From: Patescibacteria group bacterium
GTDB lineage: Bacteria; Patescibacteriota; Patescibacteriia; Magasanikbacterales; JBBTQS01
Direction of reading: 5' to 3'
Assembly (NCBI GenBank): GCA_038065555.1
Contig: JBBTQS010000003.1
Location: 92,266 to 152,372 of the forward strand
DNA: 60,107 bases
Part shown: positions 1-60,107 of the stretch, one piece after another
Layout: each line of letters starts with the position of its first letter
Position numbering within the stretch: the stretch's first letter is position 1
Made by a program: the position numbers and the translations under genes
The notes under the pieces: model-generated
Told to the model about the DNA's origin: nothing
Seen by the model: only the letters and a program-made list of their open reading frames with translations
Databases searched by the model: none

Positions 1-1
1 T

Positions 2-211
2 AGATTCATGATCAGCCACTGCAACGACTCCATGGTCGACCTCGCTTCACACAAAGACCGCCACGAACACATCGGCGACGGCAAAATCGGCACCGAAGGA
101 TTCCGCGCCCTCCTCAACGAACCACGCCTCAAGCACGTCAACTGGTACCTCGAAACCGAATATGACAAAGTCGTCGCCGACATCGAGCTCCTCAAAAAGC
201 TCCGAGGCTAA
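2..211 (+). CDS. nfo: Endonuclease IV (AP endonuclease family 2), C-terminal fragment; N-terminus lies outside the window
   Basis: The frame is open from the window edge. The C-terminal HIGDGKIGTEGFRALLNEPRL...WYLET resembles the conserved end of Nfo. Confidence 0.65.
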   Translation, partial: RFMISHCNDSMVDLASHKDRHEHIGDGKIGTEGFRALLNEPRLKHVNWYLETEYDKVVADIELLKKLRG

Positions 212-428
212 GCGCATCACAGTTCACGCGCACCCAGGCTCAAGCAAGGAAGTAATCACCGAACGTGCACCCAACACGTTCGACGTCTGGGTCCGTGCTT
301 CAGCAGTAGACAACAAAGCAAACAACGCGATTGTGCGCGTTGTAGCAACTCATTTTGCTGTAGCCCCATCTCGAGTCTCGCTTCTTCGGGGCGCGAACAC
401 AAAAACAAAAATTCTCGCTATTTCTTAA
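162..428 (+). CDS. DUF167 (YggU-like) family protein
   Basis: Core ITVHAHPGSSKE...VRASAVDNKANNAIVRVVATHFAVAPSRVSLLRGANTKTKILAI fits the DUF167 pattern. The only canonical start is ATG 162, which overlaps nfo by 50 nt, so the Ser-rich N-extension is uncertain. Confidence 0.65.
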   Translation: MTKSSPTSSSSKSSEAKRITVHAHPGSSKEVITERAPNTFDVWVRASAVDNKANNAIVRVVATHFAVAPSRVSLLRGANTKTKILAIS

Positions 429-431
429 CAC

Positions 432-692
432 TTACGGCAAATCCACTCCACCAGCGCTCCAAGGATTACACCGCACAATCCGCCAAGCCGTCTTCACTGA
501 TCCGCGTACAAATCCATACTTCCCATACGCCTCATACCCATACTGCGAGCAAGAAGGCGTAAATTTACAATAACCATGAGGATATTTGGCGCGTAACCAG
601 CTATGATCAGGCGACAGCGTTCGTTGGTAGAGCCGAATCAACAACTGCGCCAGCCGCCTCGGAATGTGCCAAATTACACGAGTTATCCACAT
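432..692 (-). CDS. yidD: Membrane protein insertion efficiency factor YidD
   Basis: [11 protein letters not shown]...[14 protein letters not shown]...[14 protein letters not shown] matches the YidD signature. It sits adjacent to rnpA as in most bacteria. Confidence 0.85.
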
Positions 693-698
693 ACTTAT

Positions 699-1037
699 TC
701 ACACCTGTGTATAACCCAATGTCCGAAGTACATCCTCCCGAATCTCCTGGAATTTCGCTAATTTCGCAGCAGGATTCACAAGAATAACCACAGATTTTCC
801 ACTGATAGCCTTCTTCGTGATCGCTTCACGCAACACTTCACGAACCCGACGTTTGATCCGATTACGCCCCACCGCCGTCTTCTCCGTCTTTTTGCTCACG
901 ACAACCGTCACGAGCGTCCGACCTTCTGCGTTTTTCGCTATTTTTGCACGTACAAACTTGCCTGACCGGGACGAACCCTTCATCAGGACCTCTTTCACCT
1001 CAGTTTCGTGGCGCAACCGGTTGCGTGCCGGGTACAT
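699..1037 (-). CDS. rnpA: Ribonuclease P protein component
   Basis: 112-aa basic protein with ...VVVSKKTEKTAVGRNRIKRRVREVLRE... and rpmH-rnpA-yidD synteny. Confidence 0.85.
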   Translation of the reverse strand: MYPARNRLRHETEVKEVLMKGSSRSGKFVRAKIAKNAEGRTLVTVVVSKKTEKTAVGRNRIKRRVREVLREAITKKAISGKSVVILVNPAAKLAKFQEIREDVLRTLGYTQV

Positions 1038-1105
1038 AGCAGCAGTCCTTATAAATCAAAGAGGCCGTCGAAAAACGACAGCCGCTCGAAATTGCAACAA
1101 AAATC

Positions 1106-1255
1106 TTAGCGCTCGCTCGAAACAGTGAGTTTCTTGCGACCCTTCGCGCGACGGCGAGCCAACACCTGGCGACCATTCTTGGTCTCCATGCGCTTGCTGA
1201 ACCCGTGCGTCTTAGCGCGCTTACGCTTTTTCGGCTGGTACGTTCTCTTTGGCAT
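1106..1255 (-). CDS. rpmH: 50S ribosomal protein L34
   Basis: [45 protein letters not shown]. The internal ATG at 1253..1255 is preferred over the longer track ORF ending at 1330. Confidence 0.95.
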
Positions 1256-1322
1256 ACGATTCCTTAACGACGCAACTCTATCATGCCAGCCGATTTTACA
1301 CAAGCCCCGAACCCGAGTAGGA

Positions 1323-1413
1323 TAATCCACACACAGAGCCCACCCCTGTGCACAGTCTATGCACTACCTGTGCACTGATTGTCCCCTGTGGATACCTTTC
1401 CATTTTACCCACA
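1323..1413. promoter_or_regulatory. DnaA-box-like cluster in the rpmH-dnaA intergenic region
   Basis: One-mismatch variants of TTATCCACA: TAATCCACA (1323..1331), TGTGGATAC (1387..1395, reverse orientation) and TTACCCACA (1405..1413). Repeated CCTGTGCAC motifs lie between them. Confidence 0.5.
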
Positions 1414-1468
1414 GGTGGTACACTGATCACACATTGCATCTCGGTCACGTTTTTGAACCATTTGGAGT

Positions 1469-2902
1469 ATGACACACCAGCAAATTTGGGACGCCGTGCT
1501 CGCGGAATTTGAGCTGTCTGTCAGCCGTGCGAACTTCATTACATGGTTCCACAATACTGGAATTAGCCACTTCGAGAAGGGCAACGTTATCATCACCGTC
1601 CCAACTGCTTTTGCAAAGACGTGGCTCGAAAAGAAATACCATTCCCAGATTCTCCACGCCATCGAGCGCATCAGCGGACTCGGCGTCCAAAAAATCTACT
1701 ATAAGGTAGAGCAGATCAATCCAGCAGCACGAAGTGCACAACCACAGACCGTTCCAACGCAGTCTTCTGGAGCTACAACACCAGTACAAGCTGCGTCAGC
1801 ACAGACCCCAGCAACTGTGAACCCACAACAGCAACAGCCTGTCCGCTCTGCGTCTGACCCCATCCCCACTGTCAATGAATTCGGCCTCAATCCTCGATAT
1901 GTTTTCGAGAGCTTCATTGTAGGTAAGACCAACGAACTTGCTCACGCTGCAGCGCAAGCAGTCTCGAGCCGCCCAGGTGTTGCGTACAACCCACTCTTCA
2001 TCTACGGAGGTGTAGGATTGGGCAAAACTCACCTACTCCAAGCAATCGGTAACGAGCTCCTTCGCACACAAAAGATCAAGAATTGCATCTATGTCACCTG
2101 TGAGAAGTTCACCAACGACTTCCTGAACTCCGTGAGAACTGGTAGTGCAAAGGAGTTCAAGAACCGTTATCGCAACGTGGATCTCCTCATGATCGACGAC
2201 ATCCAGTTCATTGCGGGCAAGGAACGAACCCAAGAAGAGTTCTTCCATACATTCAACGAATTGCACCAAGCCAACAAGCAGATCATCCTCTCATCAGACC
2301 GCCCGCCAAAGGCGATTTCTCTCGAAGAACGTCTCAAATCTCGCTTCGAATGGGGAATGATCGTCGACGTCGCTCCACCTGACCTTGAGACACGTATCGC
2401 GATTCTCGAGTCCAAGTGCAACGATCGTCAATATAGAGTAAGTAAAGAATTGCTCGCCATCATCGCAACATTGGTGCAAAATAACATTCGCGAGCTCGAA
2501 GGCGCACTCAACAAGATCATGGCGTGGCACGAACTCAAGAACATCACTCCCACAGAGGATTCTATTCGTGGTATTCTGTCGACGGTTGAGACCACCGGCA
2601 CTCGCCAACCCAAGTCTGCAAAGGCGATTATCGAAATCGTCGCGGATTTCTACGCGGTGCCGCTCAATGAGATCCTCGGCAGCTCCCGTGAGAAGCGCCT
2701 CGCATTCCCTCGCCAAATCACCATGTATATTCTTCGTGAAGAGCTCAAGCTCTCCTATCCATCCATTGGCGAAGAGCTCGGCGGCCGCGATCACACCACC
2801 GCGATGCATGCACATAACAAGATATCCACAGAGTTGAAGAATAATCTCCAGCTCAAACAGGAGATCGAAGGGATCAAAGCACGGTTAACAACCGAGGGAT
2901 AA
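1469..2902 (+). CDS. dnaA: Chromosomal replication initiator protein DnaA
   Basis: 477 aa with Walker A GGVGLGKTHLL, an AAA+ core and the C-terminal DNA-binding region ...LGGRDHTTAMHA. A Q/P-rich linker follows domain I, and a GGAG RBS precedes ATG 1469. Confidence 0.97.
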   Translation: MTHQQIWDAVLAEFELSVSRANFITWFHNTGISHFEKGNVIITVPTAFAKTWLEKKYHSQILHAIERISGLGVQKIYYKVEQINPAARSAQPQTVPTQSSGATTPVQAASAQTPATVNPQQQQPVRSASDPIPTVNEFGLNPRYVFESFIVGKTNELAHAAAQAVSSRPGVAYNPLFIYGGVGLGKTHLLQAIGNELLRTQKIKNCIYVTCEKFTNDFLNSVRTGSAKEFKNRYRNVDLLMIDDIQFIAGKERTQEEFFHTFNELHQANKQIILSSDRPPKAISLEERLKSRFEWGMIVDVAPPDLETRIAILESKCNDRQYRVSKELLAIIATLVQNNIRELEGALNKIMAWHELKNITPTEDSIRGILSTVETTGTRQPKSAKAIIEIVADFYAVPLNEILGSSREKRLAFPRQITMYILREELKLSYPSIGEELGGRDHTTAMHAHNKISTELKNNLQLKQEIEGIKARLTTEG

Positions 2903-2943
2903 GTAGGGGGACACAACCGTGGTAACTTGGGTACAGATTTTCC

Positions 2944-3134
2944 CAATCCACAGGCACACCCACTTTGTCCCAAAATCCACACACAGGACCCTGCTGTTCG
3001 TCCCCATATTGTCCCCTGTTGTGCCCGGTCAAATTCAATCAGTTTCTCGTTCACTTCGCGCGTTCCTAGCACGTTATCCCCTTCGTCCACAGGTACTACT
3101 GCTACTACTGCCTTTAAACACATAAATACAGAAT
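2944..3134. promoter_or_regulatory. Candidate oriC segment (DnaA boxes plus an AT-richer stretch) between dnaA and dnaN
   Basis: CAATCCACA (2944..2952), AAATCCACA (2973..2981) and further TCCACA cores, followed by AT-richer sequence ...cctttaaacacataaatacagaat just before dnaN. Confidence 0.45.
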
Positions 3135-4250
3135 ATGAAATTCACCTGCACCAAAGACAACCTCGTTCATGCACTTCAGTTCGTTGGCGGAGCTGCAGGC
3201 AAGAATATTAATTTGCCTATACTGAATAACGTGTTGATAAGTACTGAGGAACGCACAGTACGCTTTATCACCACCAACTTAGAGATGGCAATCAAGACAA
3301 ATGTTCGAGGAGTAGTCGAACAAGAAGGCAAATTCACTGTTCCAGCAAAGACTCTCTCAGAATATATTCAGCTTGTATCGAGCGACCAAGTCACACTTTC
3401 TCTAGAAGACAACGAAATTGTCATTCAAACAGGCAAAAGCAAAACAAAAATCAAAGGCAACCCAGCAGATGAATTCCCTATTTTGCCAACAGTTGATGTT
3501 CGCGCTCGATATGTAGTAAATGCACGTGAACTTCGCACTGCACTCTCTCGCGTACTCTTCGCGTGCTCACGCTCAGAGACACGACCAGAACTTTCTGGTG
3601 TTTTCATGCAGTTCAACAAGACACCTAACACCCTGACACTTGCTGCAACCGACAGCTATCGCCTCTCCGAGGCACAAATTCCACTTCTTGGTGCGCAAGA
3701 AGGCGCTGTGCAGGCGATTATTCCACAGCGCACACTTTCCGAAGTCTTGCGCATCACTGTTGGTCATCCAGATGACACACTTATCAATGTTATCTTCGAC
3801 GAAACACAGGTTGTTTTCGAGATTGGTGAAGTAACACTGTCTACGCGCAAGATCGATGGAAGATATCCCGACTATGCACAGATTATCCCCACCCAGTACA
3901 AAACTCGTGCATATTTCTCCACAGAAGCACTCGCAAAAGAAGTAAAAGCAGCAAGTATTTTTGCAAGCCAAGGAGTGAACGCGGTAATCATGGAGTGCAA
4001 GCCTGCAGAGTCTTCATTGAGCATCTCCTCAACGAGCACACAATTGGGTGAGCACGCATCATCACTCACTGTCGAAGCAACAGGCGAGGATGGTGGTGCA
4101 CTTCTCAACTATCGCTACGTTCTCGATGGTATTAGCGCACTCCAAGCCACCGAAGGAGAAATCTGGTTCCTCTCCACCACCTCTCCAGTAGTCTTCAAAC
4201 CAAAAGACAGCCAAGGATTTCTCTACATCATCATGCCTATCCGCCAGTAA
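3135..4250 (+). CDS. dnaN: DNA polymerase III beta subunit (sliding clamp)
   Basis: 371 aa starting MKFTCTKDNL.... Length fits a three-domain clamp, and it lies immediately downstream of dnaA. Confidence 0.95.
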   Translation: MKFTCTKDNLVHALQFVGGAAGKNINLPILNNVLISTEERTVRFITTNLEMAIKTNVRGVVEQEGKFTVPAKTLSEYIQLVSSDQVTLSLEDNEIVIQTGKSKTKIKGNPADEFPILPTVDVRARYVVNARELRTALSRVLFACSRSETRPELSGVFMQFNKTPNTLTLAATDSYRLSEAQIPLLGAQEGAVQAIIPQRTLSEVLRITVGHPDDTLINVIFDETQVVFEIGEVTLSTRKIDGRYPDYAQIIPTQYKTRAYFSTEALAKEVKAASIFASQGVNAVIMECKPAESSLSISSTSTQLGEHASSLTVEATGEDGGALLNYRYVLDGISALQATEGEIWFLSTTSPVVFKPKDSQGFLYIIMPIRQ

Positions 4251-4265
4251 GTCGCTGGAGAACGC

Positions 4266-4299
4266 AACAGCCGCCCTCTATGGGCGGCTGTTTTGATTT
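4266..4299. terminator. Bidirectional hairpin terminator between dnaN and the PBP gene
   Basis: AACAGCCGCCC-tctat-GGGCGGCTGTT followed by TTTGATTT. Confidence 0.6.
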
Positions 4300-4327
4300 C
4301 AAGAACTGGATTTCGCACCAGGATGCG

Positions 4328-6919
4328 CTAGGGCGCGTTGAGAGTGAATGTAACTGGTGCTGACTCACCTCGGTTACCAACATCGTCGTAGGCGCGAGCC
4401 TTGAGCGTATGAGTGCCATTAGAGAATCCTGTGAGGTCGATCGTGAGTGCAAATGGGAATGTGAACGTCGAACCCATTTCACGATCATCGATGAAATACG
4501 CCACACGACTAATCCCTCTTGGTGCCGCAGCATTCACATCTGCAGTGATACTGCGCGAGGTTGCCACGGTGTTATTCGATGGTGTTGTCACTGTAACACT
4601 TGGTTGTAATTCTTTGGTGTGTACATCGTCGTACTCCGTTGGCGGCGCATCAAATGAAATCGTGCTTGTGGAAGTCTGGCGAATTTTGTTGATCCAATCT
4701 TGCACACCTGTCTCCCATGCAATGTATTGTGGATCAGCAGCGGGATTTGTTGGTACTGGTCCACGTGGATCATTCTTGTCCACGAAATGGAGAATGTCAT
4801 GTGCTTGCACATATGTGCGTTCTTCCACGAGTTCGAGTGGTGTTGCATCAGTGGCGAGTTTGCCAGAGAATTTGTCGACCTTCACTACTACACGTCCGCC
4901 ATTAGAACCACGCAGCACAGGCTTGCTCGCTGTATTTTCTGGTGGTGTCGCAAATGCAACGACAGGTTGCTTATCGAGTGCACGTCGCATATACGCATTC
5001 CAAATCGGACCCGCAGCAATGGATCCGCCCGCAGATTTCATCGGTGTGTTGTCGTTGTTACCACTCCATACACCTGTCACAAGTTGTGGAACATATCCCA
5101 TGGTCCATCCATCGCGATAGTCGTTGGTGGTACCGGTTTTTGCAGCAGATGGTCGGCCCGGCAGCACGAGACTGGAGTTGTTACCAAATACATACGCGCG
5201 CGCTGCATTGTCCGACAGAACATTGGTGATGAGGTGTGCATTGTCAGGATCCAGAACCTTTTTGGATTGAGGTTTCCAGTTGTACAGTTCATTGCCTTGT
5301 GGATCCTTCACATTGAGGATGAATGTCGGTGCGTTGTACACGCCCTCGTTAGCAAGCGCAGCGTATGCTGCGGTGTGCTCGAGGAGAATCACTTCGCCGC
5401 CGCCCAATACCATCGACAGCCCCAATCGACTCTTGTCGCTGAGTGTTGTGTATCCGAACCGCTGCGCGAATTCCACCATTGAATCAATGCTCACGAGATA
5501 CAACATTTTCACCGCAGGAATATTGAGTGATCCCTGCAACGCAGAGCGCACTGTGATAGGTCCCCGCTCTTTGCCATCGTAATTTTTTGGAATGTAACTC
5601 TGTCCAGGACGTGGATCGAAATTGGTGATGGTGTCATAGAGCACTGTCTCTGCTGTATACCCCTTCTCAAATCCAGCTGTGAACACAAATGGCTTGAACG
5701 ACGATCCTGGTTGGCGTGCTCGCAACGCCACATTCGTATTCGGTTCGAAGACACAATTCTTACCAGCGGTACATCCAGCGGGTTCAGATTTGCCGAAGTA
5801 ATCCTTGCTGCCGATCATGGTGAGCACTTGTCCGGTCTTTGGATCCATGGAGACTAGCGCTGCATTACCCGCGTTATACTTCGTTCCATTGTCCTTGAGG
5901 AATTTCGTGATCTCTTCTTGTGCAATTTTGTATTTGTCGTAATCGAGCGCGGTGATGACACGAAGTCCACCTGTCTCTACTAATTTCTCACCAAATTGCT
6001 TTTCGAGAAGTTCTTTCACATAGAGCACATAGTGTGGCGCCTCAATTCCTGTGAGACGGTTGCGCAAATTGAGTGGCTCGTTCTGCGCACTATCCATTTC
6101 TTGCTCGGTAATGAATCCCTCCTCCTTCATTCGGTACAGCACGAAGTCGCGTCGATTCTTGAGCAGGTCGTGATTGTTCAGGAATACACTTGGTCGCTGC
6201 ACAATACCTGCAAGTACTGCACTCTCAGAGAGGTTGAGGTCTTTACTACTCTTGCCGAAATAGCTTTGCGCTGCTGATTCAATACCGTAGTTGGTGGACC
6301 CGTACGGAATTTCGTTGAAGTAGAGCTTGAGGATCTCTTGTTTGCTGTATTTGCGCTCGAGCTGCATCGAGAGGATAGCCTCTTTGATTTTGCGGTTGAG
6401 TCCTGCTAGGCCGCCGCTCTCATTTCCTACGATGGCGTTCTTTACGAACTGCTGGGTGAGCGTCGAGGCACCTCCGCGACCCGTCTTGAGATGGAGAATG
6501 TCCGAGACACCCGCACGGATGATAGACGTAACACGAATACCGTTGTGCTCGAAGAATTTGGCGTCCTCAACAGCAACAGTCGCATTGATGACAGATTGAG
6601 GAAGGTCCGAAATCTCAACAATCGTGCGCTTGCGATCCAAATAAATCTCATAGAGCAGATGCTCCCCTGTTCGGTCATAGATCTTGGTGCTCTCTGCAAC
6701 GTGGCGGTTGTGCAAATTGTTAGGATCCGGCAAATCCCGGCTAATCCAGGCAACGTAGAGAGTCAAAAGTGCAAATCCAATGACACCAGCCACAAGACAA
6801 CCGAGGAAAATCTTCTTCCATGGAATCTGGCGGCGCTTCTTGGGTGGCTTTGGGCTCGCGGGCGATGTGTCTGCTGCAGTAGTGTGTGTATGGCGGGCAA
6901 CTGGCATAAACATTGACAA
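4328..6919 (-). CDS. ponA: Penicillin-binding protein 1A (bifunctional transglycosylase/transpeptidase) with extra C-terminal Ig-like tail
   Basis: N-terminal TM anchor; GT51 motifs (EDAKFFEHNGI, RKIKEAILSMQLE); transpeptidase SSFK, SLN and KTGTT. The track start is TTG; ATG alternatives end at 6913 and 6907. Confidence 0.9.
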   Translation of the reverse strand: MSMFMPVARHTHTTAADTSPASPKPPKKRRQIPWKKIFLGCLVAGVIGFALLTLYVAWISRDLPDPNNLHNRHVAESTKIYDRTGEHLLYEIYLDRKRTIVEISDLPQSVINATVAVEDAKFFEHNGIRVTSIIRAGVSDILHLKTGRGGASTLTQQFVKNAIVGNESGGLAGLNRKIKEAILSMQLERKYSKQEILKLYFNEIPYGSTNYGIESAAQSYFGKSSKDLNLSESAVLAGIVQRPSVFLNNHDLLKNRRDFVLYRMKEEGFITEQEMDSAQNEPLNLRNRLTGIEAPHYVLYVKELLEKQFGEKLVETGGLRVITALDYDKYKIAQEEITKFLKDNGTKYNAGNAALVSMDPKTGQVLTMIGSKDYFGKSEPAGCTAGKNCVFEPNTNVALRARQPGSSFKPFVFTAGFEKGYTAETVLYDTITNFDPRPGQSYIPKNYDGKERGPITVRSALQGSLNIPAVKMLYLVSIDSMVEFAQRFGYTTLSDKSRLGLSMVLGGGEVILLEHTAAYAALANEGVYNAPTFILNVKDPQGNELYNWKPQSKKVLDPDNAHLITNVLSDNAARAYVFGNNSSLVLPGRPSAAKTGTTNDYRDGWTMGYVPQLVTGVWSGNNDNTPMKSAGGSIAAGPIWNAYMRRALDKQPVVAFATPPENTASKPVLRGSNGGRVVVKVDKFSGKLATDATPLELVEERTYVQAHDILHFVDKNDPRGPVPTNPAADPQYIAWETGVQDWINKIRQTSTSTISFDAPPTEYDDVHTKELQPSVTVTTPSNNTVATSRSITADVNAAAPRGISRVAYFIDDREMGSTFTFPFALTIDLTGFSNGTHTLKARAYDDVGNRGESAPVTFTLNAP

Positions 6920-6941
6920 AAACGCTATTTTATGGTACTAT
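6913..6941 (+). promoter_or_regulatory. Sigma70-like promoter for the 3D-domain gene
   Basis: TTGACA (6913..6918), a 17-nt spacer, then TACTAT (6936..6941), about 24 nt upstream of ATG 6965. Confidence 0.35.
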
Positions 6942-6964
6942 AGACAGTACTAAAGATCACAAAT

Positions 6965-7480
6965 ATGACGAAAACCACTTCTTCGCTAGTTCGGACCGTG
7001 GAGCGCGCCATTGCAGTGACTTTTGCTGCAATTCTAGCTATTACGCCTATTATGACCCCTGCGGCGGCGTATGGCGCAGGATTTGCTGATTTCCTTGGGG
7101 TATCATACACCTCTTCTGGCCTTTTGACACGTGGATTGGCCACATCTGATGATGTTCGTGAGCCCCGCTCTACCAAATGGGTTGTGGCTTCGGCATACAC
7201 CAGTGAGCCTCGCCAGACCGACGGAACCCCGTACGTGACGGCCAATGGTAGCTTCGTCTATGACGGACTTATCGCTGCAAATGGCTATCCATTTGGAACC
7301 CTCGCTACACTCGATGCGTTCCCTGGCAAGGTATTTCGTGTAGATGATCGTATGAATTCGCGCTATGGCGCTGATCGTATCGATGTCTGGATGACGGATA
7401 TCAAGGAAGCACGCCAGTTCGGTATGAAGCGCGTAAAGATGGAAATCATCGGTCGCCAGCATTCGATGGTAAAGCGTTAA
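6965..7480 (+). CDS. Secreted 3D-domain (MltA/RlpA-like) cell-wall-associated protein
   Basis: N-terminal hydrophobic signal. The C-terminal TSEPRQTDGTPYVTANG...FRVDDRMNSRY...RIDVWM resembles the Asp-rich 3D domain. Confidence 0.65.
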   Translation: MTKTTSSLVRTVERAIAVTFAAILAITPIMTPAAAYGAGFADFLGVSYTSSGLLTRGLATSDDVREPRSTKWVVASAYTSEPRQTDGTPYVTANGSFVYDGLIAANGYPFGTLATLDAFPGKVFRVDDRMNSRYGADRIDVWMTDIKEARQFGMKRVKMEIIGRQHSMVKR

Positions 7481-7494
7481 ATCCCTCGTGACTC

Positions 7495-7521
7495 AATAGC
7501 CGCCCCAAAAGGGCGGCTATT
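7495..7521. terminator. Hairpin terminator after the 3D-domain gene
   Basis: AATAGCCGCCC-caaaa-GGGCGGCTATT followed by T-rich sequence. Confidence 0.55.
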
Positions 7522-7535
7522 GTTGTATATCTGTT

Positions 7536-7610
<75 letters not shown>

Positions 7611-7644
7611 AATTGCCTGCCGAGTGTAACACCTGATTGGGTCA

Positions 7645-7673
7645 TTGACAAGGTTTTGATGGTTTTGTAGTAT
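7645..7673 (+). promoter_or_regulatory. Sigma70-like promoter of the GC-rich orphan gene
   Basis: TTGACA (7645..7650), a 17-nt spacer, then TAGTAT (7668..7673). The ~100-nt leader contains the hairpins GCCCAttcgggTGGGC and CCAGGATagtagATCCTGG. Confidence 0.5.
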
Positions 7674-7781
7674 ACCCGCCAGTCTGTGCGGTTGTACGCC
7701 CATTCGGGTGGGCAATTGTGCAGCATAACCAGAGCTCCAGGATAGTAGATCCTGGGGACGACAAGAAGAGGAAGAGATTCG

Positions 7782-8840
7782 ATGAAGGTGCAGAATGCTC
7801 GTATCACCCGGGGCAACCTCGGTGACTTCAATCGCTTCAATGGGGTCAAGCCCGGCCAGATGCTCGCGGTCGAGTTCGAGAACATCGCGAAGTCCAAGCG
7901 GATCGATCTCATGGTGGCGATCGCATCGATCGAGGAAGGGGCCAACAGCGCGGAGCTCAACTTCGCCGACGAGAACAGCAACAACAAGACCTACCTGGGT
8001 CGCATGGCCTACGACGGCAATGGACATGTGCTCGTCCAGCTCGGGCTCGATCTGGACCTGGGTCTGGAGCAGACGCGTCAGGCGCTCAGCGCGCTCAGCG
8101 GTGCGATCATCCAGAACAACGGCACGGACCAGGCGTTCGACACGCAACTGTGCGGGCTCACCAATCCCCGTCGCACCCACTACGCCCTCATCACCAAGGG
8201 CAACCGGGGTGACTGGAGCGACGCGCACGTCACGGCACCCACCACGGTGCGTGGCACGGCGCTCAACTTCGCCATGTTCGACCCGACGTACCGCAGCGAT
8301 GACGGCAGCAGCCGTATCACCGGCTTCTCCAGGCTCACTGCTGTGGCCATGACGTACGGCGGCAAGGACGGTAACGAGGTCCTGAATCGCAGCGACAACG
8401 TGCGTACGAAGCTGCTGAACGCCGACACCGAGACGAGCGCGGAACGACAGCTCCAGCTCCTGGGGATGTCGCGATTCGAGAACCTCGGTGACGGGTATGC
8501 TGCCGTTGTCACGGTGCGCAACCCCAACGGCACAACTGGCATCTACGGCACGAAGGTCATCCTGGGCAACGACGGGCTGATCGAGTTCAAGAACGCGACC
8601 CAGCTGGTCAACACCTACGCCGAAGACGCTCTCATCGAGCCGACGGGCGTCATCGAGGACAAGACCTTCGGCGGCGGAGTCGGCTTCATCCGGCATCGGA
8701 CCGAGACCGACACCAAGGCCAAGGCGTTCATCCGGATGCCCACCGAGTTCGGTGGACGGGAGATCGACCTGGGCAAGTCGAAGGTCGTCGCGGCTCACCT
8801 CGCTACGATCACGAACGCGGTGCGCGGCATCAAGGGCTGA
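7782..8840 (+). CDS. Hypothetical protein, 352 aa, strongly GC3-rich (foreign-looking codon usage)
   Basis: AAGAGGAAGAG RBS before ATG 7782 and a terminator downstream. No signal peptide, TM segment or catalytic motif recognised. The antisense strand is also open, as expected for high-GC DNA. Confidence 0.8.
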   Translation: MKVQNARITRGNLGDFNRFNGVKPGQMLAVEFENIAKSKRIDLMVAIASIEEGANSAELNFADENSNNKTYLGRMAYDGNGHVLVQLGLDLDLGLEQTRQALSALSGAIIQNNGTDQAFDTQLCGLTNPRRTHYALITKGNRGDWSDAHVTAPTTVRGTALNFAMFDPTYRSDDGSSRITGFSRLTAVAMTYGGKDGNEVLNRSDNVRTKLLNADTETSAERQLQLLGMSRFENLGDGYAAVVTVRNPNGTTGIYGTKVILGNDGLIEFKNATQLVNTYAEDALIEPTGVIEDKTFGGGVGFIRHRTETDTKAKAFIRMPTEFGGREIDLGKSKVVAAHLATITNAVRGIKG

Positions 8841-8912
8841 CCCAGCCCACGCCGCCGAGCACACAACGTGTGTCTCGGTACAGTTGAGAACTGGTTACCA
8901 GTGATCAACTGC

Positions 8913-8963
8913 AACGGCTGCTCTTCTTCCCACAAGGAAGCAAGGGCAGCCGTTTTTCATTTT
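8913..8963 (+). terminator. Rho-independent terminator (third of three consecutive hairpins)
   Basis: AACGGCTGC...GCAGCCGTT with inner CTTCC/GGAAG pairing, followed by TTTTTCATTTT. Earlier hairpins lie at 8855..8878 and 8881..8911. Confidence 0.65.
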
Positions 8964-8992
8964 GGGGACCCGTGGTAAGGTATGGATATTCT

Positions 8993-11674
8993 ATGGCCAA
9001 AACATCCCCCACAACTCCAGTATTTGTCATTATTGACGGTAACGCCATCATCCATCGCGCGTATCATGCGGTTCCACCATTGAGCACCAAGAGTGGCATG
9101 GCGGTGAATGCGGTGTATGGTTTTGCCAATATTATGTTGCGAGTGCTCAAGGAATTGCAGCCAACGCACATGGCAGTGACATTCGACCTTGCTGGGCCGA
9201 CATTTCGTGATGAACTCTCTTCGACCTACAAGGCGACACGTGTTGAGGCTGATCCGGAGCTCTATGCGCAGATCCCAGTGATCCATGAGTTGGTAGAAGC
9301 GCTTGCAATGCCGATTGTAACAAAGGCGGGGTTTGAGGCCGACGATTGTATTGGGACGTTGGTGGAACGGATCTCGCTCGCAGATGGAGATTTGCGAACG
9401 CTTATTGTGACGGGTGATATGGATACGCTGCAGTTGGTGACTGATCGCGTGAACGTGTACACGATGCGCAAGAGCATGAATGATACCGTGATCTTCGATA
9501 TTGAAGCAGTGGCAAAGCGATATCCAGGGCTCACACCGGCTCAGGTAATTGAGTACAAGGCGCTTGCGGGTGATCACAGTGACAACATTCCTGGTGTGCG
9601 CGGTATTGGTGAGAAGACAGCGATTGCTATTCTCCAGAAGTTCTCCAACCTCGAGGCGCTCTACGCAGCAGTAGATGCGAATGAGGATGGATTGCCAGCA
9701 GCGCAGCACAAGAAGTTGGTGGAGGGTCGTGAGAGCGCATTTTTGTCACGTCAGCTTGCAACGATTCGACGTGATGTTCCTATCGAAGTGTCGCTTGCAG
9801 ATTTTGTGCGTCGGCCGGTGGACGAGACGAAGTTGGTGGAGTTGTTGCAGCGGTGTGAATTCACATCGCTCATCGCACGCATTCCAGGACTTGCGGCGCG
9901 TATGCCAAGTGCGGGTAGCAAGGCTACTCGTCAGGGTGAGGTTGCGCCATCAGCTGTTATGACGCTTGCAACAGAAGAAGAAGTGAAGACGCTCATAGAG
10001 CGGCTCGCTGGTGAGCCTTGGGTGGTTCTGCGCACGCACGCAACAGGAGTCATAGCACTTGATGCAGAGTTGTATGGTGTCGGACTTGCGATTGCATCTG
10101 GTCAGTCGTGGTATCTCCCAACCACAATCAAGAACTGGCAGGATGTGTTGCGCATGGCTGTGCTCTATGTGGGTCATGATTGCAAACGCGACATCGGTAT
10201 TTTGCTGGCACGCGGGTTTGCAGTTCCTGGAAGAATATTTGATGTGATGGTTGGGTCGTATCTACTGCACTCGGAGAGCAATCACGAGTTGCAGTCTCTA
10301 GCGCTCAAATATTTGGGTGAGCGACTCGAGGAAGAGACGCAGGGGCAGCTCTTTGGCAAGGATCAGACGGTGTTGATGCAGGAGGTTTCTGTTATTGCTC
10401 GTGTGGCTGCAGCAATTCGCACAGAACTCGACGAAACAAAACAGTGGAAGTTGTATGAGCGTATTGAGGAACCGCTCTTGTGCGTGCTTGCACGTATGGA
10501 GCTCGCGGGTATTGCGATCGATGTGCCACTCTTGAAACAACTCGCTGTAGAAACAGACGCTGCAATTGCTACGTGCACAGCAACAATTCACCAGGCAGCG
10601 GGTAAGGAGTTCAATGTAAGTTCCAACAACCAGTTGCGTGATGTTCTGTTCGATACATTGCAGTTGCCAACGTACGCAATCAAGAAAGGAAAGACTGGAT
10701 ATTCCACCGCAGCATCTGAGCTCGAGAAATTGCGTGGGTTGCATCCCATCATCGAGTCGATTGAATCATATCGTGAGTTAACGAAGCTCAAGACAACATA
10801 CATTGATGTGTTGCCTACACTCACCCACCCACGCGATCATCGCATTCACACAACGTTCAATCAGACCGTCGCTGCTACTGGTCGCCTCTCGTCTACTGAT
10901 CCGAATGTGCAGAACATTCCTATTCGCACCGAGGCTGGCAAGCGTGTGCGCAACGCATTCATTGCAGAACCGGGTAACGTCCTTGTTGCAGCCGACTACT
11001 CACAAATTGAGTTGCGCATCGTTGCTTCCCTTGCTGAGGATCCAGAAATGATTCGCATCTTTGAGGCAGGTGAAGACATTCACCGTTCGACTGCTGCACG
11101 TATTCATGGCGTCGAGTTGAGTGAAGTAACGCATGAGATGCGTCGCAGCGCAAAAGAAATTAACTTCGGCGTGCTGTACGGCATGGGAGCATTTGGGCTC
11201 GCATCTCGTACAGGTATTACGCAGCACGAGGCCCAGGATTTCATCAATCGATACTTCGAAGTATTTGCTGGAGTGCGTAAGTATCTGGATGATACGATTG
11301 CGACTGCGAAGCGCGAGGGGTATGTGGAGACGGCATTTGGCCGCCGCCGCTATATGCCAGAGATGAACTCAGGTAATTACCAGATTCGCGCTTCTGCAGA
11401 GCGAATGGCAGTGAATCATCCGGTGCAAGGGACTGCAGCAGACCTCATGAAGCTCGCGATGATTGAGGTAGACAAGTGTATTCAGAATGATCCGAAGACG
11501 AAGGCTCGTATGCTCCTGCAAGTACACGACGAATTGATTCTCGAGGTTCCGGAGGCAGAAGTTGTAGATTGGGAATCTCGCGTGAAGGTGGCGATGGAAG
11601 GAGTGATGACATTGCGAGTTCCAGTGCTCGTTGAAGTTGGTCACGGACATTCTTGGGGCGAAACAAAGGCGTAA
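8993..11674 (+). CDS. polA: DNA polymerase I
   Basis: 5'-3' exonuclease N-domain (VFVIIDGNAIIHRAYHA); polymerase motifs DYSQIELRI (A), RRSAKEINFGVLYG (B) and QVHDEL (C). A GTG at 8972 is an alternative start. Confidence 0.95.
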   Translation: MAKTSPTTPVFVIIDGNAIIHRAYHAVPPLSTKSGMAVNAVYGFANIMLRVLKELQPTHMAVTFDLAGPTFRDELSSTYKATRVEADPELYAQIPVIHELVEALAMPIVTKAGFEADDCIGTLVERISLADGDLRTLIVTGDMDTLQLVTDRVNVYTMRKSMNDTVIFDIEAVAKRYPGLTPAQVIEYKALAGDHSDNIPGVRGIGEKTAIAILQKFSNLEALYAAVDANEDGLPAAQHKKLVEGRESAFLSRQLATIRRDVPIEVSLADFVRRPVDETKLVELLQRCEFTSLIARIPGLAARMPSAGSKATRQGEVAPSAVMTLATEEEVKTLIERLAGEPWVVLRTHATGVIALDAELYGVGLAIASGQSWYLPTTIKNWQDVLRMAVLYVGHDCKRDIGILLARGFAVPGRIFDVMVGSYLLHSESNHELQSLALKYLGERLEEETQGQLFGKDQTVLMQEVSVIARVAAAIRTELDETKQWKLYERIEEPLLCVLARMELAGIAIDVPLLKQLAVETDAAIATCTATIHQAAGKEFNVSSNNQLRDVLFDTLQLPTYAIKKGKTGYSTAASELEKLRGLHPIIESIESYRELTKLKTTYIDVLPTLTHPRDHRIHTTFNQTVAATGRLSSTDPNVQNIPIRTEAGKRVRNAFIAEPGNVLVAADYSQIELRIVASLAEDPEMIRIFEAGEDIHRSTAARIHGVELSEVTHEMRRSAKEINFGVLYGMGAFGLASRTGITQHEAQDFINRYFEVFAGVRKYLDDTIATAKREGYVETAFGRRRYMPEMNSGNYQIRASAERMAVNHPVQGTAADLMKLAMIEVDKCIQNDPKTKARMLLQVHDELILEVPEAEVVDWESRVKVAMEGVMTLRVPVLVEVGHGHSWGETKA

Positions 11675-11688
11675 TAACTGATTGGGGT

Positions 11689-12636
11689 ATGGTGATTTTC
11701 TTGTACGGTCCAGACACAGTGCGATTGCGCGAACATTTGCACAAACTCACAACTCGATTCATTGAAGAACGAGATCCGTCGGGGATGAATGTCACGACAC
11801 TCGATGCAACCAGTGCATCTGCATCAGAGCTCATGGAGGTGATGATGGCAGTACCGTTTCTCGCATCGAGACGCATGGTTATTGTGCGTGGTGTGTGTGA
11901 TGCGGAGGACGATATTCAAGAATGGATTACAGGGAGATTGGAGCGGTTCCGCACAGACGACGACGTGGTGATTTTCGTGCACGGGGACAAATTGGATGCG
12001 AAGAATGCGCTTGCGAAGTTGCTTGCGAAGGAGCAATACGCTATTGCGTTTGCAACACCTGAGGGTGATGCATTGCATTCGTGGATTGTTCGTCGTGTTA
12101 CAGAGCTTGGCGGCACGATTGCAGTGGATGCAGTGGCGCATCTTGCGAGTGCCCTTCCTGATGACATGCCGATGTTGGGTAATCGTTTGCATCAGCTTGC
12201 ACTTGCTGCAGATGGAGCGATGATTACGCGTGAAGATGCGGTCGCACTGGTGCCAGAGCCTGCTGGAGATGTGGTATTTGCCCTCATGGACGCAGTGGTG
12301 AAGCGTGATCATGCGACGGCGTTGCAACTCCTCGAGCAGCAGTGGCAATTCCGTGGAGATGCACAGCAGTTGTTCGGTATGCTTGTACGACAATTTCGTA
12401 TCATGGCGGATTTGATTTCCTATACCGAAGCAAATCCGGATGCGAAGGAGTCAGATATTGCCAAGTCGCTCTCCCTACACCCGTATGTGGTCAAAAAAAC
12501 ACGCAGTCTGATGCGTGGTATCACGCGCGACTCCATCGCGCGTTCTGTTGATGCACTCCTCACGATTGATGAGAAAATAAAACGAGGAGCTGGGCAAATG
12601 CCCGAACTCCTCGCTGTATTTATTCGTGAACAGTAA
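11689..12636 (+). CDS. holA: DNA polymerase III delta subunit
   Basis: 315 aa starting MVIFLYGPDTVRL.... The size and N-terminal pattern are typical of HolA, and it follows polA. Confidence 0.75.
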   Translation: MVIFLYGPDTVRLREHLHKLTTRFIEERDPSGMNVTTLDATSASASELMEVMMAVPFLASRRMVIVRGVCDAEDDIQEWITGRLERFRTDDDVVIFVHGDKLDAKNALAKLLAKEQYAIAFATPEGDALHSWIVRRVTELGGTIAVDAVAHLASALPDDMPMLGNRLHQLALAADGAMITREDAVALVPEPAGDVVFALMDAVVKRDHATALQLLEQQWQFRGDAQQLFGMLVRQFRIMADLISYTEANPDAKESDIAKSLSLHPYVVKKTRSLMRGITRDSIARSVDALLTIDEKIKRGAGQMPELLAVFIREQ

Positions 12637-12642
12637 CTCGCG

Positions 12643-12909
12643 TTACTTCTTGAGTGCGTTCACCTTTTTCATTACTGATGCTTTGCGGCGATCAGCGGTG
12701 TTGCGCTTGAGGACTTCCTTCTTCACTGCCTTGTCAGCGAGCTGCTGAACCTGGAGTGCAGATGCAAGTGCTTTGTCCTTGTCGCCAGCTTCTACTGCCT
12801 TGATCGTCTGCTTGATCAAGAACTTCAAGTTGCGCTTGAGGGTCTCATTGGACTCTGCGCGCTTCTTGCTCTGGCGCAATGCTTTGATGGCTGCTGCTTT
12901 GTTTGGCAT
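12643..12909 (-). CDS. rpsT: 30S ribosomal protein S20
   Basis: MPNKAAAIKALRQSKKRAESN.... The internal ATG at 12907..12909 is preferred over the TTG track start. Confidence 0.9.
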   Translation of the reverse strand: MPNKAAAIKALRQSKKRAESNETLKRNLKFLIKQTIKAVEAGDKDKALASALQVQQLADKAVKKEVLKRNTADRRKASVMKKVNALKK

Positions 12910-12954
12910 ATGTTCTCTTTGATGGGAGGAATATAGCAATTACTTGAGAAAAGG

Positions 12955-14064
12955 TCAAATCCCCGGCTCTACCGGATCAATAGCTGCGACTGCTTCGAGC
13001 ACTTCCGCGTCCTTTTGCACAGAAAGCTCTAGTTTTGCGCCAAATTTGTCGAGGCGCTTCTCAGACTCTGCATAGGTCTTTTGGGCATGGGCTAGGTGGG
13101 CGCCAAGAACGCGGTATTGATCGGAGAATTTGTCGAATTCGCCGCGCAGGCGTGTGAGATTCTTGAAGATCTCTTTGGCGCTGGATTCGATTTGCATTCC
13201 CTTGAGGCCCAGGAGAACGGTCTGGAGGTAGGAGTAGAAGGAATTGGGCGATACTGGAATTACACGACGTGTGAGCGCGTAGCCCATGACTCCCTCGCCC
13301 TCGTCGTCCTTGATAATGAGCTCGTAGTAGACGTTCTCTGCTGGGATATACATGAGTGCAAAGTCGAGTGTTCCCTCATCTGGGACAATATATTTGTCTG
13401 CAATTGCATCAATATGCTTCTTCACATCGCGGACAAATACTTTGCGGTGCTCGCGTTGTTCCTCGGGAGGGGCCTCGATAACTCGTTTGAAGTTTTCGAG
13501 CGGGAATTTGGCATCTACTGGGATGAGAATGCCATCACGCAGGCGAATAATGGCGTCGACCTTTTCATTATTCTTGAAGGTGTGCTGCAGTGTGAAGTGG
13601 TTTGCGGGTAGAATTTGCGCAAGGAGGTCGCCAAGGAAGAGTTCGCCGAGAGCTCCACGTAATTTGGGAGAACGAAGGATTTCTTGAAGGGAGGAAATAT
13701 CTTTTCCTACGTCAAAAATTCGCTTATTTGACTCTTCAAGCTGCGAAAGCTTTGCGTTCACTGAGGCGTAGACACGTGAGGCATTGTCCATGCGCTCGCC
13801 TACGCTGCGAGTGGATTCTTGCATGAAATGTGCGTTCTCCTTGAGCCGCTCATTGATCTGTGATGTGACAGCATTGAGCTGGTTGTAGAACTGGGTGCGC
13901 TGTTCGGTGATGGCTTGCGACAGATGCAGGAGGTTCTCTTGCAGACGCAATGTGGTGTCATCGTTCTTGGGCTCTGACAGGATTTGTACTTTGTGCAAAA
14001 CAACGTATAGTAAGATCGCGATAAGAACAGCAAAGACGACAAAAATGATTGTAGTTGGTTCCAT
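12955..14064 (-). CDS. rmuC: DNA recombination protein RmuC
   Basis: N-terminal TM helix, a coiled-coil region, and the C-terminal core ...IPVDAKFPLENF...VRDVKKHID...LDFALMYIPAE. Start taken at MEPTT (ATG 14062..14064). Confidence 0.85.
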   Translation of the reverse strand: MEPTTIIFVVFAVLIAILLYVVLHKVQILSEPKNDDTTLRLQENLLHLSQAITEQRTQFYNQLNAVTSQINERLKENAHFMQESTRSVGERMDNASRVYASVNAKLSQLEESNKRIFDVGKDISSLQEILRSPKLRGALGELFLGDLLAQILPANHFTLQHTFKNNEKVDAIIRLRDGILIPVDAKFPLENFKRVIEAPPEEQREHRKVFVRDVKKHIDAIADKYIVPDEGTLDFALMYIPAENVYYELIIKDDEGEGVMGYALTRRVIPVSPNSFYSYLQTVLLGLKGMQIESSAKEIFKNLTRLRGEFDKFSDQYRVLGAHLAHAQKTYAESEKRLDKFGAKLELSVQKDAEVLEAVAAIDPVEPGI

Positions 14065-14120
14065 ACTCCTTGGGTTACATACATTATATAAGGAATAGTG
14101 GGTAAGGGCCAATATGCACA

Positions 14121-14192
14121 GCCCTTGTAGTTCAACGGATAGAACAGGTCCGTCCTAAGGACAAAATGGTGGTTCAATTCCTCCCGAGGGCA
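14121..14192 (+). tRNA. tRNA-Arg (CCT), no encoded CCA
   Basis: GCCCTTG / GTTC-AACGGATA-GAAC / anticodon loop GTCCTAA / T-loop TTCAATT / CGAGGGC-A. There is one mismatch each in the anticodon and T stems. Confidence 0.75.
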
Positions 14193-14252
14193 CATATTCT
14201 GAGATTTGTATCTGTAATTAGATACTTTTAAGTGACGTACAATATATTAGTT

Positions 14253-14316
14253 TGTGCACAAGGCCTGTGTATAAACTGTGCGTAACTTGAGGAAAACGTG
14301 TGGAGACTGTGGAAAA
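14253..14316 (+). promoter_or_regulatory. Cluster of same-orientation DnaA-box-like 9-mers (TGTGnnnAA type)
   Basis: TGTGCACAA 14253, TGTGTATAA 14266, TGTGCGTAA 14277, TGTGGAGAC 14299 and TGTGGAAAA 14308, plus TGTGGATGA at 14524. They lie in a 536-bp noncoding gap. Confidence 0.3.
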
Positions 14317-14435
14317 CTCTAGAATTTCCGTAGTTCATTGCCACAATGTTTTTTCCTTGGATTGCGTGGTCTGTAGCATGCGCAGCAGGCATTGGTGGTG
14401 TTGAGTGCTGGGTGTGCTGTTTCCGTGCTGTGTTG

Positions 14436-14522
14436 GATGTTTCATGTGAAACATCTGTACTCGAAAAACTCAAACCCAGGATTCGTTGTCTTCATGAACT
14501 GAGCACATGTTTCACATGAAAC
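14436..14522. promoter_or_regulatory. Two copies of an ATGTTTCAyrTGAAAC palindrome (operator-like)
   Basis: GATGTTTCATGTGAAACATC (14436..14455) and ATGTTTCACATGAAAC (14507..14522), 70 bp centre to centre, upstream of the gene starting at 14729. Confidence 0.35.
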
Positions 14523-14728
14523 CTGTGGATGAACTGTTGAAAAGTAGCTACTTTCCACGAGTGCTTGTGAATAAGTCTTTATTTTTTACGTCGTAAAACA
14601 CGTTTTAACTTGCTAATGGTGGTTTTCAGGAGTATAGTTAGTACTATATAAGGTCTGTGTTGAGAACGTCGGATCCTGTTGGCGATAGTGTGGTAATTCA
14701 CTGTCATTGGCTGTTAACTTCACGCAGT

Positions 14729-15403
14729 ATGAAAAATTTGGGTATTGTAGCAATTGTATTTACAGTAATTGTGGCTGTAATTACTGCTGTATATGTGTCG
14801 TACAATAGTGTTGGTACGCAGCAGACACTTCCCATCACACCAGGGGTGACAACAACTACACCGGATACCAATCGAACTGTCATTGTTATTCCTGAAGAAA
14901 ACATTACCGTGCGCGAGCAGCGCGACATTGTTGCCTACACTGATGCAGCTGTCGCAGAACTGCGTGACAAGAAGTTTGCCGCCTTTGCGAGCCGAATTCA
15001 CCCAACAAAAGGAATTTTGGTAGAGCCTTACCAGTATGTGAGTACAAGTACTGGTGTGCATTTCGCACAAAGTAAGAATTTTGTTGCACAAATGGCAAGT
15101 ACTTCGACCAGATTGTGGGGTCATGCTGATGGACTTGGATCACCGATTGCGATGAGTTTTTCGAAGTTCTACAGTGAATGGCTCTTTGATCATGACTATC
15201 TCGAGGCGCCGACCGTTCGTGTGTTTCGTTCCTATTCGAATATTCCAGAGGTTTTTCCTGATGCGCATGTAGTTCTCTACGAGTATCCAGGCTTTGATCA
15301 AGAACTAGGTGGTATGGATTGGTCTGGACTTGTGCTAGGCATTGAAGAATACGAAGGCGAATGGTATGTTGTGGTTCTCGCACACGCACAGTGGATGATT
15401 TAA
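14729..15403 (+). CDS. Hypothetical membrane-anchored protein
   Basis: 224 aa. An N-terminal TM helix (LGIVAIVFTVIVAVITAVYV) is followed by a Thr-rich linker; no family recognised. Confidence 0.6.
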   Translation: MKNLGIVAIVFTVIVAVITAVYVSYNSVGTQQTLPITPGVTTTTPDTNRTVIVIPEENITVREQRDIVAYTDAAVAELRDKKFAAFASRIHPTKGILVEPYQYVSTSTGVHFAQSKNFVAQMASTSTRLWGHADGLGSPIAMSFSKFYSEWLFDHDYLEAPTVRVFRSYSNIPEVFPDAHVVLYEYPGFDQELGGMDWSGLVLGIEEYEGEWYVVVLAHAQWMI

Positions 15404-15417
15404 TTCGCACACACGCT

Positions 15418-16494
15418 ATGTCTCTCAAAATTGGAATCGTTGGACTACCAAATGTTGGTAAATCTACACTCTTTAATGCGCTGACTCGTAGCAAGCAAGC
15501 AGAGGCTGCTAACTATCCATTCTGCACCATCGAGCCAAACGTTGGTATTGTTGAGGTTCCTGACACTCGTCTTGCTGATCTCTCTCGTGTCTCTACGTCA
15601 GCAAAGACTATTCCAACAGTTATTGAATTCGTAGATATCGCGGGCTTGGTGAAGGGCGCATCAACGGGCGAAGGACTTGGTAACAAATTTCTTGCGCACA
15701 TTCGAGAGTGTGATGCTATTGCACAGGTGGTGCGTGTTTTTTCGGACAAGAATGTCGTGCATGTGCATGATTCAGTAGATGCGCAGCGTGATTTTGAAAT
15801 TGTCAGTCTTGAGCTCGCTCTTGCAGATCTCGATACCGTTACCAAGCAACTCGATCGATTTAGCAAGGAAGCGCGTGCAGGCAAAACACCAGCACTTGAG
15901 AAGAAGATTGCGTTGCTTCAGCGGTTGCATGATGCGTTGACCGCGGGTAATGCTGCACGAACTGTTGAATTGCGTGACGAAGAAGAACGGGTGATTTCGC
16001 GAGATTTGCACTTGCTCACGAGTAAGCCGATGATGATTATCGAGAATATTGATGAGTACGACACGCCAACGCCAGTAGGAACGTACGCTGGGCTGTCTGT
16101 GGTGCAGGTTTGCGCGCGACTCGAGGCAGAGTTCGCAGACATGTCTCGTGACGAAGCGACACAGTATCTCGAAACACTCGGCAAGCACGAAACAGGTTTG
16201 GATCGTCTTATTACTGCAGGCTATACGTTGCTCGAGCTCGTGACGTATTTCACATCAGGAGAACAGGAGACTCGTGCATGGACAGTAACGCGTGGAACAA
16301 AGGCTCCGCAGGCAGCAGCTGTCATTCATACTGACTTTGAAAAAGGATTTATTCGTGCAGAAGTAGTTGATTGTCCAAGCTTTGTTGAGCTTGCAGGATG
16401 GTCTGGTGCAAAAAATAGTGGTAAAATGCGTGTTGAAGGAAAGGACTATGTAGTTCAGGACGGCGACGTCTGTTATTTCCGGATTGCGAGTTAG
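15418..16494 (+). CDS. ychF: Redox-regulated ATPase YchF
   Basis: MSLKIGIVGLPNVGKSTLFNALT (G1), coiled-coil insert, and C-terminal TGS-like ...VQDGDVCYFR. Confidence 0.95.
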   Translation: MSLKIGIVGLPNVGKSTLFNALTRSKQAEAANYPFCTIEPNVGIVEVPDTRLADLSRVSTSAKTIPTVIEFVDIAGLVKGASTGEGLGNKFLAHIRECDAIAQVVRVFSDKNVVHVHDSVDAQRDFEIVSLELALADLDTVTKQLDRFSKEARAGKTPALEKKIALLQRLHDALTAGNAARTVELRDEEERVISRDLHLLTSKPMMIIENIDEYDTPTPVGTYAGLSVVQVCARLEAEFADMSRDEATQYLETLGKHETGLDRLITAGYTLLELVTYFTSGEQETRAWTVTRGTKAPQAAAVIHTDFEKGFIRAEVVDCPSFVELAGWSGAKNSGKMRVEGKDYVVQDGDVCYFRIAS

Positions 16495-16495
16495 A

Positions 16496-17212
16496 ATGGA
16501 GATCACACATCATCAAGAAGGGAATTCCAATGCCTGGACAGATACACTGCGTGAGGCGGTATTTGGTTTGGAAGATGGAATTGTTTCTACACTTGGTGCG
16601 CTTGTTGGTATTGCCATTGGTACGCAGGATCGATTTGTTGTTGCGCTCTCAGGACTTGTTATCATTGCAGTAGAGTCGTTGTCCATGGCGGCAGGATCGT
16701 ATCTCTCATCGAAGTCAGAACGCGAAGTAACCGAACGATATCTCGAGGAGGAGCGCTGGGAAATCGAGCACGAGCCTGAGCGCGAGCGTCAGGAACTCTA
16801 TGGATATTACGCAGCAAGAGGATTCACACGCACAGAAGCTGATATTCTCGTACGTCGTGTGACGAGTGATCCGAAGTTGTGGCTCGAAGAAATGGCGCAC
16901 CATGAGCTCAAAATCATTCCAGGAGAAGCGACAAACCCACGCCGTAATGCGTGGGTGATGGGGCTCAGCTATATTGTAGGTGGCTCGATTCCACTTGCAA
17001 GCTATCTCGCTCTCCCTATTGCGCAAGCAATTCCACTCTCTATTAGCTTGAGTGTGGTTGGATTGTTTGCAATGGGTGCGCTCATCACACGACTTACCAA
17101 ACGTATTTGGTGGAAGAGTGGTTTAGAAATGGTCGTCGTATCTGTGAGCGCAGCGGGAATCGGCTACATTATCGGCTCAGTCGCACAATTTCTCTTCCCA
17201 CAGCTGCAGTAG
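16496..17212 (+). CDS. VIT1/CCC1 family iron/manganese transporter
   Basis: EAVFGLEDGIVSTLGALVGIA..., an acidic cytosolic helix region and a C-terminal TM bundle. Confidence 0.8.
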   Translation: MEITHHQEGNSNAWTDTLREAVFGLEDGIVSTLGALVGIAIGTQDRFVVALSGLVIIAVESLSMAAGSYLSSKSEREVTERYLEEERWEIEHEPERERQELYGYYAARGFTRTEADILVRRVTSDPKLWLEEMAHHELKIIPGEATNPRRNAWVMGLSYIVGGSIPLASYLALPIAQAIPLSISLSVVGLFAMGALITRLTKRIWWKSGLEMVVVSVSAAGIGYIIGSVAQFLFPQLQ

Positions 17213-18305
17213 GACGAGCGTAGAAGAGGTCAGTACCTACACGAGGTGCTGCTTTTTTGTATTGTGTGCCTTTGATCCACTCATCGGAGATGCGGAACCA
17301 TTCTGTGCCTGACCAGAACATAGGAATCGCAAGGACAATGGTCTTTGGTGCTTGCTTCATGGCACCCAATGCAACAACGGCCTCGTGGAGCAACGCCTGA
17401 ATTTCCTTCTGAATCGTTCGGACTGCTGATTCTGAGTTGGGGAGGCGTGCGGGACCAAGATACGTCTCTGCTACGACTGCGTCTGCGCCAGTGATTGGGA
17501 ATGTGCGACGTGCATCGTGCTGGAAAATAATAGGCTTCGCTGTTGCATCTGCCCACGCAGTATTCTTCTTGCTGTCTGCAACTGCTTTGGCGCTGATATC
17601 AGAGCCATATACGGTGCGTACTCCCATAGTGAGTGCCTCGGACAACACCGTTCCAGAGCCACAAAATGGATCGAGTACACTGGTTGTGTCCTGTACTCCT
17701 GCAATATTGAGCATCATGCGTGCTAATTTTGGTGGCAACATCCCTGAATGTGCGTCGCGTGCTGGTCGGCCATAGTCTCTCTCACTCCAACTCTCGAAAT
17801 CCTGAACAGATTTGCTCAGTCCTACGTGTACTGCATCTCCCGCAAACACCAACGAGAGGTCTAGGCCATCATCAACAAGCTTGTTGTGATGAATTTGTGC
17901 AGAAGAGAGCACGCCAGCGTCGCCAGTAATGATTCGAATCGAAAAGCCGCGGCCCGTGAGCTCGCGCTTGAGGTCCATTGCGAGTGACTCGTGAATGTCT
18001 TGAGATGCAGAGCCAAAAATACTCACACCGATGTTATTCTTGCCTGCTGAAAGACGTGGAACAATGATCTCAGCAATGGCAGAGACGTCGGACGATGTTT
18101 CACCGATGATTTCGCCAGCCTTGATCGTGCCGCCAAGAAGTGATTGTAGAGATGCAATACTCAGAGGGCTCTTGCACTGCGCGATAGCAACACCACCCAC
18201 GACGTGCAGTGATTCGAGGCTTTGTGATCGTGCGGCGAAGACTGCTAGGAGTTCTTCGTGGGCAAGAGGTTCGTGTGATCCGAGTTGGAAGAAGTATGTG
18301 GCCAT
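17169..18305 (-). CDS. Class I SAM-dependent RNA methyltransferase (Trm11/RlmL-like, UPF0020)
   Basis: SAM motif I VLDPFCGSGTVLSEA, with an N-terminal THUMP-like region. Confidence 0.7.
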   Translation of the reverse strand: MATYFFQLGSHEPLAHEELLAVFAARSQSLESLHVVGGVAIAQCKSPLSIASLQSLLGGTIKAGEIIGETSSDVSAIAEIIVPRLSAGKNNIGVSIFGSASQDIHESLAMDLKRELTGRGFSIRIITGDAGVLSSAQIHHNKLVDDGLDLSLVFAGDAVHVGLSKSVQDFESWSERDYGRPARDAHSGMLPPKLARMMLNIAGVQDTTSVLDPFCGSGTVLSEALTMGVRTVYGSDISAKAVADSKKNTAWADATAKPIIFQHDARRTFPITGADAVVAETYLGPARLPNSESAVRTIQKEIQALLHEAVVALGAMKQAPKTIVLAIPMFWSGTEWFRISDEWIKGTQYKKAAPRVGTDLFYARPTAAVGREIVRLSR

Positions 18306-18766
18306 AGGAGTAGCATCAGTATACCAGCAATGATGAGGAAGTCGGCAATATTTGCCACAATTCCGCCAATACGCAGGTAGTCGATCGTTGCATCGAATCT
18401 GATGCGATCAATGAGATTGCTCGCGCCGCCCCAGAGAATCCAGGAGAGTGCAACGGTTTGCACAGCGCTTCTACGCCCCCGTGTTAGCACGAGTAGAGCA
18501 GTAGCTGCGAAGAATACCACACTGGTGAGCACAAGCAAGAGCCAAGAAGGCACCGGAATCCAAATAAAAAGGCGAGTATTGTGTAGTGGTTCGATTCCCA
18601 CCGCCCCTACTAAGTGGGAGAGTGAGCTCTCAGCACGCATTACTTGCGACTTACACCACTGATCTACAACAAAAAACACGGGCGCAAGTACCAAAAGCGC
18701 ACGTGTCCACCATGAGTGAGTCGATCGAGAGGCGATTATGCTTCCTGGGTGATCGTCTTTTTGCAT
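18245..18766 (-). CDS. lspA: Lipoprotein signal peptidase (signal peptidase II)
   Basis: Multi-TM protein; ...WGGASNLIDRIRFDATIDYL...VANIADFLI matches LspA motifs. Its 3' end overlaps the next gene by 61 nt. Confidence 0.8.
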   Translation of the reverse strand: MQKDDHPGSIIASRSTHSWWTRALLVLAPVFFVVDQWCKSQVMRAESSLSHLVGAVGIEPLHNTRLFIWIPVPSWLLLVLTSVVFFAATALLVLTRGRRSAVQTVALSWILWGGASNLIDRIRFDATIDYLRIGGIVANIADFLIIAGILMLLLWPHTSSNSDHTNLLPTKNS

Positions 18767-19086
18767 TCAACGCAGGATCCAGAGGTCGGTCGAGCGCGCA
18801 AACGCTCCTCAGCAATAGGCTTCTTGCAATACTTGCAGACGCCATAGGTCTTGTCGTCGATAGTGCTCAATGCCTTCACAATGTCGCGCAATTCGCCTTG
18901 GAGAGTCTCCTCGAGTCGAATATTGGTCTCGTACGTCGCCATTTCCTCAGCATTCTCGTCTTCTTTGGTGCCGTAATCAGGGAATTCGTCAGTAACGGTT
19001 CCTTTGAGCTCGTGTTCGATCTTTGTCTTCATTTCTTCCAGAGAAACCTTCATTTCCTTCAGGAAAGCAGCAGAAAAATGTGCCAT
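18736..19086 (-). CDS. DksA/TraR family C4-type zinc-finger protein
   Basis: Coiled-coil N-terminal region plus the C-terminal finger CKYC-x17-CVEC. Confidence 0.8.
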   Translation of the reverse strand: MAHFSAAFLKEMKVSLEEMKTKIEHELKGTVTDEFPDYGTKEDENAEEMATYETNIRLEETLQGELRDIVKALSTIDDKTYGVCKYCKKPIAEERLRARPTSGSCVECKKTITQEA

Positions 19087-19139
19087 AGGAGTGCGGCTTA
19101 GTGTAGCCTCTAGTATAAAAGAATCAGCGAAAAAGTCAA

Positions 19140-19445
19140 TTAAAAATCAAGAAGGGCCGGACAGTACGCGAGGCCGAAATTAGAAATTTGTGCCTGGTAC
19201 GCCGAGCCCTTTGGGCCACAGTATTTGTTACGTGGACCGATAGCGATTACTGACCGCCAACTATTGGCGAGCACTGACCGCTATCGATTCACTAGATACT
19301 GAAGCTTGGTTCGCTTCTCACCATCCGCTGGTGCTGATCCCGGTGTAGCTCAACCAGCTAGGCTGGGAACTACGAATTGGGGGCACCGGTGTCACTTTCG
19401 TGACGAGACAGTGCGAAGCAAGACGATGATTCGATCGAATCACTA
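19140..19445. other. Hairpin-dense noncoding tract (possible structured RNA or long leader); class not assigned
   Basis: GTCAC-GAAA-GTGAC (minus strand, 19391..19404). Nested CGATAGCG/CGCTATCG (19238..19286) encloses CGCCAA-cta-TTGGCG. ACTGACCGC occurs twice (19249, 19273). A 16-nt perfect palindrome TGATTCGATCGAATCA lies at 19427..19442. Confidence 0.3.
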
Positions 19446-19476
19446 CTCTTTTGATGCGCCGTTACAGCGCGGAGAG

Positions 19477-19615
19477 TGTGACATGTGCAAGTTGTGTAAA
19501 GAACGATCTAACAAAGACACTATACCACAAAAAAACAGTTTTGTCAACTTGATCACATTTGGTGTACGACGTGTGGATAAAACAGTGGATAACTTGTGCA
19601 TACATATGTGTAAAA
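19477..19615 (+). promoter_or_regulatory. Dense cluster of DnaA-box-like 9-mers, including one perfect box
   Basis: TGTGGATAA (19572..19580) is the exact reverse complement of TTATCCACA. Also AGTGGATAA 19584, TGTGCATAC 19595, TGTGTAAAA 19607, TGTGACATG 19477, TGTGCAAGT 19484 and TGTGTAAAG 19493, all in the same orientation. Confidence 0.35.
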
Positions 19616-19640
19616 CCTGTGATCTTTGCTCAACTTAGCA

Positions 19641-19676
19641 AAAACGAAACCGCTAGATGTGTGGACATCTAGCGGT
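19641..19676 (-). terminator. Terminator of the 19704..20192 gene
   Basis: 12-bp stem ACCGCTAGATGT/ACATCTAGCGGT with a 4-nt loop, followed on the minus strand by TTTCGTTTTT. Confidence 0.6.
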
Positions 19677-19703
19677 CGTGTTCGGGTTGGTCTCGCTTGG
19701 CGG

Positions 19704-20192
19704 CTACTTCAGCGCGGCCCGGAGTGAGCGCTCCATTCGCTCGACACTCTCCTCGGTGAAGTAGAGGAAGTAGCAGTCTCCGCGCAGGAACTTCATGATG
19801 GGGTTGGACTCAAATGCACGTCGGTACTGGAGCAGTGGCGGGGTGTCGGCGACCACATGCTCTCTGCCACCAGTTGGGTTCATTCGGCCCGCGTTCCAGA
19901 GAACGATGGTCGTATGGTAGGTTCGAGCGAAGTCACTGAATCTGATTGGTTCCCATCCCGTGTTGCGCGCGACTGCGTAATTGAACATGAACCGTGCGAG
20001 CTCCTCAGACTCGGCATTGTAGAACGTGCCCTCGAATAGAAGATCTGACCGCTCCACCCCCTTTCCTCGGAGCATTTGGGTTCTGAGCGCCTCGAGTGCG
20101 GACGGTCTGGGGAGCTCGGGTTTGTCCTGGGTGAGCGGGAAGTACTTCACGGATGCGAAGATTCTCGGGTGTTCATCGTGAATGAACGACAT
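19704..20192 (-). CDS. Hypothetical protein, 162 aa, GC3-rich
   Basis: AAGAGAGG RBS, its own promoter and its own terminator; no recognisable motif. Confidence 0.7.
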   Translation of the reverse strand: MSFIHDEHPRIFASVKYFPLTQDKPELPRPSALEALRTQMLRGKGVERSDLLFEGTFYNAESEELARFMFNYAVARNTGWEPIRFSDFARTYHTTIVLWNAGRMNPTGGREHVVADTPPLLQYRRAFESNPIMKFLRGDCYFLYFTEESVERMERSLRAALK

Positions 20193-20239
20193 GGTGCGGA
20201 CCTCTCTTAGATTGTTGTCGAACGGTACGGCAACATGGG

Positions 20240-20268
20240 ATGGTAGAGTAGTCTGCTACTGTTGTCAA
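20240..20268 (-). promoter_or_regulatory. Sigma70-like promoter of the 19704..20192 gene
   Basis: On the minus strand, TTGACA (20268..20263), a 17-nt spacer, then TACCAT (20245..20240). Confidence 0.4.
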
Positions 20269-20280
20269 TCATAAATACAC

Positions 20281-20306
20281 AAAACCCCGCCTTTTGGCGG
20301 GGTTTT
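20281..20306 (-). terminator. pnp terminator
   Basis: AAAACCCCGCC-tttt-GGCGGGGTTTT, with a T-run on the minus strand. Confidence 0.7.
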
Positions 20307-20324
20307 GGTTGTGCGACATTTGGA

Positions 20325-22559
20325 CTAGTAGCGAGGGCGACCACCTGGTCGGCCACCGCCAAATCCGCCTGGGCGGGATGGGCGTGGTCCGCGGTCTTCG
20401 CGTGGCTGCTCCACATAACCTTCTGGTTTTGGCTTGAGAGCCTTCATGGAGAGGTTGACGCGACCCATTTGGTCGATTTCCTTTACGAGCACTTTCACTT
20501 CGTCGCCGATCTTCAATACGTCAGATGGGCGATCGATGCGGCGCCAGTCGATTTCGGAGACGTGAACGAGACCGTCCTTGTTAGGGAGCAAGTTCACGAA
20601 TGCGCCGAAGTCTTCGATGCGGACAACCTTACCAGTGAAGGTTTCGCCTGCTTCTACTTCGCGTACGATGTTCTTGATGATGGTGAGCGCCTGTGCCATG
20701 CCTGCAGCGTCGCTGCTGGTTACCATGACGCGGCCGTCTTGCTCGATGTCGATCTGTACACCAGTCTTGTCGATGATTTCGTTGATTACTTTACCGCCAG
20801 GTCCGATGACTTCGCGGATCTTGTCGACTGGGATCATGATCGTCTCGATGCGTGGTGCAAATGGAGACAAGTCAGGGCGAGCGGCTGGGATCACTGCTGC
20901 CATCTGGTTGATGATGTCCATGCGACCATCGCGTGCTTGTGCAAATGTCTGTGCAATGATCTCTGGAGTCAGACCATCGGTCTTGGTATCCATTTGGATC
21001 GCGGTGATTCCATCACGAGTTCCTGTGATCTTGAAATCCATACCGCCGTCGCCGTCTTCGAGATCCTGCAAATCAGTGAGCACCTTCCAGTTGCCGTGTT
21101 CGTCAGATGCGAGACCCATGGCAAGACCAGCAACGTGCTTCTTGATAGGTACGCCGGCGTCCATGAGTGCGAGTGTGGAACCACATGTCGAAGCCATGGA
21201 GCTGCTGCCGTTGCTGCCAAGGACTTCAGATACTACACGGATCGTGTATGGGAATTCTTCCTTTGGTGGGATGAGATATTCGAGTGCACGTTCAGCGAGA
21301 GCTCCGTGGCCGATTTCGCGGCGGCCTGGTCCACGCATTGGTTTCACTTCGCCTACAGAGAATGGAGGGAAGTTGTAGTGGTGCATGTAGCGCTTCTTTG
21401 CGTCGAACTCCATGGTGTCGAGTGTTTGCTCGTCTCCAGGAGATCCGAGGGTGACGATCGAGAGTACTTGGGTTTCGCCACGCATGAAGTGACCGGTGCC
21501 GTGAGTGCGGGGGAGAATACCGACTTCGATCTTGAGTGGGCGAACTTGTGTGAGAGATCGGCCGTCGATGCGAACACCCTTTTCGAGAATGGCTCGGGTA
21601 GCTTCGGCGTCAACGATGTACTTCACCTGCGCGAGTGCGAATGAGAGCAACTTTGGATCAGTATTTTCTGCGATGAGATGCTTCTCGAGTTCTGCGGCCA
21701 TAGCAGAGAACGCAGCTTTGCGTTCATGTTTGTAGGACTTCGGACCACCGCTGAACATGTGCTTGTCTGCAATCGAGTGCATGAATTCTTGTGCCTTCTT
21801 GAGCACAGCGAGACGTGCTTCGCGATCTGCGATCTTCTCTGGAGAGAGCTTGGCTGTTGGGTCGCGCTTGACTACACCGAGCGCTGCTTGGATTTCGGTG
21901 ATGAACGCAACGATTGGCTTGAGTTGTTCGCGTGCGAGATCAACAGCGGTGATCATGTCTGCCTCAGATACTTCGCGAGCACCTGCTTCGATCATGGTTA
22001 CCTTGGTGTCAGATCCTGCGACAAAGAGATCGAGTGTTCCTTCTTCGCGCTGCTTGTACGATGGGTTGACGATCCACTCGTTGTTCACGCGGCCGATGCG
22101 AACACCACCGATAGGTCCGCGCCATGGAATCTCAGAAATCGTAAGTGCGACCGATGCTGCGATCATGGATGCAACATTCGGATCGCTCTCTTCGTCGAGC
22201 GAGAGTACGGTGAGCACGACCTGGAGGTCGTTGCGCATCAATTTGTCGAAGAGTGGGCGGATCGAGCGATCAACAAGACGACCAGAGAGGACTGCTTCGT
22301 CTGTTGGGCGGCCTTCACGCTTGATGAAACGTGAGCCTTTGATCTTGCCGGCTGCGTAGAGACGCTCTTCGAACTCCACCATGAGAGGGAAGTAGTCGAT
22401 CTCGTCGCGCACATTGTCACTCATACACGCTGTTGCAAGAACAGTGGTATCGCCGTACTGCACGGTGCAGGAGCCAGATGCCTGTTGCGCGAATCGTCCC
22501 ACCTCAACGGTGAGCGGACGACCGGCCCAGGTTGTTGTAAACCGTTTGGTTTCCATCAT
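20325..22559 (-). CDS. pnp: Polyribonucleotide nucleotidyltransferase (PNPase)
   Basis: 744 aa with two RNase PH domains, a KH domain and an S1 domain (GETFTGKVVRIEDFGAFVNL). The C-terminal tail PRPSRPGGFGGGRPGGRPRY is Arg/Gly-rich. Confidence 0.97.
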   Translation of the reverse strand: MMETKRFTTTWAGRPLTVEVGRFAQQASGSCTVQYGDTTVLATACMSDNVRDEIDYFPLMVEFEERLYAAGKIKGSRFIKREGRPTDEAVLSGRLVDRSIRPLFDKLMRNDLQVVLTVLSLDEESDPNVASMIAASVALTISEIPWRGPIGGVRIGRVNNEWIVNPSYKQREEGTLDLFVAGSDTKVTMIEAGAREVSEADMITAVDLAREQLKPIVAFITEIQAALGVVKRDPTAKLSPEKIADREARLAVLKKAQEFMHSIADKHMFSGGPKSYKHERKAAFSAMAAELEKHLIAENTDPKLLSFALAQVKYIVDAEATRAILEKGVRIDGRSLTQVRPLKIEVGILPRTHGTGHFMRGETQVLSIVTLGSPGDEQTLDTMEFDAKKRYMHHYNFPPFSVGEVKPMRGPGRREIGHGALAERALEYLIPPKEEFPYTIRVVSEVLGSNGSSSMASTCGSTLALMDAGVPIKKHVAGLAMGLASDEHGNWKVLTDLQDLEDGDGGMDFKITGTRDGITAIQMDTKTDGLTPEIIAQTFAQARDGRMDIINQMAAVIPAARPDLSPFAPRIETIMIPVDKIREVIGPGGKVINEIIDKTGVQIDIEQDGRVMVTSSDAAGMAQALTIIKNIVREVEAGETFTGKVVRIEDFGAFVNLLPNKDGLVHVSEIDWRRIDRPSDVLKIGDEVKVLVKEIDQMGRVNLSMKALKPKPEGYVEQPREDRGPRPSRPGGFGGGRPGGRPRY

Positions 22560-22624
22560 ACTAAGGGATTATTGATAAACAAAAGCCAGGTTCGCATGAA
22601 TCTGTGGGTATAAGTCTTCGATTA

Positions 22625-22672
22625 TCCTGGAGTGAAGAAGCGTGAGACTTCATCGATCCATGCACCCCAGGA
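22625..22672 (-). promoter_or_regulatory. Stem-loop in the pnp 5' leader
   Basis: 10-bp stem (minus-strand RNA UCCUGGGGUG...CACUCCAGGA, one G-U pair) enclosing 28 nt, between the NYN gene stop and the pnp ATG. Confidence 0.4.
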
Positions 22673-22689
22673 CAATGTTCTTCGTGTGA

Positions 22690-23376
22690 TTATGGTTTGT
22701 CAGTCATAGGAGGTTCTTGGGTTGTTCTTGCTCGTGGAGGTGCGCCAGCGCTAGTGCGGCGAGGTGCGCGTTCTGCACGGTTGTTATCACGAATGAGGAA
22801 CATATTCTGATCTCCGGAAAGATCAGTGTAGCAATCAGCAGCTTCTACAAGACGTGTCGAAGTGGTTTCGCGGAAGGACATGACTTCGACTTGGCGGCCA
22901 CGGTTCTGGAGATATTCAACAAGTGGGAGATAGTCGCCATCACCTGAGACGAGAATTACTACGTCGAGTAATTCTGCGATACGAATTGCGTCTACGGTGA
23001 TACCCACATCCCAGTCAGCCTTCTTGTTGCCGCTGAAGTATGTCTGGAGATCGCGCTCGCGGGTCTCGAGTCCTTGGTTGTAGAGCGCTTCGAAAAATGG
23101 CTGCTCTTCGCCAGACTCAGTGCGAACAACATAGGCGATAGCGCGGATGAGTTGGCGACCAGCAACACCTTCTTTCACTACGTTGCCGAAGTGACACTTG
23201 GCGCCGAAGAGATTCTTGGCGCTGTAGTAGAGGTTCTGGATGTCGATAAATACACCAACCCGCTGATGCGGGTGCTTCAGCGGGTGTGCAGCAGGAGCTG
23301 CGGTTTGCGGAGTCCGCTTAGGACTCTGGTTCGGTGTCGTGATCGGCATCTTCGAGGAGCTTAGAATCATCTTCAA
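22690..23376 (-). CDS. NYN (LabA/DUF88-like) domain protein
   Basis: [17 protein letters not shown]...[12 protein letters not shown]...[26 protein letters not shown]. The start is uncertain (M1 or M10), and the gene overlaps the rpsO 3' end. Confidence 0.75.
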
Positions 23377-23659
23377 AATCTTGCATGTTCTTCGCTGTCT
23401 TGAGCTTGAGCTTCTTGCTCAAATCTTCCCAGCTCTTCTTGTTCTCGCGCTGCAAGAAGCGGAGAAGACGGCGGCGCTGACCTACTTTGCGCAAAAGACC
23501 GCGGCGGGACGAGTGGTCCTTCTTGTGGATCTTCAAGTGCTCGATGAGTTCGTTGATCTCCGCAGTGAGAATCGCGATCTGCACCTCAGAGCTACCTGTG
23601 TCACCAGCGTGGGTCTGAAATTTCTTAATAATGCGTTCCTTGGCCTTTTGGTCCAACAT
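23318..23659 (-). CDS. rpsO: 30S ribosomal protein S15 with acidic C-terminal extension
   Basis: ...[53 protein letters not shown]... is a typical S15 core. An extra ~25-aa tail follows (...[21 protein letters not shown]). Confidence 0.9.
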
Positions 23660-23785
23660 ATGTGCGTTCTATTCAACGAGGCGGCGCAGTGCACATACCG
23701 CGAGCCACGTGTAAATTAATGGGTGAACTATAGCAGAATCTGTGGTTTTGGTCAAATACTTTGGTTTTGCGTATGATGGGGGAAT

Positions 23786-24568
23786 ATGAAACACCTTCAT
23801 GAGCTTGCTGGAGCGCATTCTTCCCATGTACAACTGGTAGACATTGATGGGGTCAAGTGGGTGCTCAAAACTGCAAATCCTGTTGAAATTGTGAATGAAC
23901 ATTTGTTTTTTGAGGTTGCGAAGGCTCATGGGATGCCGGTGCTGACGGTACTTGATGCTCCTGATTTGGCGGCTAATCAGATCCTTCTCTCTTATATTGA
24001 TGGCTCGCCCACGGTGGGAGACAATCTTTCGCAAGAGACGTGTCGTGCGTGGGGTGCAGCTGCTGGTGCTCTGCATCGTATCTCACATACAACTGCAGCA
24101 GTACTTACGTTGCATGGTTTGGAGTCGGTGCAGTGGAAGCATTTTGTACAAGGACAGGTGGCCGAGGCTACTCTGCGTGCGAAGGAGAAGAGAAGCGACT
24201 TGCCAGTTGAGCAGATACAACAGGCACTGCGGGAATTAGAAGAGCATGTGCCGACACGGTATGGATTGCTGCACGGCGACATGCACAGCAATAACGCATT
24301 AGTTGATCATGATCGTGTGATTTTGTTTGATAAGGCGTCGGATATTTTTTATGGAGATCCGTTGTTTGATTTGGCCTTGGTCATGATTGAGCTCTTTGGG
24401 GAGCCTGAGTTGCTTCGTGCATTTTGTGAGGGGTATGGGAGTGATTTTGTACGTGAGGGTGGGAAGGTTTTGAACCACTATATTTTGTTGCGCGCGTACA
24501 GTCGCCATCCTAACCCATTCGAACCGCAAATTCCGCAGGTGGTGGCTCAGATTCTGGAGACGATGTAG
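23786..24568 (+). CDS. Phosphotransferase (APH/choline-kinase-like) family protein
   Basis: Catalytic loop HGDMHSNNALVD and downstream DKASDIFYGDPLFD. Confidence 0.7.
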   Translation: MKHLHELAGAHSSHVQLVDIDGVKWVLKTANPVEIVNEHLFFEVAKAHGMPVLTVLDAPDLAANQILLSYIDGSPTVGDNLSQETCRAWGAAAGALHRISHTTAAVLTLHGLESVQWKHFVQGQVAEATLRAKEKRSDLPVEQIQQALRELEEHVPTRYGLLHGDMHSNNALVDHDRVILFDKASDIFYGDPLFDLALVMIELFGEPELLRAFCEGYGSDFVREGGKVLNHYILLRAYSRHPNPFEPQIPQVVAQILETM

Positions 24569-24626
24569 TACTGCAACATTGCGTGACAAGATGTGGTGTC
24601 GTACAATACGGACAAAGATCGATTGT

Positions 24627-25592
24627 ATGGGGGAAAAGAAGTCGGCGTTGTCGCGGTATATCCGCGAGTTCCTGGAATATTGTGAAATTGAGCGTGGGCG
24701 GTCACCTCGGACCGTGCGTAATTATGATTTTTATTTGTCGCGGTTCGTAGAGTGCGTGGGGGACAAGGATCCGGGCGACATTACGGGCGATATGGTGCGC
24801 ACGTATCGGTTGTGGCTCAACCGACTAGTTGATGTACATGGTGAGCCGCTCAAGAAGAACACACAGAATTATCATTTGATTGCGTTGCGGTCCTTCCTGA
24901 AGTATTTGTCGAAGCGCGATGTGATGACATTGCGGTCGGAAAAGATTGAGTTGGCGAAGATGCCGGATCGTGAAGTGTCGTTTCTCGACGGTAATGACTT
25001 GGAGCGTCTGTTGTCTGCGCCTATTAAGGATGCGCATGGGAATATCATGGATCAAGGGCTCACACTGACGCAGTTGCGTGATAAGGCGATTGTGGAATTA
25101 CTCTTTTGCAGTGGGTTGCGTGTGTCTGAACTCGCGCATCTGACGAAAGAGAGTGTGAATCTCAAGCGTGATGAGTTCACGATTCGTGGTAAGGGTGGGA
25201 AGTCGCGTATTGCGTTCATTTCTGAGCATGCGCGGTTCTGGCTCAAGCGGTATCTCGATGCGCGCAAGGATATGAATCCGTTTCTTTTTGTTTCGCATGA
25301 TCGTGCGCAAAAGGCGAAGACGCGCGCGGACAAAGATGCGTTGCCTGTGTCGGAGCGTTCGATCCAGCGCATTATCGAGAACATGGCGCGTGCAGCGGGG
25401 ATTACCAAGCCGGTGACGCCGCATACGCTGCGCCATTCGTACGCGACAGATTTGTTGCGCAATGGCGCAGACATTCGATCTGTTCAGCACATGTTGGGTC
25501 ACAGCTCGATCACGACAACGCAGATCTACACGCACATTACCGATGCGGGATTGCGTGACGTGCATAAGAAATTCCATCGCAAGTCCAAGTAA
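24627..25592 (+). CDS. xerC: Tyrosine recombinase XerC/XerD
   Basis: N-terminal core-binding domain, then catalytic R...HTLRHSYAT...GHSSITTTQIYTH. Confidence 0.9.
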   Translation: MGEKKSALSRYIREFLEYCEIERGRSPRTVRNYDFYLSRFVECVGDKDPGDITGDMVRTYRLWLNRLVDVHGEPLKKNTQNYHLIALRSFLKYLSKRDVMTLRSEKIELAKMPDREVSFLDGNDLERLLSAPIKDAHGNIMDQGLTLTQLRDKAIVELLFCSGLRVSELAHLTKESVNLKRDEFTIRGKGGKSRIAFISEHARFWLKRYLDARKDMNPFLFVSHDRAQKAKTRADKDALPVSERSIQRIIENMARAAGITKPVTPHTLRHSYATDLLRNGADIRSVQHMLGHSSITTTQIYTHITDAGLRDVHKKFHRKSK

Positions 25593-25593
25593 T

Positions 25594-26496
25594 ATGCCAA
25601 CTGACCGGATGCGTGTCTCTGTAGTGGTGCCTGCGTACAATGCGGGTGAGCGGCTCATGCAGTGTGTGGGTTCGATCATGATGCAGACCTATCCTGCGGC
25701 GGAGATTATTGTTGTGGACGATGGAAGTGTAGACGAAACTGCATCGTACGTAGATACTGCGTCCTCGGCTGGTCGAATTGTTGGAGTACATATTGTGCAC
25801 GCGGGTAGATCTGCGGCGCGTAATGCTGGTATTGCAGTTGCGCGAGGTGAAATTATTGCATTCATAGATGCCGACTGTGTCGCAGAGCCTGATTGGTTGG
25901 CGCATCTTGTCGCAGAGTTCACTGATGAGAAAGTGGTGGGAGTAAGTGGACGTGTCGTATACGGCGCGTACGGATATGCACCTGCATATTATGAGCGCGT
26001 GGTGGAAAATCCAGATGCTTCGTGGCCCATGTCTGGTAATTGCGCGTATCGCGCGGAGATTTTGCGGATGATCGATGGGTTTGACGAAACATTTGATCGC
26101 TACGAAGACAAAGAGCTTGCGTTGCGGGTGTGGCACTTCGGTGAGATTGCACGTGCGCCACGTGCTGTGGTGTTCCATCAGGTGACGGGGCAGGTCTGGC
26201 CAGATCTTGCGTACGCAGATTCGTCTGCGGCGTGGGTGCGGCTTGCGCGTCGGCATGCATTGTCGCGTGATCGGAATAATCCAGCACCAATGTGGGGACC
26301 GGTGCTCATGCCACGTAAGTACGGAGCGCTTGTGAAGCGTGTTGCGCGTTTGCCATGGACACTTCGTGCGCGCAAAAGTCCGGATGCGCATGTGCGTGCT
26401 CGAGCTGCGTGGGAGTTGCGATGGATACGATTTTTGTTGGCGGAACGCGCAGCGATTTGGCGTGCGGCGTTGCGCGAACGGGTGTTGATTGTGTAG
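25594..26496 (+). CDS. Glycosyltransferase family 2
   Basis: VSVVVPAYNAGERL...IIVVDDGSVDET...FIDADC (GT-A fold with DxD). Confidence 0.85.
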   Translation: MPTDRMRVSVVVPAYNAGERLMQCVGSIMMQTYPAAEIIVVDDGSVDETASYVDTASSAGRIVGVHIVHAGRSAARNAGIAVARGEIIAFIDADCVAEPDWLAHLVAEFTDEKVVGVSGRVVYGAYGYAPAYYERVVENPDASWPMSGNCAYRAEILRMIDGFDETFDRYEDKELALRVWHFGEIARAPRAVVFHQVTGQVWPDLAYADSSAAWVRLARRHALSRDRNNPAPMWGPVLMPRKYGALVKRVARLPWTLRARKSPDAHVRARAAWELRWIRFLLAERAAIWRAALRERVLIV

Positions 26497-26508
26497 GATG
26501 CTCATATT

Positions 26509-26580
26509 GCCCCTGTAGTTCAATGGATAGAACACGGGACTTCTAAGCCTGATATCTAAGTTCGATTCTTAGCGGGGGCA
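26509..26580 (+). tRNA. tRNA-Arg (TCT), no encoded CCA
   Basis: GCCCCTG / GTTC-AATGGATA-GAAC / anticodon loop CTTCTAA / CTAAG-TTCGATT-CTTAG / CGGGGGC-A. There is one A-G mismatch at the base of the anticodon stem. Confidence 0.8.
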
Positions 26581-26730
26581 CATTCCTTATTATTTCCGAG
26601 GGTACAACATCGATCCCCCTAACCGGGGTATCGTGTCTCGTTCTCGGTCAGCCGGATGCGTATCAACGCCTCACGGAATTTTTTGCTTACCGGCTGGCCT
26701 CCGAAAGCCCCTCGGAAATAATAAGGAATG
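26581..26730 (+). repeat. 150-nt element closed by a perfect 22-bp inverted repeat, directly abutting the tRNA-Arg 3' end
   Basis: CATTCCTTATTATTTCCGAGGG (26581..26602) pairs with CCCTCGGAAATAATAAGGAATG (26709..26730). Internal helices are CGATCCCC/GGGGTATCG and GGTCAGCCGG/CCGGCTGGCC. Confidence 0.5.
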
Positions 26731-26806
26731 TTTGGGTTACCTATTCGCGGGGGTTGGTAAAAGCTTTGCTTTTACGGCACTGCAAAATGGAGTAGGATAG
26801 GAGTCT

Positions 26807-27979
26807 ATGAACAATTACGCAGAAGAGGCTTTGGGGTTGCATAAGGAGAATCGGGGGAAGTTGGCGGTTGTGAGCAAGGTGCCGCTCGCTACGCGAGCTG
26901 ATCTTTCGCGGGCATATACGCCTGGTGTGGCTGCGCCTTGCCTTGAGATTGCTCGTGATAAGGAACTTGCGTATGAGTATACGTCTAAAGGCAACATGAT
27001 TGCGGTGGTGACGGATGGGTCGGCGGTGTTGGGTCTTGGGAATATTGGACCGGAGGCGGCGTTGCCGGTGATGGAGGGGAAGGCAATTCTTTTCAAGGAG
27101 TTTGCGGGAGTGGATGCGGTGCCGATTTGTCTTGCGACGCAGGACGTTGATGAGATTGTGGAGACGGTTCGGCGGATTGCGCCGGGGTTTGGTGGTATTA
27201 ACCTTGAGGACATTTCTGCGCCGCGATGTTTTGAAATTGAGGAGCGATTGCAGGACCTCGGTATTCCTGTGTTCCATGATGATCAGCACGGCACGGCGAT
27301 TGTGGTGTTGGCGGCGCTGATGAATGCGTCGCGTGTGGTAGGGAAGTCGATGCGATCGTTGCGCGTGGTGCTCTCGGGCGCCGGCGCTGCTGGCACTGCC
27401 ATCACACAACTGTTGCAGTGCATGGGTAAGGAGCATGGTATCTGTATTTCCGTAGCAGATGTTGTTGTGTGTGACTCCAAAGGAATCATTCATGAGGGTC
27501 GTGTAGATCTCAATGAAGAGAAGCGACGTATTGCGGAATCTACCAATCATGATAATCGCAGTGGCACTCTCGCAGATGCGATGGTGGGTGCAGATGTATT
27601 CATTGGTGTTTCTGCGGCGGGACTTGTGACGCAGGAGATGGTGCGGTCTATGGCGCCAAATGCGATTGTTTTTGCGATGGCAAATCCAACACCGGAGATT
27701 ATGCCTGACGAAGCGCGTGCTGCGGGCGCTGCTGTAGTTGCAAGTGGTCGCAGTGATTTCCCAAATCAAGTGAACAATGTGCTTGCGTTCCCTGGCATCT
27801 TCAAAGGAGCGCTCGCAATTCGTGCGCCGCGCATCACCAATGAAATGCAGCTCATTACTGCGCAGACACTTGCGCAAATGGTTGAGAATCCAACGGCGGA
27901 TTGTATTCTTCCAGATCCGCTCAACAAAAATATCGCGACAGCTATTGCTGACGCGATTGCAAAACACTGCGCGGATTAA
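26807..27979 (+). CDS. NAD(P)-dependent malic enzyme (short form, no PTA domain)
   Basis: 390 aa with ...YTPGVA..., DDQHGTAIV and dinucleotide motif SGAGAAGTAI. Confidence 0.9.
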   Translation: MNNYAEEALGLHKENRGKLAVVSKVPLATRADLSRAYTPGVAAPCLEIARDKELAYEYTSKGNMIAVVTDGSAVLGLGNIGPEAALPVMEGKAILFKEFAGVDAVPICLATQDVDEIVETVRRIAPGFGGINLEDISAPRCFEIEERLQDLGIPVFHDDQHGTAIVVLAALMNASRVVGKSMRSLRVVLSGAGAAGTAITQLLQCMGKEHGICISVADVVVCDSKGIIHEGRVDLNEEKRRIAESTNHDNRSGTLADAMVGADVFIGVSAAGLVTQEMVRSMAPNAIVFAMANPTPEIMPDEARAAGAAVVASGRSDFPNQVNNVLAFPGIFKGALAIRAPRITNEMQLITAQTLAQMVENPTADCILPDPLNKNIATAIADAIAKHCAD

Positions 27980-28458
27980 TCAACCAAGTACGGTTGCAAT
28001 TTCGCTACGAGCTCCTGCGTAGTCATTTTCGTGACGTCGAACATTTTTGTGAAAAGATTGTGTGTCTCGAGTACAACAGTATCAAGCATTGCGTGGTGTC
28101 TGAGAATGCGATCTCGGATTGCTTCGTTCATACTGTCGCCGCGCGCAATGCGACGGTTGATGCGTTCGTGCACCTCGGCGTGGAGCTCGATGAGTGTCCA
28201 TCCTGTTGTTGCGAATTCTCTGATCTGCGCTGCGGTGAGCCACGACGTGAGGTAGATTGCGCGTGGAAGCCCGATCACATCGCGGTTCACAGATTCGAAG
28301 AGCGCGTCGAGTGTGTCCATATCCGCAGGCCATGATCCTCCTGTGATTGCGCGCACTGCGTCGTCAACATCGATCACGGGTGCATTGGTGATCGTGCGCA
28401 GTGTTGTGGCGAGGGTTGTTTTGCCCGTTGCTGAGAGGCCAAGAATGAGGAGGCGCAT
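27976..28458 (-). CDS. Small P-loop NTPase/kinase-like protein
   Basis: Walker A GLSATGKTT at the N-terminus; 160 aa; no finer family call. Confidence 0.6.
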   Translation of the reverse strand: MRLLILGLSATGKTTLATTLRTITNAPVIDVDDAVRAITGGSWPADMDTLDALFESVNRDVIGLPRAIYLTSWLTAAQIREFATTGWTLIELHAEVHERINRRIARGDSMNEAIRDRILRHHAMLDTVVLETHNLFTKMFDVTKMTTQELVAKLQPYLVD

Positions 28459-28554
28459 ACTGGTGCGTTATTTCCAGAGTGAGAACTGTGAATAGCGAGT
28501 ATCTTGTCTTCAGTGTGCACTGCATGTGCTACGTTGGCAAGTAGTCTGTGATGG

Positions 28555-28583
28555 TTGACAAAACAGGCAATAACTGCTATATT
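28555..28583 (+). promoter_or_regulatory. Near-consensus sigma70 promoter
   Basis: TTGACA (28555..28560), a 17-nt spacer, then TATATT (28578..28583). The leader hairpin CCTACCtacattcGGGTAGG and a GGAGGG RBS follow. Confidence 0.5.
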
Positions 28584-28636
28584 ATGCAGTCCTACCTACA
28601 TTCGGGTAGGGGTGAATTGGCCTGTGGAGGGCTGTA

Positions 28637-29044
28637 ATGAATTCTCGTTTTCTCAGCATCGTTCTCGCCGCGGTTCTGGCTTCATTCGTGGCGAGCGCGA
28701 GGCGCGACTGGTTCGAGCTGCGCAACGTCATTAGCGAGGAAGGGTTCAGCGACGCGAGCTACGACTTCGGCGGGAACTTCGTTCTCGTCATCGATGATCG
28801 TGCGGATCAGGGCGGCAGTGATTTGAAGCTCGCGCTGCGCAAGGCGCCTCTGGGCAAGAACATTGTCTACGTCGGCATCCGGCCGACGACCGGGGACAAG
28901 AAGAAAGGGTTCGCGAGTGACCTCGCCGCAAGGTACCGTCTCGGGAAGCAGTTCCCGATGTGTGCCGTGTTCAGTGGCGGCAAGGTCATTAAGAGGGCGC
29001 ACGGATTCGATGCTTGTACGTACGGCCTCATCGACCGTCGCTGA
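28637..29044 (+). CDS. Hypothetical secreted/anchored protein, GC3-rich (possibly thioredoxin-like fold without CxxC)
   Basis: N-terminal hydrophobic segment; the beta-alpha pattern FVLVIDD...NIVYVGI...PMCAVFSGGKVI is only suggestive. Confidence 0.55.
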   Translation: MNSRFLSIVLAAVLASFVASARRDWFELRNVISEEGFSDASYDFGGNFVLVIDDRADQGGSDLKLALRKAPLGKNIVYVGIRPTTGDKKKGFASDLAARYRLGKQFPMCAVFSGGKVIKRAHGFDACTYGLIDRR

Positions 29045-29200
29045 TGTGAAGTGCCGCGCCGCGCGATCATCGGAGGCTGATCTGCGCAACTACCGACCGA
29101 CGTGTTACAGCAATGTAGCGCGTCGGTTTTTGGTTTGCAAAAGGAAACGACCTCGCACTGCTTGAGACGGTAGTCTGTTGCAAGTGCGAGGTCTGGAGCT

Positions 29201-30139
29201 CTACGCAGCGATGTGCGGTGGGAGCTTGAGGTGCATGTCTGTGAGGTCGGTCGTGATGTGGTAGATGAGTTGTGCCACGTATGGTCCGGAGGCTTGTGCC
29301 TGAGCCACCACTTCCTTGTGACCTGCATCGTCGTCCTCATCATCGTTTTGGTCTACATCTCCTGAAAAGTTGGTGATGATGGAGAGTCCGATCATGTTCT
29401 GTTGTCCGGATTGTCGCGCACCGATGACGTCCGAGGCAGTGCTCATGGCGACTGCGTCGCCACCGAGCATGCGCAGCGCCTCTGCGTCAGGTCGGCTCTC
29501 GTAGAACGGACCGGGACGCATCACGTACACCCCGCGTCGAAGCACGAAAGTGCCATTGGGTATGCCGTTGACTTTGTTGTACGCAGACTGGACCAGGTCT
29601 CGGATCAGACGACGACGGAAGCTTCTCGAAATGTCGAAGGACTGTTCGCCCAATCGCGGATCATGCGGACCGAAGCACATGTTGACTCCTGCGAAGAGCG
29701 TCATGATTCCTGTGATGGCCATCACGTCACCAGGTCGGAAGTCTCGGTTGAGTGCTCCTGCTGCGTTGGTGATGATCAGCAGCTTTGCACGCCACATCGG
29801 GAGTGACACGCTGCGTGCGAGGATCATGACCTCTGCGTCGTCGTAGCCTTGGTAGAAGTGTCTGCGTCCGCAGAATACGAGTACGCGCTTGTCGCCGATG
29901 CGTCCGAACACGAGTTTGTTCGCGTGCCCGGGAAGATCGGATTTGCTGGCTAGCGCTGTGAATTCGTTGAACGGCCAGATGTGCTGATCTTGGAGCACGC
30001 TCCCCAGGTCCAGGCCTGAACCCAGAATCACTGCGACGTCTGGTGGTTCGTCTGTCCGCCAGGCTTCCAGGGCGCGTCTCTTGTACTGATCGACGGTTGT
30101 TTGGATCGTATTGAACGTGAAGTCCTGTATCGTTCCCAT
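29201..30139 (-). CDS. Purine nucleoside phosphorylase family (PNP_UDP_1, trimeric PNP/MTAP-like) protein with acidic insert
   Basis: VAVILGSGLD, FCGRRHFYQGY, AMSTASDV and SIITN motifs. An unusual DVDQNDDEDDDAGH insertion lies near the C-terminus. Confidence 0.75.
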   Translation of the reverse strand: MGTIQDFTFNTIQTTVDQYKRRALEAWRTDEPPDVAVILGSGLDLGSVLQDQHIWPFNEFTALASKSDLPGHANKLVFGRIGDKRVLVFCGRRHFYQGYDDAEVMILARSVSLPMWRAKLLIITNAAGALNRDFRPGDVMAITGIMTLFAGVNMCFGPHDPRLGEQSFDISRSFRRRLIRDLVQSAYNKVNGIPNGTFVLRRGVYVMRPGPFYESRPDAEALRMLGGDAVAMSTASDVIGARQSGQQNMIGLSIITNFSGDVDQNDDEDDDAGHKEVVAQAQASGPYVAQLIYHITTDLTDMHLKLPPHIAA

Positions 30140-30281
30140 CGGGTGTACCTCCTATTGGTGGCCGAATGGTAGCGGCAGTGTACTGAACACATTGGGCGTG
30201 GTCAAGAGTTGACTGGAAGGATGGAAGTTACGTACTGTAGCGAGTGATGCAACAAATTGGTGTTGCAAAAAGGAGTGTGCG

Positions 30282-30695
30282 ATGAGATCGAAAGACCGAG
30301 GGAAATTGGCTCAGCAAGATTTGGAAAGACAATACCGTGATGCCAAGGAGCCTGGCTACTGGGTGTTCCGTCTCCTGGCACAAACGGATCAGCTGCTGTG
30401 GCGGTTGGGTCTGGAAGTGAAGGAAGTGGATGTGTTCAAGGAACAGATGCAATGGCTGCGTTCGCAACACATGCGGTTCGTTGCAGATGTGCTGCTGGCA
30501 ACGCGAGTCTCGTCTGCGATCGATCAAGGCTTGCGGGCGCTCGGACTTCGCGATGTTCGGCTCGATGACATCACGCAGGAGTTCATCAGAGAGTTCATCC
30601 GGTTGCGGCAAGACGGGCACACCACTGAACAAGCGGCACAAGTGCTGCGCAGTCAGCTGCTGGAGAAAGCGTATCGACAAGAGTCCGCGGCGTAG
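30282..30695 (+). CDS. Hypothetical helical protein, 137 aa
   Basis: AAGGAG RBS (about 30270..30275) 6 nt before ATG. The composition is more protein-like than the competing minus-strand ORF. Confidence 0.55.
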   Translation: MRSKDRGKLAQQDLERQYRDAKEPGYWVFRLLAQTDQLLWRLGLEVKEVDVFKEQMQWLRSQHMRFVADVLLATRVSSAIDQGLRALGLRDVRLDDITQEFIREFIRLRQDGHTTEQAAQVLRSQLLEKAYRQESAA

Positions 30696-30783
30696 AAGCC
30701 ACTCCACAACAACAACTCCAACAAAGGACTCGCAATCAGCGGGTCCTTTGCGCATTTGGAAGGTGTGGTAGAGTTGGTACATA

Positions 30784-31523
30784 TGCTCACTCCCGATCAG
30801 ATCCAGACGCTAACCACGATCGCCTTTTGTCTCGAGCCGTTGGCTGAGAAGTCTGGGTGTACGACGCGAACCGTGGATATTGTTGGCAAGCCACTCACAG
30901 ATTTTTTGATTGCAGGTATCTCAGTTGGGCCGGCGATTCGTCGGTTTGCTGCATCGGTTATTACTGATGAGCGTGCGCCGATTTTTGCAGAGTATTGTGC
31001 AGCGTTGCAGATGAGTACTCAGTATAAGTCTCCCAAGATTATTAGCATGGGATTGCTGGAAATTATTTTTCCTGTTGTCTATGCACGGTTGCGGTGCGAG
31101 GAGCGGGATCGTGTTGTTGATGTTGTTGTGTCTGTTATGCAGCAGGAGTCACCGCAAGATGTTGTGCATCTCAGTGACGCACGAAAAATTGCTTGGCAGA
31201 CTTCTGGTGATGTATCCAAGCGAGCGTTCGATAGCGCGCCATTTGTGAGTGCGCGTTCGCCGTGGGAATTCTATGAGCGCATGCACGTGCAGCAAGGTGG
31301 TCCGGAATCTTCGCGACAGTGGGCGCAGGAATATTTTGATGGGCTGCCGATATTGAGACAAGTGTTGGATGTGTTAACTGGGATAACGGACGCTACGGCG
31401 ATGGTTGCGGCAACGGCTCAGGTGCATGCTGATGTGGTTGCAGCACGTCCTGGCGTGAAGGTGGGAATGGTGGCTGATATGTGTGCGGCAGGTCTCTTCT
31501 TGCACTTGACGTTTTTGCAATAG
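30784..31523 (+). CDS. Hypothetical protein; weak resemblance to the CitG/MdcB triphosphoribosyl-dephospho-CoA synthase family
   Basis: By eye, KIISMGLL versus CitG SIFSLGLL, and C-terminal RPGVKVGMVADMCAAGLFL versus CitG SPGGSADLLILTWFL. The GxHxDM-type N-terminal motif is not evident. Start is ATG 30784 or GTG 30756. Confidence 0.4.
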
Positions 31524-31583
31524 GTGATACCGTATTGCGGTCACTCACTGACTGCTCGGGGAACCGGGGGGAGGATTACAAGG

Positions 31584-32804
31584 ATGCAATGGTTTCATAG
31601 AGGACGACGTGTTCTCGATGCGCTTGAGCTAGACGCTCGGTTGCTCATCGTGGGATCGATCCTGGGGTTGCTGTGTGCGAATCTGTTCGCAGATGCGTAC
31701 CATGGTCTGCTACATCTGATGGTTGCTGGAGTTCTGCTTCACTTCATCGTCAACGACATGCTCATGGCGCTCTTCTTCGCCACAGCGGCGGCAGAGATTC
31801 GTGAGGCAGTGCTGCCGGGTCGCGACAGGCTCGCGCCGCATGTGGGATCGGGGAGTCTGTACGGTCGCAAGGCACTGGTGCCGATTGTCGCAACAGTCGG
31901 CGGCATGGCAGGTCCGATGGTCGTGTACTACCTCATCGCGCTCTGGATGGGGAAGACCGACATCTACATGCAGGGCTTGGCGATTCCAACGGCAACAGAC
32001 ATCGCATTCAGTGCGATGGTTGCGCGCGCGATCTTCGGCAAGAAGCATCCGGTGATTCCGTCGCTTCTTGCCATCGCAGTTGCTGACGACTTCGGCGGCG
32101 TGATGATCATCGCGACGTTCTACCCGCAAGGGGAGATGAACCTCTGGTGGTTGGTGGTCTCTGGCGTTGCTGTTGCTGCTACGCTTTATTGCCACTATCT
32201 GGAGAGGATCGGGAGTCTCTGGGTGTACGCGATTCTGGGGATACTTTCGTGGGTTGGTTTCTTCAAGGCTGGGATTCATCCAGCGTTGGGGCTGATCCCG
32301 GTTGTGTTCTGCATGCCGCATGCGCTCTCTGACTTCGGCTGGTTCGATGCGGCGGAAGATGAAGCAAGTGACGCGTTGAGTCGGATGAAGCATCTGCTCA
32401 AGAAGCCGGTGGCGATTACGCTCGGAGTATTCGGATTCGTCAACGCTGGTGTTCCGCTTGGTGGGTTTGGTGAGGCCACAATTCTCGTGGCTGCTGGACT
32501 CATCATCGGCAAACCGCTGTTCATCTGGCTCTTCGGCATGGGGACAGTGAAGCTCTTCGGTCGCTGGGGTCTGGTGCTGCCAGACGGCGTTCGAGGTACT
32601 GACTTCCTCATCATGGGATCAATCGCGGGGATCGGGTTCACGGTGGCACTCTTCGTCTCTGAGGCGGCGTATCCACCTGGTGCGATTCTCGATGCTTCCA
32701 AGTTCGGTGCGCTGCTGTCGCTCGGGTCCATTGTCCCGGCGTTGGTGCTGAGCAAGCTGTTTCGCGTGCAACGCATCGACGTTGATACGCATATCCGCCT
32801 TTAG
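31584..32804 (+). CDS. nhaA: Na+/H+ antiporter NhaA
   Basis: VNDMLMALFFATAAAEIREA and PTATDIAFS motifs; GGGGGAGG RBS before ATG 31584. Confidence 0.9.
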   Translation: MQWFHRGRRVLDALELDARLLIVGSILGLLCANLFADAYHGLLHLMVAGVLLHFIVNDMLMALFFATAAAEIREAVLPGRDRLAPHVGSGSLYGRKALVPIVATVGGMAGPMVVYYLIALWMGKTDIYMQGLAIPTATDIAFSAMVARAIFGKKHPVIPSLLAIAVADDFGGVMIIATFYPQGEMNLWWLVVSGVAVAATLYCHYLERIGSLWVYAILGILSWVGFFKAGIHPALGLIPVVFCMPHALSDFGWFDAAEDEASDALSRMKHLLKKPVAITLGVFGFVNAGVPLGGFGEATILVAAGLIIGKPLFIWLFGMGTVKLFGRWGLVLPDGVRGTDFLIMGSIAGIGFTVALFVSEAAYPPGAILDASKFGALLSLGSIVPALVLSKLFRVQRIDVDTHIRL

Positions 32805-32831
32805 AACCTGCGAAAAGGACGCAGAAACAAC

Positions 32832-32874
32832 GCCCCGAGTTCACACACGTGAATTCGGGGCTGTTCGTTTTTTT
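32832..32874 (+). terminator. nhaA terminator
   Basis: 13-bp stem GCCCCGAGTTCAC/GTGAATTCGGGGC followed by TGTTCGTTTTTTT. Confidence 0.7.
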
Positions 32875-32892
32875 CCTTGCTTTAATTCCTCA

Positions 32893-34734
32893 ATGCGAGA
32901 TAGTAGTAGAGGGGCTAACCGATTGTGTATGTACTTGCGACGAATCTTCGGTGTGGCAATCCTGATCCTCCTTCTTGGATTGATGTGGTGGAACAGGCTC
33001 GGCGCACTGCGCGTCATGCCTATGACGGTAGAACAGCGGATCGAAAAACTTATTTCGCAAATGACACTGAACGAGAAAATCGGCCAGATGGTACTTGTCG
33101 AAAAATTTTCTATTCAAAAAAATGATCTTGCGCAGAAAGGTATTGGTGGGTTGTTGAGTGGAGGTGGAGGTAACCCGCCGGAGAACACCCCCACTGCATG
33201 GCGTGAAATGGTTGTAGCGTATCAGCAGGAAGCAATGCGTTCACGACTTCGCATTCCGATTTTGTATGGTGTGGATGCGGTGCATGGGCATGGGAACATG
33301 TATGGCGCTGTGATATTTCCACATGTGCTTGGGTTGGGTGCGACACGCAACACAGATCTTGTTCGCGAAACAGCGCGAGTCACAGCGCGCGAGATGCGTG
33401 CGGCTGCAGCAAATTGGAATTACGCACCTGTGCTCTCTCTACCTCAAGATATTCGGTGGGGCCGGACCTACGAGGCATTTAGCGAGGATGTTGAAATTGT
33501 GACATCACTGGGTCGCGCGTATGTTGAAGGATTGCATGATGAGCATGTGCTCTCATCTCCAAAGCATTTCATTGGAGAAGGGCGTGAAATGTGGAAGTCG
33601 TCGCGTGAGTATTTGTTGGACCAGGGTGAGATCGCGATGTCTAGCGGCGAAGTATTACGCAATGACCTGGCGCCATTTGCAGCGGCGATTAGAGGTGGTG
33701 CGATGAGTATTATGGTGTCGCGCAGTTCTGTGGACGGCTCGAAGATAAGTACGAATCGACGTTTGCTCACTGATGTAGTGAAGGGTGAACTTGGATTCCA
33801 AGGATTCTTGGTTTCTGATTGGGGAGCGATCGATCAAATTTCGGATGATCGGTATGCCAATGTTGTGACATCGATCAACGCAGGTATTGATATGGTGATG
33901 GTGCCAGTGCAGTATGACCAGTTCATCGCTGATATACAGCAGGCGGTACGGCGAGGTGATATTGCGCAGGAGCGTGTGACAGACGCAGCGAGGAGAATTT
34001 TGCGGGCAAAGTTCTCGATTGGATTATTTGATGAACCTGTGGGTGACGCTGCGCTGTTGTCTAAAGTGGGGAGCGCAGCGCATCGCGCGGTTGCCCGGCA
34101 GGCAGTGCGTGAGTCACTTGTGCTGCTCAAGAATAATGAGGTGCTTCCGCTCAAGGACGTCTCAACCGTGTTAGTGTACGGTCGCGGTGCAGATGATATT
34201 GGATTGCAATCAGGTGGGTGGACAATCGAGTGGCAAGGAGGTGAGGGTTCGATTACTCCAGGTACGACGATGCTCGAAGGTCTTCGCAGTGTTCTGACTG
34301 AGGCAAAGATTGTGTACGTCACCAGCACCCGTAGTGTTGCGTCGACGAAGGCTGATGTAGCGATTGTTGTCATCGCCGAGCAGCCGTATGCAGAAGGCAA
34401 GGGGGATACGGAGAGTGTGGAGCTGACAGCGCTAGAACGTGGGCTCATTACTTCTGCAAAGCAAAATGCAAAACAAGTGATTCTTGTCCTTGTGGCAGGC
34501 CGACCTCGAATAATTTCTAGTGTGTTGCCGAGTGTTGATGCGGTTGTGATGGCGTGGTTGCCTGGGACCGAGGGCGCTGGTGTGGCAGAAGTGTTGAGCG
34601 GGCAATATCCGTTTGTCGGAATGTTGCCGATCACTTGGCCACAGAGTATGGATCAGGTTCGGTTGCCTCGACCGTGGGTGGAACCTCCACAGTATCCATT
34701 GGGGTATGGTTTGCGTTACGTGAAAGGTGAGTAG
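32893..34734 (+). CDS. Glycoside hydrolase family 3 (beta-glucosidase/beta-hexosaminidase-like), membrane-anchored/secreted
   Basis: Hydrophobic N-terminus; KIGQMVLVE, YGVDAVHGH, FLVSDWGAIDQ and the C-terminal GH3 domain. ATG 32929 is an alternative start. Confidence 0.9.
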   Translation: MRDSSRGANRLCMYLRRIFGVAILILLLGLMWWNRLGALRVMPMTVEQRIEKLISQMTLNEKIGQMVLVEKFSIQKNDLAQKGIGGLLSGGGGNPPENTPTAWREMVVAYQQEAMRSRLRIPILYGVDAVHGHGNMYGAVIFPHVLGLGATRNTDLVRETARVTAREMRAAAANWNYAPVLSLPQDIRWGRTYEAFSEDVEIVTSLGRAYVEGLHDEHVLSSPKHFIGEGREMWKSSREYLLDQGEIAMSSGEVLRNDLAPFAAAIRGGAMSIMVSRSSVDGSKISTNRRLLTDVVKGELGFQGFLVSDWGAIDQISDDRYANVVTSINAGIDMVMVPVQYDQFIADIQQAVRRGDIAQERVTDAARRILRAKFSIGLFDEPVGDAALLSKVGSAAHRAVARQAVRESLVLLKNNEVLPLKDVSTVLVYGRGADDIGLQSGGWTIEWQGGEGSITPGTTMLEGLRSVLTEAKIVYVTSTRSVASTKADVAIVVIAEQPYAEGKGDTESVELTALERGLITSAKQNAKQVILVLVAGRPRIISSVLPSVDAVVMAWLPGTEGAGVAEVLSGQYPFVGMLPITWPQSMDQVRLPRPWVEPPQYPLGYGLRYVKGE

Positions 34735-34764
34735 AAGTTGCGATACGTGTATTGCGTCAAAAAT

Positions 34765-34790
34765 AAAACACCGCCATAAGGCGGGTTTTA
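34765..34790. terminator. Hairpin between the GH3 gene and tRNA-His
   Basis: AAAACACCGCC-ataa-GGCGGGTTTT (one bulge). Confidence 0.5.
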
Positions 34791-34796
34791 TTATAT

Positions 34797-34871
34797 TGGG
34801 GTGGCTAACGGGGATCGAACCCGTACAAAGGGCTCCACAAGCCCTTGTGCTACCACTACACCATAGCCACC
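34797..34871 (-). tRNA. tRNA-His (GTG) with G-1 and encoded CCA
   Basis: Reverse complement: G-GTGGCTA...AGGGC-TTGTGGA-GCCCT...ACGGG-TTCGATC-CCCGT-TAGCCAC-C-CCA. Confidence 0.9.
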
Positions 34872-34921
34872 AGTCGCATTCGAACTGGATATTCGGTAGC
34901 GTCGCTAGTATAACCGAGAGT

Positions 34922-34951
34922 AGAAAAAAAGCAAGGGCTGGGTGCCCTTGC
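34922..34951 (-). terminator. Terminator of the pilin-like gene array
   Basis: Minus strand: GCAAGGGC-acccA-GCCCTTGC followed by TTTTTTT. Confidence 0.6.
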
Positions 34952-34979
34952 TCCGAGAAGTCTTGCAACGTGCGCGCGT

Positions 34980-35447
34980 CTAAGGACTTGGCGGTCCAAC
35001 AAATGGGCCATTCTCAGGATTGGGAATATTGAACTCTGTACCTGTGGCAGCGCCAAATGAGCGAAAGACGAAGGAGGTGAGGATATACGCTGCCATAATC
35101 ACCACAAGGCCAATGACTGCTTGTACGATGATGCCGCGCGCCTTCTCGACCTGGTCAGAATTACCTGCAGAGGTCATCCACAGTACTCCTGCGTAGATGG
35201 TCAGGACCACGAAGAGAATACCGAGCAATCCAAGTACGATGCGAACAATGTTGCCGATGGTGGTCATGAGTCCAGGACGCGCCTCGTATGCTGAAGCATC
35301 GCCGTAAGTCGAAGCACCTGCTTGATCGAGGGCAGATGTCGCATCATCAAGAACTGTTCCTTGCGCAAGCACGAGTGATGGTGCAGTGAATGCGATTGTT
35401 GCACCGAGCATCACTGCAGCAAAAATGTGGCGAAGACGTCGGAACAT
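34980..35447 (-). CDS. VirB2/TrbC-like (T4SS pilin family) small membrane protein, paralogue A
   Basis: Signal peptide ...SLVLAQG, then core IGNIVRIVLGLLGILFVVLTIYAGVLWMTSAGNSDQVEKARGIIVQAVIGLVVIMAAYILTSFVF. Start taken at the internal ATG 35445..35447. Confidence 0.75.
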   Translation of the reverse strand: MFRRLRHIFAAVMLGATIAFTAPSLVLAQGTVLDDATSALDQAGASTYGDASAYEARPGLMTTIGNIVRIVLGLLGILFVVLTIYAGVLWMTSAGNSDQVEKARGIIVQAVIGLVVIMAAYILTSFVFRSFGAATGTEFNIPNPENGPFVGPPSP

Positions 35448-35448
35448 A

Positions 35449-35880
35449 TTACGGTGCAGTCTCAAGCGTCGCGAGCCTGTCGAATACGAACGCTGTAATT
35501 GTATATGCCGAGAGTACAATAACCAGACCAATCACCGCGTGCACAATGGTGCCACGCGCATCTTCGATAGCGCCAGAGTCGCCCTGTGCAGTCATCCAGC
35601 GCAGTCCGCCGTAAATAACCAGAATGAGGAAAATGAGTCCAAGGAGTCCGAGGATGATGCGGATAATGTTACCCACAATGACTGGCAACTTGTTGCCTGC
35701 CTCGACATCTCCACTGTAAGGGAGTTGACCGTTGAGATTCTCACCCACGGTGTTGAGACCGTAGCGAGTTTCGCTCGGCGTAACTGCCTCGCCTTGAGCA
35801 AATGCGAGTGATGGAACAAAGGTGAGCAATGAGAGACCTGCGACGAACGAAAGAGCAACCTTCTTGATACTCGAGATCAT
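35449..35880 (-). CDS. VirB2/TrbC-like pilin family protein, paralogue B
   Basis: Signal ...SLAFAQG; core VGNIIRIILGLLGLIFLILVIYGGLRWMTAQGDSGAIEDARGTIVHAVIGLVIVLSAYTITAFVF. Confidence 0.75.
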   Translation of the reverse strand: MISSIKKVALSFVAGLSLLTFVPSLAFAQGEAVTPSETRYGLNTVGENLNGQLPYSGDVEAGNKLPVIVGNIIRIILGLLGLIFLILVIYGGLRWMTAQGDSGAIEDARGTIVHAVIGLVIVLSAYTITAFVFDRLATLETAP

Positions 35881-35959
35881 AAAGAAGAAAAAACGATACA
35901 GCAGAGACCGAAGTCTCTGCTGTATAGTATACGGAAAAAGGAAATTTCCTACAAGCGTA

Positions 35960-36358
35960 TTACTGGTTCGTATCTGGTGAGAACGTAGTACCAGTGGCAT
36001 CTCCAAATTCATCGAAGATGAATGTGGTGATCGCGTAAGCCGACATGATGATGATCAAGCCGATTACTGCAGAGATCAAGATGCCCTTAGCCTTGCCGAT
36101 CTGATCTTCGTTACCTGTTGCTGTCATCCAAAGGAATCCAGCCCAGAGTACGAGAAGTACCGCAAGAAGTCCAAGGAACCCGAGAACTACGCGAACGATT
36201 TCACCGATCGTTTCTCGGAGGTCATTTTCACCCAACTGGGCCTTTTCATTGAACTCATCCAAGCCAGTACCGATTTGTGCCGATGCGACGAGTGGCATAG
36301 CCATCATCAAACCGGACATCGCTGCTGTTGCCCAAATACCTGCTTTTTTGATTGTCAT
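35960..36358 (-). CDS. VirB2/TrbC-like pilin family protein, paralogue C
   Basis: Signal ...PLVASAQ; core IGEIVRVVLGFLGLLAVLLVLWAGFLWMTATGNEDQIGKAKGILISAVIGLIIIMSAYAITTFIF. Confidence 0.75.
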   Translation of the reverse strand: MTIKKAGIWATAAMSGLMMAMPLVASAQIGTGLDEFNEKAQLGENDLRETIGEIVRVVLGFLGLLAVLLVLWAGFLWMTATGNEDQIGKAKGILISAVIGLIIIMSAYAITTFIFDEFGDATGTTFSPDTNQ

Positions 36359-36400
36359 AGATTCACCCCCTCTCTAGTCAGAAGATAGCACTGCTATTTA

Positions 36401-36787
36401 CTAGCCGGTCGCTGTGAGTCTGTCGAAGACAAAGTTCACAATGACGTAGCTACTAAATATTACCACAAGTCCGAGCACGGCCCAAACAAATACATTGCGA
36501 CCCTCTTCTACCTTGCTGGAATTTCCCGCAGAAGTGAGCCACAAAATTCCGCCGTACAAGAACAGCACCAACGCAATGATACCTACAATACCGAGAAATG
36601 CTTTGATCACTCGTGACACGAGATCTTCGATTGGTGCGTCGGTGTTGAGGTTGAGCGGATCTACAAGTACAGGTGCTTCAGCAGGAGCTTCTGGTGCAGG
36701 AACGCCAGCTTGCGCAAGTGCGATCGACGGTGCAACTGCGAAGAATGCGACAGCAAGTGCGATGAAGAGAGATTTGATCTGTTTCAT
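36401..36787 (-). CDS. VirB2/TrbC-like pilin family protein, paralogue D
   Basis: Signal ...SIALAQA; core VSRVIKAFLGIVGIIALVLFLYGGILWLTSAGNSSKVEEGRNVFVWAVLGLVVIFSSYVIVNFVF. Confidence 0.75.
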   Translation of the reverse strand: MKQIKSLFIALAVAFFAVAPSIALAQAGVPAPEAPAEAPVLVDPLNLNTDAPIEDLVSRVIKAFLGIVGIIALVLFLYGGILWLTSAGNSSKVEEGRNVFVWAVLGLVVIFSSYVIVNFVFDRLTATG

Positions 36788-36794
36788 AATGAGA

Positions 36795-37592
36795 TTACTG
36801 GGTGACGACGCCGCACGTTGCATTGCTCATGTAGAGCGCGTATTCCTGCTGCACAATAGTGTCGGTAGCGCCTGGATCCTCGGCATCACGCTGTGACTTG
36901 AGCCAGTTCGTGTAGTGGCTCTTGCACGTTGCGACATTCACGAGCGGATTGGCACCAGGCTTGCCGGTGAAATTCTTCTCAGCAACTTGTGCACCGCTGA
37001 TTCCTGTGACTTTGCAGTTGCACACGGTCTGCTGCTGCTCTTGCGCGTCGGTGGTGTAGTTGCCGTTGGTGCCGGTGCTGTTGCCCTCGATAGGAAGTGA
37101 GTTGTAGATGTTGGGATCAGCGCCTAGTGTGGTCAGGAATACCTTCACAATGGCGCCAGCGCTGAAGATCAAGATGAGCCCAATGAGGGAACCAGTCATC
37201 ACAGCGCGACCATGTTCTACAGAGCTCGAGTTGCCGGCTGACATGAGCCAAACCGCACCGCCGTAGATGAACATGACGAGCACAACTACGCCGATTATAC
37301 CAAAGATCCAGTTGCCAATTCCAATGGCGGTGTTCTTGATATCATCGAGCGAATAGTTGCATGGAATGTTGGTGCCGACACACAGACCATCTGGACCACA
37401 GGTGTTCGCTGTAGCAACAGGTGCTGCAGGATCAGTTCCGTTTGCAGGTGCAGCGTTGCTCACTGTTGATGGGCAGGAGCCAGTTGGCTTGAGTAGAAGT
37501 GGTGCAGCGTGTGTCGTCAGAGGCAGGAAGAGCGCGAGCGCTAGAACAGAGACGCTTACAAGTGCGCTCACACGTGAGAAAAAGGTACGCAT
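36795..37592 (-). CDS. VirB2/TrbC-like pilin family protein, paralogue E, with Cys-rich N- and C-terminal extensions
   Basis: 265 aa. It has the same two-TM core (IGNWIFGIIGVVVLVMFIYGGAVWLMSAGNSSSVEHGRAVMTGSLIGLILIF) plus 8 Cys in flanking extracellular segments. Confidence 0.7.
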   Translation of the reverse strand: MRTFFSRVSALVSVSVLALALFLPLTTHAAPLLLKPTGSCPSTVSNAAPANGTDPAAPVATANTCGPDGLCVGTNIPCNYSLDDIKNTAIGIGNWIFGIIGVVVLVMFIYGGAVWLMSAGNSSSVEHGRAVMTGSLIGLILIFSAGAIVKVFLTTLGADPNIYNSLPIEGNSTGTNGNYTTDAQEQQQTVCNCKVTGISGAQVAEKNFTGKPGANPLVNVATCKSHYTNWLKSQRDAEDPGATDTIVQQEYALYMSNATCGVVTQ

Positions 37593-37597
37593 AGGTG

Positions 37598-39022
37598 TTA
37601 GAGCGTTTGGTTGACGCGGTTGACCGCGCGATTGATCGCATTCTCAAATGCTTCGCGCGGATCGATCGGCGCGTTGGCGAGTGCTTCTTCGATCATGTCG
37701 CGCATGATGGCTTCCATTGCTGCGCTGTCTTTGCCACGGTACCAACTCTTTGCGGTGAGGAGCTGCTGCGCAAATGGAATACGCTGTGGTACTTGTTCGT
37801 CCTTGATCTGCACATCGATAAGTTCGCGGAGTGCGGTTGGACGCTTGGTCTTTGCGAGATACTTCTGTGTATTTTCCTTTCGTGTGGTTGCAAAGAGGAG
37901 GAAGTCCCATGTTTCGTTCGGGTACTTTGTCTTCTTCGAGACTGTCTCGAGATAGTATGACGCCATGTTCACACTTGCATCTCCGCGAGGCTGGAGAACA
38001 GTGGAGATGGAGTAGTTGAGCTTGGGCGCGCGCGCCGCGAGAAGTTCGATGTGGTAGTTGTAGCCGAAGAAGAACGCAGTCTTGCCATCAGCAAATGCTT
38101 CAAAGCTCTCAGGCAACTTGCTGTTCCATGTGTAAATCGTCTCGAGAGGATTCGCGAACTCGGTGTACACCATGAGAGCTTCGATGCCTGGCGACACTTC
38201 GCGCTGCTTCACGAGTTCTGGTGGCGTGCTGTTGAATGTTGCGCGGCCGAAATCATCTGCCATGCGTGTACCGTTTTGCATCATCAAGAGCGAGACAATG
38301 TCACCTGCGCGGTTGATGTTGATTGCGGTTCCTAGCGCTGCGCCAGACTGCGCAATCGTGTCATCTTTGTTCACTTTGGTGATGAGCTTCACTGCGTTTT
38401 GCAGTTCATCCCAGTATTTGGGCGGCGTTGCAATTCCTGCTTGTGCGAGCAAGTCGTTGTTGTAGAACATGGCGAGCGTGTCGACGGAGAATGGTACGCC
38501 AAGAACTTTCTTCTCGAACTGGTTGCCTTTGGTACCCACAGCAACATCACGCACAGCATCTGTGGAGACTACATCAACAAAAATCTTCTTGAACGCGTTG
38601 ATGCTCGGCGTCTTGTAGCTCTCGAGAATTACTTTTGGTTCCTTTTTGATCGTGCCTTCCATTGTCATCTTTGGGATCTCGATGTTGGCTGGCATTGGGA
38701 GGATCTTGTTTGCGTATGCTCCTACCCAAGTATTATGAACCGTGAACAAATCTGGACCGCGGTCCTCGGCAAATGCCTCAAGAAGCGCCTTCTCGTATTC
38801 TTCGGGGCGGAATTTCTTGTACTGAATTTGGATATTGGGGTGAGACTGGCGGTATGCAGCGATAATTTCTGCAAAATCGTCAGAGTCATCGAACATGCGC
38901 CAGTATGTGAGAGTTACTGGCTTGTATCGGCTCGCTACTTCTTCCGAAGTCCCTTTGCAGCCCAGGCCGAGCATGGCAAGTGTCAGCGTAATAGCTGTGA
39001 TACGAAAGAACGAATTGCGCAT
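37598..39022 (-). CDS. ABC transporter substrate-binding lipoprotein (family 1, sugar-type)
   Basis: Lipobox LAMLGLGC and the usual family-1 SBP pattern. No permease or ATPase gene is adjacent. Confidence 0.8.
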   Translation of the reverse strand: MRNSFFRITAITLTLAMLGLGCKGTSEEVASRYKPVTLTYWRMFDDSDDFAEIIAAYRQSHPNIQIQYKKFRPEEYEKALLEAFAEDRGPDLFTVHNTWVGAYANKILPMPANIEIPKMTMEGTIKKEPKVILESYKTPSINAFKKIFVDVVSTDAVRDVAVGTKGNQFEKKVLGVPFSVDTLAMFYNNDLLAQAGIATPPKYWDELQNAVKLITKVNKDDTIAQSGAALGTAININRAGDIVSLLMMQNGTRMADDFGRATFNSTPPELVKQREVSPGIEALMVYTEFANPLETIYTWNSKLPESFEAFADGKTAFFFGYNYHIELLAARAPKLNYSISTVLQPRGDASVNMASYYLETVSKKTKYPNETWDFLLFATTRKENTQKYLAKTKRPTALRELIDVQIKDEQVPQRIPFAQQLLTAKSWYRGKDSAAMEAIMRDMIEEALANAPIDPREAFENAINRAVNRVNQTL

Positions 39023-39026
39023 AGGA

Positions 39027-39899
39027 CTAGGGGTGAGAGAGATACTTCGTGAACGCTTTGCCGATTTCGGGGTGTTGCTTGCCCAGTTCGACGGTTGCCT
39101 TCAAGAATTCAAGTTTGTTACCGCAATCATACCACGTTCCTTCGAATGCGTGTGCGTACATTGGATGGATTTTGATGTACTCGTGGTATGCGTTGGAGAG
39201 GCGGATCTCTCCATCTTTGGTTGGGGCAAGATTCGCGAGGATTTCAAAAATATCTGGGGTGATGATGTAGCGTCCGATGACTGCGAGATTGCTCGGTGCG
39301 TGTCCGTGCGCAGGTTTCTCAACCATTTTCTTGACGCGGAAGGATCCGTGTCCTACGTCTTCACCGTCGATGACGCCGTAATTATGGAGTTCGTCTTCTG
39401 GTTTTGCTGCAACTCCTACAACCGGAGCGCCGTACTTCTCGTATACATCCATGAGCTGCTTGATTGCAGGAATTTTGCCGCCCACAATGTCGTCACCGAA
39501 GAAAACAGCACACGGCTCATCTCCAACTAATTCGCGTGCGCAGAGAATTGCGTCGCCATCACCCTTGGGCGAGCGCTGGCGCACGTACACGAACTGTGCG
39601 AGATCGGTAATATCGAGAATTTGGCCGAGGGTTTCTTTCTTGCCCTTCTTCTCTAGACGATATTCGAGCTCGAAGTTGCGGTCAAAATGATCCTCGATAG
39701 CGCGTTTGTTCTGGCTGGTGATGAAGATAATCTGCTCAATGCCAGCAGCAGCAGCTTCCTCTACGATGTACTGAATAATTGGCTTGTCGACGATGGTGAG
39801 CATTTCCTTGGGCTGCGCTTTGGTGGCAGGAAGAAAACGGGTACCAAGACCAGCAACGGGAATAATCGCCTTGCGAACGCGAGATTGGGGCATATACAA
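39027..39899 (-). CDS. galU: UTP--glucose-1-phosphate uridylyltransferase
   Basis: KAIIPVAGLGTRFLPATKAQPKEMLTIVDKPIIQYIVEEA... Confidence 0.93.
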   Translation of the reverse strand: MYMPQSRVRKAIIPVAGLGTRFLPATKAQPKEMLTIVDKPIIQYIVEEAAAAGIEQIIFITSQNKRAIEDHFDRNFELEYRLEKKGKKETLGQILDITDLAQFVYVRQRSPKGDGDAILCARELVGDEPCAVFFGDDIVGGKIPAIKQLMDVYEKYGAPVVGVAAKPEDELHNYGVIDGEDVGHGSFRVKKMVEKPAHGHAPSNLAVIGRYIITPDIFEILANLAPTKDGEIRLSNAYHEYIKIHPMYAHAFEGTWYDCGNKLEFLKATVELGKQHPEIGKAFTKYLSHP

Positions 39900-39938
39900 A
39901 AAGATATCGCCCCAAGTATAGCAAAAAATCGCGCAGTA

Positions 39939-40517
39939 TCAAAGCATTTTTTTCGCCAGTCGCACGAGTGCTAGCCCCATGAATTCCTCAGGGATCTCTC
40001 CTGTGAGTCCCATGCGTGCGGCTCGGGTGAGCGAGACTGTGTGTACTTCGATCTTTTCATCAATGTCCTGGGGGAGATGCGAAGGCGTGAGACCGTGTGC
40101 GGCGAAGAGATAGGTTGGTGCAACAATAGACGCGCCGGAGTATCGTTGGTAGATGAGGCGAAGGGTTCGGGCGCGATATCCTGCTTCTTCTTGGAGTTCT
40201 CGCTGCATTGCTGTACGCAGTATTGGCATTGGGATACGCTCGAATCTCGGTGTTGGCGCTGCTTCTTCGTTATCGATGCGGCCCCAAGGCAATCGCCACT
40301 CCCATGCATTGTTGAGTGCGCGCCATTCGCGCAAGAGAATAATGCGCGCAGGACTCACGTACGCGACTGCTGCGACCGATGGGTACCGATATGCGCGTTC
40401 GTAGAGTACCGTCTGCCCATCTGCAATGGTCCGAGGCTCGTGACGTACCGTGAATAATTTGCCGTCGTACACTGTTTTTGATTGTGTGAGCGCGTTTGCC
40501 ATATAGGGTATTGTCAT
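39939..40517 (-). CDS. NUDIX hydrolase (ADP-ribose pyrophosphatase-like)
   Basis: Nudix-box remnant ...GRIDNEE...(insert)...AMQRELQEEAGY, with the ADPRase-like N-terminal layout YDGKLFTV. Confidence 0.65.
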   Translation of the reverse strand: MTIPYMANALTQSKTVYDGKLFTVRHEPRTIADGQTVLYERAYRYPSVAAVAYVSPARIILLREWRALNNAWEWRLPWGRIDNEEAAPTPRFERIPMPILRTAMQRELQEEAGYRARTLRLIYQRYSGASIVAPTYLFAAHGLTPSHLPQDIDEKIEVHTVSLTRAARMGLTGEIPEEFMGLALVRLAKKML

Positions 40518-40550
40518 GCGAGACGTGCATCTTTGTCAAAAAATGCTACA

Positions 40551-41306
40551 ATGATTCCAAACACTATGACATTCAAAAATTTCCTCATTCTCACGGGTAT
40601 CGTTGGTGTTGCATTCATCATTGGGCTGACGGTGCACGGAGCATTTCTGGCATCACGTACTGATGACGGCAGCATGATCACGGTTACAGGTTCGACCAAG
40701 ATGCGCATCACCTCAGATATGGGGAAGTGGGTTGCGTCGTTCTCGCGTTCGGCAACTCCAGTCACACTCAAGCAGGAGATTGAGGCGATTGGTCGCGACA
40801 TGGACAAGGTGCGCGCATTTGCGGTGTCACTCGGACTCGACGCTGCGTCTGTGACAGTGCTGCCTATTAGCACAGACCCAGTGTACGAGCCAATTGCGGG
40901 CGGATATGGCACCACACAGAACGTCATTGGATATGTAGTGCGTCAGGAAGTACGAATTGAGAACAAAGATATTGAAAAAGTAGAACGCCTGGGCAAAGAA
41001 ACCAAGAAGCTAATTGACCAGGGTGTTGTGCCTCAGTTCCAGCGTACTGAATATTTCTATACACAGCTCGATGCACTACGTCCTCGTCTCTTTGCTGACG
41101 CAACAAGTGACGCGCGGATGCGTGCGGCGGCCATTGCAAGTGGTACAGAAGTGGAAGTAGGGGAACTACGCAGCGCACGCACTGGTATTATTCAAATTCT
41201 TGCGCCAAACTCCACAGACATTTCAGATTACGGCTCATACGACACCACCACAAAGGAGAAAGATATTTCTGCAACAGTTACAGTGACATTCGAACTCGAA
41301 GATTAG
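40551..41306 (+). CDS. SIMPL (DUF541)-like domain protein, membrane-anchored
   Basis: N-terminal TM helix, then ITVTGSTKMRITSD... and a two-lobed alpha/beta pattern typical of SIMPL. Confidence 0.6.
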   Translation: MIPNTMTFKNFLILTGIVGVAFIIGLTVHGAFLASRTDDGSMITVTGSTKMRITSDMGKWVASFSRSATPVTLKQEIEAIGRDMDKVRAFAVSLGLDAASVTVLPISTDPVYEPIAGGYGTTQNVIGYVVRQEVRIENKDIEKVERLGKETKKLIDQGVVPQFQRTEYFYTQLDALRPRLFADATSDARMRAAAIASGTEVEVGELRSARTGIIQILAPNSTDISDYGSYDTTTKEKDISATVTVTFELED

Positions 41307-41330
41307 TGTGCGTGATGTGCGTATATAATC

Positions 41331-41360
41331 AAACACCCGCTCTTTTGGGAGCGGGTGTTT
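41331..41360. terminator. Bidirectional terminator
   Basis: 12-bp stem AAACACCCGCTC/GAGCGGGTGTTT with loop ttttgg. Confidence 0.65.
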
Positions 41361-41381
41361 GATTTCGCATCGCGCGATTGA

Positions 41382-41537
41382 TTATCCCTTGAATGGATTT
41401 TCGCCACGGATGACGCGCAACAGTACCAGAACGATCGCGACTACCAATAGAATGTGGATGAATCCGGAAAGGGTGAATGCTGTTACCACACCCAGGAGCC
41501 ACAATACGATGAGAATAATTGCGATGGTCGTCAACAT
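41382..41537 (-). CDS. lmo0937-family small membrane protein (51 aa), absent from the ORF track
   Basis: Minus-strand translation MLTTIAIILIVLWLLGVVTAFTLSGFIHILLVVAIVLVLLRVIRGENPFKG, with two TM helices and the typical ...WLLG...IH.LLV...RG end. It explains the spurious 41359..41565 plus-strand ORF. Confidence 0.65.
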   Translation of the reverse strand: MLTTIAIILIVLWLLGVVTAFTLSGFIHILLVVAIVLVLLRVIRGENPFKG

Positions 41538-41640
41538 AAAATGGGGGTTAAAGGTAACAGTTTGACCTTTGGTATAAGTATACGTCCATCCTTTGGATCC
41601 TGCTATGGGAGCGGATCTTGACTCTGACGTTGCGTCAATA

Positions 41641-42207
41641 TCATCCTAGCAACCCAATCGCTCGCAATTGGCGCTTGCATTCTCGGAAATCTGGAACGCA
41701 TTGCGCGACGCGTTCCCAAAATGCGGGTGAGTGATTGAACTCTCGCAAATGACAGAGCTCGTGGACAACGATGTAGTCGACGAGATGCGGCGGAAGGAGC
41801 GCAATGCGGTAGTTGAAATTGAGATTGCCTGTTTTGGAGCAACTACCCCAGCGTGTTCGTTGGTTCCTGATGCTCACTCGGTGAAAGACAAAACCGTAGT
41901 GCGTATTGAATTTGGCAATGCGGGATTCTGCGAGTTCACGCGCTTGTAGTCGGAATCGTTTGATCTCAGTTGCGGTGTGCTTGGGAACGGCAGCGCGAGG
42001 TGATGCACTGACACGATCGAGTTGCGCGAGCACCCAATCAGATTTGCTGAGCAAAAATTGTTCTACCATTCGTACCGAAATACGCGGAGGTGCCGAGAGG
42101 GCGACACGACCGTCGATATGGATTGCAATTTTGATCGAGCGGCTGCGGCGATAGGTGCGAAGTGAATATTCGACTACGCGGGAGCCAACACGTATCTGCC
42201 GGATCAT
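41641..42207 (-). CDS. YgjP-like metallopeptidase (DUF45, M48-related)
   Basis: ...RTRWGSCSKTGNLNFNYRIALLPPHLVDYIVVHELCHLREFNHSPAFW... Confidence 0.8.
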   Translation of the reverse strand: MIRQIRVGSRVVEYSLRTYRRSRSIKIAIHIDGRVALSAPPRISVRMVEQFLLSKSDWVLAQLDRVSASPRAAVPKHTATEIKRFRLQARELAESRIAKFNTHYGFVFHRVSIRNQRTRWGSCSKTGNLNFNYRIALLPPHLVDYIVVHELCHLREFNHSPAFWERVAQCVPDFRECKRQLRAIGLLG

Positions 42208-42236
42208 GCGGGTGTGTGCACGACGAGACTACTCGA

Positions 42237-42473
42237 CTAGAGCAGTGTTGATTCAGTGGTGTCTGCTGCCAACTCCTCGTTGATTTCCTTTTTGATCACT
42301 TCGAATTCGTTTTCAATTTGTGCGAGACGGCTCTTGCTCTCTTTGATGAGGCCAGCGGCGGTCTTCACTTTCTTGAGCCCCTCTTCTACGTCGATTTCTT
42401 TTTGTGCATCGAACCAGTCAGCGATTTCGGTGAGTGCAGCGAGGTTCTTGTTGAGGTCGATCTCTTTGCTCAT
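42237..42473 (-). CDS. xseB: Exodeoxyribonuclease VII small subunit
   Basis: 78-aa helical protein with ...LAALTEIADWFD...DVEEGLKKVKTAAGLIKESKSRL.... It has a 4-nt overlap with xseA. Confidence 0.85.
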   Translation of the reverse strand: MSKEIDLNKNLAALTEIADWFDAQKEIDVEEGLKKVKTAAGLIKESKSRLAQIENEFEVIKKEINEELAADTTESTLL

Positions 42474-43648
42474 AGGGATTTGATTTCAGAAATAAGTTCT
42501 CCATCAGCTACTTGTACGTGGAGTGTAGCACCTGGTTGTACGTCGCGCACACTGCGAATGACGATGCCGTCTACGCGTGCGATACTGTAACCGAGTTGCA
42601 ATTGGCGTTCGGGGCTGTTGGAGTCAATGAGACGCGTTACTGCGGTGATTCGTGTGCTCACGTTGGTGATCGCTCCAGCGAGTGCTCCGAGTATCTCGCG
42701 CGCATTGCCGAGCATCAGACGACGCGACTGAACAATTTGTTGTTCAATCTTTGCAAGTCCCACGTCGCAAGTAGATGCAATCAAGAGTGATGCATTGCGT
42801 AGAGTTGCTCCATACGTACTCACAATTGCGCGCTCGTGACGAGCCAAATGTGCGGATGCTTGATCCCATGCACGACCAAGAAGCGCAGCAACAATAGATG
42901 GTGTGGACTCTTGTACATCAGCAACGAGTGCTGCAAGCGTAACATCTTGGTGATGCCCAACTCCTACGAGTACTGGTACAGGGAATCGTGCGATTTCTCG
43001 AACAAGCGATTCGTTGTCAAATCCTGCGAGCGACTGAATTGATCCACCACCGCGAATGAGCACGAGTACATCGATTGCTTCGTTGCGCATCGCACGCACG
43101 GAGAGCGCAAGTCCACTTCCACACTCCGGACCTTCTACGCGTGCATCGAGAATGCGCACGCGAAATCCTGATTTGCGCAGGTTGTTGCTGAAATCATGAA
43201 TCACTGCGCCGTGCACCGAAGTAATAACACCAATCGTGCGAATATACTGCGGGAGTGGTCGCTTGCGTGCAACATCGAATAATCCTTCTGCAGAGAGCTT
43301 CTTCTTGAGGAGTTGATATGCCTTGAGCAGTGCGCCTTCGCCAACAAGTGCGACAGTCTCTGCGATGAAGGTGAGTTTGCCGTATTCTCCTTTGTAATTA
43401 GGCTCGCCACTCACTCGTACTTCCATACCAACTTCGAGTTGCACTCCGCAAGTCGAGTAGCGGAATTTCCACATTGCGCAGGGGAGTGTGTCACCGCTTT
43501 GTTTGTCCTTGAGTGTGAAGTAGGCGTGGCCGCTGGCTGCAACCTTCAATTCGCTGACTTCACCAACAACAACTGCATGCAGCTGCTTGAGCGCGCCGTT
43601 GATGATGGCGACGTATTCTGCGATGGAGATGGGTTGCGTGAGTTCCAT
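42470..43648 (-). CDS. xseA: Exodeoxyribonuclease VII large subunit
   Basis: N-terminal OB fold (VVGEVSELKVAASGHAYFTLKD), catalytic core (GVITSVHGAVIHD...LIRGGGS) and a coiled-coil tail. Confidence 0.9.
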   Translation of the reverse strand: MELTQPISIAEYVAIINGALKQLHAVVVGEVSELKVAASGHAYFTLKDKQSGDTLPCAMWKFRYSTCGVQLEVGMEVRVSGEPNYKGEYGKLTFIAETVALVGEGALLKAYQLLKKKLSAEGLFDVARKRPLPQYIRTIGVITSVHGAVIHDFSNNLRKSGFRVRILDARVEGPECGSGLALSVRAMRNEAIDVLVLIRGGGSIQSLAGFDNESLVREIARFPVPVLVGVGHHQDVTLAALVADVQESTPSIVAALLGRAWDQASAHLARHERAIVSTYGATLRNASLLIASTCDVGLAKIEQQIVQSRRLMLGNAREILGALAGAITNVSTRITAVTRLIDSNSPERQLQLGYSIARVDGIVIRSVRDVQPGATLHVQVADGELISEIKSL

Positions 43649-43652
43649 GGTG

Positions 43653-44114
43653 TTACTTGAGGATTTGTACTGAGTGCGTTACCAAAAAGATTCCGCTAAT
43701 AGGGTATTTGCGCCAATGATCAGTGCTGAGTCGTTCGATAGGGGTCACTACACCCGAAGCTGTGATGCGCTGTCCGGCAGAAATCGTCGGCGAAAGTTGT
43801 GACATTGCCGAGAAATTAATCGCGTAATACGTACCATCGTCAGTCTGCATGCCAAATGCGCATTCCTCGGTCTGTGGACCATCGACGTTCACGTGAGGGA
43901 GACAGAGGTACACACCTGTAAGTGTTGCTGGCTGTGGCATGTCTGCGTCGATTGGGTCAGCATCAGGCACGAGCAAGAGATTGTCAGCTGATCCAGAACA
44001 GTCGCCGCACACAATACTGCGCTGCGACACAGCGTAGTACACTCCCAGCCCAACGCACACAGCGAGAAGCAGGATGGGGAGTAGTATCTTGGGTCGGTGT
44101 GCTGCTGTTGCCAT
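43653..44114 (-). CDS. Hypothetical membrane-anchored protein
   Basis: N-terminal TM helix (ILLPILLLAVCVGLGVYYAV); no family recognised. Confidence 0.5.
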   Translation of the reverse strand: MATAAHRPKILLPILLLAVCVGLGVYYAVSQRSIVCGDCSGSADNLLLVPDADPIDADMPQPATLTGVYLCLPHVNVDGPQTEECAFGMQTDDGTYYAINFSAMSQLSPTISAGQRITASGVVTPIERLSTDHWRKYPISGIFLVTHSVQILK

Positions 44115-44122
44115 AGGAGCGT

Positions 44123-44512
44123 TTAGGCAACCTTCATGAGGCTCATGTCGTGGTACACCGCTTCGACGTTGTTCCCATCGACGTCGAGCACAAATGCGCC
44201 GTAGTATCCAGCGTGGTATTCAACACGATATCCAGGTGCGCCATTGTCCTTGCCGCCAGCAGCGAGAGCTGCTGCGTGGAATGCGTTCACTTCTTCTTTG
44301 TTCTTTGCTGCAAATGCGATGTGCACCGCGGTTGCATGTGGTTGGCGCTCACTCGATGTGCTAATCCAGAAGAACGGTCGAGTGTCACCGAACCCAAAGT
44401 ATGAACCTGCTTCACCATGGAGTGGCTTGATCCCCAGTGGAGCAAGGGATTTCTCATAAAAAGACATACTGTCTGCAAAATCTTCAACATGGAGGCCAAC
44501 GTGGTCCAACAT
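44123..44512 (-). CDS. VOC (glyoxalase/bleomycin resistance) family protein
   Basis: MLDHVGLHVEDFADSMSFYEKSLAPLG...HIAFAA...GYYGAFVLDVDGNNVEAV. Start taken at the internal ATG 44510..44512. Confidence 0.8.
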   Translation of the reverse strand: MLDHVGLHVEDFADSMSFYEKSLAPLGIKPLHGEAGSYFGFGDTRPFFWISTSSERQPHATAVHIAFAAKNKEEVNAFHAAALAAGGKDNGAPGYRVEYHAGYYGAFVLDVDGNNVEAVYHDMSLMKVA

Positions 44513-44609
44513 AGTATTCACATTAGGAATTGATACCAAGAGCGTAGCATTCTTTGACGCCTGGCGCACGTCTGCTACTGTTGGTTCGTGCCAAAGGAGG
44601 GCACCAACC

Positions 44610-45224
44610 ATGGCAACCGTTCTTCCGAATGGGTGCATACTGCGCCCAGTGACATACGATGCAGTGCTCGCTGCGCAGGAGCGAGTGCTCAAAGGTACTC
44701 TGAGTCAGTACTTCCTTCCCGAGACCGAGTACACGGGAATTTGCCTCAGAACTGCGTTCGATGTGTTCTACGTTCATCCGCAACTCCTGACTCGTGCGAC
44801 GTACGACGCGCTGGAAGTAGTATCTCAAGATCCGCAAGTGGAGATCGTCTGGAATGGCGAAGTTCTGGAGCTCCATCGAGAGGGTGGAGGTATGCTCGCG
44901 ACAGCACGTGCACCGCGCGCTCCAGACCTCGTAAGCGTCGACTACCTCATTCTGCTGGCAGCGCAGGCGAACTTTCCAGGTGTATGTACCTGGGAGACTG
45001 AGTGTCAGGGAGTGGAGTCGTTCGCGCAGCTGTCTGTGCGAACGGCAGTGCTGATGCTCCCGAGCAACCCACATGGCATGCACGGTTCGAATGAGCCCGA
45101 ACTCTGGTGCGCGACCTGCTATGACGCGCATGCGCATGATGAGCAAGTCGCTGCACGTCTCATGATCGATGGGCGACGCATCGGATATCGCACACCCATC
45201 GCGCTCGAGCAGGTGCAGGACTGA
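44610..45224 (+). CDS. Hypothetical protein, 204 aa, GC3-rich
   Basis: Strong AAGGAGGG RBS (44594..44601) before ATG and a terminator downstream; preferred over the overlapping minus-strand ORF. Confidence 0.6.
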   Translation: MATVLPNGCILRPVTYDAVLAAQERVLKGTLSQYFLPETEYTGICLRTAFDVFYVHPQLLTRATYDALEVVSQDPQVEIVWNGEVLELHREGGGMLATARAPRAPDLVSVDYLILLAAQANFPGVCTWETECQGVESFAQLSVRTAVLMLPSNPHGMHGSNEPELWCATCYDAHAHDEQVAARLMIDGRRIGYRTPIALEQVQD

Positions 45225-45240
45225 ACGCGCATGTAAAACG

Positions 45241-45276
45241 AAAACACCGCCCCGGAGGAAGCGGTGTTTTGCTTTT
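45241..45276. terminator. Bidirectional terminator
   Basis: AAAACACCGC-cccggaggaa-GCGGTGTTTT followed by GCTTTT. Confidence 0.7.
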
Positions 45277-45285
45277 GTGCGAAGA

Positions 45286-45600
45286 CTATTTCAGGATAAT
45301 ATTCACCAGTGTGAGCACGATTGCGAAAAGCAATGCGGAACCGAATCCCTTGATCTCAAATCCAGGAACAACAGCTGCTGCAAGCATGATAAGGGCTGCA
45401 TTGATCACGATCGTGAACAGTCCAAGTGTGAGAATGTTCACGGGCAACGTGAGAATGAGAATGAGCGGCTTGATGAAAATATTGAGAAGCCCGAGTACAA
45501 CCGCTGCACCAAGTGCAGAGAACACACCAACGCGCGCACCTGGGATTACAAATGAAGTAATACCAATTGCAACCGCTGCGATAAGCCAATGCCAAAACAT
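45286..45600 (-). CDS. Phage holin family protein (Phage_holin_4_2 / former DUF360, YvlD-like membrane protein)
   Basis: MFWHWLIAAVAIGITSFVIPGARV...LNIFIKPLILILTLPVNILTLGLFTIVINAALIMLAAAVVPGFEIKGF... fits this family closely. Confidence 0.75.
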   Translation of the reverse strand: MFWHWLIAAVAIGITSFVIPGARVGVFSALGAAVVLGLLNIFIKPLILILTLPVNILTLGLFTIVINAALIMLAAAVVPGFEIKGFGSALLFAIVLTLVNIILK

Positions 45601-45772
45601 AGTGTGAAGATTACGAGTAGATACTCGAAGCGTAGCAGGGGCAGGGTGGATGCGCAACCACTACACACTCGTTTGATTGACGCTGCTTTTATTGTGTAGT
45701 ATTGTACCGCGTCTGGTCTGCAGCACCAGACATACGTGTTCTTACAACCAAGCTGCAGTGAGAGGTGTACCT

Positions 45773-46417
45773 GTGGATCAACCGATCATAGCCGTGGACA
45801 GGGAGTTCGAAGAACAATCACAACTCAGCGTGTACCTGATGATTGTGCGCGACGCCGATGGATTCTACATCGCATTCTCATCAGCAGACAGTGCATCTGA
45901 GGTTACGTCGCACAGTGACGGTACGGTCGTAGAAGTGTTTCCGGTCGCAATCAGCGGTCAACAGGAAATCATCGCGTGGGGGCATATCGAAGGTCTCCTG
46001 ACGACGTGGCCGGGTATCGGCATGATCGAGACACTCCTGGACGCCGCGTTCCAGAAGGGGCGCGAGATCGAGTGTTTCGAAAGGGTTCTGCATCAAGGAG
46101 ATCCACTGTGTCGGCCGCCGTTCCTCGCGGTGGATTACGAACGGACGAAGTGCGGTACATCGGAGCCTGAGCGCGCTACGATCCTGATCGATGTGGATTG
46201 CAAGACGCGAGCGTTCTTGGCTAACAACACCACGCTCGACACATTCCCGATTCCTGAGGGTGTGCAGGTCGGCTCAGCGCTACCGCGCCTGCTGCGCTGG
46301 CTCGAACAGGCTGGACAGCGACCGACACGGATCTACGTCGTCCGCAATGATGACACTGCGCCACAGTACATCTTCCGCAACGGCGCGATCATCGCACTTC
46401 CGAGCGACGTCGCATAA
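45773..46417 (+). CDS. Hypothetical protein, about 214 aa, GC3-rich
   Basis: GTG 45773 is preceded by a GAGAGG RBS. An upstream TTGATT-18-TAGTAT promoter lies at 45673..45702. The track ORF starts further upstream at TTG 45677. Confidence 0.55.
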   Translation: MDQPIIAVDREFEEQSQLSVYLMIVRDADGFYIAFSSADSASEVTSHSDGTVVEVFPVAISGQQEIIAWGHIEGLLTTWPGIGMIETLLDAAFQKGREIECFERVLHQGDPLCRPPFLAVDYERTKCGTSEPERATILIDVDCKTRAFLANNTTLDTFPIPEGVQVGSALPRLLRWLEQAGQRPTRIYVVRNDDTAPQYIFRNGAIIALPSDVA

Positions 46418-46422
46418 CGCGA

Positions 46423-46476
46423 AAGCCCCTGGGCACTTCGTTCATCAGAACGTTGTGACCAGGGGCTTCGTCTTTT
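46423..46476. terminator. Long-loop hairpin terminator
   Basis: AAGCCCCTGG...CCAGGGGCTT (10 bp) followed by CGTCTTTT. Confidence 0.5.
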
Positions 46477-46487
46477 ATAGAGAATGC

Positions 46488-47024
46488 TTACGCCTTCTTT
46501 TTCTTTGCAGCTGCCTTCTTCGCAGGCTTTGCTTCCATGACCTCAGCGATCACTTCAGCAACTTCAGCTACAGCTTTCTTCGATTCTTTCTTTGGGTTGA
46601 GTGCAGACGCGAGAGTCTCCACTGCGCGGATGAGCTGATCGAGCTTGCCGTTGACGTTCTGGAGCTCGCGAGTCATTGCGCCGTTGTCAGCAGCTGGTGC
46701 TGATGGGCGCGCTGGGCGATCTTCGCCATAGCTAGGACGTGGAGCTGGACGATCGAAATCACGCTTTGGAGCGCGCGAACCGTCGAAGTCACCCTTCTTT
46801 GCGCCGAAGCACTTGCCGCAGAAGATTGGACGTTCGCCAGTTGGGCGAAATGGTACTTCGCAGTTGTCACCACAGTCGCTGCATACTGCTGGGTGCATGC
46901 CACCTGGTGCGCCGCCGCGGTCACCACCGCCAAAGCTGCGTCGTGGTCCAAAACTTGGACGATCATTATAGCTACCTTCACGGCGGAATCCGCCACCTCG
47001 ATTGTTCCCGCCTTGATATGGCAT
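46488..47024 (-). CDS. CxxC-x17-CxxC domain protein with RGG-rich N-terminus and Lys/Ala-rich tail
   Basis: CSDC-GDNCEVPFRPTGERPIF-CGKC (17-residue spacer counted); N-terminal GGNNRGGGFRREG...GGGDRGG; C-terminal AKPAKKAAAKKKKA. Confidence 0.8.
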   Translation of the reverse strand: MPYQGGNNRGGGFRREGSYNDRPSFGPRRSFGGGDRGGAPGGMHPAVCSDCGDNCEVPFRPTGERPIFCGKCFGAKKGDFDGSRAPKRDFDRPAPRPSYGEDRPARPSAPAADNGAMTRELQNVNGKLDQLIRAVETLASALNPKKESKKAVAEVAEVIAEVMEAKPAKKAAAKKKKA

Positions 47025-47035
47025 AGGATCTTTGA

Positions 47036-47605
47036 TTACTTGAGTATTTCTTCTATTAATTCGCCGATCCCAATGTTCTTCGCGCTGGAGAACGGGATGA
47101 CTTTGTGGAAGCCTGCAGCTTCCCGAACCTTTTGCAGTTTCGCATCGTACTCGCTGGCCTTGATTTTGTCAACTTTGTTGGCCACAACGACAAAATTCTT
47201 GCGCGCTGCGTCGAGCGCATTGATCATATCGACGTCATCTGGCGTCGGTCCGACATTGGCGTCTACGATGAGCGCCAGTACTTTTTGCTGGTATTCTGTG
47301 CGAAACAGGTACCAATTGATCACCTTGTGCAACCATTCGCGCTCTTCTTGCGAGCCCGAAGCGAACCCATACCCTGGCAAGTCCAACAAATAGTAGTTCT
47401 TGTTGAGCAGATACACGTTGATTTGGCGTGTTTTGCCTGGTTTGTTGCTCGACTGCGCGAGATTCTTGCGTCCCACGATCGCATTGATCGTCGACGACTT
47501 GCCTACATTGGAACGCCCAATAAACGCGATTTGCGGCTTCTCTCCGGCCAAAATCGCGTCAGTTCCGACCACTCCTTTTACAAAGGTAGCTGACGTAATG
47601 CGCAT
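47036..47605 (-). CDS. engB: Ribosome biogenesis GTPase YihA/EngB
   Basis: G1 GRSNVGKSSTINAI, G3 DLPGYGF, G4 NKVDK. Confidence 0.9.
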   Translation of the reverse strand: MRITSATFVKGVVGTDAILAGEKPQIAFIGRSNVGKSSTINAIVGRKNLAQSSNKPGKTRQINVYLLNKNYYLLDLPGYGFASGSQEEREWLHKVINWYLFRTEYQQKVLALIVDANVGPTPDDVDMINALDAARKNFVVVANKVDKIKASEYDAKLQKVREAAGFHKVIPFSSAKNIGIGELIEEILK

Positions 47606-47678
47606 AGTTTTCGTATGCTACAGCATTTGTAGAGGTTTGGCTAGGGCTCGATGTCGGTGCATGGTACACTGTGCCTAT

Positions 47679-48266
47679 ATGCGTATCATTTTTGGACTCA
47701 TTGTTGCGTTGGTGTTCGTTGGTGCTGGTTGCGGGGAGGAGACTGTCGCAGATCGAGGAGTAGTAGCGCCGACTCCAGATGTCGCGCGTGCATTTACCTT
47801 TGATCAGATCGAAATGGAAGGCGGTGGTATTCAGGAATGGATGAGCTCACTCGTTGGACAGAACAAGCGCGTTCGATTGCCCGTGATTAGCGTATACGGA
47901 TTTGCGTGCGAGACTCCGACGCAGTACTGCGTATCGACCATCAATGGCGGCTGCTATGGTCCGTTTGTGCAGTTCACAGGGAATACGGAATTGATTGACG
48001 CACGTCGCAACGCGTGTGCGAAGACATGTGATAACGCAGAGATCTATGATCTGGAGACCGCGGAATGTTCGCTCGAATTCACAGACAAGAACTGCGCGGT
48101 GATGTGGGATGTAGAAGGAACGATCACTGCAGGAGCACCTCCAAATCCTGTTCTTGTTGATGAGCGCTGCAGCGCGGGCGAGCCTGTGTACACAATCAAT
48201 GTAGATCGCGTTGTAGGACCAATTGATGCACCTGCTGACGAATTTGAAATCCGCGAGTACCGGTAG
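47679..48266 (+). CDS. Hypothetical Cys-rich lipoprotein
   Basis: MRIIFGLIVALVFVGAGC lipobox at the internal ATG 47679, with eight further Cys in the mature part. The upstream part of the track ORF is antisense to engB. Confidence 0.6.
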   Translation: MRIIFGLIVALVFVGAGCGEETVADRGVVAPTPDVARAFTFDQIEMEGGGIQEWMSSLVGQNKRVRLPVISVYGFACETPTQYCVSTINGGCYGPFVQFTGNTELIDARRNACAKTCDNAEIYDLETAECSLEFTDKNCAVMWDVEGTITAGAPPNPVLVDERCSAGEPVYTINVDRVVGPIDAPADEFEIREYR

Positions 48267-48268
48267 TA

Positions 48269-48904
48269 CTACGCTTGAGGTTTTTTGATGACCTGAATTA
48301 CTTTGCCGCTGATCGTGAATACGTCGTCCTCGTGAATATAAATCGGCGGGAATTCACGTGTTGAGTCTGAGAGAAGTGTGATGCAGTTGTTCGCTGCGTC
48401 AGATTTGTATCGCTTGATGTTGGCCATGTCATCGATCACACTGACGACGATGTCATTGTCTTGTGGTGTTCGTACCTCGCTGTCTACGATCACATAGTCA
48501 CCGTCTTCGATATTCTTGCCGTCTACATTGGCGCGATTCATCGAATGACCATCTGCTTTGATGGCGAATACGCGGGAAGTTTTTTTGAGCATGCGTGAGG
48601 AGATCTTCAGGTAGCCTTCGAGTTGTTCCTCGGCGACGATGGTTGCCGGGCCGCAATTGGCGCTGCCGAAGATTGGGATAGAGACGAGTGTGCTGCTGCC
48701 TGTGAGCGCGCCTTGGCGCACACGTTCTATGGTGTTGCGTCGTTTGTCGATGCGCAGCAGTCCCTTTTTCTGGAGTTGTGTCAGGTGGTGGTGGATCTTT
48801 TGCGCAGATGGTTCGCCAATAATCTCGCCTATTTTACGCAAAGAAAGCGCGCCCAACTGGGACGCGTCTGCTGCCTTGAGGAGTTTCTCCTGCGTGGAGT
48901 GCAT
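48269..48904 (-). CDS. lexA: LexA repressor
   Basis: N-terminal winged HTH (LSLRKIGEIIGEPSAQKIHHHLTQLQKKGLL) and S24 peptidase core (AIKADGHSM...GDYVIVD...). Confidence 0.9.
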   Translation of the reverse strand: MHSTQEKLLKAADASQLGALSLRKIGEIIGEPSAQKIHHHLTQLQKKGLLRIDKRRNTIERVRQGALTGSSTLVSIPIFGSANCGPATIVAEEQLEGYLKISSRMLKKTSRVFAIKADGHSMNRANVDGKNIEDGDYVIVDSEVRTPQDNDIVVSVIDDMANIKRYKSDAANNCITLLSDSTREFPPIYIHEDDVFTISGKVIQVIKKPQA

Positions 48905-48910
48905 TGCCCT

Positions 48911-48960
48911 ACTATAGGGGATAACTCGAGATTTATCAACAAGTTATCCACATCTGTGGA
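48911..48960 (-). promoter_or_regulatory. lexA promoter with operator-like repeats
   Basis: Minus strand: TTGATA (48939..48934), 17 nt, then TATAGT (48916..48911), only 6 nt before the ATG. GATAA-N8-TTATC spans the spacer. TCCACA-tc-TGTGGA (48947..48960) includes a perfect TTATCCACA (48944..48952). Confidence 0.4.
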
Positions 48961-49000
48961 AAACCGGAAAACTTGACACTCCGAACGAATTTTGAATTTG

Positions 49001-49585
49001 CTAAAGCAAATCGAAGAACGCTTTGCGCGTTTCGTATGCGTCTCGCACTTCTTCGCGTACGTTGTCGAACAAAATTTTTGTGTGAAAGTCGCGTTCGATT
49101 TTCGGCAGGGCCCAGGCTCGGATTTCCTCGGGGGATTGCGTGAGGCGGCGTTCTCGTGTTGCGCGGTCGTAGAAGTCAGAAGTGAGATGGATGACAGCAT
49201 CTGCAGTTGCCATCACTTTGCCTTCGAGCGTCATTGGGAGTTGTCCGTCGCGACAGCTGTGCAGCGTAATTGCATCGTCGACAATGGTTTTGATCTCGTC
49301 GGGTGCAAATGCTGCCTCAGTGAGGAGCTCACGGGCGATGCGTTTGCTCTCTTCGGAATGCATGGGATTGAAACGGCTCATCACTGCGTCGGCGATGTCG
49401 TGAAGCATCCCGGCGGCCATGGCGAGCTCTTTGTCGGCACCAAATCGGTCTGCGAGTCTGCCTGCCTCGTCTGCAACCAAAAATACATGATCAGTGTAGA
49501 GCCAGTCTGCCCACTCTGCGCGGCCTTCGTGGCGGGCTTGGTAGAGCGCGTCAATTTTTTCTTTGAGCTTTGCGAGGCGATGCAT
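49001..49585 (-). CDS. HD domain phosphohydrolase
   Basis: ...VFLVADEAGRLA...AGMLHDIADA... HD motif. Confidence 0.75.
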   Translation of the reverse strand: MHRLAKLKEKIDALYQARHEGRAEWADWLYTDHVFLVADEAGRLADRFGADKELAMAAGMLHDIADAVMSRFNPMHSEESKRIARELLTEAAFAPDEIKTIVDDAITLHSCRDGQLPMTLEGKVMATADAVIHLTSDFYDRATRERRLTQSPEEIRAWALPKIERDFHTKILFDNVREEVRDAYETRKAFFDLL

Positions 49586-49594
49586 AGGAATGAG

Positions 49595-50389
49595 CTAATG
49601 AAGTGTTGCTAGTGCGTTGAAGACATGTTGGTTCACAATTTCAATTTCGTCCGGGTTGTGTCGATAATCGTGGCCAATGCCTGGGATAGTGACAAAGCGT
49701 TTGGGTTGATTCGCGCGTTCGTAAATTTTTGCTACTTCCTCTGGTACGACGATATCATCCTTTTCGCCAGCGATGAGTACGATCGGTGCGTGCACTGCAC
49801 TGATTTCTTCGAGTACATGATATTGTAATCGATCGATGACGTGCGTATAGGGGACTACAACTTCTCGTCGGTCGGATGTCCCTGGAACGTCTCTCGAGAC
49901 TGTGCGCACGCCGCTGATCTTCCATGCATCGATGATCGTTGCATTGGCAGGACGTGCAAATGAGTATGCGCCCATGATGTCGACTACGCAGGTAATGCGC
50001 GAGTCGCGTGCAGCGTAGAGCATCGCAACAAATCCACCCATGCTGTGGCCGGCGATGAGGATCTCGGTGTACGTCGAGGTGCTGCACATGTGATCTATGA
50101 CACTCTGCACATCCTCGAGATACTGTGTAACCGTGTATAGCTCAATGTTGCCGGCACTTGCCCACGTGCCAGTGGGGTCGAATCGCACGGCGGTGTATCC
50201 ACGATCTGCCAGTTCGTCCGCTAATGCCACGAGATGTGCATAATCCTTGGAGTCCACAAACCCAGGACAAAGAACGGCGAGTTTCCCTGTAGGAGCGTTC
50301 GGAGCGTGGATCGCAGCAGCAAGCGCACTTTCTTCGGGGTGGATGAGGGCTGGGACTGAGGGCATATTTATCATTACAGCAGAGTGCAC
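49595..50389 (-). CDS. Alpha/beta hydrolase
   Basis: Nucleophile elbow GHSMGG, with Asp/His candidates downstream (...GEKDDIV..., GIGHDYRH). Confidence 0.8.
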   Translation of the reverse strand: MHSAVMINMPSVPALIHPEESALAAAIHAPNAPTGKLAVLCPGFVDSKDYAHLVALADELADRGYTAVRFDPTGTWASAGNIELYTVTQYLEDVQSVIDHMCSTSTYTEILIAGHSMGGFVAMLYAARDSRITCVVDIMGAYSFARPANATIIDAWKISGVRTVSRDVPGTSDRREVVVPYTHVIDRLQYHVLEEISAVHAPIVLIAGEKDDIVVPEEVAKIYERANQPKRFVTIPGIGHDYRHNPDEIEIVNQHVFNALATLH

Positions 50390-50541
50390 GTTTTTGCGAT
50401 AGGCCTAGAGAATAATTGCAGAACAACGGGAAAAACCAAAACCCGCCCATCTGTGATAGATACGGCGGGTTCTGTTGGGTGGTTCTAGTCACTCGTCTAG
50501 AATGTTCGTTTGAGTAAGGCGATGGATCTTTTGGTTCGGAT

Positions 50542-51072
50542 TTACATCTCCTCCTCCGCTTCATCGCCGATGAAGACGATTTCCACGTAGACAGCTCGGG
50601 AGTTGGCGTCATTGACGACGAATATCCGGTAGGAGCCGTCTCCGTAACCAGATTCACTGACACAGCCCCATGGGAATACACCTCCGCCATGCGGTCCGTT
50701 GGTGAGCTCACATGCCTGACCGTAGAACGTCGTCAGATCCCTGTGTGTGCCATGTCCGTTTCCTTGCGTGCGATACGTTTCGGCGTCGAAGATGCCGCAC
50801 ATGCCCCGATCTACACCCGCCTCCCAGTCGAGCTTGACCCTGTCCCTAATCACCGAGTTCTCGTCGGGATTCAGGACGAAAGATTCGTGGTGTGCGAGCA
50901 GTCGATGCACTCGTTTTCCATCGCGGGGATTCTGGTGGATCACCACGTGCGCAGTCCAGGTCCCTGGAACGGCTGGAGTCTGCCCCGCACACCAGATGCC
51001 TATGGTGTAGCTAGGATCGGTGATCCGTACGGAGTCAGAAGTGACAGTGAACGTGCCGAGTGTGTGTCTCAC
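50542..51072 (-). CDS. DUF4241-like protein, paralogue 1 (GTG start)
   Basis: ...GVFPWGCVSESGYGDGSYRIFVV... resembles the DUF4241 GDGxY end. It is roughly two-thirds identical by eye to 52355..52930. Confidence 0.55.
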   Translation of the reverse strand: MRHTLGTFTVTSDSVRITDPSYTIGIWCAGQTPAVPGTWTAHVVIHQNPRDGKRVHRLLAHHESFVLNPDENSVIRDRVKLDWEAGVDRGMCGIFDAETYRTQGNGHGTHRDLTTFYGQACELTNGPHGGGVFPWGCVSESGYGDGSYRIFVVNDANSRAVYVEIVFIGDEAEEEM

Positions 51073-51181
51073 GGAGTGCCCTCGCTAGGTTGGTGGTTTT
51101 TCGAATCCTGCTCGCGCAGGACGCTCTATATAAACATAGTGAGTAAGGAATGTCAAAGTACGCTCTCAGCGATAGTGATGC

Positions 51182-51556
51182 TCAAGTGTGATGTTTTTGG
51201 ATTGCTTTGCTGATTTGCTCCAGCAACTCAGTTGCATTTGCGTATTCGAGTTTTGTGTCTGTAACTGATGCGAGTGCGCTCGAAGGAGTTGTCCCGGATT
51301 TGTAGACGCAGACAATGGGCACGCCTGCAGCATTCGCCCAGCCGAGCTCGATCCCCATGCCAGTCGAAGGGAACGAAACCTCCGCGATCACAAGATCGCA
51401 TCCGTTTGCAAACAGCTCTCGAGAACTAAAGAGCGCGTCGCTCGCGTCGTGCGGCAATAAGAAGGTGTGCTCTGTGCCGAGCGTGCTTTCTTTGATCGGA
51501 ATATAAAGCTCAGTTCGGAAATCGAAATTACTGGAGTGGGCGATGTAGATGCGCAT
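51182..51556 (-). CDS. Nucleoside 2-deoxyribosyltransferase-like protein
   Basis: MRIYIAHS... and ...CDLVIAEVSFPSTGMGIELGWA... (the catalytic-Glu context of the NDT family). Confidence 0.6.
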   Translation of the reverse strand: MRIYIAHSSNFDFRTELYIPIKESTLGTEHTFLLPHDASDALFSSRELFANGCDLVIAEVSFPSTGMGIELGWANAAGVPIVCVYKSGTTPSSALASVTDTKLEYANATELLEQISKAIQKHHT

Positions 51557-51624
51557 ACGGTTTCGGTACTTTTGTTCACTATACATGAGAAACGCAGGGG
51601 CTCATATTTTCGCGCAAGCTGTGC

Positions 51625-51668
51625 TGTAAACAAAGTACATCGCCGTCAGGCGATGTACTTTGTTTACA
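51625..51668. terminator. Perfect 20-bp hairpin between two minus-strand genes
   Basis: TGTAAACAAAGTACATCGCC-gtca-GGCGATGTACTTTGTTTACA. Confidence 0.55.
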
Positions 51669-51710
51669 CGGGGGAATGGAAACAGGCGACCGATCCCAGC
51701 GTGGCGAAAG

Positions 51711-52139
51711 CTATTCAACCTCGATAGAATTCTGGATAGTCTCGAGAACTTTCTTGGTAGCGTCGTCACCAGTCTTGTAGAAAAGTGCGCTTGCTACCTT
51801 ACCATCTTTGCCGTGGTACTTAATGTCCTTTGGGAATTCATCTTTTTGATCCTGGGTCATGTTGCGCGTTGGAGCTGGAGCTGCATCAGGCTCAAAGTCG
51901 CCAATCATGATTTTGCCACTTGGGCCTGAAATAGTCGTAATGCCTTGTGCGTCCTTTGTAGCTTGGTAGTTGCTTGGATAGAGCGCCAAAAATTCATCAC
52001 CAGTGTAAGACGTCATTCCTACTGATTCCGAATTGTTCCCCCAGCACTTCGCGTACGAAGTTTGCCAGCAGTAAACCCCGATGCCTACGACAAGAGCAGT
52101 GACAATCACTGCGAGCATCATTTTTGCTGTCTGCGACAT
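51711..52139 (-). CDS. Hypothetical membrane-anchored protein
   Basis: N-terminal TM helix (MMLAVIVTALVVGIGVYCW); 142 aa; no family recognised. Confidence 0.55.
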   Translation of the reverse strand: MSQTAKMMLAVIVTALVVGIGVYCWQTSYAKCWGNNSESVGMTSYTGDEFLALYPSNYQATKDAQGITTISGPSGKIMIGDFEPDAAPAPTRNMTQDQKDEFPKDIKYHGKDGKVASALFYKTGDDATKKVLETIQNSIEVE

Positions 52140-52354
52140 GTAAAAAAGATTAAGATTTTCTCAAGTATAGAATAAGGGGGGTAATCATGCAATGCAATAA
52201 ATCATAATTCTTTTGCATGCGACGGTGTCAATCGCGGTGCGTTGTTCCTTGAGAGGTGTCAAAACAACGAAGCCAGCGCATCCCAAAGGAATACACTGGC
52301 TTCAAGTTGGTGTGCTGATTTGTTTCAGCTGTTGGTGTAGGATCTGGCGTGATC

Positions 52355-52930
52355 CTACGAGGCGTGCAAGGACGCGCCACGCTCTTTGGTCCGGGTTTGC
52401 GCCACGTCTTCCTCGGTTTCATCGTCGATGAAGACGACTTCCACGTAGACAGCTCGAGCGGTTGCATCCCTGACAACGTAAATCCAGTAGAAGCCGTTCC
52501 CGTGGCCAGCCTTGCTGACGCAGCCCCAGGGGAAGACACCCGCGCGATTTTGTTTGCGGATGAGTGCGGAGGCCTGACCGCAGAACGTCGTCGGATCCTT
52601 TTCGGTGCCTTGTCCGTTGCCCTGTGTACGGTACATGTTGGCATCGAAGATGCCGCACGATCCGTAATCTACGCCAGCCTGCCAGACGAGACGGACCTTG
52701 TTCTCCACCCGCACAGTTTCGTCGGGGTTCAGGATGAACGATCTGTGGTGTGCGAGTAGTCGGCGCACTCGTCTCCCGTGGCGTGGACTCTGACGGATTA
52801 CCACATGTGCTGTCCAGGTTCCTGGAACAGCTGGTATTTGCCCTGCGCACCAGCGATCTGAGGTGAAGCCGGGATCTGTGATCCGTATCGAGTCAGAAGT
52901 GACAGTGAATGTGCCGATTGCGTATCTCAC
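52355..52930 (-). CDS. DUF4241-like protein, paralogue 2 (GTG start)
   Basis: GTG at 52928..52930 with an AGGGAG RBS, aligning with the start of paralogue 1. The upstream part of the track ORF (to 53425) is antisense to the 53057..53440 gene. Confidence 0.55.
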   Translation of the reverse strand: MRYAIGTFTVTSDSIRITDPGFTSDRWCAGQIPAVPGTWTAHVVIRQSPRHGRRVRRLLAHHRSFILNPDETVRVENKVRLVWQAGVDYGSCGIFDANMYRTQGNGQGTEKDPTTFCGQASALIRKQNRAGVFPWGCVSKAGHGNGFYWIYVVRDATARAVYVEVVFIDDETEEDVAQTRTKERGASLHAS

Positions 52931-53056
52931 GGAGTCTCCCTTCGCACTGTTCGTGGTTTTTTGGATTCTGCTTGCGCAGGACAATACAGTACACCCTGTA
53001 TTTGTTTCGTCAATCAATATGTCAAAGAATTCTTGTATCAGGTATGATAGGGGTAT

Positions 53057-53440
53057 ATGCGATTGTCGACCCTGTTGCGGGGTGTGCGAATAGCCCTCGT
53101 TGCCTGTGTGATTGCTCTGCTGCTTAGCAGCGGTGTGATTGTTGCTGCTACGATGCAGCATGAGGCGCACATGGCGATGACGGGCTGCCCGTTCATGCCA
53201 GGAGAGAAGACGATCTGTCTCATGGACGTCTTCGATCATATGGCGATCGCGCAGCAAATTGCTGCAGTGGTCGTGCCGCTCATGCTCCTGTATCTCATTG
53301 TGTGGGAAGTGTGGAAGACTGCTGCATTGATCGTGCCGCAACAGCATGCGCGTCCGCCTTCGCGGCGACAGTCTCCCAGTGTTGCTCCATTGTTTGAGCA
53401 ACTTTTCGCAGACGGAATCCTTCATCCCAAGGCACCGTAG
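53057..53440 (+). CDS. Hypothetical two-TM protein with His/Met/Cys-rich loop
   Basis: TM helix, then MQHEAHMAMTGCPFMPGEKTICLMDVFDHM, then a second TM helix. It lies immediately upstream of the DUF305 gene. Confidence 0.5.
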   Translation: MRLSTLLRGVRIALVACVIALLLSSGVIVAATMQHEAHMAMTGCPFMPGEKTICLMDVFDHMAIAQQIAAVVVPLMLLYLIVWEVWKTAALIVPQQHARPPSRRQSPSVAPLFEQLFADGILHPKAP

Positions 53441-53483
53441 TGAATGAATGTGCGTGTGCGAACATTATTCATTCATTTCTTGT

Positions 53484-53906
53484 ATGCAAAAACAAACAGT
53501 TACACTCATTATCGTTGCGATTGTCGCCTTGCTCATTGGATTTGGCATCTGCTGTGGCTTGCGTGTGTGTGGTATGTGGGGATCGAACAATACGATGCCA
53601 ATGTCAGGCATGCACATGATGTCCGACGGTACGATGATGTCGAATACGCAGGGACAATCCGCGAGTATGCACTCCATGATGATGGACATGAACGCACAGT
53701 TGCGTGGCAAGTCTGGAGACGCATTTGATCAAGCATTCCTTGCAGAAATGATTGTGCACCACGAGGGCGCAGTTGAGATGGCAGAACTTGCGCTCAAGAA
53801 TGCAAAGCATCAAGAGATCATTGATTTGGCAAAAGCGATTATCGCTGCGCAGAACAAAGAAATCAGTGACATGCGATCGTGGGAGAAGCAGTGGTTCGGC
53901 CGCTAG
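53484..53906 (+). CDS. DUF305 family (four-helix-bundle, copper-binding-type) protein with Met-rich linker
   Basis: N-terminal TM helix; MPMSGMHMMSDGTMMSNTQGQSASMHSMMMDM; then DQAFLAEMIVHHEGAVEMA...AKAIIAAQNKEISDMRSW. Confidence 0.8.
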   Translation: MQKQTVTLIIVAIVALLIGFGICCGLRVCGMWGSNNTMPMSGMHMMSDGTMMSNTQGQSASMHSMMMDMNAQLRGKSGDAFDQAFLAEMIVHHEGAVEMAELALKNAKHQEIIDLAKAIIAAQNKEISDMRSWEKQWFGR

Positions 53907-53910
53907 TGTT

Positions 53911-53958
53911 ACAAAAAAACAATACCTCGTCGACATCGGCGAGGTATTGTTTTTTGTA
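53911..53958. terminator. Bidirectional terminator
   Basis: ACAAAAAAACAATACCTCG...CGAGGTATTGTTTTTTGT (about 18-bp stem). Confidence 0.7.
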
Positions 53959-53968
53959 CGGCTGAATA

Positions 53969-55642
53969 CTAGATCTTTGCAAAATGCGTAGCGGGAGTTG
54001 TGACTATCGGAGCAGGGATCTTCACGCCGAAATGCTTGAGCGCTTCTTCTGACTTTGTGAAGACGAGATTCTGTTCCTTGAGTGCGCGATACTTCGGAGA
54101 TACTTGCTCGAGGAATTCTGCAACAGGCTCATTGAGACTTGTGATGCAGATTTGCTGTCCGCGCTTTTGTACCAACTCGATGATTTCGTCGAGTGTCTCT
54201 GCACCATCGAGATCAATGAAGTACACACTGCGTAGGCGCAGGATTACAATCGAGTGCTTTTCCAATCCTTCTTCGAATCGGCTCAGGTGCGCGCGGCTAT
54301 TGATGTACACCAACTTGCCCTTGATTGAGTAGAGGAGAATGTCAGCTCGTTCGTGCAGATCGTGGAGTTTGTCGCCTTGAATATTCTTCACGATTCCTTG
54401 ATCAAACATGTTGAGCTTGAGGTCGAATTGGCCGCGAGACAACTTCTCAATGAAGATGAGGAGCGAGAGCGCGGTACCAAAGACGATACCAACGATCGGA
54501 TCCTGGTAGAACGTCACCGCTGCGACGATGAGCGAAATCCAGAATCCAGACTTCTGATACTGATAGAAGCGCACGAAATGTTCCTTCTCTACCATGTTGA
54601 TCGCAACGTACACGAGAATGGACGCGATTACGCTCATCGGAATGTAGGAGAAGTATCCGAGGAAGAGGAAGGAAATCGCTGCAAGGAAAATGGCGCTGAG
54701 CGCTGCAGAGACCTTGCTCGTCGCTCCGGTTTTGATATTGAGTGACGTTCGAGCGAGTGCTGCAGTTGCTGGGATACCACCCGCAAGACCTGAGACAACG
54801 TTGGCAAGACCCAGCCCGAGCATTTCCTTGCGTTCGTGATGCTTCGTGTGTGTCATGCCGTCAGCGATCTTTGCAGACAACATCGTCTCGAGAATTGCAA
54901 CGAGCGCGATTGCCGCTGCGCTCACAAAGAGCGTGGAGGAGAATTCCAAGTGAGGAGCTTGTACGAGTGTAAATGGAATGTCACCGAAGATGCTGCCAAG
55001 TGTTGCGATGTGTAGCCCAGGAATTACTCCAGTAATGGTGAGATACCCGAGGAGAATACCGATAGGAGACAAGAGGAGCGCGCCAGGAATGCGTGGGACG
55101 AATCGGCGCAGAACAAAGAGCATCACGAGGAAGAGTGTGAAGATCAGTGCTGTGCTCACAGACGCCTGCGAGATGTGGCGGAATGATTCTACGAGGTTGG
55201 AGAAGAAGTGTTCGTGCTTGGGCAATCCGTAGAGACCGAGTGCCGAATTGAACTGACCAAATCCGATCACCAGCGCAACACCCAACGTGAATCCATGGAT
55301 CACGCTCGATGGGATGAGGATGAGGTAGCGTTCCAACCGCAATGCGAATGCCACCAGAATGAGAAGGCCTACGAGAATGGTAAGTGTTGGGAGTGCTGCA
55401 GTTCCGTTGACCACAACATACGCTGCGATGAGACCTGATAATGCACCCGTTGGTCCAACAACATTGTAGTTGCTTCCACCGAAGAGTGCTGCGAACAATC
55501 CAGCCCAGATAGCCGTGATGATTCCAACAAGGGGAGTAGAACCCGAGGCAACTGCAAGCGAGATCGAGAGCGGCATCGCCACAAGCGATACAGTTAGTCC
55601 TGATTTCCAGTTTTCCTTTGCTTTCTCAATAACATTTTTCAT
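53969..55642 (-). CDS. SulP family anion transporter with C-terminal STAS domain
   Basis: Multi-TM SulP core (...SLAVASG..PLVGIITAIW...) and a STAS-like C-terminus (...LRLRSVYFIDLDGAETLDEIIE...). Confidence 0.9.
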   Translation of the reverse strand: MKNVIEKAKENWKSGLTVSLVAMPLSISLAVASGSTPLVGIITAIWAGLFAALFGGSNYNVVGPTGALSGLIAAYVVVNGTAALPTLTILVGLLILVAFALRLERYLILIPSSVIHGFTLGVALVIGFGQFNSALGLYGLPKHEHFFSNLVESFRHISQASVSTALIFTLFLVMLFVLRRFVPRIPGALLLSPIGILLGYLTITGVIPGLHIATLGSIFGDIPFTLVQAPHLEFSSTLFVSAAAIALVAILETMLSAKIADGMTHTKHHERKEMLGLGLANVVSGLAGGIPATAALARTSLNIKTGATSKVSAALSAIFLAAISFLFLGYFSYIPMSVIASILVYVAINMVEKEHFVRFYQYQKSGFWISLIVAAVTFYQDPIVGIVFGTALSLLIFIEKLSRGQFDLKLNMFDQGIVKNIQGDKLHDLHERADILLYSIKGKLVYINSRAHLSRFEEGLEKHSIVILRLRSVYFIDLDGAETLDEIIELVQKRGQQICITSLNEPVAEFLEQVSPKYRALKEQNLVFTKSEEALKHFGVKIPAPIVTTPATHFAKI

Positions 55643-55668
55643 AGGGACACACCGGTGCACGGTGTTGG

Positions 55669-55944
55669 TTAGGTTTTTTGGGACATGGTGAATACTTCGA
55701 GGAGTTCTTTGACAGCCTTCTTCTGCTCACTCTTCTTTTGCATCTGTTCTGTTACGTGGATCTTGAGATGGCTCTCCAGAAGGAGGTGATCCAAGCTCTT
55801 CAGAGAGCGCTGGATCGAAAGGGATTGAATGAGGAGTGATTGGCAGTAGGACTCGTTCTCAATCGCGCGAATGAAGGCCTCGAGCTGTCCCTTGATAATC
55901 TTGGTTCGGTGGAGCGCACGAGCCTTGATCTTTGGGTCAACCAT
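55669..55944 (-). CDS. CsoR/RcnR-family metal(loid)/stress-sensing repressor (DUF156)
   Basis: ...HRTKIIKGQLEAFIRAIENESYCQSLLIQSLSIQRSLKSLDHLLLESHL.... It has the family Cys and His but Glu where Cu-CsoR has its second Cys. Confidence 0.85.
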   Translation of the reverse strand: MVDPKIKARALHRTKIIKGQLEAFIRAIENESYCQSLLIQSLSIQRSLKSLDHLLLESHLKIHVTEQMQKKSEQKKAVKELLEVFTMSQKT

Positions 55945-55960
55945 AGAAAAAAGAGATTAA

Positions 55961-55979
55961 TATAGGGGGTACCCCTATA
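55961..55979. promoter_or_regulatory. CsoR-type operator (GC-tract inverted repeat)
   Basis: TATAGGGGGTACCCCTATA lies 17 nt upstream of the regulator ATG. Confidence 0.5.
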
Positions 55980-56092
55980 TGGTATATACACAGGTGTACT
56001 GCTGCGGCAGCGCGTTGTCAAGCGCGTACTAGACGTTATTGGCGAACTGCAACGAAACCAGGTATGCTGCGCAGGTATATAATCACTATTCT

Positions 56093-56608
56093 ATGGAAGC
56101 ACTGTATCAGTTCACGGTTCCGATGTTCGTCAAGCAATTGGGTGCGCTTCGCAATATTCTCGACAAGGTTGCAGCACACGCACAGGAGCAACACGTAGAT
56201 GAAATCACGATATTGCAGGACAAGCTTGCGCCAGACATGTTCACCTTCACGCGCCAGGTCCAAATCGCCTGCGATAATGCAAAAGGAGCGACAGCACGAT
56301 TGGCTGGTGTAGAAGTGCCAAAGCACGAAGACACGGAGACGACGGTTGCTCAGCTGCAGTCCCGCATCGACAAGACGCTCGAGTTCGTGAAGTCTGTCCC
56401 AGAAAGTGCATTTGCAGATGCAGCGACACGCCAGGTTACGTTGGCATTTCTTCCTGGTAAGTACATGACGGGGTATGACTACGCACGCGAGTACGCGATT
56501 CCAAACTTCTTGTTCCATGTCGTCACCGCATACGCACTTGCGCGACGTAACGGCGTACAGATTGGCAAAGCTGATTTCATGAATGGGTTGCCACTCAAGG
56601 ATCTCTAA
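56093..56608 (+). CDS. DUF1993 domain protein
   Basis: LYQFTVPMFVKQLGAL...LAPDMFTFTRQVQIACDNAKGATARLAGVEVP...YAIPNFLFHVVTAYALARRNGVQIGKADF. Confidence 0.85.
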   Translation: MEALYQFTVPMFVKQLGALRNILDKVAAHAQEQHVDEITILQDKLAPDMFTFTRQVQIACDNAKGATARLAGVEVPKHEDTETTVAQLQSRIDKTLEFVKSVPESAFADAATRQVTLAFLPGKYMTGYDYAREYAIPNFLFHVVTAYALARRNGVQIGKADFMNGLPLKDL

Positions 56609-56691
56609 AAAAGAAGCAACAGAATATCCCCAAATAGGGGATATTCTTGTATCAGTTGTACATTTGCCATGGAGGTTCTAGGATAGTGACT

Positions 56692-58554
56692 ATGGATCCG
56701 AGACTTACAACAACACTCAAAACGTATTTCGGCTACGACCAATTTCGTCCATTGCAGCAGGAAATTGTTGAACACGTGCTCAATGCGAAGGATTCTCTGG
56801 TGCTCATGCCAACAGGCGGTGGTAAATCGCTCTGTTTCCAATTGCCTGCACTCATGATGGATGGTGTAACTATTGTGGTGTCGCCGCTCATCTCACTCAT
56901 GAAGGATCAAGTTGATGCGTTGCAAGCCAATGGTGTTGCTGCTGAGCTCATCAATAGTTCGTTGCCATACAATGAGATTGTGCGTGTGATGGATCGAGTG
57001 AAGCAGGGCGCAGTGAAGGTGCTCTACATTGCTCCGGAGCGCTTGTCAGCGGTGGATTTCGAATCGTTTTTGCGTGCGCTGCCTATCAGCCTCTTCGCTA
57101 TTGATGAAGCGCATTGTATTTCGGAATGGGGACATGACTTCCGTCCCGAGTATCGCAACTTGCGGATGTTGCGGACGAAGTTCCCCACTGTGCCGATTAT
57201 TGCGCTTACGGCGACTGCAACAGAGAAGGTCCGTGCTGACATTCTCGCACAACTGCAGATTGCTGATGCGCGCGTGTTCATCTCCAGCTTCAATCGACCG
57301 AATTTGCGCTACGAGGTGATGCCGAAGAAGGACTCGTTGAAGTCTGTGCTGGCATTGCTTGCTGCATACAAGGATGAGAGCGTGATTATCTACTGTTTCT
57401 CACGTACGGACACAGAGAATCTCGTGGAGAATCTGCGCAAGCACGGACACACCGCGGTCGCATATCACGCGGGACTCAATGCCAACACGCGTCGTGAGAA
57501 CCAAGAGGCGTTCATCAAGGACGAAGTGAATATTGTTGTGGCAACGATCGCCTTCGGCATGGGGATCGATAAGCCAGATGTGCGCCTCGTGATCCATCAC
57601 AGTCTCCCGAAATCCGTCGAGGGGTATTACCAGGAGACGGGTCGTGCAGGTCGTGACGGATTGCCGTCACGATGTGTGCTGTTCTTCAGCTTCTCTGACA
57701 AATTCAAACACGATTACTTCATTCGTGGTATCAAGGATCCCGCAGAGCAACGCGCTGCGCGTGAGCATCTAGATCAGGTGTTGCAGTACGGCACATTGCA
57801 ACGGTGTCGTCGCGCATTCTTGCTCGAGTATTTTGCCGAGGAGTTCGCACAGAATAATTGTGGTGGGTGTGACGTATGTTCGCCGTCTGAACCGCTTGTG
57901 ATCACGCGGGTAACGACTCCGAAGTCACGCCGTGCGTCGACGGCGAGTGTCGAGGAGCCTGCAGCATATGACACAGCACTTTTTGAATTACTCCGAGGGA
58001 TTCGTATTGCAGAGGCGCGTCGTCTCAATGTGCCGCCGTATGTCGTGTTCGGGGACAAGGTTTTGCGAGAAATGGCTACAACATTCCCGCAGACACCCGC
58101 AGCATTTCTTGCCATGAGTGGAGTGGGCAATCAGAAGCTCATACAATTCGGCGAAATATTCATGACAGCGATTCGCCAGTACGTACAAGAGCATGCAATC
58201 GTTCCTCCAGCGGCAACGACACGCACATCCGTACAACGCTGGAGCAAGCCTGCAAGCGAGGGCAAAACATATCAAGAAACAAAACAGTACGTATTGCAGG
58301 GGATGACACTCGATGCCATTGCTCAGGCGCGAGGACTCAGCCCGACGACCATTGTCGGACACATCGAGTGGCTTGCGGCGCACGATACTGAAGTTGATTT
58401 GCAATATCTCAGACCCGCGTCAGATCGATTCGAGGCGATTGCGGATGCATTTGCGCAGACGGGCAGCACATTTCTCACGCCTGTGCGCACACTCCTGGGC
58501 GAGGAATATTCATTTGAGGAGATACGGTTGGTGCGAATGTTCATGGAGCGATAA
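56692..58554 (+). CDS. recQ: ATP-dependent DNA helicase RecQ
   Basis: TGGGKSLCFQLPA, FAIDEAHCISEWGHDFRPEY, helicase C domain, RQC zinc motif (CRRAFLLEYF...CGGCDVC) and HRDC. Confidence 0.95.
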   Translation: MDPRLTTTLKTYFGYDQFRPLQQEIVEHVLNAKDSLVLMPTGGGKSLCFQLPALMMDGVTIVVSPLISLMKDQVDALQANGVAAELINSSLPYNEIVRVMDRVKQGAVKVLYIAPERLSAVDFESFLRALPISLFAIDEAHCISEWGHDFRPEYRNLRMLRTKFPTVPIIALTATATEKVRADILAQLQIADARVFISSFNRPNLRYEVMPKKDSLKSVLALLAAYKDESVIIYCFSRTDTENLVENLRKHGHTAVAYHAGLNANTRRENQEAFIKDEVNIVVATIAFGMGIDKPDVRLVIHHSLPKSVEGYYQETGRAGRDGLPSRCVLFFSFSDKFKHDYFIRGIKDPAEQRAAREHLDQVLQYGTLQRCRRAFLLEYFAEEFAQNNCGGCDVCSPSEPLVITRVTTPKSRRASTASVEEPAAYDTALFELLRGIRIAEARRLNVPPYVVFGDKVLREMATTFPQTPAAFLAMSGVGNQKLIQFGEIFMTAIRQYVQEHAIVPPAATTRTSVQRWSKPASEGKTYQETKQYVLQGMTLDAIAQARGLSPTTIVGHIEWLAAHDTEVDLQYLRPASDRFEAIADAFAQTGSTFLTPVRTLLGEEYSFEEIRLVRMFMER

Positions 58555-58584
58555 TTTTACACGCCGCACAGATTCAGAATATAC

Positions 58585-58617
58585 AAACCCCGCATCGTGT
58601 AAAACGTGCGGGGTTTT
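58585..58617 (+). terminator. recQ terminator
   Basis: AAACCCCGCA-tcgtgtaaaacg-TGCGGGGTTT followed by T. Confidence 0.65.
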
Positions 58618-58636
58618 GCGAACGCTCGGTTGTCGT

Positions 58637-59065
58637 TCAGTCCCGGGGGAATTCCTCGAAGACTGGTGGGAGACCTGACTTGCCTCCGCCGATGAGACCA
58701 GGCGTCCAGTACACAGCGCCTCGCTTCGAGCACAGGGCGATGATCTCATCTGCTGTGTACACGTGCGCCCGGAGGCTCGAGTGTGGGTCTGGCTCCTGCA
58801 TGCTGAAGGCGGTTCCGGTTTCGGCGTGAACCAGCATGAGCACTTTCGAGACCCGAGCGTCCCGCTTTTCGAGCACCTCCCAGACGTGTCTGAGCAATGC
58901 TCGATCCCGGACCAGAACCGGTGAATGTGTGTCGCTGGCCAGGGCGGTGAAGGCTCCTGTGGTCTGAGTTACGAGCTCGAGGAAGGTGCACTCGGCAATT
59001 TCCCAGCCCGCGAGATCTCGTCCGTGTAGGCTGCCCAGAGAATAGAGTTCGGTGACGGCTTGCAT
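58637..59065 (-). CDS. Hypothetical protein, 142 aa, GC3-rich
   Basis: AAGGTGAG RBS before the ATG; no family recognised. Confidence 0.55.
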   Translation of the reverse strand: MQAVTELYSLGSLHGRDLAGWEIAECTFLELVTQTTGAFTALASDTHSPVLVRDRALLRHVWEVLEKRDARVSKVLMLVHAETGTAFSMQEPDPHSSLRAHVYTADEIIALCSKRGAVYWTPGLIGGGKSGLPPVFEEFPRD

Positions 59066-59148
59066 TGCGTTATCTCACCTTGTCGTGTTGAGTTGGAGCC
59101 GAACAGAATATTCGGACTGGAGATACCGTACACTTTCTATTGATTACG

Positions 59149-59430
59149 TCAATTCACCTTGCTTAGGGTGTATACATAGCTCTTGCCTTTCTTCCAGCTC
59201 AGCCACTTTCCCAGTGGGGGCATAGTCGCGTCCGTGTCTCTGGTTTCTGGGAACGGCCAGCTCACCTGATTTTCTTCCTCGTCCAGGACGCACCAACCTA
59301 TGTGATCGATGTACACAACGACGATGTTCTTGTCTTCTCTGCGCCAGCGCGGTCGGTCATTGTATGTTCCGTCGAGGTGAAATGTGTAGACGACTTCGTC
59401 GTTGTCGCGGTGGAATTGGAGGGTGTTCAT
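59149..59430 (-). CDS. Hypothetical protein, about 93 aa
   Basis: Start taken at the internal ATG (MNTLQFHRDN...), with a weak RBS; no family recognised. Confidence 0.45.
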   Translation of the reverse strand: MNTLQFHRDNDEVVYTFHLDGTYNDRPRWRREDKNIVVVYIDHIGWCVLDEEENQVSWPFPETRDTDATMPPLGKWLSWKKGKSYVYTLSKVN

Positions 59431-59515
59431 ATTACGTTTTCTTTCATTGTGAGTGCAGTGGCACAATTCGGGAATGCTCTTACATCGAGGCTTTTAGTGT
59501 ACAGATAATAAATGC

Positions 59516-60064
59516 TTACAGATATCCTAACTTGCCAAACATCTCAATGGACGGAGGATTCAATTTTGCAAACTTTAATTCAGACAACTCGAACCACTGG
59601 TATTCCGTAAATTCGCGCTGATCAAGTGTGACTACAATTTGATCAGCAGGCTTGTCTAACACTACCTTGTAGGTAAAGAATCTCATTTTCGCCAGTACTT
59701 TTTCTCCAGTATCAGAAAGAGTCTTCTCCGCTGTGCCTGTCATCACATGGTCTATCGCTTCAACCTGAAACGGGGTGATATCAATGCCAATTTCCTCTAG
59801 AACCTCGCGCACGAGTGCCTGCTCTTTTGTCTCTCCTGCCTCTATTGCGCCACCTGGTATTTTCCAGCTATCGCCATATATTACCGCGGCCTCTGGATGT
59901 GTGTTTCTCGCCATCAGCAACTTCCCATCACTGGAATAAACATGTGCTGCAACAATTTCTCGGTCGATGGTTCTCATAAGAGTTCTAACCTGCTGCGGTG
60001 TGTATTGGACGAAGTTCGAATGTATTTCGGGCAAAATCCGCAGGATTTTGACGACTAATCGCAC
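59516..60064 (-). CDS. NUDIX hydrolase
   Basis: Nudix box GGAIEAGETKEQALVREVLEEIGI. The start is uncertain; MRTIDRE is an internal alternative. Confidence 0.75.
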   Translation of the reverse strand: MRLVVKILRILPEIHSNFVQYTPQQVRTLMRTIDREIVAAHVYSSDGKLLMARNTHPEAAVIYGDSWKIPGGAIEAGETKEQALVREVLEEIGIDITPFQVEAIDHVMTGTAEKTLSDTGEKVLAKMRFFTYKVVLDKPADQIVVTLDQREFTEYQWFELSELKFAKLNPPSIEMFGKLGYL

Positions 60065-60107
60065 GCGCGGAGCGCGTGGTGGCTCTAAACCTCTCCGTAC
60101 GCCCCGA

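Follow-up and report, generated by a model that had tools for sequence, protein, structure and literature searches.

A gene for a 352-aa protein, lying between a tRNA-Cys gene and polA, belongs to a small orphan family in which an extreme G/C content at third codon positions (GC3) looks, from sequence comparison, like a conserved property and not like a recent import from a GC-rich host. This reading is drawn because both known relatives share the genomic slot as well as the bias. The window, meaning the whole 60,107-nt stretch analysed, comes from a genome of 51% GC overall. Only codon third positions carry the bias; amino-acid composition and untranslated regions (UTRs) stay at resident values. 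Amino-acid identity is about 30% for this protein and about 85% for its neighbours, so the gene evolves far faster than they do. It is also dispensable, because two close relatives carry an empty slot. The explanation we prefer, held at a little under even confidence, is a clade-restricted and vertically inherited orphan whose third positions are kept G/C by selection on the translated message.

The coding sequence (7782..8840, + strand, ATG start) has GC1/GC2/GC3 values of 0.59/0.43/0.86. The earlier note had described its GC3 as extreme, and the figures bear this out: all other ORFs of at least 150 aa in the window lie at or below 0.72, and against 56 gene-like window ORFs (mean 0.548, sd 0.069) the gene stands at z = 4.5. 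Composition jumps sharply relative to the window surroundings, and GC3 is even along the length of the gene (0.80-0.91 per 44-codon block). C (52%) and G (34%) dominate the third positions, where A (3%) and T (10%) are scarce; in 25 other genes of the window each base accounts for about 21-27%. Codons ATT, ATA, AAA, TTT, TTA, TTG, CTT, CTA, CCA, CCT, TCA, TCT, AGT, and GTA are absent altogether. Background genes prefer GCA, ACA, CTC, and CGT/CGC, in agreement with the GCA/ACA/CTC/CGT preference described before for flanking genes.

Judged by its conservation pattern, the ORF is a true protein-coding gene. It shows strong coding periodicity, and when the three family members are compared pairwise in all six frames, the +1 frame always scores highest. 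Identity between members is higher at codon position 2 than at position 1 and greatly exceeds chance at both, whereas position 3 does no better than chance. A non-coding structured RNA was rejected on the periodicity, the coding-type conservation, and the lack of an Rfam match. The product had been called an orphan without a nameable family, and Pfam, PHROG, NCBIfam, PADLOC, and PDB-sequence searches all came back empty. The gene likewise lacks partner genes, as noted before, being monocistronic between tRNA-Cys and polA. The three member proteins show no visible signal peptide, transmembrane segment, or Cys-rich motif. An internal three-fold protein repeat was considered on account of DNA repeats 387 and 366 nt apart and rejected, since the segment alignments were not significant.

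A phmmer search over 1.84 billion (1.84e9) representative proteins returned two homologues, P0002 (E 1e-25) and P0003 (E 3e-20). Both occupy the same slot in related Patescibacteria-like genomes of ~50% GC, in the order 171-aa gene, tRNA-Cys, gene, polA. GC3 in the three members is 0.86/0.80/0.96, against 0.41-0.53 in neighbour genes, with GC1 at 0.58-0.62 and GC2 at 0.43-0.44. Next to the two homologues, neighbour GC3 is 0.41-0.50. The three proteins are 28-34% identical pairwise, and PolA is about 85% identical. The three proteins are about equally distant from one another, and so are the PolA proteins of their hosts. Two close relatives, loci L001 and L084, have an empty slot. The left flank of an occupied locus, L082, is 92% identical to that of L001, so presence and absence of the gene occur among near relatives. 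More distant relatives, reached by a synteny walk from the neighbouring 171-aa protein, lack the gene, and this walk through the homologues of that protein added no new member. A profile word-index search (5.8e9 clusters covered among the searches), peptide-pattern scans of JGI metagenome and IMG/VR sequences, and scans with the conserved promoter-leader DNA pattern yielded no further members either. All family comparisons therefore rest on three members (n=3) and have low power.

Between the genomes, polA is nearly saturated at four-fold sites (identity 0.33-0.42, chance level 0.26), which corresponds to roughly at least 1.4 substitutions per site. At such divergence, a foreign composition inherited passively should have decayed. 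A chimeric assembly, a concern raised at the outset, is ruled out from independent assemblies rather than from read mapping, because in two of them a high-GC3 homologue is continuous with the same resident flanks (both junctions are seen in L081, the left one in L082).

The slot is anchored on the left by tRNA-Cys (GCA) on the - strand (7536..7610; ARAGORN; Rfam tRNA, 69.9 bits). The same tRNA gene is found beside the occupied slots of L081 and L082 as well as beside the empty ones of L001 and L084, and its TG-extended promoter, TTGTCA-17-TACACT (7623..7651, - strand), is an identical motif in L001, L084, L081, and L082. The -35 element of this promoter overlaps a + strand TTGACA by 5 bp (palindrome TTGACAA), and that hexamer opens the candidate promoter of the orphan gene, TTGACA-17-TAGTAT (7645..7673, + strand; 10/12 consensus positions). 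The corresponding promoters read TTGACA-17-TAGTAT in L082 and TTGACA-17-TACTGT in L081. In the alignment of the promoter-leader region, TTGACAAG and AGTGTA are invariant; empty sites retain TTGACAAGGT and then continue into the sequence upstream of polA. The orphan -10 is found in occupied sites only.

The 5' leader of about 100 nt (7680..7781, + strand) matches no Rfam family. It folds at -39.5 kcal/mol (z -3.3) into two hairpins, a long one at the 5' end (7682-7724) and another at 7735-7757, and homologous leaders have a similar pair (z -2.2 and -1.6). An Rfam search at E <=1 matched the tRNA alone and no known cis-regulatory leader. The leader block CCAGTCTGYGC is conserved among members, and the promoter-leader DNA motif of the family takes the form TTGACAAG-N14-GTANTNTAC-N3-CCAGTCTGYGC. 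A strong ribosome-binding site (Shine-Dalgarno, SD), AAGAGGAAGAG, lies at 7766-7776 on the + strand. Past the stop codon, region 8838-8965 folds at -60 kcal/mol (z -7.0) and holds three consecutive hairpins (8854..8963, + strand; 8854-8879, 8881-8911, and 8913-8954). The last of these, followed by TTTTTCATTTT, has the features of an intrinsic terminator and presumably acts as one. L081 retains just this last hairpin and its T-run. Even the empty sites have a sequence that aligns with the T-run (GTCGTTTTTTATTTT in L001, GTCGTTTTTCAATTT in L084). These untranslated regions are functionally constrained, and neutral composition may not show there.

On the right, the slot is closed by polA (8993..11674, + strand). 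Translation probably starts at ATG 8993 and not at GTG 8972, because polA in L001 and L084 begins MAKSTTPTPVFV in the alignment; Pfam domains were found in the L084 orthologue. All the expression signals listed beforehand are present: a near-consensus promoter, a leader with hairpins, a strong ribosome-binding site, and three hairpins at the 3' end. The three members share a conserved promoter, leader, and terminator. The description of these elements as host-style signals needs qualification, since the -35 hexamer is the palindromic partner of the resident tRNA-Cys -35 and is present also in genomes without the gene.

Several comparisons define where the bias acts. Leader and 3' UTR have a GC of 0.50-0.56, the resident level (0.50 for the leader of the window gene, 0.54 for the 3' UTR). 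GARP fractions of the members are 0.27-0.30 and FYMINK fractions 0.23-0.26, with resident means of 0.274 and 0.232; ORFs from high-GC loci (n=175) average 0.349 and 0.166. GC1, GC2, and GARP/FYMINK of the members equal the resident means and fall in the tails of the distribution of the 175 high-GC ORFs. Native mRNAs of the members have folding energies between -0.41 and -0.46 kcal/mol per nt, whereas the same proteins recoded with resident codon usage give -0.31 to -0.33 kcal/mol per nt.

Some candidate forces can be set aside. Selection for mRNA structure beyond composition was rejected, as native folding against synonymous shuffles gave z values of -1.25, -0.64, and -2.86, with only one of the three members clearly apart. 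Ordinary translational optimisation fails because trigger factor and S20 shun the G-ending four-fold codons common in the orphan: CGG, CTG, CCG, and GGG stand at 0.01-0.03 and GCG at 0.15, and the orphan uses all of them freely (r about 0.3). Accuracy-driven codon selection was likewise rejected, as GC3 is the same at invariant and variable columns. The orphan codon pattern resembles a generic high-GC genome and not the resident highly expressed set. A search of the literature on codon-usage anomalies in Patescibacteria returned nothing relevant.

The gene belongs to a very small, clade-restricted family that occupies one fixed slot, immediately past the divergent tRNA-Cys promoter and ahead of polA. 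According to the explanation we prefer, inheritance would have been vertical inside the clade, with loss in one sub-lineage. Synonymous sites would be kept G/C by selection on the translated message, not by donor mutational bias. Such selection might favour a GC-rich mRNA that folds strongly and resists nucleases or, alternatively, decoding without A/U-ending codons. The codon pattern unlike that of resident highly expressed genes, the equal GC3 at invariant and variable residues, and the marginal margin over synonymous shuffles in two members count against this explanation. A more demanding form of the proposal, which we put forward only tentatively, is a lineage-specific gene kept G/C at nearly all synonymous sites by selection on the translated region past the point at which synonymous sites elsewhere have saturated. 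Nothing here supports the extreme version, in which codon usage would be tuned for expression inside a high-GC partner cell.

The signals around the gene are typical of a strongly expressed, stable, and monocistronic mRNA, with a promoter that reuses the resident -35 box. Stable and highly expressed bacterial mRNAs carry 5'-terminal stem-loops, as in ompA-type 5' stabilisers, and strong terminators. The orphan seems similar in its predicted 5'-end hairpin, strong SD, 3' hairpins, and near-consensus promoter; it differs from ompA-type mRNAs in that the coding region is also G/C-ending, with codons shunned by resident highly expressed genes. The most speculative steps concern the product, which may be a soluble, beta-rich, and probably abundant protein. 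Context alone would suggest an antagonistic role against phage, the host cell, or competitors, and not a housekeeping one, because of the rapid divergence and the presence/absence pattern.

Repeated or recent acquisition from high-GC donors (an Actinomycetota host, phages, or plasmids) into a tRNA-Cys hot spot is an unlikely alternative, in which each lineage received a diverged allele that is unameliorated so far. The earlier note had called transfer from a host or its phage attractive if the organism is an epibiont of high-GC hosts. The high-GC style of the codons (CGG, CTG, CCG, and GCG, shunned by resident highly expressed genes), the presence and absence of the gene among near relatives, and the adjoining tRNA gene all fit this account, and the junctions weakly resemble each other and the empty site, so that they could be a decayed target duplication. 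Yet homologues occur solely in the same slot, with none outside it in 1.84e9 representatives or 5.8e9 clusters and none in Actinomycetota; a tblastn search against phages and plasmids and scans of viral and JGI metagenome contigs gave no match to the orphan. GC3 is 0.80-0.96 in all members despite near-saturated four-fold sites in polA, and a single old import should by then have ameliorated. The resident-like amino-acid composition, GC1, and GC2 also speak against a donor, as do the -10, leader, and terminator, which are conserved in the three members at resident GC. Moreover, the near-equal protein and PolA distances fit vertical descent. The claim of transfer from a high-GC host or phage is therefore not upheld, although an unsampled high-GC donor pool may be the source.

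The position of the insert points the same way. Integrases usually target the 3' end of a tRNA gene, whereas this insert is next to the opposite, 5' (promoter) end of tRNA-Cys. No integrase is adjacent, the nearest tyrosine recombinase being 17 kb off (24579-25592), and no convincing direct repeat was found around the insert. The locus resembles tRNA-side compositional islets in its sharp GC/GC3 anomaly, the adjoining tRNA, its presence/absence, and its orphan product. Unlike such islets, its anomaly is restricted to third positions and persists in three lineages whose synonymous divergence is near saturation, and the gene has neither donor relatives in the databases nor an att duplication of the tRNA 3' end. 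Horizontally acquired DNA is expected to ameliorate, as Lawrence and Ochman reportedly argued in 1997. An integron cassette was also rejected: the gene has its own -10 and leader, and there is a single cassette with no adjacent integrase. The terminal hairpin in the window is bounded by AAC...GTT, with core sites off the attC consensus (RYYYAAC ... GTTRRRY), and L081 has GAC.

GC-biased gene conversion, or local hyper-recombination, is a still more doubtful candidate. It would make the slot hypervariable, with alleles swapped via conserved flanks and biased repair pushing third positions to G/C. The extreme allelic divergence between conserved flanks is in its favour, together with a GC3 that is equal at conserved and variable residues, as expected of a non-translational force, and a plain preference for G or C in place of a tRNA-matched codon set. 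However, the bias ends at the start and stop codons, with leader GC at 0.50-0.56 and the 3' UTR at 0.54, and polA, 150 bp off, has a GC3 of 0.41-0.53. Strong GC-ward fixation should also push a fast-evolving protein towards GARP residues, and no such drift is seen. Reported effects of biased gene conversion on bacterial GC3 are of a few percent, whereas 30-40 points would be needed here.

Hypervariable loci, such as surface-antigen, receptor, or defence hot spots, offer a further comparison. As in those loci, the orphan occupies a fixed slot (PolA about 85%, alleles about 30%) that is empty in some strains. In contrast to them, it is a single gene with no signal peptide, and neither a template repeat of a diversity-generating retroelement (DGR) nor paralogous silent copies occur in the window. 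A DGR target was rejected, since repeats of the cassette elsewhere in the window do not exceed 21 nt and the cassette has no long repeats within it. A known anti-phage defence system was rejected as well (PADLOC, 0 matches for 3/3 members).

An HK97-like capsid or encapsulin-type shell, whether a domesticated phage structural gene or a nanocompartment, is improbable. The idea stemmed from the earlier note, and the size of about 340-350 aa, the richness in Thr, Asn, and Gly, and the apparently strong expression signals (promoter, leader) are compatible with it. So is the predicted, beta-rich architecture, in which a series of beta-strands precedes a single long central helix (residues 95-111); length and helix placement amid beta-rich segments also recall HK97 capsids and encapsulins. 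On the other hand, Pfam, PHROG, and NCBIfam gave 0 matches for 3/3 members even at E 1-5, a profile search against PDB sequences was empty, and no cargo, protease, or portal partner gene is present. AlphaFold (AF2) modelling reached pLDDT 35 from the single sequence and pLDDT 48.6 with pTM 0.58 from the three-sequence alignment. On this low-confidence model, the best Foldseek matches were beta-propellers at TM <=0.31, with no HK97 or encapsulin chain in the top 50 (PDB, BFVD). The capsid or shell proposal has no sequence or fold match, and with so weak a model the fold results do not amount to a refutation.

Finally, an artefact, be it a chimeric assembly, a non-coding GC-rich insert, or an antisense gene, is hardly credible: both strands are indeed open, as had been pointed out (antisense ORF 7590..8864, 424 aa), and composition jumps sharply, but the architecture is common to three independent assemblies, conservation favours the +1 frame with a coding-type pattern by position, and the antisense frame is a shadow ORF that crosses the leader into the tRNA gene, is interrupted in L081, and is the least conserved.

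Local GC3 spikes are routinely taken as evidence of recent horizontal transfer. That standard inference fails here because the spike is common to three members, is restricted to synonymous positions, and outlasts synonymous saturation; its persistence means that some gene-specific force must act. If selection on the translated message is that force, the locus would reveal a gene-specific constraint on mRNA or decoding of an undescribed kind, for example a message that needs no decoders of A/U-ending codons or withstands AU-directed RNases. The equation of compositional islands with horizontal transfer would then meet a clear counter-example, and the gene would serve as a natural test case for codon and GC control of mRNA fate in the reduced genomes of Patescibacteria. 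A gene that is dispensable, fast-evolving, and apparently equipped for high expression has the profile that would be expected of a conflict factor between an epibiont and its host or phage.

The gene in the slot between tRNA-Cys and polA (ORF 7782..8840, plus strand, 352 aa), hereafter the orphan, has GC1, GC2, and GC3 values of 0.59, 0.43, and 0.86. Every other window ORF of at least 150 aa stays at or below a GC3 of 0.72, and against 56 gene-like window ORFs the orphan reaches z = 4.5, which confirms the GC3 outlier described in the earlier note. The bias is even along the whole gene: C accounts for 52% of third-position bases, G for 34%, T for 10%, and A for 3%, and 14 A/T-ending codons are absent. 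Other window genes prefer GCA, ACA, CTC, and CGT/CGC. The next-highest GC3 values (0.72 and 0.69), far below that of the orphan, belong to 19704-20192 and 58637-59065, both on the minus strand and without a Pfam match.

A word-index search of 5.8e9 clusters returned the orphan protein itself and nothing else. Searching all 1.84e9 representatives with phmmer yielded two homologues, P0002 (E 1e-25, 29% identity across the full length) and P0003 (E 3e-20). The claimed orphan status stands, as none of the three members matched Pfam, PHROGs, NCBIfam, PADLOC, or PDB sequences. In pairwise six-frame comparisons of the members, the +1 frame scored highest every time. Codon position 2 was the most conserved (identity 0.51-0.56), followed by position 1 (0.45-0.49), both well above the chance level of about 0.25-0.29, at which position 3 stood. 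This pattern indicates a real gene, a protein-coding sequence with saturated synonymous sites. The antisense ORF 7590..8864, whose frame was among the least conserved, was rejected as a by-product of high GC3; it enters the tRNA gene and is broken in a homologue.

Each homologue lies on a short Logan contig (L081 and L082). Because both contigs open with the end of a conserved 171-aa gene and tRNA-Cys (minus strand), and L081 runs beyond its homologue into polA, the family is known from the tRNA-Cys/polA slot only. The slot is empty in L001, the genome with the closest PolA (86% identity), which retains full synteny (dnaA, dnaN, PBP1A, the 171-aa gene, tRNA-Cys, and polA) with a tRNA-polA gap of just 93 bp; L084 provides a second empty site. 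The left flank of L082 is 92% identical to L001, and therefore occupied and empty slots coexist among near relatives. The more distant relatives examined lack the gene. The left and right slot junctions show a weak mutual resemblance, which is compatible with a target duplication that has since decayed as well as with a deletion between short repeats in the L001/L084 lineage. A single loss in the empty sub-lineage is more parsimonious, since three lineages are occupied and the one empty sub-lineage is sister to an occupied one. L001 (CAZVGV010000001.1) is titled 'uncultured Gammaproteobacteria bacterium' despite its synteny and PolA identity with the window. The window PolA is 49% and 47% identical to those of Patescibacteria MAGs and 42-44% to those of Saccharibacteria, so by PolA similarity the source organism groups with the Patescibacteria MAGs. 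As these are its next-best PolA relatives, the label is probably a misclassification.

Upstream, tRNA-Cys (7536-7610, minus strand) and the orphan are served by back-to-back promoters (7623-7673). The tRNA promoter, minus-strand TTGTCA-17-TACACT (TG-extended), is common to all five related loci (the window, L001, L084, L081, and L082), and its -35 hexamer overlaps that of the orphan promoter (TTGACA-17-TAGTAT, 7645-7673, plus strand) by 5 bp within the palindrome TTGACAA. The orphan -35 is thus resident sequence, present in empty sites too. All three occupied sites carry a -10 at exactly 17 nt spacing (TAGTAT, TACTGT, TAGTAT) and a conserved leader block, CCAGTCTGYGC, which in each member forms the 5' strand of the terminal hairpin. 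Folding gives two hairpins (z -3.3) in the orphan leader, which bears the SD AAGAGGAAGAG (7766-7776), and three (z -7.0) in the orphan 3' region. The T-run after the last of these three can be aligned with GTCGTTTTT(T/C)A(T/A)TTT from the empty sites. Of the host-style signals noted earlier, promoter, leader, SD, and 3' hairpins hold, but the -35 is shared with the resident tRNA promoter. The first two 3' hairpins (8855-8912) have no repeat elsewhere in the window and are missing in the L081 homologue, which retains the terminator hairpin alone. The polA start is most likely ATG 8993, as in L001 and L084, rather than GTG 8972. This start (region 8965-8995) lacks an obvious SD but lies just after an extended -10-like motif, TGGTAAGGT (8973-8981), which also occurs in L081 and L084. 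Because polA lies behind the orphan terminator in occupied genomes, it may depend there on read-through or a short-leader promoter.

Within 1-6000 the window crosses the replication-origin region, with dnaA (1469-2902), dnaN (3135-4250), and rnpA and yidD-like ORFs; cumulative GC skew is lowest near 4-6 kb. About 5 kb separate dnaA from the orphan, which is encoded on the future leading strand. The 171-aa protein (6965-7480) carries a hydrophobic stretch at its N-terminus and matched neither Pfam nor NCBIfam. It shares 76-98% identity with relatives inside the clade and 40-55% with those from more distant bacteria with small genomes, and its gene adjoins PBP1A in every close relative. Between this gene and the tRNA-Cys 3' end, a perfect 12-bp stem (CAATAGCCGCCC / GGGCGGCTATTG, 7494-7522) is probably a bidirectional terminator; L001 and L084 carry a 12-pair hairpin with related stem sequence. 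A XerC/D-type tyrosine recombinase (24579-25592; Phage_integrase and SAM-like N-terminal domains) adjoins tRNA-Arg (TCT) (26509-26581) and is unlinked to the orphan.

The orphan protein has a single Cys. As stated previously, signal peptide and TM segment are lacking, and the residues invariant in the family, chiefly Gly, Asp, Arg, Ala, and Phe (AFD..L.GL, D.S.A..TA, FD, RI.G, FI..R), form no recognisable catalytic motif. AF2 reached a pLDDT of 35 when given the orphan sequence on its own and 48.6 (pTM 0.58) when given the three members aligned; the low-confidence model is beta-rich and places helices at residues 95-111 and at the C-terminus. Foldseek searches of this model against PDB and BFVD gave only low-TM beta-propeller-type matches and no HK97/encapsulin chain, so the capsid-like fold once suggested remains an unsupported hypothesis. 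Signals for strong expression, a transcription unit of one gene, variation between occupied and empty slots, evolution several-fold faster than that of the neighbours, and proximity to dnaA suggest a dispensable, probably abundant soluble protein in antagonistic or strain-specific interaction, the least secure of our conclusions and one drawn from context.

The extreme GC3 is a trait of the family (0.86, 0.80, and 0.96, with GC1 0.58-0.62 and GC2 0.43-0.44), whose neighbour genes range from 0.41 to 0.53. The G/C excess is confined to codon third positions: GC is 0.50-0.56 in the leaders and 0.54 in the 3'UTR, and GARP (0.27-0.30) and FYMINK (0.23-0.26) are close to the resident means (0.274 and 0.232). 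Because the bias reaches no further than the start and stop codons, and has not carried amino-acid composition along, selection on the translated message is favoured, from three sequences, over both biased gene conversion and foreign origin. Such selection would keep synonymous sites G/C; the selected property could be a message with high GC and much structure, with few AU-rich cleavage sites, or with no need for A/U-ending codons in decoding. GC3 is equal at invariant and variable residues. The effect on the mRNA is large: native folding energies are -0.41 to -0.46 kcal/mol per nt, versus -0.31 to -0.33 for the same proteins recoded with resident codon usage. Composition rather than a specific fold appears to matter, since native stability only marginally exceeds that of synonymous shuffles (z -1.25, -0.64, -2.86).

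Origin by transfer from the host or the host's phage, proposed in the earlier note, is not supported. Only two homologues were found among the 1.84e9 representatives, both in the same slot, and neither tblastn against phage and plasmid records nor searches of contigs from IMG/VR and JGI metagenomes added another. Compared with 175 ORFs from high-GC loci, the family falls in the lowest 5-12% for GC1 and the top 0-7% for FYMINK, and Asn (7.7%) and Pro (2.0%) give the orphan an un-actinobacterial look. Family proteins are 28-34% identical, PolA about 85%, and the 171-aa protein 77-84%. At polA four-fold sites identity between genomes is 0.33-0.42 (chance 0.26), roughly at least 1.4 substitutions per site. 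Had the composition been kept passively since a single old transfer, it ought to have eroded considerably over such near-saturation, yet one member still stands at 0.96. The trait is also unlikely to be a fresh import.

Ordinary translational optimisation was rejected, as trigger factor and S20 of the clade share with the orphan a preference for C-ending two-fold codons, CTC, CGC, and GGC but shun its freely used G-ending codons (CGG, CTG, CCG, and GGG at 0.01-0.03, GCG at just 0.15; r about 0.3) and prefer CCA and GCA, which it shuns. What remains noteworthy is a gene-specific synonymous-site bias, kept across saturating divergence in a family without known relatives.
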